NCBI GenBank assembly: GCA_027001345.1
Contig: JALTMS010000108.1
Coordinates: 1-25,899 of the forward strand
Direction of reading: 5' to 3'
Origin: Acidobacteriota bacterium
GTDB lineage: Bacteria > Acidobacteriota > Polarisedimenticolia > J045
DNA: 25,899 nt
Positions 1-25,899 of the stretch are shown here, in pieces. The first letter of the stretch is position 1. Each line of letters begins with the position of its first letter. The notes under the pieces were generated by a model that was not told where the DNA came from, did not search any database, and worked only from the letters and a program-made list of their open reading frames with translations. The position numbers and the translations under genes are program-made.

Positions 1-430
1 CCTGTTTCAGGAGCGTGCGCACCCGCGCCAGAGGGTGCTCGCCCTTCTCCAGCAGCGCCTCGACGTCGATGGTGGCGATGATCTCGGCCTGGGTGGCCCA
101 GTAGGGGGCCTTCCCGGGCTCGGGCCGGTCTGCGGCGCGGTCCGGTGATCCCTCCCGGCCGGCCTTCGCGGGAGCCCTTCCCCCTCCTGCCGGATCCGCC
201 GCGGGCAGCCCCGCCGCCTTGCGAAGCTCGAGCACCAGCTCCCGGGTGTCGATTCCCGCGATGCCCGCGGCCTTCTCGATCGTCGCCAGCTTGGCGACGG
301 TCTTGCGTAGCACGGGGTTCTTGAGCTTGTTGAAGATCGGTGCGATCTCGATCAGTTTCTCTTCCAGTTCCGGGTAGGCCTCGAGCAGGGCCCCGATCTT
401 CGTATCCGGAGTGATCGCCGGTTTGCTCAT
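1..430 (-). CDS. DUF1858-domain protein with probable following DUF2249-like domain (3' end outside window)
   Basis: Not in the ORF track. Manual translation from ATG 430 gives MSKPAITPDTKIGALLEAYPELEEKLIEIAPIFNKLKNPVLRKTVAKLATIEKAAGIAGIDTRELVLELRKAAG, a typical DUF1858 pattern. A linker follows, then IDVEALLEKGEHPLARV. The ATG overlaps the upstream TGA (ATGA). Confidence 0.8.
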   Translation of the reverse strand, partial: MSKPAITPDTKIGALLEAYPELEEKLIEIAPIFNKLKNPVLRKTVAKLATIEKAAGIAGIDTRELVLELRKAAGLPAADPAGGGRAPAKAGREGSPDRAADRPEPGKAPYWATQAEIIATIDVEALLEKGEHPLARVRTLLKQ

Positions 431-1674
431 GCCTTCTCCTCCTCTTCCCACGCCAGAAGCCTTCGCTCTCCTTCGAGGGCCCGCAGGGCGGTGATGTCCT
501 GGGTCACCTCCAGGCAACCGAGGTACTCACCCTCCTTCGAGCGCACCGCGAAATAACGGATATGGACGAAGCGGGGCCCGAGCTGGATCCAGAACTCCGC
601 CACGTCCTTCTTGCCGCTGCGGAAGCTCGAGAGGATGTTCTCGACGATGTGCACGCTCTTGGGCGGATGGCAGTTGTGCACCTTGCGGCCGATGACCGAG
701 GGCACCCGCTCGAAAACCCGGTCCTTGCTCTCGGTGAAGAAGGCGACCCGGTCATCGGCATCGACGAAGGTCAGATCCACCGGCAGGACCGAGAAGATCG
801 CCTGGAGCTGCTCGCCGGTGGCCTGCCCCGCCCCGAGGGCGATGGCGGCGCTGCGGCCCGCCTCGAGAGCCGGGTCGGACTTCGAGGCTTCCGTGGGTAC
901 GTAGCCGAGATTGGGTTTGACCAGGCAGTAACCGAAGCGGCGGGATTCCCTGTGGATCTGCGCCCACGCCTCCGGCTCGAGCACCTCCAGGGCCATCGGC
1001 AGGAGGATGTTCTCCTCCTTGTAGATCATCTCGCTGACCCCGTCGAGCAGCGGCACGACGACGTGCTCGGCGATCAACTGCCACTCCTCGAGCCCAGCGC
1101 CCTCGGCGGTGAGGGCCTCGCGGAAGGCCTTGAGCATCTCCCGGATGTCGTCGTCCTTGGCCCACATCACCTGGGAGGGCCCGTCGATGCCGTGACGCTC
1201 GAGGTGGGAGAAGAGGATGTTCTCCTTGCGGGCGTAGTGCTTGTCCAGCTCGAGGAGCTTCTCGCAGCCCTCCCTCCAGCGCTCGAGCAAGGGGGGGAGA
1301 AGCGACTCGTCCCCGAGCCCTCGGACCTTTTCGGTCACCTCCCGCATCTGCTCGACGACCTCCCGTACGGCGTCGTTTTCCCGCAGGAAGGTGTCCACCG
1401 GATGACCGAGGGGATAGGAGGGGATCGTCGGCTTGACGAGGACCTCCCGCATCACCTGGGAGTGGAGATCGCACATGCTCTTGATCTCTCCCGGGTCCAT
1501 GCCTTCGTCGATGAGCTGGTTTTCCATGGCGACGATCTCATCGCTGGTGGTCTCCCGCACGAGAGCCGCGAGTTGCTGCTTGACGTGGGCGGGGTGGTCC
1601 CCCTCGTGGAGGCCGCGAATCACCGTCTTGAGTCGTTCGATACGCCGCTGACGTTCAGGGTCGGACTGGCTCAT
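427..1674 (-). CDS. DUF438 / hemerythrin-like / PAS_10 domain protein
   Basis: DUF438-type N-terminus (EIVAMENQLIDEG, MCDLHSQV), hemerythrin-like helices (HPVDTFLREN, HYARKENILF, VMWAKDDDIR, MIYKEENIL) and a C-terminal PAS (LPVDLTFVD...IGRKVHNCHPPKS...YLGCLEVTQDI). Start moved to ATG 1674, which has a GAGGA-type RBS. Confidence 0.85.
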   Translation of the reverse strand: MSQSDPERQRRIERLKTVIRGLHEGDHPAHVKQQLAALVRETTSDEIVAMENQLIDEGMDPGEIKSMCDLHSQVMREVLVKPTIPSYPLGHPVDTFLRENDAVREVVEQMREVTEKVRGLGDESLLPPLLERWREGCEKLLELDKHYARKENILFSHLERHGIDGPSQVMWAKDDDIREMLKAFREALTAEGAGLEEWQLIAEHVVVPLLDGVSEMIYKEENILLPMALEVLEPEAWAQIHRESRRFGYCLVKPNLGYVPTEASKSDPALEAGRSAAIALGAGQATGEQLQAIFSVLPVDLTFVDADDRVAFFTESKDRVFERVPSVIGRKVHNCHPPKSVHIVENILSSFRSGKKDVAEFWIQLGPRFVHIRYFAVRSKEGEYLGCLEVTQDITALRALEGERRLLAWEEEEKA

Positions 1675-2027
1675 GGGTCTTCCTCTCCTCGTGGAGAGTC
1701 TCTCCACGCTGGACGCGACCAGGATAGCCCTCGAGGCGGCCTCCCGCCCCGGCTACGGGGTGCGGAGGCGGTGGGGGAGCGGGCCAGGTCGATGACGACA
1801 TCAATCACGGAAAGGAAGTAGCGCAACGAGCGCACGAGCGGCTGTGCGTGATCGTGTTCGGGACCGCTGCTGGCGGCGAGCAGCATGGCCGTCTCGACCG
1901 GTTCGAGCGTGACCCGGCGCTCCCAGAGTGTCCTCGCGAGGCGCCGATCGGCGGTGCGGACGTTAGTCCGGGTTGGTCCTGCTGTGCCCGATTCCTTGGA
2001 CTCGAAATGAACACCCCCCGAGAGCAA
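1671..2027 (-). pseudogene. Hypothetical or degenerate ORF, possibly a mobile-element remnant
   Basis: 118-aa ORF whose TGA overlaps the ATG at 1674. The core ADRRLARTLWERRVTLEPVETAMLLAA...PLVRSLRYFLSVIDVV looks protein-like, while the flanks are low-complexity. Start uncertain. Confidence 0.35.
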
Positions 2028-2081
2028 GCAGCGGGGCTGGCCCGGGGCGACTCATACCTCATTGAAGTTTCAGCAGGTTAC

Positions 2082-2158
2082 TGGTCGGGGTGCCCGGATT
2101 TGAACCGGGGACCCCTTGCTCCCGAAGCAAGTGCGCTACCAGGCTGCGCTACACCCCG
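2082..2158 (-). tRNA. tRNA-Pro(CGG)
   Basis: 77-nt cloverleaf CGGGGTGTAGCGCAGCCTGGTAGCGCAC..., anticodon arm CTTGC-TTCGGGA-GCAAG, T-loop GTTCAAATC, encoded CCA end. Confidence 0.97.
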
Positions 2159-2245
2159 ACCTGAGTTGAGACATGCGCTCGCCGCCGTATCCCGGGACGA
2201 CACCGCGGTGGGCCGATCGGCAAGGAAGGGCCCGTGCGCCGCGGA

Positions 2246-2274
2246 AAGTTAGCCGACGTCGCGCCGGCTGTCAA
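2246..2274 (-). promoter_or_regulatory. sigma70-type promoter for tRNA-Pro(CGG)
   Basis: TTGACA-N17-TAACTT on the minus strand. The -35 hexamer contains the pcm stop codon. Confidence 0.75.
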
Positions 2275-2990
2275 CGCGCGCCGGCTCCGGGCCCCCGTCC
2301 CCGGGGGCCGATGGTCGGATCGGCCGGGTCGCGCTCGTAGCCGAAGCGGCCGATCAGCGGCACGAAGCAAGCCGGGCCATGCTCCTCCTGCTCGAACTCG
2401 TCGCCCGGCAGCTTGCGCACGACCACCAGGCGCTGCTCGTCTTCCCGCTGCGCCAGAGGCAGCACCAGCCGCCCACCCGGCTCGAGTTGCCGGAGGAGGG
2501 TGCCAGGCACCTCGGGCGCAGCAGCAGTGACCACCACCGCCCTGTAGGGACCCATCGCAGCCCAGCCATAGGTGCCGTCGAAATGCTTGACCGTCGCTCT
2601 GAGATAACCGAGATCCCGCAGGCGGGCCGCGGCCGTGCGGGCCAGTTCGGCATGACGCTCGACGGTGAAGACGATCAGCCCCATTTCGGCCAGCACCGCA
2701 GCCTGATAGCCGGATCCAGCACCGATCTCCAGCACCCGGCTGCCTTCCGGCACAGCGACCAGCTCGGCCAGCCGGGCCACGGTCCAGGGCTGACTGATGG
2801 TCTGCCCCTGTCCGAGGGGCAGCCGCACGTCCTCGTAGGCCTGACCGGCGAGCGCCGCGTCGATGAAGAGGTGCCGCGGCACCCGCCCCAGGGCAGCGAG
2901 TACCCGGGGCTCGGTGATCCCCTGCTCGGCGAGCCGCTCGACCATCTCCCGGCGGGCTCGCTCGAAACGGCGGCCGGCAGCGCGGCTCAT
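2271..2990 (-). CDS. pcm: Protein-L-isoaspartate O-methyltransferase
   Basis: VPRHLFI, GQTISQPW, SAM-binding motif VLEIGAGSGYQAAVLAE, QLEPGGRLVLP, FVPLIG. ATG 2990 overlaps the surE stop. Confidence 0.95.
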   Translation of the reverse strand: MSRAAGRRFERARREMVERLAEQGITEPRVLAALGRVPRHLFIDAALAGQAYEDVRLPLGQGQTISQPWTVARLAELVAVPEGSRVLEIGAGSGYQAAVLAEMGLIVFTVERHAELARTAAARLRDLGYLRATVKHFDGTYGWAAMGPYRAVVVTAAAPEVPGTLLRQLEPGGRLVLPLAQREDEQRLVVVRKLPGDEFEQEEHGPACFVPLIGRFGYERDPADPTIGPRGRGPGAGAR

Positions 2991-3754
2991 CCCAACAGCT
3001 CCAGCTCGCCTTCCCATCCGGCGAGTTGCTCGAGGGCTCCGCGAAAGGTCAGATCCGCATGGAGCGGTGTGACCGAGACCATTCCTTCCGCCACGGCATG
3101 GTGGTCGGCCCGCGGATCCTCGGCCCAGCTCGCACCGGCCAGGGTCAGCCAGAAGATCTCCTGCCCCTTGGGGTCCTGGCGGCGAATCAGCCCCTGACGA
3201 CAGCGGCGGCGACCCTGCCGGGTGACGCGCAGCCCGCAGGGCTCGGGTGGCACATTGACATTGAGGAAGAGGTCCGAGGGAATCTCCTCATCGAGCACTT
3301 CCTCCGCCAGCCGGCAGGTGATCGCCGCAGCGCGCTCGAGGGCCCGGTGGTCCGCCCCGACGGCACAAGAGACCGCCACCGAGGGCACGCCAAATAGCCG
3401 GCCCTCCATCGCCGCGGCCACGGTGCCCGAATAGGTCAGGTCCTCGCCGAGGTTGTAGCCGCCGTTGATCCCCGAAAGCACGAGCTGCGGAGGCTCGTCG
3501 AGCAGTCCGAGAAAGGCCAGGTTGACGCAGTCCGTGGGGGTGCCTTCCACCGCCCAGCGGGCCGCCCCCACCTCGATGGCCCTCAGCGGTTGCCGGATCG
3601 TCAGGCCATGGGCCACTCCCGACCGCTCCCGATCCGGGGCGATCACTGTCACCGGGCCGAGGCGACGCTCTGCTTCCCGCGCCAGCAGCTCCAGAGCGGG
3701 AGCGTGAATTCCGTCGTCGTTGGTCACCAGGACCCGCAGCCCCGCTTTCGTCAT
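2987..3754 (-). CDS. surE: 5'/3'-nucleotidase SurE
   Basis: LVTNDDG, APDRERSG, GTPTDCV, SGINGGYNLG...YSGTVAAA, SVTPL. Start at ATG 3754; the longer track ORF is an upstream extension. Confidence 0.95.
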   Translation of the reverse strand: MTKAGLRVLVTNDDGIHAPALELLAREAERRLGPVTVIAPDRERSGVAHGLTIRQPLRAIEVGAARWAVEGTPTDCVNLAFLGLLDEPPQLVLSGINGGYNLGEDLTYSGTVAAAMEGRLFGVPSVAVSCAVGADHRALERAAAITCRLAEEVLDEEIPSDLFLNVNVPPEPCGLRVTRQGRRRCRQGLIRRQDPKGQEIFWLTLAGASWAEDPRADHHAVAEGMVSVTPLHADLTFRGALEQLAGWEGELELLG

Positions 3755-3804
3755 CGACCCCTTCCCCGCGTACGCGCGCCGCCGCCACGCTGATCGTGCC
3801 CAGC

Positions 3805-3834
3805 AGGGTAGGCTCCGAGCCCCCGGACAGTCAA
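3805..3834 (-). promoter_or_regulatory. Putative sigma70 promoter for surE-pcm
   Basis: TTGACT-N18-TACCCT on the minus strand, about 50 nt upstream of the surE start. Confidence 0.5.
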
Positions 3835-3874
3835 CGCCGGATCGAAGATCGATGCTCGGCGGCTGGCCTCGCGG

Positions 3875-3880
3875 TACACT
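3875..3880 (+). promoter_or_regulatory. -10 element, probable leaderless promoter
   Basis: TACACT lies 6 nt before ATG 3887, and no Shine-Dalgarno sequence is visible. Confidence 0.5.
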
Positions 3881-3886
3881 TGTCCC

Positions 3887-4228
3887 ATGGTCGATTCTCG
3901 CTGCGCCTCGACTTCCGTGCCGAGCCCCGACCTCCCCGGGCTGCTGCGCTGTTGTGGCTACCGCCCGCGGCGAGGCGGGCGCTGGGTCGGCTACTGCCTC
4001 GAACTGCACCTGCGGGCCGAAGGGCGGGACTGGGACGAGGTGCTCGAGCGACTGATCCTGGCCGCCTCCATGCGCCTGGCCGAACTTCACGAGCGGCCCG
4101 ATCGCCTGCCCGGCAAGGCACCGTTCCACATGCGGCTGTGCTACGCATGGACCGCCTTCCTGCACTTCGTCCGGCCCCAGGGCCGCCGCCGACTGGCGGA
4201 CCTCTCACCGTCCCTTCTGGTGGGCTGA
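3887..4228 (+). CDS. Small hypothetical protein, HicB-N/DUF1902-like fold
   Basis: LRCCGYR...WVGYCLELHLRAEGRDWDEVLERL resembles the HicB-type beta-beta-beta-alpha motif (W-x-A-x-C-x-E/D-L-x-L-x-A-x-G-x-T-x-E-E-A), followed by APFHMRLCYAW. The assignment is from recall only. Confidence 0.6.
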   Translation: MVDSRCASTSVPSPDLPGLLRCCGYRPRRGGRWVGYCLELHLRAEGRDWDEVLERLILAASMRLAELHERPDRLPGKAPFHMRLCYAWTAFLHFVRPQGRRRLADLSPSLLVG

Positions 4229-4389
4229 GCCGAGTCCGGCTCGAGGCCTTCGGCTGCCGACGAGCAGGCGGCTCCGGCTCAACGCGCGCTCGCCATGACG
4301 CAGGATCCCGGCGATCGCGTACTTTCGCTATACTATCGTCAGCATCCCCGGCCGTGCCGCCACGGGGCTTACAGGAAAATGTTGCAGTT

Positions 4390-4421
4390 ATACTTGACAA
4401 TAAAGTCCAGATTAGTAACCT
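4390..4421 (+). promoter_or_regulatory. suf operon sigma70 promoter with overlapping Rrf2-type operator
   Basis: TTGACA (4394-4399)-N16-TAACCT (4416-4421). An imperfect inverted repeat ATACTTGAC-AATAAA-GTCCAGATT (4390-4413) covers the -35, in an AT-rich patch. Confidence 0.65.
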
Positions 4422-4431
4422 TCGAGGTACC

Positions 4432-4938
4432 ATGAAGATCAGCACACTCGAAGAGTACGCCGTCCGCTGCCTCAGCCAGCTCGCCCGCGCCGAGGGCAAG
4501 CTGACCATCGGCGCCATCGCCGAACTCGAGGGCCTGAGCGAAGAAAACACGGCCAAGGTCATGGCCCGCCTGCGCGCCATCGGCCTGGCTCGCAGCTTGC
4601 GCGGCAAGGACGGCGGCTATCTGCTCGCCCGCCCCCCAGAGCAGATCTCACTGGCCGAAGTGCTCGAAGGCGTTGCCGGGGAACTCTTCCAGCTCGAGCG
4701 CTGCCACGGTGACCATGGCAGCCGCAGCGGTTGCGTGCACCACGCCGAGTGCAGCCTGCGCCCCATGTGGGCTCGCCTCGAGCAGGTGGTTCACGACTTT
4801 CTCTCGGCCCTGACCATCGCCGACCTGCTCCGCGAGGAGTCCGCCATGCGCACGGTAGTCTCCGCGCTGAGCCATCGTCCTTCCGCCCTGGATATCACGA
4901 CGGCGGCGGAGCCCGACCGGGCCGCCCCGTCTTCCTGA
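4432..4938 (+). CDS. Rrf2-family transcriptional regulator of the suf operon
   Basis: MKISTLEEYAVRCL, wHTH with RSLRGKDGGYLLARPPEQISLAEVL, and three Cys (CHGDHGSRSGCVHHAEC). ATG 4432 with GAGG RBS. Confidence 0.92.
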   Translation: MKISTLEEYAVRCLSQLARAEGKLTIGAIAELEGLSEENTAKVMARLRAIGLARSLRGKDGGYLLARPPEQISLAEVLEGVAGELFQLERCHGDHGSRSGCVHHAECSLRPMWARLEQVVHDFLSALTIADLLREESAMRTVVSALSHRPSALDITTAAEPDRAAPSS

Positions 4939-4986
4939 TCGACCGCAACCAGCGCCGGCGCCAAGCCGGACCGGAGTCCACTAGCC

Positions 4987-5760
4987 ATGACAGCCAACCC
5001 ACGCCCCCTGCTCGACGTTCAGGACCTCCACGTCGCCATCGAGGGCAAGGAGATTCTCAAAGGAATCAACCTGACTCTCTGCGAGGGTCAGTGTCACGCC
5101 CTGATGGGACGCAACGGCAGCGGCAAGAGCACTCTCTCCCATGCCATCATGGGCCACCCCTCCTACGTCATCACCGGTGGGCGCATCCTCTACCGTGGCG
5201 AAGACCTCAGCGCGCTGTCCACCGAGCAGCGGGCGCGGGCCGGCATCTTCCTCTGTTTCCAGTATCCGATGGCGATTCCAGGCGTGACGGTGGCCTCTTT
5301 TCTGCGCCACGCGCTGAAGGCTGTCGAGGGTGAGCGTTTCGACCCCAAGACCTTCCGCAAGCGGGTCAAGCAGGCCATGGAGCGCCTGGGCATCGACTCG
5401 GACTTCGTCCGCCGTCACGTCAACGACGGCTTTTCCGGCGGCGAGAAAAAGCGCCTCGAGATGCTTCAGATGGAGCTTCTGGCCCCGCGGCTGTCGATCC
5501 TCGACGAGACCGACTCGGGGCTCGACATCGACGCACTACGCATCGTCTCCGAGGGCATCAATCGCCACCTGGGCCCGGGCAACGCTGCTCTGGTGATCAC
5601 CCACTACCAGCGCATCCTCAGCTATGTCAAACCCGACGTGGTGCACGTGATGATCGACGGGCGCATCGTCCGCTCGGGGGGGCCCGAACTGGCGCTCGAA
5701 CTCGAAGAACAGGGCTACGACTGGCTCGAACCGACCAGCGTGGAGGAGACCTCCCCATGA
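4987..5760 (+). CDS. sufC: Fe-S assembly ABC ATPase SufC
   Basis: [37 protein letters not shown]. Confidence 0.97.
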
Positions 5761-7172
5761 CCAGCCGCCCGGGCCTCGACATCGGCGACAACTACGAGGA
5801 GAAGTACGGCTTTTCAATGCCCGACACCTCGGTCTTTCGAACCCGCAAGGGTCTCGACGAAGATGTCGTGCGCCAGATTTCGGCGATCAAGCACGAACCG
5901 GCCTGGATGACCGAGGCACGCGTCAAGGCCTATCGTCACTTCGTCCAGCGACCGATGCCCACCTGGGGCAACTGCGATTTGCTGGCCGAAATCGATTTCG
6001 ATGATATCACTTACTACGTGCGCCCTGGCGAAAGCGAGGCGGCGGACTGGGACGACGTCCCCGATGAGATCAAGGAAACCTTCGATCGCCTGGGCATCCC
6101 CGAAGCCGAGCGCAAGTTCCTTTCCGGGGTCACGGCCCAGTACGAGTCCGAGGTCGTCTACCACTCGGTTCAGCAAGAACTCGAAAAGCAGGGTGTGCTC
6201 TTCATGTCGATGGATGACGGTCTCAAACGCCATCCGGAGATCATCAAGAAATACTTCGGCACTGTGATCCCGGCCACCGACAACAAGTTTTCGGCGCTCA
6301 ACACCGCCGTCTGGTCCGGCGGTTCGTTCGTCTACGTGCCTCCCGGCCGAAAGGTGGACATCCCCCTGCAAGCCTATTTCCGGATCAACACCGAGTCCGT
6401 CGGCCAGTTCGAGCGCACCTTGATCATCTGTGACGAGGGCTCCTCGGTGCACTACATCGAGGGTTGCACGGCACCGATCTACCGCAAGGATTCGCTGCAC
6501 TCCGCGGTAGTCGAGCTGATTGCGCTGAAGGACGCATCGATCCGCTACACGACGATCCAGAACTGGTCACGCAACGTTTTCAACCTGGTCACCAAGCGGG
6601 CGGTAGCTTACGAGGGTGCGCGGGTGGACTGGGTCGATGGCAACCTGGGCTCGAAGCTGACGATGAAGTACCCGGCGATCATCCTGCGCGGCGAGCGAGC
6701 CCACGGAGAGGTGCTTTCGATCGCCTTTTCGGGGCACGACCAGCACCAGGATGCGGGCGCCAAGATGATTCATGTGGCGCCCAACACGACTTCGCGAATC
6801 ACGTCCAAGTCGATCTCCAAGGACGGTGGCCGAGGATCCTACCGCGGCCTGGTCAAGGTCAATCCCGGCGCTACCGGCTGCAGGATCAACGTGCAGTGCG
6901 ATGCGCTGATCCTCGACCCCCACTCGCGCTCGGACACCTACCCCACGATGGAGGTTGCCGAGGAGTCGGTCAACGTCGAGCACGAAGCGACCGTCAGCCG
7001 GGTCGGAGAGGAACAGCTCTACTACCTGATGAGTCGCGGGCTGAGCCAGGAGCAGGCCACGCTGATGATCGTCAACGGTTTCATCGAGCCGTTCACCAGG
7101 GAACTGCCGATGGAATACGCGGTTGAACTCAATCGGCTGATCGAACTTGAAATGGAAGGCTCGGTGGGCTGA
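5757..7172 (+). CDS. sufB: Fe-S assembly scaffold SufB
   Basis: [65 protein letters not shown]. At 471 aa there is no sign of an intein. Confidence 0.97.
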
Positions 7173-7227
7173 CCCCGAGCTTCCGGCCACGCGACCGGGC
7201 AGCCGCCCGGCAGATGGGACAGGCAAG

Positions 7228-8475
7228 GTGAACGAAATCACGCAGCAAGAACGAGAGCGACAGGCCTTCGAGGCGCTCGCGCCAGGCGAGCCCGGGTGGC
7301 TGCGCCGGCGGCGCGAGCAGGCCTGGCAGCTCCGCAGCCGGCTCGAGCTGCCTGAGCGCAGCGAGCACCGCTGGCGCTACACCAACCCGCAACAGCTCCT
7401 CTTCCCTCCGGGCGCCCCCGTGCGCCCCACCGCGGCCCGCCACGCCCAGCCGACTGTGGCAGCGGACGACCTGCTGGTGACGGATCTGGCAGCGGCAGCT
7501 CGGGAGATGCCCGAGGTCATCGAACGCCACCTCGGGCGCGTACTGCCCGCCGACGACTCTCTGTTCACGGCACTGCACACGGCCCTCTGGTCCGGTGGCC
7601 TGTTCGTGCGTGTGCCGACCGGAGCCCGACCGGAGCAGAGCATACACACCCACACGGATCCCACCGGTGGCCAGGGCGTACTCTTACCGCGCTCGCTGAT
7701 CATCGTCGAGCGGGGAGCGAAGCTGACGATCGTCGACGAGGTCGCTCGGAGCGAAGCGGTCAGTGCGGGGGAGATCCACGGTGAAGCCTGCCGCGATGGT
7801 GCGATGCTTCACCGTAACGTGGAAATCGTCCTCGAGGACGACGCCTCACTGACCTACATCAGCATCCAGGACGCCCCCCCGGGAACGACCCTGCACACGA
7901 CCACCGCCGCGCGACTCGGCGCCGGTGCCCGACTGGACTACGTCTTCGGTTCGTTCGGCGGCGACGTGGTCAAGTCCGACCTGCGCGCCGAAGTGCTCGG
8001 GCGTGGGGCGGAATCCAATGTCTTCGGCCTGATCTATGGCGAGGGCGCGCAGCGCTTCGACCACCACACGGTGCAGCGGCTCCATGCGCCGGATTGCAGC
8101 AGCGGTATGAACGTGCGCGCCGTACTGGCGGGGCAAGCGCGATCGGCGGCGACGGGATTGCTCCAGATCGGAGAGCGGGGAGCACGCTGTCGGGCCTGGC
8201 AGGAAAACCGTAACCTGCTGCTCTCCGACCAGGCCCGGGCGGTGTCCCTGCCCGAGCTGGAGATTCTCACCGACGACGTGCAGGCCAAGCACGGTGCAAC
8301 CGTGGGACCGGTCGACGAGACGATGCTCTATTACCTGGCGTCTCGCGGCCTGGCCCGTGAGGAGGCGATTCGCCTGGTCGTCGCAGGCTTCTTCGAACCC
8401 TTGATCGAGAAGGTGCCGATGGAGAGCAGTCGCGAACGCCTGCGACAGCTCGTCCGGCGGCGGCTGGAGGGTTGA
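7228..8475 (+). CDS. sufD: Fe-S assembly protein SufD
   Basis: EHRWRYT, QENRNLLLS, LPELEILTDDVQAKHGATVG, YYLASRGL. Start moved to GTG 7228 because the track start overlaps sufB. Confidence 0.92.
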   Translation: MNEITQQERERQAFEALAPGEPGWLRRRREQAWQLRSRLELPERSEHRWRYTNPQQLLFPPGAPVRPTAARHAQPTVAADDLLVTDLAAAAREMPEVIERHLGRVLPADDSLFTALHTALWSGGLFVRVPTGARPEQSIHTHTDPTGGQGVLLPRSLIIVERGAKLTIVDEVARSEAVSAGEIHGEACRDGAMLHRNVEIVLEDDASLTYISIQDAPPGTTLHTTTAARLGAGARLDYVFGSFGGDVVKSDLRAEVLGRGAESNVFGLIYGEGAQRFDHHTVQRLHAPDCSSGMNVRAVLAGQARSAATGLLQIGERGARCRAWQENRNLLLSDQARAVSLPELEILTDDVQAKHGATVGPVDETMLYYLASRGLAREEAIRLVVAGFFEPLIEKVPMESSRERLRQLVRRRLEG

Positions 8476-8479
8476 ACCG

Positions 8480-9769
8480 ATGAGCGCAGGCATCTCCCCG
8501 GCCGGGCGGGATCCGCGTCTCGATGCCGGCGGCGGTCTCGACGTCGAGGCCATTCGACGTGACTTTCCGATCCTCCAGCGGCGGATCGGCGGCAAAGCGC
8601 TGGTCTATCTCGACAGCGCCGCCACCAGCCAGAAGCCCCGTGTCGTCATCGACACGCTGGTGGACTACTACGAACGGTTGAATGCCAACGTTCACCGCGG
8701 CGCGCACACCCTGGCTGAAGAAGCGACGGAAGCCTACGAAAATGCTCGCGCCACCGTCGGAAGACTGGTGGGGGTAGATCCCTCCCAGGTCGTCTGGACC
8801 CGCTCGACCACCGAATCCCTCAACTTGCTGGCCTACGCCTGGGCCCGGCGCCACCTGCGCGCCGGCGACGTGGTGCTGCTGACGGAAATGGAGCACCACT
8901 CCAATATCGTCCCCTGGCAGATCCTCGCCCGGGAGGTCGGCGCCCGCTTGCAGTACGTTCCCTTCGAGCCTTCGGGGCAGCTCTGCCAGGAAAGTTTTCG
9001 CACTCTGTTGAGCGAGAGGATTCGCATCTTCTCCGTCGTCCACGCCTCCAATGTGCTGGGCACCGTCAATCCCGTACGAGAGATGATCGCCCAGGTACGG
9101 CAGGCGGCCCCCGACGCCTTGTGCGTGGTCGACGGCGCTCAGTCAGTCCCGCACATGCCCGTGGACTTCGAACACCTGGGCTGCGACTTCCTCGCTTTTT
9201 CGGGCCACAAGCTCTACGGGCCGATGGGCGCGGGCGTGCTGGTCGGTCGCCACCAGCGCCTGGAAGAGATGGAGCCTTTCCACGGCGGCGGTGAGATGAT
9301 CGAAAGCGTCAGTTTCGAGCAGACCACCTTCGCCGCCCCCCCTCACCGCTTCGAGGCCGGTACCCCCAACGTGGCCGGCGCCCTGGGACTTGCTGCCGCG
9401 GCGGAATACCTGATGTCGTTGGGCATGGATCGCGTACGGCGCCACAGCGTGGAGTTGACCGACTACGCCCTCGAACGCTTGCGCGAACTCGGCGGGGTGA
9501 CGGTCTACGGACCTTTCCGGGGCGAGCTGAAGTCGGGCCTGGTCACCTTCGTCGATCGGGATGTTCATGCTCACGACCTGGCAGCCTACCTCGATAGCCT
9601 CGGCGTGGCGATCCGCGCCGGTCACCACTGCGCTCAACCGCTCCACAAGCGGCTGGGCATCGCCTCGAGCGCCAGAGCCTCGTTCGGCGTCTACAATACG
9701 CGGGAAGAAGTCGATGTCCTGATCGAGGGAATCGCTCGTGCGCGAAAACTCTTCGGCAGCAGATCCTGA
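8480..9769 (+). CDS. sufS: Cysteine desulfurase SufS
   Basis: YLDSAATSQKP, EHHSN, DGAQ, PLP lysine in SGHKLYGP, FEAGTP, catalytic RAGHHCAQP. Confidence 0.97.
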   Translation: MSAGISPAGRDPRLDAGGGLDVEAIRRDFPILQRRIGGKALVYLDSAATSQKPRVVIDTLVDYYERLNANVHRGAHTLAEEATEAYENARATVGRLVGVDPSQVVWTRSTTESLNLLAYAWARRHLRAGDVVLLTEMEHHSNIVPWQILAREVGARLQYVPFEPSGQLCQESFRTLLSERIRIFSVVHASNVLGTVNPVREMIAQVRQAAPDALCVVDGAQSVPHMPVDFEHLGCDFLAFSGHKLYGPMGAGVLVGRHQRLEEMEPFHGGGEMIESVSFEQTTFAAPPHRFEAGTPNVAGALGLAAAAEYLMSLGMDRVRRHSVELTDYALERLRELGGVTVYGPFRGELKSGLVTFVDRDVHAHDLAAYLDSLGVAIRAGHHCAQPLHKRLGIASSARASFGVYNTREEVDVLIEGIARARKLFGSRS

Positions 9770-10238
9770 CCCGGCCGATCGGGAGATCCGGCAGCGCGAG
9801 TTGTGGCGAGACGTACTACTCGATCACTTCCGCGATCCCCGAGGCCGCACGCCGCTGGCGCAACCCTCCTGCCGGCGGGAGGTGCGCAATCCCCTCTGCG
9901 GCGATCGTCTGGTGCTCGAGCTGACGCTGGCCGAGGATCGAGTGCGGGAGGTCAGCGCCCGGGCCCGGGGCTGTAGCCTGTCCGTGGCCTCCGCTTCAAT
10001 GCTCGCCGAGCGCCTGCCCGGGTTGACCATCGGCGAGGTCAGAGACCTGTCCCGGACGGTACAGGCTTACCTGACGGCTTCGGCGGATCCAGCCGGCGAG
10101 ATCGACCTCGGCGAGATCGAAGCTCTCGGCGGCGTCCGCCGCCTCGCCGCTCGTCGCCCCTGCGCCTTGCTGCCCTGGAGGTGTCTCGACACTCTGCTCG
10201 GGGAAGATGCCGGAGTCTCGAACGAGCCCCTTCGCTAA
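9738..10238 (+). CDS. sufU: SufU sulfur-transfer protein
   Basis: NPLCGD, GCSLSVASASM and RRPCALLPW supply 3 Cys plus Asp as Zn ligands. GTG start overlaps the sufS 3' end. Confidence 0.85.
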   Translation: MRENSSAADPDPADREIRQRELWRDVLLDHFRDPRGRTPLAQPSCRREVRNPLCGDRLVLELTLAEDRVREVSARARGCSLSVASASMLAERLPGLTIGEVRDLSRTVQAYLTASADPAGEIDLGEIEALGGVRRLAARRPCALLPWRCLDTLLGEDAGVSNEPLR

Positions 10239-10256
10239 CCTGGAGATCGATACAAG

Positions 10257-10568
10257 ATGGCAGTGGACAGACAGACCGTAATCGAAGCGATACGCCCGGT
10301 GGTGGACCCCGAGGTGGGCTTCTCCATCGTCGAGATGGGACTGATCTATGACGTGGAGATCCCCGAGCAGGGCGGCCCAGTCAAGGTGGCGATGACCCTC
10401 ACCTCCCCGATGTGCCCCCTCGGGCCCCAGCTTGTCGCCGCGACCAAGGCCGCTGTCGAGTCCCTCGATGAAGTGGACAGCGCCACCGTCGAACTGGTCT
10501 GGGACCCACCATGGGATCCAGCCGAGATGGCCAGTGACGAGGTCAAAGACCGGCTGGGGATCTGGTAG
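10257..10568 (+). CDS. sufT: SufT/DUF59 metal-sulfur cluster assembly factor
   Basis: DPEVGFSIVEMGLIY, MTLTSPMCP, LVWDPPW, MASDE. Confidence 0.9.
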   Translation: MAVDRQTVIEAIRPVVDPEVGFSIVEMGLIYDVEIPEQGGPVKVAMTLTSPMCPLGPQLVAATKAAVESLDEVDSATVELVWDPPWDPAEMASDEVKDRLGIW

Positions 10569-10598
10569 CGAGAAAGAGCCGAGGAAGAAGAGTCGAAT

Positions 10599-10675
10599 TG
10601 GTCGGGGCGATCCGATTTGAACGGACGACCACTCGCACCCCAAGCGAGTGCGCTACCAGGCTGCGCCACGCCCCG
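10599..10675 (-). tRNA. tRNA-Pro(GGG)
   Basis: 77-nt cloverleaf, anticodon arm CTCGC-TTGGGGT-GCGAG, T-loop GTTCAAATC, encoded CCA end. Confidence 0.97.
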
Positions 10676-10749
10676 ACCGGGTGCTTCTGCCGACAGACGA
10701 GGCGGCCTGGCGGGGCTTGCCCCGGGCCCTCGCCCATCGACGGCAGGGG

Positions 10750-10758
10750 ATTCTAGCA
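10750..10758 (-). promoter_or_regulatory. Extended -10 promoter for tRNA-Pro(GGG)
   Basis: TG-C-TAGAAT on the minus strand, about 75 nt upstream of the tRNA. Confidence 0.55.
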
Positions 10759-10889
10759 TCGAAGCCCGGCCTTCGCTCAACCCCGGCTGTGAGCTTTTCG
10801 CGGCCCCCAACCTGACCCGGCTTGTGCAGGAAGCTTCGAGGTGAAACGCTCGTATATCATCCGGGCCGAGCGCTCGTGGGTGATCGGGG

Positions 10890-11603
10890 CTAGGTCAGCC
10901 GCTCCCGAACCTGGTCGAGCGCCTGCCCGAGGGCCCGCACCTCTTGCAGCGCGGTGCGGAGCTGCTCGACGAACCGGCGACGCTCGGCGGCCTGCCCCTC
11001 CTGCAAGGCTGTCAGCCTGGCCTGCAAGGCGGCCTGGACGGTGAGGGCCTCCTTCAGCTCCTCCTCGAGCCGCTGGGCGCGCCGCTCTTCGCTTGCCGCG
11101 CTCGCCTCGAGCTGCGAGACACGTCCGAGCAGGGTATCCCGCTCCTCGCGCATCGCCGCCGCACTCTCGGCGACCTGCTGGTGGCGATGGCGCAGGCCGT
11201 CCATCTCGCTGGTCTTCTCGGCGAGTCGAGCCTGCAGGACGCCGACCTGCTCGGAGAGCTGGCGAATCGTTTCCCTGGCCTCACCGAGCAGGTTTCCGGG
11301 GGCTTCCGGAGCACGATTCTCGGGTGCCGGCTCGGAACGGGGCTGCTCCCCCTCGGGGAAGGCTCGTGCCAGCTCTTCCCGGGCCTGGCCCAGATTCAGC
11401 CGTTCCCCTTCCACCAGGCGCTGGATCTCTGCGAGAATCTTCAGCTCTTCCGCGCCATAGAGTCGCTTGGCGCCCAGTCGCCGCCCGAGTTGAGGAAACT
11501 CCCCTTCCCAGAACTTCAGCACATAGGGCTGGATCCCCAGTTGCTGGCAGACATCGCGCGGTCGCAGAGCCTGAGAGCCGCTACTGATGGATCCCTGGGA
11601 CAC
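10890..11603 (-). CDS. MerR-family HTH protein with long C-terminal coiled coil
   Basis: RDVCQQLGIQPYVLKFWEGEFPQL...KRLY...L..IQRL matches the ihfA-linked MerR type. About 130 aa of E/Q/R/A-rich heptads follow. GTG start with GAGGAGG RBS and a TAGAAT -10 at 11662-11667. Confidence 0.85.
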   Translation of the reverse strand: MSQGSISSGSQALRPRDVCQQLGIQPYVLKFWEGEFPQLGRRLGAKRLYGAEELKILAEIQRLVEGERLNLGQAREELARAFPEGEQPRSEPAPENRAPEAPGNLLGEARETIRQLSEQVGVLQARLAEKTSEMDGLRHRHQQVAESAAAMREERDTLLGRVSQLEASAASEERRAQRLEEELKEALTVQAALQARLTALQEGQAAERRRFVEQLRTALQEVRALGQALDQVRERLT

Positions 11604-11818
11604 CGCTGACTCCTCCTCACCCGTCCAGGTCGATCTGATACCCTGCCGGACACCCTTCGAGATTCTACCGCAAACCGTGACGGCGGTGCAGGAGGCCGCC
11701 GGGCCCGGATGATTCCCGAAGCCTCGAGATGAGGGGGCACAGATGCGTGGCGGTCAGCGCCTTGCAGAGATCACCATGGCCGCGCACCCGCAGCCGGATG
11801 GCTGATGAACCGTCCAAA

Positions 11819-13618
11819 CTAGCAACGAGGGGAGTCCTGGTGCCCGTCGCCGACATCCTCGGTCAAACTCGGCCCCAGGACCGCTTCGACCAGACCCCCA
11901 AAAGCGGCCTCCAGGTGCTCACGGATCTCCTTGCCCGTCGGCAGCCCCATCGCCTCCGAGACGACCCGGCGGGCCGCCTTCTCGCTGCAGCGACGCAGAA
12001 TCGAGCGAACCTCCGAGACCATCACCGGGTTGCAGGAGAACTCACGCAAGCCCAGGCCGAGCAGTGTCAGAGCGCCGAGAGGCTCCGAGGCCATCTCCCC
12101 GCAGAGCGCCACCGGAATCTCCCGCCTCCGCGCCGCGAGAATGATCTCCCGCAACAGACGCAGCAGCGCCGGGTGCCACGGATCGTTGAGATAGGCCACC
12201 GAGCGGTTGCCCCGATCGACGGCCAGCGTGTACTGCTGCAAATCGTTGGTCCCGATGGAGAGAAAGTCGGACTCGCGGGCGAGCGCATCGACGACCAGCG
12301 CCGCAGCGGGGATCTCGATCATCGGCCCGAGCGGCACGGGGGGAATGCGGTGTCCTTCGGCTTCGAGTTCCTCGCGAACTCCTGCGACCATCGCTCTGAC
12401 CTCGCGCCACTCCTCGAGACCCGAGATCATCGGAATCATGATCCGGATATTGGGGTATTCGGCCGCAGCCAGCAGCAGGCCGCGAAGCTGGGTGCGAAAA
12501 ATATCGGGCCGCTTGAGACAAAAGCGAATCGCACGCAGCCCCATCACGGGATTCGGCTCGCCCGAGTCCAGGACATCGTTGAAATACTTCTCACCACCGA
12601 GGTCGAGGGTACGAATCACGACCGGTTGCCCTTCGAGTTCGCGAGCCAACCGGCAGTAGGCCTCAAAATGTTGATCCGTGTCGGGCAGGCGGGGAGCCGT
12701 GGCAAGGAAGAGGAATTCAGAACGGTAGAGCCCCACGCCACTGGCGCCGACACGATGGAGGGTCTTGACCTCCTCGAGGAACTCGACGTTACCCCGCAGC
12801 ACCAACTCCACACCGTCGGTGGTGCGGACCGGACCCCGGTCCATCTCGAAGGCGGCTTCGAGCTGTTCGAGCCGCGCCCGCTCACGCAACCGGCTGTCTT
12901 TCTCCTCTGCCGTCGGGGCGACGATCACGGTGCCGTGGAACCCATCGACGATCAACTCGTCCCCCTGCTCGACCATCTCCGTCACGCCCTCCGCGCCGAG
13001 CACGGCGGCGATCTCGAGGGCGTTGGCAAGGATCGCGGTATGAGAGGTCTTCCCTCCCTGTTCGGTGACGAAGGCCACGATCCGAGGCTGGTGCAGCCAG
13101 AGGGCATCGGAAGGCAGCAGAGATGGAGCGACGATCACCGTATCCTCTTCGAGTTCGAGGATCCCTTCCTCCCGGTTGGATTCGAGCGCCAGAATCCGCT
13201 GGAGCCGCGTATGGACGTCCGAAATATCGCCGCCCCGCTCGCGAATGTAGGGATCGTCCACACCGGCAAATGCCGCCAGCAGGCGCTTGACCGTCTTGGC
13301 CAGCGCCCACTCGGCGTTCAGCAGGTCATCTCGAATCCGGCCCATCGTCTCGCGGCCGAGACTGCGATCATCGAGAATCATCAGGTGGGCATCGAAGATC
13401 GATGCGTACTTGTCGCCCAGCTCGCGCGCCGCCTTCTCGCGCAGTGTGCCGATCTCGTCTCGCGCCTGACGCCGCGCGCGCCAGAAGCGCCGGAATTCCG
13501 AGCGCACGTCGGCCGGCGCGATGCGGTAGCGGGGAAGATCGCTCTCCCAGCGCGAAATGACCAGCGCCCTGCCGACTGCGATGCCGTGCGAGACGGCGAT
13601 GCCTCGCACCGTTTTCAT
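11819..13618 (-). CDS. ptsI: PEP-protein phosphotransferase (PTS enzyme I)
   Basis: Phospho-His in KTSHTAILA, GVGLYRSEF, IRTLDLGGEK, NPVMGLRAIR, SIGTNDL, LCGEMA. No N-terminal GAF domain. Confidence 0.95.
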   Translation of the reverse strand: MKTVRGIAVSHGIAVGRALVISRWESDLPRYRIAPADVRSEFRRFWRARRQARDEIGTLREKAARELGDKYASIFDAHLMILDDRSLGRETMGRIRDDLLNAEWALAKTVKRLLAAFAGVDDPYIRERGGDISDVHTRLQRILALESNREEGILELEEDTVIVAPSLLPSDALWLHQPRIVAFVTEQGGKTSHTAILANALEIAAVLGAEGVTEMVEQGDELIVDGFHGTVIVAPTAEEKDSRLRERARLEQLEAAFEMDRGPVRTTDGVELVLRGNVEFLEEVKTLHRVGASGVGLYRSEFLFLATAPRLPDTDQHFEAYCRLARELEGQPVVIRTLDLGGEKYFNDVLDSGEPNPVMGLRAIRFCLKRPDIFRTQLRGLLLAAAEYPNIRIMIPMISGLEEWREVRAMVAGVREELEAEGHRIPPVPLGPMIEIPAAALVVDALARESDFLSIGTNDLQQYTLAVDRGNRSVAYLNDPWHPALLRLLREIILAARRREIPVALCGEMASEPLGALTLLGLGLREFSCNPVMVSEVRSILRRCSEKAARRVVSEAMGLPTGKEIREHLEAAFGGLVEAVLGPSLTEDVGDGHQDSPRC

Positions 13619-13888
13619 TCAGCGTCCCTCACCGAAACGCTCGGCGATCAAGCCCGCCAAAGCCTCGATCGCCTCGCCCTCGTCGGGCCCGTCGGCCACC
13701 AGCAGCAACTCCGTACCACGAGGCGCCCCGAGGGTAAGAATGCCGAGGATCGACTTTCCATCGACCGTCATCGTCCCGAGACGAATCTCGACGCTGCTGC
13801 GGAAGCGGTTGGCCAGGTTGACGAAGCTCGCTGCAGCCCGAGCGTGCAGGCCTTTCTCGTTGACCAGTTTCACGCTCCGCTCGGTCAT
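13619..13888 (-). CDS. ptsH: Phosphocarrier protein HPr
   Basis: GLHARAA (His15) and DGKSILGILTL (Ser46). Confidence 0.95.
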   Translation of the reverse strand: MTERSVKLVNEKGLHARAAASFVNLANRFRSSVEIRLGTMTVDGKSILGILTLGAPRGTELLLVADGPDEGEAIEALAGLIAERFGEGR

Positions 13889-14301
13889 ACCGGCGCCTCC
13901 CCCCGCCCGGCGAGGACTTCTCCGGCCACTGTGATGTGCCAGCGCCCCTTGGCAGCCAGCACCTGAGCCGCCTGCTCGATGGTCTGCTCGCCACGGAGAT
14001 TGTTGAACTTCACGATCATCGGCAGGTTGACCCCGGTGACCACTTCGACGCGACCCGGTTCGAGCAGCGTCATTGCCACATTGGCCGGCGTCCCCCCCAG
14101 CATGTCGGTGGCGATGATCACTCCGTCACCCTGATCGATTTCCCGCAGTGCCTGGCGCATCGCCTCCAGGCAGGCGGCGGAGTCCTGATCCCAGTCCAGC
14201 ACCAGGGCCTTCATCACTCCCGGCTTGCGGACGATGTGCTCGGCGGCATCGAGCAACTCGAGTGCCAAACGACCATGGGTCGCGATCAACAGACCAATCA
14301 T
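13885..14301 (-). CDS. Stand-alone PTS EIIA, mannose/fructose family
   Basis: MIGLLIATHG, ATDMLGGTPAN, VTGVNLPM. ATG 14301 overlaps the rapZ TGA. Confidence 0.92.
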   Translation of the reverse strand: MIGLLIATHGRLALELLDAAEHIVRKPGVMKALVLDWDQDSAACLEAMRQALREIDQGDGVIIATDMLGGTPANVAMTLLEPGRVEVVTGVNLPMIVKFNNLRGEQTIEQAAQVLAAKGRWHITVAGEVLAGRGEAPV

Positions 14302-15185
14302 CAACTCTCCCGCCTCGAACCGCGCTCGATGTCCCGGTGGCGGACCTGGGTCCGATAGCCCGACTGGGCCAGATAGCGTGATGTGCGCTCGGCCAGGGCC
14401 ACCGACCGATGTCTGCCTCCGGTGCAGCCGAACGCGATGGTCAGGTAGCTTTTGCCTTCGAAGACATAACGCGGCATGACGAAGGCCAGCATCTCCTCGA
14501 GCTTGGCGCAAAACCCCGTGTAGCTGGGCTGGGACTCGAGGAAATCGACGACTTTCTCGTCCCGCCCGCTGAACTCGCGCAAGCCCGGCTGAAAATACGG
14601 GTTTTCGATGAAACGCACGTCGAAAACCAGATCCACGTCTCGTGGCAGCCCGTGCTTGAAACCGAAGGAGACCAGCCGCACCAGCAGGTCACCCGTCTCG
14701 GAATGATCGCTGAGAACCGACTTGATCTGTCGCCGCAAATCGTGCGGCGACAGCGAGTCGGTGGCAATCACCCTGTCGGCCAGATCCCGGAGCCCGGAGA
14801 GCAATTCGCTTTCTCTTCCAATGGCCTCAGCCACGCCCAGGGAATCCTGCAGGGCCACCGGATGTGGCCGGCGGGTTTCCGAGAACCGACGCACGAGCAC
14901 GTCGGGCGACGCCTCGAGGAAGAGCACCGTCACCCTCAGGTCGGTGCGCTCTCGCAGCTCTTCGACGATCGCCGGCAACGTATCGAGATGCCCGCGCTCT
15001 CGCGCATCGACGACGAAGGCTCCCTGGGGCTCGACTTCTTCTCCCCGGTCGAGCAGATCGACGAACGGCGCAATCAGCGGCACGGGCAAGTTGTCTACCG
15101 AAAAATAGCCCATGTCCTCGAGGCAGCGCAGAGCGAGAGTCTTACCCGACCCGGAAAGACCCGAGAGAACCACCAGCTTGATCAT
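14301..15185 (-). CDS. rapZ: RNase adapter / P-loop NTPase RapZ (YvcJ)
   Basis: SGLSGSGKT, VDNLP, RFSETRRPHP, SFGFKHG, DVRFIENP, GCTGGRHRSV, HRD. Confidence 0.95.
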   Translation of the reverse strand: MIKLVVLSGLSGSGKTLALRCLEDMGYFSVDNLPVPLIAPFVDLLDRGEEVEPQGAFVVDARERGHLDTLPAIVEELRERTDLRVTVLFLEASPDVLVRRFSETRRPHPVALQDSLGVAEAIGRESELLSGLRDLADRVIATDSLSPHDLRRQIKSVLSDHSETGDLLVRLVSFGFKHGLPRDVDLVFDVRFIENPYFQPGLREFSGRDEKVVDFLESQPSYTGFCAKLEEMLAFVMPRYVFEGKSYLTIAFGCTGGRHRSVALAERTSRYLAQSGYRTQVRHRDIERGSRRES

Positions 15186-16153
15186 CGGCTCTCCTCCTCG
15201 CCCGGTGGGCGTTCAGACAGGCGGCGAGCCAGCTCGGCCTGAATCTCAGCCGCGGCGTCGATGCCCCTGGCTCGCAGCAACTGCTGTCGGGCCGCGATTT
15301 CGAGGATCACCGCCAGGTTTCTCCCCGGTGCCACGGGAACTTCCCTCAACGGCACCCGGTGCCCGAGCACCTCCCACCACGCCTGTTCCTCGCCCAGCCG
15401 CTCGTAGGAGCGAGTCGCGTCGAAGCGCACGAGCCGAATGGCCTGCTCAACGGCCTTGATCTCCGCCACTGCCGTGATGCCGAACATCTCCCGTGCGTTG
15501 ATCAGACCCAGGCCCCGCACCTCGAGATAATAGCGGGAAAGCTCGGGCGACGCGCCGATCAACTCGTCTTCGATCAAACGTAACTCGACGGCATCGTCGG
15601 CTACCAACCGATGACCGCGTGTGACCAGTTCCAGAGCGCACTCGCTCTTGCCGATCCCTGACTCCCCGAGCAGCAGCACCCCCAGACCGAAGATGTCCAT
15701 CAGCACACCGTGGATCGTCTTCCGCGGTGCCAGGCGAACTGCCATGAAGTGGAACAGCGCCTCCATTACCTCCCCGGTGACCGCCGCCGTGCTCAGCAGC
15801 GGCACCCCTCCGGCCTCGGCGGCATCCACCAGAGTCGGCGGCGGAGCCAGACCCCGAACGAGCAGCAGCGCCGGGAAACTGCCATCACACAGACGCCCGA
15901 TGGCCGCCGCCGCACCGCGACTGCGCCGGTTGAGAAAACGCGCCTCGCTGCGTCCGAGCACCTGCAAGCGACCTTCGTGCAGGTATTCGAGACCTCCGGT
16001 CAGAGCCAGTCCCGGTTTCTGCAGCCGAGGACTGGCCAGGGCGCGGTCCAGCCCCCGGCTCCCCGCGAGGACCTCGAACGCGAAGCGCTGGGAGAGGGCA
16101 TCGACCATCTCCCGAACTGTCGGGGGATCCGGCTTGTACGGTGCTGGACTCAA
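15182..16153 (-). CDS. hprK: HPr kinase/phosphorylase
   Basis: QKPGLALTG, HGVLMD, GESGIGKSE, LVADD, LEVRGLG, PVAPGRNLA. Start uncertain: TTG 16153 has a GGAAG RBS, with an alternative at 16207. Confidence 0.93.
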   Translation of the reverse strand: MSPAPYKPDPPTVREMVDALSQRFAFEVLAGSRGLDRALASPRLQKPGLALTGGLEYLHEGRLQVLGRSEARFLNRRSRGAAAAIGRLCDGSFPALLLVRGLAPPPTLVDAAEAGGVPLLSTAAVTGEVMEALFHFMAVRLAPRKTIHGVLMDIFGLGVLLLGESGIGKSECALELVTRGHRLVADDAVELRLIEDELIGASPELSRYYLEVRGLGLINAREMFGITAVAEIKAVEQAIRLVRFDATRSYERLGEEQAWWEVLGHRVPLREVPVAPGRNLAVILEIAARQQLLRARGIDAAAEIQAELARRLSERPPGEEESR

Positions 16154-16257
16154 GGCAGGGCTTCCAGTGGGCACCGGCGATGAGCCGGTCTGACAAACCC
16201 CCGGCAAAAGTGGGAAAAGGGGGTTTTCGAGGATAGCTAAGCACTAATGGATCTGTT

Positions 16258-16287
16258 ATGTTAGCGACCCCGCCGACGAGGTGTCAA
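16258..16287 (-). promoter_or_regulatory. sigma70 promoter for the hprK-PTS operon
   Basis: TTGACA-N18-TAACAT on the minus strand. Confidence 0.6.
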
Positions 16288-16380
16288 GGTGCCCGCGGTG
16301 GTGCGGAGTTCGACAAGGGAGAAAGCAGCAGCAACGCTCGCGATCCCGTCGGCAAGCGGGGTCTGGAGAGGGCACAAACC

Positions 16381-17460
16381 ATGGCCAAGACCGTCGTTCA
16401 CGTAGTAGGCACCGGAACCATTGGAGAGCCCCTGATCGGGCTTCTGTGCGACTTCAAGGAAGATCTGGGACTCGACGAGGTCACGTTCCACAAGCGGACC
16501 CCGCTGTATACCGATCGTTCCAAGGTGCGCGCGCTGATCGAGCGCGGAGCGCGCTTCGTCAGCGACTCCAAGGCCTTCGACGGTTTCCGAGAACTCGGCC
16601 TCGAGCCGGAACTCGAGACCTACGAAGCGCTGGACAACGCCACGGTCGTCATCGACTGTACGCCGTCGGGCGTGGGCCAGCAGAACAAAAACGATTACTA
16701 CAGTCGCTTTCAGCACAACACCAAGGGTTTCCTGGCCCAGGGCAGCGAGGCGGGCTTCGGCAAGCCCTACGCGCGCCAGATCAACGACGAGGCACTGATT
16801 CCGGGAGAGGATCAGTTCATCCAGATCGTCTCCTGCAACACCCACAATCTCTCGGTTCTCGTCGATGCCGTCGCGCTGGCCGATGGCGGGCCCGACAACC
16901 TGATCGCCGGGCAGTTCGTCTGCATCCGGCGCGCCAACGACATCAGCCAGGACGGATCCTTCGTCCCCGCACCCGAGGTGGGCAAGCACAAGGATCCCCG
17001 ATTCGGCACGCACCATGCCCAGGATGCCTGGCGGCTGTTCAACACTCTCGGCTACGACCTCGAACTCCACTCGTCGGCGCTGAAGATCAACACTCAGTAC
17101 ATGCACACGATCTGGTTCACGATCACCGTCCGGAACAAGACCTCGGTGGACGACGTCATTGCCCGGATGGAGGCCAACGACCGCATCGCCCTGACCCACA
17201 AGAAGAGCGCGAATTCGGTGTTTTCTTTCGGTCGCGACCACGGACACTTCGGTCGAATCCTCAACCAGGCCGTGGTCCCGCGCCAGACTCTGGCCGTTCG
17301 AAAGGGCGATCGCGGCTACGAGGTCGTCGGCTTCTGTTTCACACCCCAGGACGGCAACAGCCTGCTGTCCTCGGTGGCGGCAGCCTGCTGGATGATCAAT
17401 CCCGAGGACTACAACGAACGGGTACAGTGCCTGGGCAAGTACTTCTTCGACGAGGTCTGA
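16381..17460 (+). CDS. Archaeal-type (class II) glyceraldehyde-3-phosphate dehydrogenase homologue
   Basis: Rossmann VVGTGTIG, VIDCTPSGVG, QGSE, catalytic VSCNTH, IRRAND, THHAQD, MH and QDG are collinear with archaeal GAPDH motifs (GYGTIG, DCTP, QGGE, VSCNTT, RRAAD, SHHGPD, MH, QE). Start at ATG 16381 after GGAGAGG. Confidence 0.75.
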   Translation: MAKTVVHVVGTGTIGEPLIGLLCDFKEDLGLDEVTFHKRTPLYTDRSKVRALIERGARFVSDSKAFDGFRELGLEPELETYEALDNATVVIDCTPSGVGQQNKNDYYSRFQHNTKGFLAQGSEAGFGKPYARQINDEALIPGEDQFIQIVSCNTHNLSVLVDAVALADGGPDNLIAGQFVCIRRANDISQDGSFVPAPEVGKHKDPRFGTHHAQDAWRLFNTLGYDLELHSSALKINTQYMHTIWFTITVRNKTSVDDVIARMEANDRIALTHKKSANSVFSFGRDHGHFGRILNQAVVPRQTLAVRKGDRGYEVVGFCFTPQDGNSLLSSVAAACWMINPEDYNERVQCLGKYFFDEV

Positions 17461-17472
17461 GACGAAAGCGTC

Positions 17473-17499
17473 GGGAGCGGGGCCGCCCGGCCCCCTCCC
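17473..17499. terminator. GC hairpin between convergent genes
   Basis: GGGAG-C-GGGGCC-GCCC-GGCCCC-CTCCC. There is no U-tract, so it is not a canonical intrinsic terminator. Confidence 0.45.
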
Positions 17500-18783
17500 T
17501 CAGGCAACCTTGCGGAAGACGAGCGTGGCGTTGGTGCCGCCAAAGCCGAACGAGTTCGACAGCGCCGCCCCCACCTCTCGCTCTACCGGGCGTCCGGGAG
17601 CAAAGCACTCCCGAGGCAGAGCGATCGGGTCGTCACCCTCGGTCGAGGCGATCCGCGGATCGAGGTGGTCGAGGTTGATCGTTGGAGGACAGACCCCTCG
17701 ATCGACCGCCAGGCAGGAAAACACCGACTCGAGCCCCCCCGCCGCTCCGAGCAGGTGCCCGGTAGCCGACTTGGTCGAAGAAACCACGAGCTTGTCGGCA
17801 TGTTGGCCGAAGACCCGACGTACGGCCCTGGCCTCGATCACGTCCCCGGTGGGCGTCGATGTGCCGTGGGCGTTGACATAGCCGATCTCAGCCGGTGTCA
17901 GACCGGCATCGGCCAGCGCCGCCCGCATCACCCGCACCATCCCGTCGCCGTCGTCGGGAGGGGCAGACATGTGGAAAGCATCACCCGTCGCCCCGAAACC
18001 GGCGACCTCCGCGTAGATCCGGGCTCCCCGGCGCCGGGCGGAGTCCTCGGACTCGAGCAGAAGCAGCCCGCAGCCCTCGGCCATCACGAAGCCGTCGCGA
18101 TCGCGGTCAAAGGGCCGGGAGGCTCTCTCAGGCTCGTCGTTGCGCGTGCTCAGAGCCTTCATGGCGCAGAAGCCGCCGACGGAAAGGGGCGACACGGCGG
18201 CCTCGGTCCCACCGGCGAGAATCAGATCGGCATCGCCGTGCTGAATCATGCGCAACGCATCACCGAGCGCGTGGTTTCCCGTCGCGCAGGCGGTGACCGT
18301 CGCCGAATTCGGTCCCTTCAAGCCGAAGCGCATCGAAACCACGCCGCTGGCCATATTGATGATCATGCCGGGGATCAGGAACGGTGAGAGCCGGCGCGGT
18401 CCCCTCTCGAGGAGCAGGCTGTGCTGCTGCTCGACGAGGGGAATGCCGCCGATTCCCGACCCGATGATCACGCCGAAGCGCTCGCGGTCGATCCGCTCGA
18501 GATCGACCCCCGAGTCGTCGAGAGCCATCTGGGCACAGGCCACGGCGAAGTGAGCAAAGCGCGCCATGCGCTTGGCCTCGCGCGCCTCCATCCACTGCTC
18601 GACATCGAAACCCTTGACCTCCCCCGCGATGCGCGAGGCGAAGGACGAGGCATCGAAGTGGGTGATCGGGGCGATCCCCGAACGTCCCTCGAGCAGAGCC
18701 CTCCAGGAGGACTCTGCATCGAGGCCGAGCGGACTGAGTGCGGACAGCCCGGTAACGAAAACACGCCGGGATGGTGTGCTCAC
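17500..18783 (-). CDS. fabF: 3-oxoacyl-ACP synthase II
   Basis: Cys-His-His triad in TACATG, NAHGTST and GHLLGAAG; SNSFGFGG. GTG start at 18783. Confidence 0.96.
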   Translation of the reverse strand: MSTPSRRVFVTGLSALSPLGLDAESSWRALLEGRSGIAPITHFDASSFASRIAGEVKGFDVEQWMEAREAKRMARFAHFAVACAQMALDDSGVDLERIDRERFGVIIGSGIGGIPLVEQQHSLLLERGPRRLSPFLIPGMIINMASGVVSMRFGLKGPNSATVTACATGNHALGDALRMIQHGDADLILAGGTEAAVSPLSVGGFCAMKALSTRNDEPERASRPFDRDRDGFVMAEGCGLLLLESEDSARRRGARIYAEVAGFGATGDAFHMSAPPDDGDGMVRVMRAALADAGLTPAEIGYVNAHGTSTPTGDVIEARAVRRVFGQHADKLVVSSTKSATGHLLGAAGGLESVFSCLAVDRGVCPPTINLDHLDPRIASTEGDDPIALPRECFAPGRPVEREVGAALSNSFGFGGTNATLVFRKVA

Positions 18784-18802
18784 GCGTTCTCCCGAGTGCC
18801 GA

Positions 18803-19054
18803 TCAGTTGTCCGCTGCGTTGTCCGAGATGAACTTGATCGCATCTCCGACCGTACGAATCTTCTCGGCATCCTCGTCGGAGATCTCGATGCCGAATTCCT
18901 CCTCCAGGGCCATCACCAGCTCGACGACCTCGAGGGAATCGGCTCCCAGATCGTCGGTGAAGGACTTGTCATCCGTCACCGAAGCTGGATCGAGCTTGAA
19001 GCTCTTGGAGATGGTATCGACGACCTTTGCACGGATTTCTTCAGTGGTGACCAT
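18803..19054 (-). CDS. acpP: Acyl carrier protein
   Basis: [19 protein letters not shown] (phosphopantetheine Ser). Confidence 0.97.
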
Positions 19055-19090
19055 CTGGTCAGACCTCCCGCGGGCCTTCGGCCCCGCGTG

Positions 19091-19849
19091 TTACATGTCC
19101 ATACCGCCGTTTACGTCCAACACCTCGCCGGTGATGTAGCTCGCTGCATCCGAAAGCAGGAAAGCCACCGCCGAAGCGATATCCTCCGGTTCCCCGAGCC
19201 GTGCCAATGGCACCAGCTCCAACAGCTTGTTCCGCGCCGCCTCCGGAATCGCCTTCGTCATGTCGGTATCGACGAATCCCGGAGCCACGGCATTGACCGT
19301 AATACCCCTCGATGCCACTTCCCGTGCCAGGGAGCGAACGAAGCCGATCATACCAGCCTTGGATGCGGCATAGTTGCTCTGCCCAGCGTTGCCCATCCGG
19401 GCTACCACACTGGAGAGCATGACGATCCTCCCGAAACGGGAGCGGATCATACCGGGCACGAAAGCCTTTGTCACGAGGTAGGCGCCGGTCAGGTTGGCGT
19501 CGATCACCTCTTGCCACTGGGCAAGGGACATCCGCATCACCAGACCGTCGCGAGTCATACCCGCATTGAGCACCAGCAGATCGAGTCCACCCGCCTGCTT
19601 GATCTCCGCCGCCAGCTCGGCCAGCCGGCTCTCGGCCCGTGCCGGTTCGGACAGGTCGAGGTCCACACCCCGGGCCGAGGGCCCCAACTCGGCGGCCGCC
19701 CGCTCGGCGCTCTCGACGGTCCTGGCGGTGATGATCACCTCGGCCCCGGAGTCGACCAGAGTCTGGGCGATGGCCCTTCCGATACCCCGGGATCCGCCGG
19801 TCACCAGCGCCCGGCGCGAGGCAATCCCCGGCCATTTCATCTCTGTCAT
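19091..19849 (-). CDS. fabG: 3-oxoacyl-ACP reductase
   Basis: TGGSRGIG, NAGMTRD, GNAGQSNYAASK, NAVAPG, NGGM. Confidence 0.96.
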   Translation of the reverse strand: MTEMKWPGIASRRALVTGGSRGIGRAIAQTLVDSGAEVIITARTVESAERAAAELGPSARGVDLDLSEPARAESRLAELAAEIKQAGGLDLLVLNAGMTRDGLVMRMSLAQWQEVIDANLTGAYLVTKAFVPGMIRSRFGRIVMLSSVVARMGNAGQSNYAASKAGMIGFVRSLAREVASRGITVNAVAPGFVDTDMTKAIPEAARNKLLELVPLARLGEPEDIASAVAFLLSDAASYITGEVLDVNGGMDM

Positions 19850-19867
19850 CGGCTCGATCTCCTCCTT

Positions 19868-20809
19868 CTATTCCCCGGCGGCCGCCAGGGCCTTCTCCAT
19901 GCCCTCGGGAGTGCCTGCTGCGAGCACCCTGGGAGCCTCGGGAATCTTGCGGGCCAGACCGGCCAGTACGCGGCCGACCCCCACCTCGACAGCCAACGCC
20001 GCTTCGTAACCCGTCCCCAGGGCCTGCATCGTTCTCGACCAGAGCACGGGAGATGAAACCTGTGCGACGAGCTTTTCCCGCGCCTGCTGGCCCGACGCCA
20101 CGGCCGCCGCGTCTACGTTGGCCAGCACAGGGAAGCTGGGATCACGAAACTCCAGGGTCTCGAGGAAAGCGGCCAGCCGCTGCTGGGCCGGCAGCATCAA
20201 CGGACAGTGGAAAGGCGCAGAGACCGGCAGAGGTACAGCGCGGCGCACGCCGGCCTCCGGTGCCGCCTCCACCGCACGAGCCACGGCGGCAGCATGCCCG
20301 GCAATGACGACCTGCCCGGGAGCGTTGTAGTTGGCGGGGACGAGCACCTCGCCGTCCCGGCGAAGTTCCTCGCACAGTGCCTCGACCACGGCGTCGTCGG
20401 CCCCGATCAGGGCCGCCATCGCCCCCTCCCCCACCGGCACCGCCTGCTGCATCGCCTCACCCCGCAAGCGAACCGCGCGCAGGGCGTCGGCGAAGTCCAG
20501 CACGCCGGCAGCCACCAGGGCCGAGTACTCACCCAGGCTGTGGCCGGCCGCGGCAACCGGTAGCGGCGCCCGCTTCGACCAGGCTGCCCAGGCGGCGACC
20601 GAGACGGTCAGCAGTGCCGGCTGCGTGTTCCGCGTCAAGCGCAAATCTTCTTCCGGCCCCTCGAAACAGAGGGTCGAGAGGGGCTCACCGAGGACCTCGT
20701 CAGCCCGATCAAACACTGCCGCCGACTCGGGAAAGGCCTCGGCCAGCTCACGGCCCATACCTACAACCTGGCTGCCCTGTCCGGGAAAGAGAGCGACGTG
20801 ACGCATCAT
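19868..20809 (-). CDS. fabD: Malonyl CoA-ACP transacylase
   Basis: FPGQGSQ, TQPALL, GHSLGEY, NYNAPGQVV, VSAPFH. Confidence 0.96.
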   Translation of the reverse strand: MMRHVALFPGQGSQVVGMGRELAEAFPESAAVFDRADEVLGEPLSTLCFEGPEEDLRLTRNTQPALLTVSVAAWAAWSKRAPLPVAAAGHSLGEYSALVAAGVLDFADALRAVRLRGEAMQQAVPVGEGAMAALIGADDAVVEALCEELRRDGEVLVPANYNAPGQVVIAGHAAAVARAVEAAPEAGVRRAVPLPVSAPFHCPLMLPAQQRLAAFLETLEFRDPSFPVLANVDAAAVASGQQAREKLVAQVSSPVLWSRTMQALGTGYEAALAVEVGVGRVLAGLARKIPEAPRVLAAGTPEGMEKALAAAGE

Positions 20810-20818
20810 CGGATTCCT

Positions 20819-21844
20819 CTAGAGGATCTGCTGCTCGGCCTGATGGAGCCGCTCGATCTGGGCAGCGATCTTTTCCACCATCCCCGAGTCGACCGCGATC
20901 TCCGCCTGATGCAGCGCGTTGCGAATCGCCTTGGCGTGCGACCGCCCGTGCGCCACCACCGCGACCCGCCGCAGCCCGAGGAGCGGAACGCCTCCGTACT
21001 CGGCATAGTCCATGCGCTTTTTCAGCGTGCGAAACACCGGCCTCATGGCCAGTGCCCCCAGGCGGCGCAACGCCCCCTGACGGACACCTTCGCGCAGTAG
21101 CTCGACGATGGCCTCACCAAGTCCCTCGCTGACCTTCAGCGCGATGTTCCCCACGAAGCCGTCGCAGACCACCACGTCACAGCGACCGCTGTAGAGGTCG
21201 GTGCCCTCCACGTTGCCGATAAAATTGATGTCGGCGTGGCGCAGGATGCGCGCCACCGTCTGCAGCGCCTCCCCGCCCTTGCTCTCTTCTTCCCCCACGC
21301 TGAGCAGCGCCACTCTGGGCTCGGTGATGCCGCACAGCCAGCGGGAATAGTGATAGCCCATCACGGCGAACTGCCGAAAGTGCTCCGGCTTGCACTCGAG
21401 ATTGGCCCCGGCATCCACCAGCACCGTCTTCCCCCCTCCCCTCCGGGGCAGAGGCGCCGGTAGTGCCGGCCGGTCCACACCGGCGATCACGCCCATGATG
21501 ACCTTGCACATCGCCATCATCGCGCCCGTGTGCCCGGCGGAAACGAAGCCCGATGCCAGACCGTCGCGCACCAGCCGCGCCCCGACGTGAATCGAGGAGT
21601 CCCGCTTGGAACGAATCGCCGTCAGCTTGTCTTCGAAGCCGATGACCTGGCTGGCCGGTACGATTTCGACGCTCGCGCCGTTGGTCCAGGTCTGATCGAG
21701 GGACCGGCGAACGACGTTCTCGGGGCCGACGAGCAGCACCTTGCGACCCGTGCGGCGGGCGTAATCCACCCCTCCCTTCACGCACTCCAGCGGCGCATGA
21801 TCGCCGCCCATGGCGTCGAGGGCGAGAGGCAGGTGGTCACTCAC
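20819..21844 (-). CDS. plsX: Phosphate acyltransferase PlsX
   Basis: LDAMGGDHAP, SAGHTGA, DRPAL, DAGAN, NVEG, DGFVGN, HGRS. Confidence 0.96.
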   Translation of the reverse strand: MSDHLPLALDAMGGDHAPLECVKGGVDYARRTGRKVLLVGPENVVRRSLDQTWTNGASVEIVPASQVIGFEDKLTAIRSKRDSSIHVGARLVRDGLASGFVSAGHTGAMMAMCKVIMGVIAGVDRPALPAPLPRRGGGKTVLVDAGANLECKPEHFRQFAVMGYHYSRWLCGITEPRVALLSVGEEESKGGEALQTVARILRHADINFIGNVEGTDLYSGRCDVVVCDGFVGNIALKVSEGLGEAIVELLREGVRQGALRRLGALAMRPVFRTLKKRMDYAEYGGVPLLGLRRVAVVAHGRSHAKAIRNALHQAEIAVDSGMVEKIAAQIERLHQAEQQIL

Positions 21845-21853
21845 CGCAGACCC

Positions 21854-22039
21854 CTAGTCGGCTTCTTCGGTAGAGAGGATTTCTTTGCCCTTGTAGTGCC
21901 CGCAAGAGGGACAGATCCTGTGGGGCAGCTTGAGTTCCTGGCAGTTGGGGCAAACGCTCATACCCGGGGTGCGCAGAGCATGATGTGCGCGACGCTTGTC
22001 ACGCCGTGCCTTCGAAGTGCGCCGCTTGGGATTCGCCAT
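21854..22039 (-). CDS. rpmF: 50S ribosomal protein L32
   Basis: [19 protein letters not shown], with CPNC...CPSC zinc ribbon. Confidence 0.97.
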
Positions 22040-22042
22040 GGA

Positions 22043-22612
22043 TCACTTTCCTCCGGGAGGATCCTGCTCCTCCCCGCCATTTCCGTTCCACTTCCGCGCC
22101 ACTTCGGCGAGAGCAGAGAGCCTGCCATCGACCGCATCGCCGCAGCGGCAAGTGGCCTGGTTCAGATTCATGCCACACGAAGCGCACAGGCCCCGGCAGT
22201 CGTCGTCACAGAGTACCTTCACCGGCAGGGCCAGGTCGATCTGCTCGCGCAGCAGCGCCGCCAGATCGACCTTCTGACCGACGACCGGGAAGAGATCCAC
22301 ATCGGACTCTCCGGCGTTCCGTTCGCTGGCACGTTCCTCCGCGTCAGCCTCTCCCTCCGGCCTGAGGAAAAGGCGAAAATGCCCCTCGAGGGCCTGCTCG
22401 AAGGCCTCCAGGCAACGTGAGCAATGCAGCCTGACCAGGGCAGCATACTCGCCCTTGGCCTCGATACCCCGCCGGGTCGGCGCCAGACGAGCCTGGAGGC
22501 ACACGTTCCGGGCCTCCACGCGCTGGCCACCGGCCCACTCGAAAGCAGGCACATCGACCCGCAGGTCGAGGCTCACGCCCGCAGGCCCCAACTCGCTGAT
22601 ATCAAAAAGCAT
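22043..22612 (-). CDS. yceD: DUF177/YceD family protein
   Basis: CSRCL, LALPVKVLCDDDCRGLCASCGMNLN, CRC, DGRLSAL; canonical position upstream of rpmF. Confidence 0.92.
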   Translation of the reverse strand: MLFDISELGPAGVSLDLRVDVPAFEWAGGQRVEARNVCLQARLAPTRRGIEAKGEYAALVRLHCSRCLEAFEQALEGHFRLFLRPEGEADAEERASERNAGESDVDLFPVVGQKVDLAALLREQIDLALPVKVLCDDDCRGLCASCGMNLNQATCRCGDAVDGRLSALAEVARKWNGNGGEEQDPPGGK

Positions 22613-22635
22613 CGTCTGACCTCGAGGGCGCGCGG

Positions 22636-22644
22636 ATTATAGCA
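22636..22644 (-). promoter_or_regulatory. Extended -10 promoter for yceD-rpmF-plsX-fab
   Basis: TG-C-TATAAT on the minus strand, 23 nt upstream of the yceD ATG. Confidence 0.7.
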
Positions 22645-22683
22645 GGCCCCACAGCCGGGGCAAGCTGCCTGTCGAGCCGCCGG

Positions 22684-23400
22684 CTAGACTCCCGAGCCGC
22701 CCGCCGACAGTCGCCGGACACGTTCCCGGACGCGACGCACGTAGCTGCGCGTCTCCTGGTAGGGCGGGATCCCTCCGAAGCGGCGCACGGCCCCCTCGCC
22801 CGCGTTGTAGGCTGCCAGCGCCAGATCCAGATCTCCCTCGAAGCGCTCGAGCATGCGCCGCAGCCAGGCCGCCCCCGCGTCGATGTTCTGCTCCGGATCG
22901 TAAGGATCCTCCACGGCCAGCTCGTCTGCAGTGGCGGGCATCAATTGCATCAGCCCCATCGCCCCCTTCGGGCTGAGAGCCAGGGGGTCGAGACCGCTTT
23001 CTACCGCGGCGACGGCCAGCAGCAACGCCGGCTCGAGATCGTGCCGCTCGGCGGCCTGCTGGAAGAACGCCTCGAAAGGCCCCGCCTGCTCGCGCCAGCC
23101 GGCCTTCTTGGGCGGGGGCGGAGGCGGGGGCTCGGGCTCGTCCCGCAACACCCGCAGCACCTGGCTACGCGCGACCCGAATCAGGTTGTCACCACTGAGA
23201 TGAAGATCGAGCCACTGACCGTGAGCTTCGACGGACTCGACCACCAGTATCCGATGGTCGGTGAAGACCACCCGATCGGCATGGGCCCAGGGCGCGAACG
23301 TTGCGGAGAGCAGGCCGGCGAAGCCGAGGATTCGCCACCATGCGGTCCCCCGGGCCACCGCGGCCCGGCGCTGCTCGCCGATCGTTCTGCGTTCGCTCAT
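22684..23400 (-). CDS. Secreted lytic transglycosylase (SLT domain)
   Basis: Signal-like segment ending in AHA, catalytic VESG, GAMGLMQLMP, AAYNAG, ETRSYV. Confidence 0.9.
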   Translation of the reverse strand: MSERRTIGEQRRAAVARGTAWWRILGFAGLLSATFAPWAHADRVVFTDHRILVVESVEAHGQWLDLHLSGDNLIRVARSQVLRVLRDEPEPPPPPPPKKAGWREQAGPFEAFFQQAAERHDLEPALLLAVAAVESGLDPLALSPKGAMGLMQLMPATADELAVEDPYDPEQNIDAGAAWLRRMLERFEGDLDLALAAYNAGEGAVRRFGGIPPYQETRSYVRRVRERVRRLSAGGSGV

Positions 23401-23448
23401 CGATCCTTCGTCGCTCCCACGGCTTCCCCCCGCTCCGTCTCCCTCCCC

Positions 23449-25212
23449 TCAGCTACGCTCGAAGCGGGAGTTGAGAGAAGAAAGGTCGATCCGCAGGGAG
23501 ATCACGCGTCCATGGGGGCAGTGGCTCGGGCACTCGCAGGCCTCGAGCCCTCCCAGAAGGTAGTTCATTTTCTCCGGACCGAGAGGGTACCCCTTCTTGA
23601 CCGCCGCGTGACAGGCCACCGTGGCCAGCAGGTGGTCGAAGAGATCGACCGGCGCGGCTGCGTCCCCCCGATCAAATCGAGCCAGCAGATCGGCCAGAGC
23701 CTCGGGCCGCGCCTGCTCGCCGAAGACGGCCGGAACCTCTCGAACGATCAGCGATGTCTCGCCGAAAAGGTCGAAGCGGAATCCCAGACGCTCGAGTACC
23801 TCACCCTGCTCGGCGGCCAGTTCCAGCTCTCGGGGCCCGAGTTCCAGTGGGCGGGGAAACATCAGCCCTTGCCGAGGCAGCGGCCCGGCCGCCGCCTGAC
23901 GGGAGAGTTGCTCGTAGAGCAGGCGTTCGTGGGCTACGTGCTGATCGACGATCAGCAGACCCCGGGCATCCTCGGCAACGATGAAGGTGTTGCGGAACTG
24001 GGCCAGGGCCCGAGGTGCATCGGACACCAGAGCCCCCTGGCCCTGCCCGTCCGCGCACGTCGGCTCCCCCTCGTCGGCCACCGTCGGAGCGGGGCTCGTC
24101 GATGCGGACTCCTCCCGGACCGGCGGTGCGACGGCCGCGGGCCCCACTGCGCCGATAGCCGCTGGCTCGAAGCGATCCCCTCCCACCCCGAACTGTTCGC
24201 GGCCGAAGCTGGGGATCGCGGCGCGACTGGCCAGAGCCTGCTGGAGCCCCCCGATGATCAGGGCGCGAATCTGGCCTGGCCGATGGAAACGCACCTCGCT
24301 CTTGGCGGGATGGACGTTGACATCGACCTCTTCCGGCGGCACTTCGAGCCAGACCACGACCACCGGGAAACGCCCCGAAGGCAGCATCGGGCGATAAACG
24401 TCGAGCACCGCCCTGACCAGCAGGGGATCGCGCACCGGGCGAGCGTTGAGAAAGAGGTGAACCCCATCGCGACTGGCCCGAGCCAGATCGGCGGGACCGG
24501 CCCAGGCCCGCAGAGCCAGGGCTCCGACCTGCCTCTGCACCTCGACCAGTCGCCGCGCTGCAGCCGCCCCGACGATGCCCGCGATCCGCTCCGCCGGCTG
24601 CTGCCCCTCCGGCAGAGCCAGCAGGGTGCGCTCCGCCTGTCGCAGGCGGAAACCCACCTCGGGACGTGCCATCGCCGCCCGCCGCACGGCTTTCAGGCAG
24701 TGATCGAGTTCGGTCGCGGGCGTCTTGAGGAACTTGCGCCGAGCCGGAATGCCGGCAAACAGGTCCATCACCCCCACCGTCGTGCCCCGGGCGCGGGAGG
24801 CCGGATCGACCCGCAAGAGCCTTCCCTGCTCGATCAGCACCCGGGTAGCCCGGCCAGAGTCGTCTTCCGCAGAAAGCAGCTCGACCCGGGAGACGGCAGC
24901 CGTGGCGGCCAGAGCTTCACCGCGGAACCCGAGGGTGGCGATCCGTTCGAGATCCTCTCCGACGCGGATCTTGCTCGTGGCATGACGCTCGAAGGCCAGC
25001 AGGGCGTCATCGCGCCCCATGCCACAACCGTCATCGCTGACTCGAACCAGCTCCCGACCCCCGCCCGCCAGGCTGATTTCGACCTTGTTCGCTCCAGCAT
25101 CGAGGGCATTGTCGAGCAGCTCGCGGAGCACCGATGCGGGCCGCTCGACCACCTCCCCCGCAGCGATCCGGTCCGCCACCGCCTGCTCGAGCACCTTGAT
25201 TCTTCCCACCAT
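23449..25212 (-). CDS. mutL: DNA mismatch repair protein MutL (endonuclease-containing type)
   Basis: IAAGEVVERPASVLRELLDNALDAG, GFRGEAL, DVNVHPAK, endonuclease DQHVAHERLLYE, clamp-binding-like QGLMFP, ACH, CPHGR. Start ATG 25212 with GGGAGG RBS. Confidence 0.96.
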   Translation of the reverse strand: MVGRIKVLEQAVADRIAAGEVVERPASVLRELLDNALDAGANKVEISLAGGGRELVRVSDDGCGMGRDDALLAFERHATSKIRVGEDLERIATLGFRGEALAATAAVSRVELLSAEDDSGRATRVLIEQGRLLRVDPASRARGTTVGVMDLFAGIPARRKFLKTPATELDHCLKAVRRAAMARPEVGFRLRQAERTLLALPEGQQPAERIAGIVGAAAARRLVEVQRQVGALALRAWAGPADLARASRDGVHLFLNARPVRDPLLVRAVLDVYRPMLPSGRFPVVVVWLEVPPEEVDVNVHPAKSEVRFHRPGQIRALIIGGLQQALASRAAIPSFGREQFGVGGDRFEPAAIGAVGPAAVAPPVREESASTSPAPTVADEGEPTCADGQGQGALVSDAPRALAQFRNTFIVAEDARGLLIVDQHVAHERLLYEQLSRQAAAGPLPRQGLMFPRPLELGPRELELAAEQGEVLERLGFRFDLFGETSLIVREVPAVFGEQARPEALADLLARFDRGDAAAPVDLFDHLLATVACHAAVKKGYPLGPEKMNYLLGGLEACECPSHCPHGRVISLRIDLSSLNSRFERS

Positions 25213-25488
25213 CGCCTCCCGAGCCGGACGCCGCGCTCGACGGCCCATTATCCCGTCTGTCCGCATTCCGTGCCCGCAAGCCAGACTGATCGCAGGCCGA
25301 GAAAGGTCTTTTGTCTTCAGCGAGATTGTGCTAGATTCCGCCGGCTCCGGAACCTGCTTTCCGGGCTCGGGCCTGCCCGTGGGCCCAACTAAACAGGCAG
25401 TATGGCCTTCGTTAGATGCCAACGAGGCATCCCGCGTCAAAGTGGCGCACCAGAAAGGCGAAAAAGGCCGTTTTTGACCCCCCAAAGA

Positions 25489-25504
25489 TGGCATACAGGT
25501 TGCA
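25489..25504 (+). promoter_or_regulatory. sigma-54 (RpoN) -24/-12 promoter
   Basis: TGGCAT-ACAGG-TTGCA versus consensus TGGCAC-N5-TTGCW, with exact GG/GC spacing, 40 nt before the ATG at 25545. Confidence 0.8.
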
Positions 25505-25544
25505 ATAGCATGGGCGGGACGAGAAACCCGCCGAGGTAAAGCTG

Positions 25545-25899
25545 ATGTGGATTCCCTGGCTTCTGAAAGAAAAGTCTCTTGACGACTTTGTCGACCACGA
25601 CGGGGAAACCCGGCTCTCCCAGTTGATGGAAGATCCTGGTACGGCTCGTCCCGAAGACAACGTCTACAAGAAAGAACTGGTCCAGCTCACGCGCCAGGCT
25701 CTCGAGGAGCTTCCCGAAAGGGAGCGGCTGATCCTCCTCAAGCGCTTTGGAGTGATGGGTAACGACGAAATGACCCTCGAAGAGATCGGCAAGATCCTCG
25801 GGCTGTCCCGCGAGCGCGTGCGGCAGCTCGAAAAGGAAGCAAAGTTGAAGCTGCGCGAGCGATTGGGCTCCTTGCGCCAGCAGTTGAACTTCGCTCTGA
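25545..25899 (+). CDS. sigma-70 region 3.2 plus region 4-only protein (runs off window end)
   Basis: Manual translation: MWIPWLLKEKSLDDFVDHDGETRLSQLMEDPGTARPEDNVYKKELVQLTRQALEELPERERLILLKRFGVMGNDEMTLEEIGKILGLSRERVRQLEKEAKLKLRERLGSLRQQLNFAL. GAGGT RBS is present, and an in-frame TAG lies at 25506-25508. Confidence 0.85.
   Translation, partial: MWIPWLLKEKSLDDFVDHDGETRLSQLMEDPGTARPEDNVYKKELVQLTRQALEELPERERLILLKRFGVMGNDEMTLEEIGKILGLSRERVRQLEKEAKLKLRERLGSLRQQLNFAL

Follow-up and report, generated by a model that had tools for sequence, protein, structure and literature searches.

The plus-strand gene at 16381..17460 of the window, i.e. the whole analysed stretch of 25,899 nucleotides, encodes a protein of 359 amino acids (P0001), which is probably a true phosphorylating GAPDH and a member of a distinct clade that is widespread among bacteria. 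The assignment draws on the ORF and its translation, on sub-cut-off matches to HMMs of type II GAPDH, on an archaeal GAPDH fold and on more than 7000 homologues, and the predicted activity is that of G3P oxidation according to G3P + NAD(P)+ + Pi <-> 1,3-bisphosphoglycerate + NAD(P)H.

The gene, its relatives and the active site

The reading frame is open from 16258 to 17460 (+). The putative start at ATG 16381 is backed by the lengths of the homologues (354-360 aa) and by a Shine-Dalgarno-like GGAGAG (16365..16370, +), which was noticed on sequence inspection 10 nt ahead of the ATG. The translation contains all motifs quoted in the first-pass annotation, namely GTGTIGEP (residues 10-17), SCNTH (151-155), HFGRILNQ (289-296) and TPQDGNS (321-327), and their order is indeed that of type II and not of type I GAPDH. 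In the Rossmann glycine motif GTGTIG (residues 10-15; 16408..16425, +), all six positions (G10, T11, G12, T13, I14 and G15) are invariant in the family.

Among the NCBIfam models, only those of type II GAPDH matched P0001, with scores clearly under their curated equivalog cut-offs (NF003251, 90.4 vs 185 bits; TIGR01546, 69.9 vs 232.9 bits). No match to TIGR01534, Gp_dh_N (PF00044) or an Asd model was obtained from NCBIfam and Pfam at E<=1, and Pfam reported Gp_dh_C (PF02800) only below threshold (20.6 bits vs 24.4). The sequence matches in the PDB were four archaeal GAPDHs and nothing else. The AlphaFold model of P0001 reached a pLDDT of 84.9, and with this predicted structure the top six Foldseek hits were archaeal GAPDH chains (2yyy, 2czc, 1b7g and 1cf2) with TM scores of 0.74-0.78 at 18-20% identity, while the folds of type I GAPDH and E4P dehydrogenase ranked behind with TM about 0.60. 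Hence, the proposed archaeal-type (class II-like) homology holds, since HMMs and fold both place the nearest characterised relatives among the archaeal type II enzymes, and the GapA type I and Asd models, suggested for comparison, do not match.

Compared to archaeal type II GAPDH (EC 1.2.1.59; 1CF2, 1B7G, 2CZC, 2YYY), the family is alike in fold, motif order, the catalytic Cys, the counterpart of His219 and the two phosphate sites, possibly also in the Lys of the NADP type, and probably both catalyse the same reaction. It differs by the low identity and by HMM scores of half the cut-off or less, by SCNTH instead of SCNTT, by a longer loop at residues 186-205, by a chain that exceeds the archaeal ones of known structure (334-343 aa) by ~20 residues, and by its occurrence in many bacterial phyla. 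Bacterial type I GAPDH (GapA/GapB) belongs to the same superfamily and would carry out the same reaction, but it is separated from the family by profile, by fold and by the His that activates the Cys. Asd and ArgC, which share the superfamily and its Cys-based, NADPH-linked acyl-phosphate chemistry, show no HMM similarity to the family, and both are encoded separately in the source genome.

For the GAPDH of M. fervidus (1CF2), it has been described that Cys140 acts with Ser139 and Thr142, that His219 (with Asn141) abstracts the proton, that Ser139, Asn141, Arg167, His193 and His194 form the phosphate site and that Arg167/Arg168 bind the phosphate of G3P, whereas the Cys of type I GAPDH is activated by a different His (PMC12041015). 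In the HMMER alignment these nine residues map to S151, C152, N153, T154, R183, R184, H211, H212 and H242 of P0001, and all nine are invariant both in the alignment of 21 family members and in six copies from genomes with 29-31% GC. The block S151-C152-N153-T154-H155 (16831..16845, +) aligns with Ser139-Cys140-Asn141-Thr142-Thr143 of 1cf2, Arg183-Arg184 (16927..16932, +) with the phosphate-site residues Arg167/Arg168, His211-His212 (17011..17016, +) with His193/His194 of the Pi site, and His242 (17104..17106, +), which lies within an invariant QYMH block aligned with LMH of 1cf2, with the proton-abstracting His219. The only change at the catalytic block is from Thr143 to the invariant His155. 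As had been noticed at first, the catalytic Cys is thus kept in a block that reads SCNTH and not SCNTT, but to speak of altered active-site motifs was overstated, because every listed catalytic and phosphate residue of the M. fervidus enzyme is invariant. The SCNTH block was found in 99 of the 99 extracted loci, 80 of which had been preselected by a pattern containing SCNTH, while 16 others had not been selected in this way.

In such an enzyme, Cys152 would be activated by His242 and would form first a thiohemiacetal and then a thioester; Arg183/Arg184 would grip the C3-phosphate, and Ser151, Asn153, Arg183, His211 and His212 would hold the attacking phosphate. The true family-specific features are His155, the ~20 extra residues and the poorly modelled loop of residues 186-205 (16936..16995, +; pLDDT <50 for 186-202), in which D187, I188, S189, Q190, P196, P198, V200, G201, H203 and D205 are invariant. 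His155, this loop and the C-terminal extension could shift the specificity. A Lys after beta-2 correlates with the use of NADP+ in GAPDHs (PMC12041015), and Lys38 of P0001 (16492..16494, +), which is invariant among the 21 aligned members and nearly so among the representatives, aligns with the corresponding Lys of 2yyy, though across a gap of two residues in the HMMER alignment. Its place at the end of beta-2 hints at an enzyme that accepts NADP(H) or prefers it.

Distribution of the family and of type I GAPDH

The word-indexed search gave 7,051 clusters at 90% identity among 8,000 candidates scored, with homologues in the thousands at E<1e-160. The top homologues came from MAGs of Acidobacteria and carry the NCBI name "hypothetical protein" or the automatic JGI label "GAPDH (NAD(P))". 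An exhaustive search of representatives at 50% identity yielded 761 matches at E<=1e-3 and 149 at E<=1e-30. Representatives with 28-35% identity also stay below the archaeal type II cut-offs, hence a wider type II-like superfamily exists, in which most members keep SCNTH, RR, HH/HQ and MH. A few distant members (P0165, P0173, P0174, P0249, P0265 and P0270) lack the catalytic Cys together with other active-site residues and retain a FGRDHG...GR block; these may be pseudoenzymes.

A search limited to a single genome per species matched at least 594 loci, and identities were 57-77% among the matches listed, which come from Acidobacteriota, Neomarinimicrobiota/Marinisomatota, Binatota, Thermodesulfobacteriota, Planctomycetota, Eisenbacteria, Krumholzibacteriota, Fibrobacterota, Bdellovibrionota and others; Desulfobacterota were also counted among the host phyla. 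The family is carried by 50 of the 201 sampled Acidobacteriota genomes (one of the 201, G024, is unpublished, and no claim hangs on it alone) and by 76 of 121 Marinisomatota. Between phyla the identity remains at 54-63%, even if the copy of the window (65% GC) is compared to those of genomes with 29% GC, which points to purifying selection on the family. The first-pass annotation considered a little-studied subfamily, which is borne out, and it had named membership in a widespread, already characterised bacterial family as a finding that would speak against it. Widespread the family certainly is, characterised it is not, as the literature search found no characterisation or assay of any member.

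Regarding the question whether the source genome also has gapA, three full type I GAPDH copies were found, two of them in tandem. Moreover, type I GAPDH scored above the cut-off in all of five carriers from several phyla, hence the family does not generally represent the sole GAPDH. The tandem type I pair of the source genome (G000:C333:23-1944), with one copy above and one below the curated cut-off, recurs in carriers from other phyla (same layout in G036, G201 and G204) and looks like a conserved paralogue pair. In an Eisenbacteria MAG (G329:C6:156586-158571) the type I genes are split over several frames with one TGA, which could result from assembly indels or from decay.

The situation is different in Marinisomatota with small genomes. 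Seven carriers of ~1 Mb, for which assembly completeness is not reported, gave no match to type I GAPDH at E<=1e-20. In five of them (G228, G238, G246, G274 and G282) pgk adjoins tpiA (418-448 and 218-241 bits), no Gp_dh_N domain was found in the genome beyond noise of 17-19 bits, and the single type II-like gene is the family copy, which scores 105-111 bits with the archaeal type II models. The copies of these five genomes and of G290, a sixth ~1 Mb genome without a type I match, are intact, 354 aa long and 54-56% identical to P0001. Such genomes, with 29% G+C, are truly small, since contig 1 of G274 alone spans 969,550 bp of ~1.0 Mb. PGK depends on a phosphorylating GAPDH for its substrate or product; with pgk-tpiA kept and type I absent, the GAPDH step in the five genomes therefore leaves no candidate other than the family protein, which would fill it there. 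A search for the same sole-GAPDH pattern in five other phyla showed type I in four of them; a Krumholzibacteriota MAG (G328), perhaps an incomplete one, has no type I GAPDH. In a larger Marinisomatota genome of 2.1 Mb, the family match (G258:C14:143960-145021) contains three in-frame TGA codons, for which pseudogenisation, sequencing errors and a recoding of TGA are all conceivable reasons.

Within Acidobacteriota, two patterns that are weaker and non-independent point in the same direction. All six genomes in which the best type I match is clearly below the cut-off (E 1e-86 to 1e-95; G081, G037, G053, G067, G080 and G128) are carriers, and in the family f36 seven carriers have two type I copies, whereas four non-carriers have three to four, including a high-scoring copy that is missing from the carriers. 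Such within-lineage patterns reflect few independent events. A compensation for type I across the whole phylum was rejected, because type I copies are more numerous in carriers than in the other genomes (1.88 vs 1.10), which speaks against a simple substitution. One genome (G178; 99% complete, 30 contigs) has neither a type I match nor the family, so that the GAPDH step must be done by something else or is missing.

Possible functions of the protein

For the source genome, we propose that P0001 would serve as an additional, stand-alone isoenzyme beside the three type I GAPDHs. It is probably NADP(H)-linked, as judged from Lys38, and most plausibly it has the role of an NADPH-linked anabolic isoenzyme. 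Several GAPDH isoenzymes in one genome are found in B. subtilis with GapA and GapB, a case which the source genome resembles. Against the reading as a GAPDH we counted the HMM score of half the cut-off, the failure of Pfam to recognise the protein, the three type I copies already present, the higher type I copy number of carriers across the phylum and the inactivity of a type II homologue in Pseudoclostridium thermosuccinogenes, which is discussed below.

Probably the chemistry is ordinary. We regard it as conceivable, though with considerable doubt, that the clade is an ancient, separate bacterial class II GAPDH lineage with special properties due to His155 and the loop 186-205, for example a breadth in cofactor or substrate (G3P plus E4P) or a resistance to oxidative inactivation. 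If this is true, it could explain why the gene is retained beside type I copies and instead of type I in reduced genomes, and class II GAPDH would be no archaeal hallmark.

Among the other functions, the most serious one is that of a phosphorylating dehydrogenase of the same fold that acts mainly on another phosphorylated aldehyde, such as erythrose-4-phosphate, in the genomes with type I GAPDH; we consider it rather unlikely. It fits with the score under the equivalog cut-off, with the coexistence with 2-3 type I GAPDHs in the source genome, and with the invariant His155 and loop 186-205, which are missing from the archaeal enzymes and would reshape the pocket. The automatic JGI label also includes "erythrose-4-phosphate dehydrogenase", and in a MAG labelled Bipolaricaulota the gene directly follows a probable pdxS and pdxT (L057:6222-8833; the assignment of pdxS relies on its position and on 59-66% identity to the homologous ORFs of seven Marinisomatota loci, without a Pfam scan). 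In these seven loci, ccm genes separate pdxS/pdxT from the gene, which follows on the same strand at a distance of about 5 kb. A link to pdxS/pdxT was dismissed as too weak, since direct adjacency occurs in L057 only. Furthermore, the PdxS/PdxT route to PLP needs no E4P oxidation, so that carriers of these genes would have no use for it, and conserved pathway neighbours are missing. The protein shares the two phosphate sites and every catalytic residue with the G3P-using enzymes, and the ~1 Mb genomes, which retain pgk-tpiA beside no further GAPDH homologue, argue for G3P/1,3-BPG and against the initial idea of a different aldehyde substrate.

Gene neighbourhood, descent and remaining alternatives

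The gene order in the window is ptsI-HPr-EIIA-rapZ-hprK, then the GAPDH-like gene on the plus strand, then fabF-acpP-fabG-fabD-fabH. The ORF map agrees with the earlier description of the only plus-strand gene in a minus-strand run, divergent from hprK. The hprK gene (15182..16207, -) was identified by a TIGR00679 match at 15224-16105 (312.7 bits) and by the Pfam annotation of orthologous loci. It has a common intergenic region of 173 bp with the GAPDH-like gene (16208..16380), within which a sigma-70-like site (minus strand, 16287-16258) points toward hprK; no Rfam element or riboswitch was found upstream of the gene in the window and in six other loci. The convergent neighbour fabF (17500..18870, -) was recognised from its ORF, from the ketoacyl-synt annotation in orthologous loci and from tblastn synteny. 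Its longest ORF (456 aa) overlaps acpP (18803-19054, -) by 68 nt and has an Arg/Ser-rich N-terminal extension of ~40 residues, which is missing in orthologues of 413-414 aa; probably the true start of fabF is internal.

This arrangement had been read as an insertion, possibly by inter-domain transfer, and as a hint of co-regulation with HPr/HprK. A recent archaeal transfer between the PTS and fab operons with a coupling to HprK carbon control would suit the divergent orientation and the common intergenic region, and the layout of hprK, GAPDH-like gene and (etfAB) fabF does recur in relatives at 66-69% identity and in every one of the 17 genomes sampled from the class. Nevertheless, we hold such an origin for very improbable. 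The quick maximum-likelihood tree consists of well-supported, lineage-specific bacterial clades on a short, unresolved backbone, and P0001 is nested in the clade of its own class (support 98*), beside sequences labelled Polarisedimenticolia. The G+C content of the gene is not deviant (0.63 vs 0.64-0.65 of its neighbours). The gene thus seems to be inherited vertically within its class, with no sign that it was inserted recently or came from another domain; at an earlier time the family may have been transferred between phyla, since the Acidobacteriota families are split over at least five separate clades of the same tree.

At 15 loci of other Acidobacteriota families the gene does not adjoin hprK, hprK occurs in 143 of the 201 Acidobacteriota genomes irrespective of the GAPDH-like gene, and all seven f36 carriers are without hprK. 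Being limited to the class, the adjacency is best seen as inherited block synteny, and a co-regulation with hprK, which finds no support in these data, is at best conceivable within this class. In other phyla the neighbourhoods are unrelated, with ccm and tilS-hpt-ftsH in Marinisomatota, tldD/pmbA and DUF192 in Binatia-like loci, and RNase E/G, NUDIX, TsaD, CcmH and pdxT in the remaining ones. No conserved operon was found across phyla and divergent subfamilies, i.e. the gene is stand-alone. A distant member of the 30-35% identity class overlaps an upstream Bac_transf sugar transferase gene by 4 nt (L104:704-2259), which hints at a different role of that subfamily, possibly in polysaccharide synthesis.

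It was stated that functional evidence for bacterial type II GAPDHs is lacking, and the protein CDQ83_07070 of P. thermosuccinogenes, annotated by PGAP as type II GAPDH, was inactive in extracts with NAD+ or NADP+, occurs alongside type I GAPDHs and, as reported, shows no conservation among its relatives (PMC6543838). By analogy to what was suggested for that protein, P0001 might be a catalytically silent or moonlighting protein, and the few distant superfamily members without the Cys as well as the dispensability of the gene within genus g48 could be taken in this sense; in this genus, the flanking genes are 27 bp apart in G103 vs about 1.28 kb in G036, where the interval holds the class-II-like GAPDH gene alone. 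The P. thermosuccinogenes protein resembles the family as a bacterial homologue of the archaeal enzyme beside type I GAPDHs, but it passes the NCBI type II model, whereas the family members are named hypothetical protein, hence it probably belongs to a different clade; moreover, the P0001 family is highly conserved. With catalytic and phosphate residues invariant across phyla and in reduced genomes of 29% GC, and with the protein as sole GAPDH candidate where pgk-tpiA persists, a silent protein appears hardly credible to us.

The least probable alternative, to which we give almost no weight, is the replacement of a missing acyl-phosphate reductase (ProA, Asd or ArgC): NADPH-dependent acyl-phosphate reduction would fit the superfamily and five carriers from three phyla gave no ProA match, but ProA replacement was ruled out by the chance-level overlap of the family (50) and ProA (29) in the 201 genomes (6 vs 7.2 expected if independent; 128 with neither), and that of Asd or ArgC by the presence of Asd in carriers and of ArgC in the source genome (306 bits). 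As ProA (TIGR00407) occurs in only 29 of the 201 Acidobacteriota genomes, most of them presumably make proline by another route.

Taken as a phosphorylating GAPDH, the protein fills a gap in annotation and biochemistry; it is not new chemistry or a new kind of system. The gene, present in bacterial genomes by the thousands, bears the NCBI name hypothetical protein and escapes Pfam, and reconstructions of some reduced Marinisomatota would for this reason show a false gap at the GAPDH step, which the recognition of the clade would close. Class II-type GAPDH would then be a widespread enzyme of Bacteria as well, in the form of a well-defined and easily assayed enzyme family.

Follow-up and report, generated by a model that had tools for sequence, protein, structure and literature searches.

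The usual view of a sigma factor is that of a single unit, or in rare cases a pair of adjacent halves, in which region 2 is indispensable. Sigma-derived parts can also serve regulation instead of promoter recognition. In the alphaproteobacterial general stress response, the sigma-like domain of PhyR, which has region-2- and region-4-like parts and comes with a receiver, is switched by phosphorylation and titrates NepR. Rsd, T4 AsiA and gp39 of a Thermus phage are foreign ligands of sigma-4 or of the flap that alter the work of the housekeeping region 4 on RNA polymerase. In the split sigmas, namely SigO-RsoA of B. subtilis, Sig7-Sig8 of Tn916, gp33/gp34 of SPO1 and gp55/gp33 of T4, the region-4-bearing piece is a separate protein with an incomplete set of regions; the genes of the known pairs adjoin each other, and neither part is dispensable (bioRxiv 10.64898/2026.10.01.756105).

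Here we analyse a gene that encodes only the tail of a sigma factor and that we call half-sigma. It lies at the very end of the window, by which we mean the whole analysed stretch of 25,899 nucleotides; this is the entire contig C108 of a 748-contig MAG (91% complete), and most of its sequence words are held by a hydrothermal-vent metagenome run. With the C-terminal part of the group 1/2 factors of the sigma-70 family (RpoS, RpoD, SigB) half-sigma shares collinear, ungapped homology over about 100 residues, the same finger length, the 4.1 helix and the -35 recognition helix. It differs from them in lacking regions 1.2-3.1, so that the main core-binding surface, -10 recognition and melting are missing, in starting at the last turn of region 3.1 with a motif of its own, and in forming a separate clade. 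The split sigmas differ from it in their layout, half-sigma being monocistronic and no region-2-only partner having been found in five genomes. Compared with PhyR, it has regions 3.2-4 only, carries no receiver and is switched at transcription. With Rsd, AsiA and gp39 it would share the proposed action only; those proteins are unrelated to it in sequence and fold, half-sigma being itself a sigma-4 with a finger. Full-text searching of the literature turned up no natural protein made of regions 3.2-4 alone, which does not in itself prove absence, and half-sigma looks like an undescribed RNA-polymerase regulator.

A conserved gene for a free-standing sigma tail

The coding sequence of half-sigma (25545..25899, + strand) comprises 118 of 119 codons. 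Its open reading frame (25545-25898) translates into 118 residues and runs into the contig end, which cuts the frame about two codons 5' of the stop. The genome G001 of the same genus shows that the window misses just the last codon or two, and in 20 or more relatives the frame stops after 119 codons; the lengths range from 117 to 123 codons and the start motif is always M-x-[IF]-P-[WL]-L. The stop codon that the preliminary description had wanted to see downstream is thus provided by the relatives, and a fusion into a larger ORF is ruled out. On the other side, an in-frame TAG (25506..25508, +) closes the frame 13 codons upstream of the ATG, and in some relatives a stop codon lies only one codon 5' of it. 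Because of this TAG and of the mere 332 nt that separate the gene from the divergent mutL start at 25212, there is no room for a region 2 in the window, as had been argued before from the same TAG and an estimate of about 330 nt; the relatives likewise have neither a region 2 nor room for one. A Shine-Dalgarno GAGG (25533..25536, +) stands 8 nt 5' of the ATG, and GAGG or AGGA is retained upstream of the orthologues.

The sole Pfam match above cut-off is Sigma70_r4 (PF04545, residues 52-105, E 1.1e-18). Neither region 2 nor region 3 reached the cut-off, Sigma70_r2 gave no match, and GerE is absent among the Pfam matches at E up to 0.1. PF22233 scored 13.5 bits against a cut-off of 27, and the 119 residues contain no receiver domain. 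With NCBIfam, residues 10-108 align to positions 177-275 of the 285 positions of RpoS; the generic sigma-70 superfamily model TIGR02937 alone was passed (62.1 versus 42.9 bits), and there is no dedicated model, while PADLOC and PHROGs returned generic sigma matches only. The family profile aligns with its positions 10-105 to residues 505-600 of E. coli sigma-70 as seen in holoenzyme structures. Aligned with the RpoD and the three group-2-like sigmas of its own genome, half-sigma is collinear and ungapped from the last turn of region 3.1 through the finger and the linker to regions 4.1 and 4.2. Region 3.2, the sigma finger, is encoded at 25569..25634 (+; residues 9-30, corresponding to about 504-525 of E. 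coli sigma-70), and region 4 with the 4.1 helix and the 4.2 helix-turn-helix at 25698..25859 (+; residues 52-105). These data bear out the earlier claim that at least 118 codons are collinear with the C-terminal part of a group 1/2 sigma-70, and the stretches that had been named as finger, 4.1 helix and 4.2 HTH were correctly assigned.

Residue conservation was taken over 47 half-sigma members, down to 52% identity. In the finger, S11, D13 and R23 are invariant, and D14, V16, D17, E21 and L24 are at least 90% conserved. Region 4.1 keeps R59, E60, R67, F68 and G69 in all members, and region 4.2 keeps T77-L78-E79, I81-G82 and the whole run from L87 through L95 (LSRERVRQL), which contains the -35 recognition helix SRERVRQL. 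By alignment, R89, E90, R91, R93 and Q94 correspond to R584, E585, R586, R588 and Q589 of E. coli, the residues that read the -35 hexamer. An AlphaFold2 model computed with the family alignment gives a confident sigma-4 helical bundle over about residues 41-110, with 10-residue block means of pLDDT between 77 and 96 from residue 41 onwards, yet nearly all of residues 1-34 fall below a pLDDT of 50 when the protein is modelled alone. The N-terminal 34 residues are hence predicted to be disordered alone despite several invariant or near-invariant positions, as expected of a segment that folds only inside RNA polymerase. Region by region, conservation is high in the finger and in 4.2 and low in the linker, which parallels the full-length C449-type RpoS-like sigma of the same genomes. 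From conservation and model we infer that half-sigma is still constrained as if it were placed like the C-terminal third of a sigma factor, in the RNA-exit channel and cleft, on the flap and on the -35 DNA.

A search of 40 relatives returned the same short frame at 86-99% identity within the window's family, and distant copies at 45-56% identity in other families of the class. The median dN/dS is 0.06 (Nei-Gojobori, 78 orthologue pairs), with synonymous sites near saturation, and three separate studies provide Logan contigs that extend across the promoter and the gene start. In a small microbial-mat metatranscriptome, contigs of a related strain cover 25526-25899, and the same run holds nothing on the intergenic region or mutL; all 15 listed differences between the main RNA contig and the window are synonymous, and the 5' end at 25526 is close to the predicted transcription start. 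Coming from one small run, from assembled contigs and from a related strain, this is modest evidence of expression. Half-sigma is a real, strongly conserved gene, neither a broken sigma gene nor an artefact. The preliminary description had proposed just that, a genuine stand-alone sigma 3.2-4 protein, and had named a short form unique to this genome, or the lack of purifying selection or expression, as grounds for giving the idea up; instead the short form is shared by the relatives, purifying selection is strong and some evidence comes from RNA.

A sample of 201 genomes from across the phylum contained half-sigma in 12 of the 17 genomes of the window's class and in none of the 184 other Acidobacteriota. 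A profile scan of 61 genomes of the class gave full-length short copies in 41, and an exhaustive profile search of 1.8 billion representatives gave only about a dozen clusters at 50% identity whose match begins at residue 1. The short proteins make up one clade (support 97/95) in a tree built from the region 3.2-4 segment. Second or third copies at 61-66% identity occur as L031 (G009:C12), L032 (G003:C1, about 2.59 Mb) and on G033:C10. According to the tree they are recent within-family duplicates; all three lie away from mutL, and examination of their upstream regions showed the -24/-12 promoter to be absent, the G003 paralogue having a sigma-70-like TTGACT/TATTGT pair in its place. A metagenomic protein library contains many other sigma 3.2-4 proteins of 114-127 aa that lack the N-terminal motif of the family (P0112, P0126, P0131, P0148, P0188, P0205 and others). 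Several of them begin at an internal Met of region 3.1, and they may be contig-end fragments or independent short forms. A region-4-only ORF of 136 aa in G003 turned out to be an ECF sigma broken by masked bases.

A sigma-54 type promoter next to mutL

The only conserved neighbour of half-sigma is mutL (23449..25212, -; Pfam MutL_C, DNA_mis_repair and HATPase_c), and the divergent linkage is kept across the class. The gene downstream is convergent and varies by genus, being a multihaem cytochrome in some and a DHH protein in another, which makes half-sigma monocistronic. In G001, a 13-bp GC-rich hairpin followed by a T-run, i.e. a terminator, lies about 84 nt past the half-sigma stop.

Upstream of the gene we find a sigma-54 type -24/-12 promoter, TGGCAT-N5-TTGCA (25489..25504, +), with a predicted start at about 25515. 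A footprint of 200 nt was aligned for 11 sequences (genera or species); the mean column identity is 53%, whereas TGGCA and TTGC show no variation. All mutL-linked orthologues have the element, even those at 45-56% identity. In the orthologues of the family it reads TGGCAY-N5-TTGCW and stands 40-107 nt, mostly 40-60 nt, 5' of the ATG, and the distant mutL-linked orthologues show the near-consensus -24 forms TGGTAT or CGGCAC. No sigma-70 consensus promoter was seen in the intergenic region, and an Rfam scan of this region and of the gene gave no match. The questions that had been raised as to whether homologues adjoin mutL and a -24/-12 box can both be answered with yes for the mutL-linked orthologues, and the proposed own RBS and dedicated promoter are both conserved.

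Between the promoter and mutL lie two palindromes with a GCC-N5-GGC core (25415..25449; 25415-25431 and 25433-25449), whose centres are 18 bp apart, at positions of about -92 and -74 relative to the predicted start. Within the 53%-identical alignment the blocks GCCA..GGC and G.CA..TG.CG do not vary; the palindromes are kept within the window's family and have the same spacing in G013. The pair are candidate binding sites of the cognate sigma-54 activator. A genome scan that allowed up to 2 mismatches found no second such site adjoining a -24/-12 promoter. Between palindromes and promoter lies an A-tract/T-tract (25460..25476), whose A-run and T-run most orthologues retain; it may serve DNA bending.

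Each genome contains one rpoN. G000 has 33 Sigma54_activat matches, corresponding to about 25-30 activator ATPase genes if split matches are allowed for. The strict -24/-12 motif occurs only 23 times in the 3.8-Mb genome, 16 times just upstream of a predicted ORF. One such promoter lies 5' of a type IV pilin gene that adjoins a gene for an activator ATPase (G000:C2:1410) and another 5' of a FlgD-like flagellar gene, on a contig that also carries a FliA-like sigma (G000:C339), so sigma-54 seems to be used for pili and flagella here. Within the window, a strict TGGCAC-N5-TTGCT is present at 14252-14267 (-), between rapZ and the called EIIA ORF of a PTS-regulatory cluster (11819-16207, -; hprK, rapZ, an EIIA-Man-type gene, HPr and enzyme I); it may fall inside coding sequence, as the Pfam match suggests that EIIA starts further upstream. 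Unrelated to half-sigma, a 426-aa protein with a DUF438, a hemerythrin domain and PAS_10 is encoded at 427-1707 (-) and is a possible oxygen or iron sensor.

Full-length sigmas at the same position

Two families of the class, f4 and f12, do not have the short gene. Directly upstream of mutL and co-directional with it, they encode an RpoS-like sigma of 343 aa (L119, L122, L123 and L144-L149; genomes G034, G025, G039, G233, G236, G247, G244, G223 and G238). It occurs in 9 of the 61 genomes of the class and never alongside the short gene. A TGGCAC-N5-YTGC-type element lies upstream of all nine copies examined; in the three with a located start it stands about 80-90 nt 5' of the start codon, and in the remaining six no more than about 260 nt from the protein match. 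The arrangement is an RpoN-to-RpoS-like cascade with a distribution complementary to that of half-sigma. Because f4 and f12 group together in the tree of C449-type sigmas, it may go back to a single evolutionary event. A comparable RpoN-to-RpoS cascade is the Rrp2-RpoN-RpoS pathway of Borrelia burgdorferi. It resembles the f4/f12 arrangement in that a sigma-70-family gene stands behind a -24/-12 promoter, and differs in that most families of the class have only a sigma tail as the sigma-54-driven product.

Throughout the class, the position upstream of mutL is thus held by a sigma-54-driven sigma-family gene, whole or tail only, a hint that the tail goes back to a sigma-54-to-RpoS-like cascade. 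In profile score, its closest full-length relatives are the sigmas of the C449 type, which all genomes possess and which reach 95-107 bits versus 61-69 bits for the mutL-linked full-length sigma. Half-sigma groups with the C449 type in the best tree, albeit without support, and the half+sigY clade, which represents an in-situ origin from the mutL-linked sigma, is not rejected (p-AU 0.47). As far as the sequences go, half-sigma may have arisen in situ from the f4/f12 type of sigma or from the C449 type; the tree rejects neither origin and cannot decide between them.

Possible modes of action

We tentatively favour a reading in which the tail, induced through sigma-54, docks onto RNA polymerase as well as -35 DNA and in this way competes with sigma-70-family factors or modulates them. 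Half-sigma would then be the finger, linker and region 4 of an RpoS/RpoD-like factor set free from the region 2 that binds core and reads the -10 element. Transcribed alone from a sigma-54 promoter that needs an activator ATPase, it would be made only when the signal is present, and it would take the usual places of a sigma factor at the beta-flap tip, in the RNA-exit channel and the active-site cleft, and on TTGACA-like -35 DNA. Because such a tail could not open promoters, it would be a competitor or modulator of sigma-70-family holoenzymes, and the outcome would be a sigma-54-controlled damping or re-weighting of housekeeping and RpoS-type transcription. Several of the observations favour this reading: the finger keeps its sigma length in the collinear match to sigma-70 505-600, the -35-contact and 4.1 residues are invariant down to 52% identity, the region-wise conservation matches that of a full-length RpoS-like sigma, and the sigma-54 promoter is footprinted across the orthologues in genomes with rpoN and activators. 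What the sequences show is a conserved gene with the anatomy and promoter architecture described above; docking and its consequence are inferred. Other considerations count against it. Since most of a sigma factor's affinity for core comes from region 2, a tail by itself may be a weak binder that would compete only at high levels. The area of the flap and exit channel is also used by sigma-54, so that sigma-54-dependent transcription might be affected too, and an invariant DNA-reading helix is equally expected of a free DNA-binding regulator.

A more specific version appears possible to us, if somewhat doubtful. Here half-sigma would be a natural trans-acting sigma tail, a sigma-54-switched, dominant-negative finger plus region 4 that plugs the exit channel and flap and/or caps the -35 element and so re-programmes or silences sigma-70-family transcription; its single origin would lie in an RpoS-like sigma under sigma-54 control that lost its N-terminal two-thirds.

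The invariance of SRERVRQL across the family and the confidently predicted sigma-4 fold would also suit an autonomous small DNA-binding regulator. Its HTH would bind -35-like boxes in the manner of GerE/LuxR-type proteins, to whose HTH domains region 4 is homologous, and would repress or activate a regulon, with the region 3.2 part serving dimerisation or partner contact. We consider this unlikely: isolated sigma-4 binds DNA only weakly as a monomer, the Pfam match is Sigma70_r4 and not GerE, and the sigma-like length of the finger, its conservation and its disorder alone would be left unexplained.

The profile scores of the C449-type sigmas, which every genome encodes, lead to a different idea, in which half-sigma mimics the C-terminal half of a resident sigma, most closely this RpoS-like type, and as a decoy titrates a binder of region 4, be it an anti-sigma, an Rsd/AsiA-like factor or an activator. 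Sigma mimicry has its precedent in PhyR, which acts against NepR, and inducible expression suits a titrating protein. We nevertheless judge the decoy quite improbable. No anti-sigma candidate lies beside the half-sigma gene or the C449-type sigma gene, around which the ORF lists, taken alone, show no evident anti-sigma gene; the PhyR-like receiver domain and region-2-like part are absent, and the conservation of the finger would again have no explanation.

The sigma-like constraint seen on finger and -35 helix alike would also be expected of a functional C-terminal half, and since split sigmas exist (bioRxiv 10.64898/2026.10.01.756105), half-sigma could be one half of such a factor whose region 2 comes from a separate protein, comparable to SigO-RsoA, Tn916 Sig7-Sig8 or SPO1 gp33/34. 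We searched for this partner with PF04542, PF04545 and PF08281 in five genomes of the family (G000, G001, G003, G004 and G005). All PF04542 matches were in ORFs that also match PF04545 or PF08281, except for six ORFs, which were read. By eye, five of these are ECF-type sigmas with divergent sigma-4/HTH ends, and the sixth, a weak match in G003, cannot be read because masked bases break it. This search of the five genomes gave no region-2-only partner, though a highly divergent RsoA-like one could escape it. There is also no adjacent co-transcribed region-2 gene, the neighbours being the divergent mutL and the variable convergent gene, with a terminator past the half-sigma stop, whereas the known split sigmas are encoded by adjacent genes. 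With half-sigma standing alone and no partner at hand, the split sigma that the preliminary description had listed among its options, next to a flap competitor, an anti-sigma decoy and a -35-binding repressor, is unsupported and, in our view, improbable.

That half-sigma is a decaying sigma-gene remnant or an assembly artefact, as a contig that ends within the gene and a fragmented MAG of 748 contigs might suggest, can practically be dismissed, because the same 119-aa gene occurs in the same context in dozens of genomes including a single-contig chromosome, its median dN/dS is 0.06, its promoter is conserved and contigs of three separate studies span promoter and gene start; misassembly at the contig end is ruled out by the same genomes and contigs.

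For annotation it matters that pipelines name half-sigma a sigma factor, since it passes the TIGR02937 cut-off, although it almost certainly is none. If it does act as a trans-acting sigma tail, half-sigma would correspond, as a protein, to 6S RNA or Rsd. In this class of Acidobacteriota, all that a lineage has retained in this gene of a sigma factor is the finger with region 4, under strong selection across the entire class and wired to the sigma-54 system. Should this tail dock on RNA polymerase, it would offer a natural means of studying the finger and region 4 alone, and it would represent a new route by which one sigma system controls the other.
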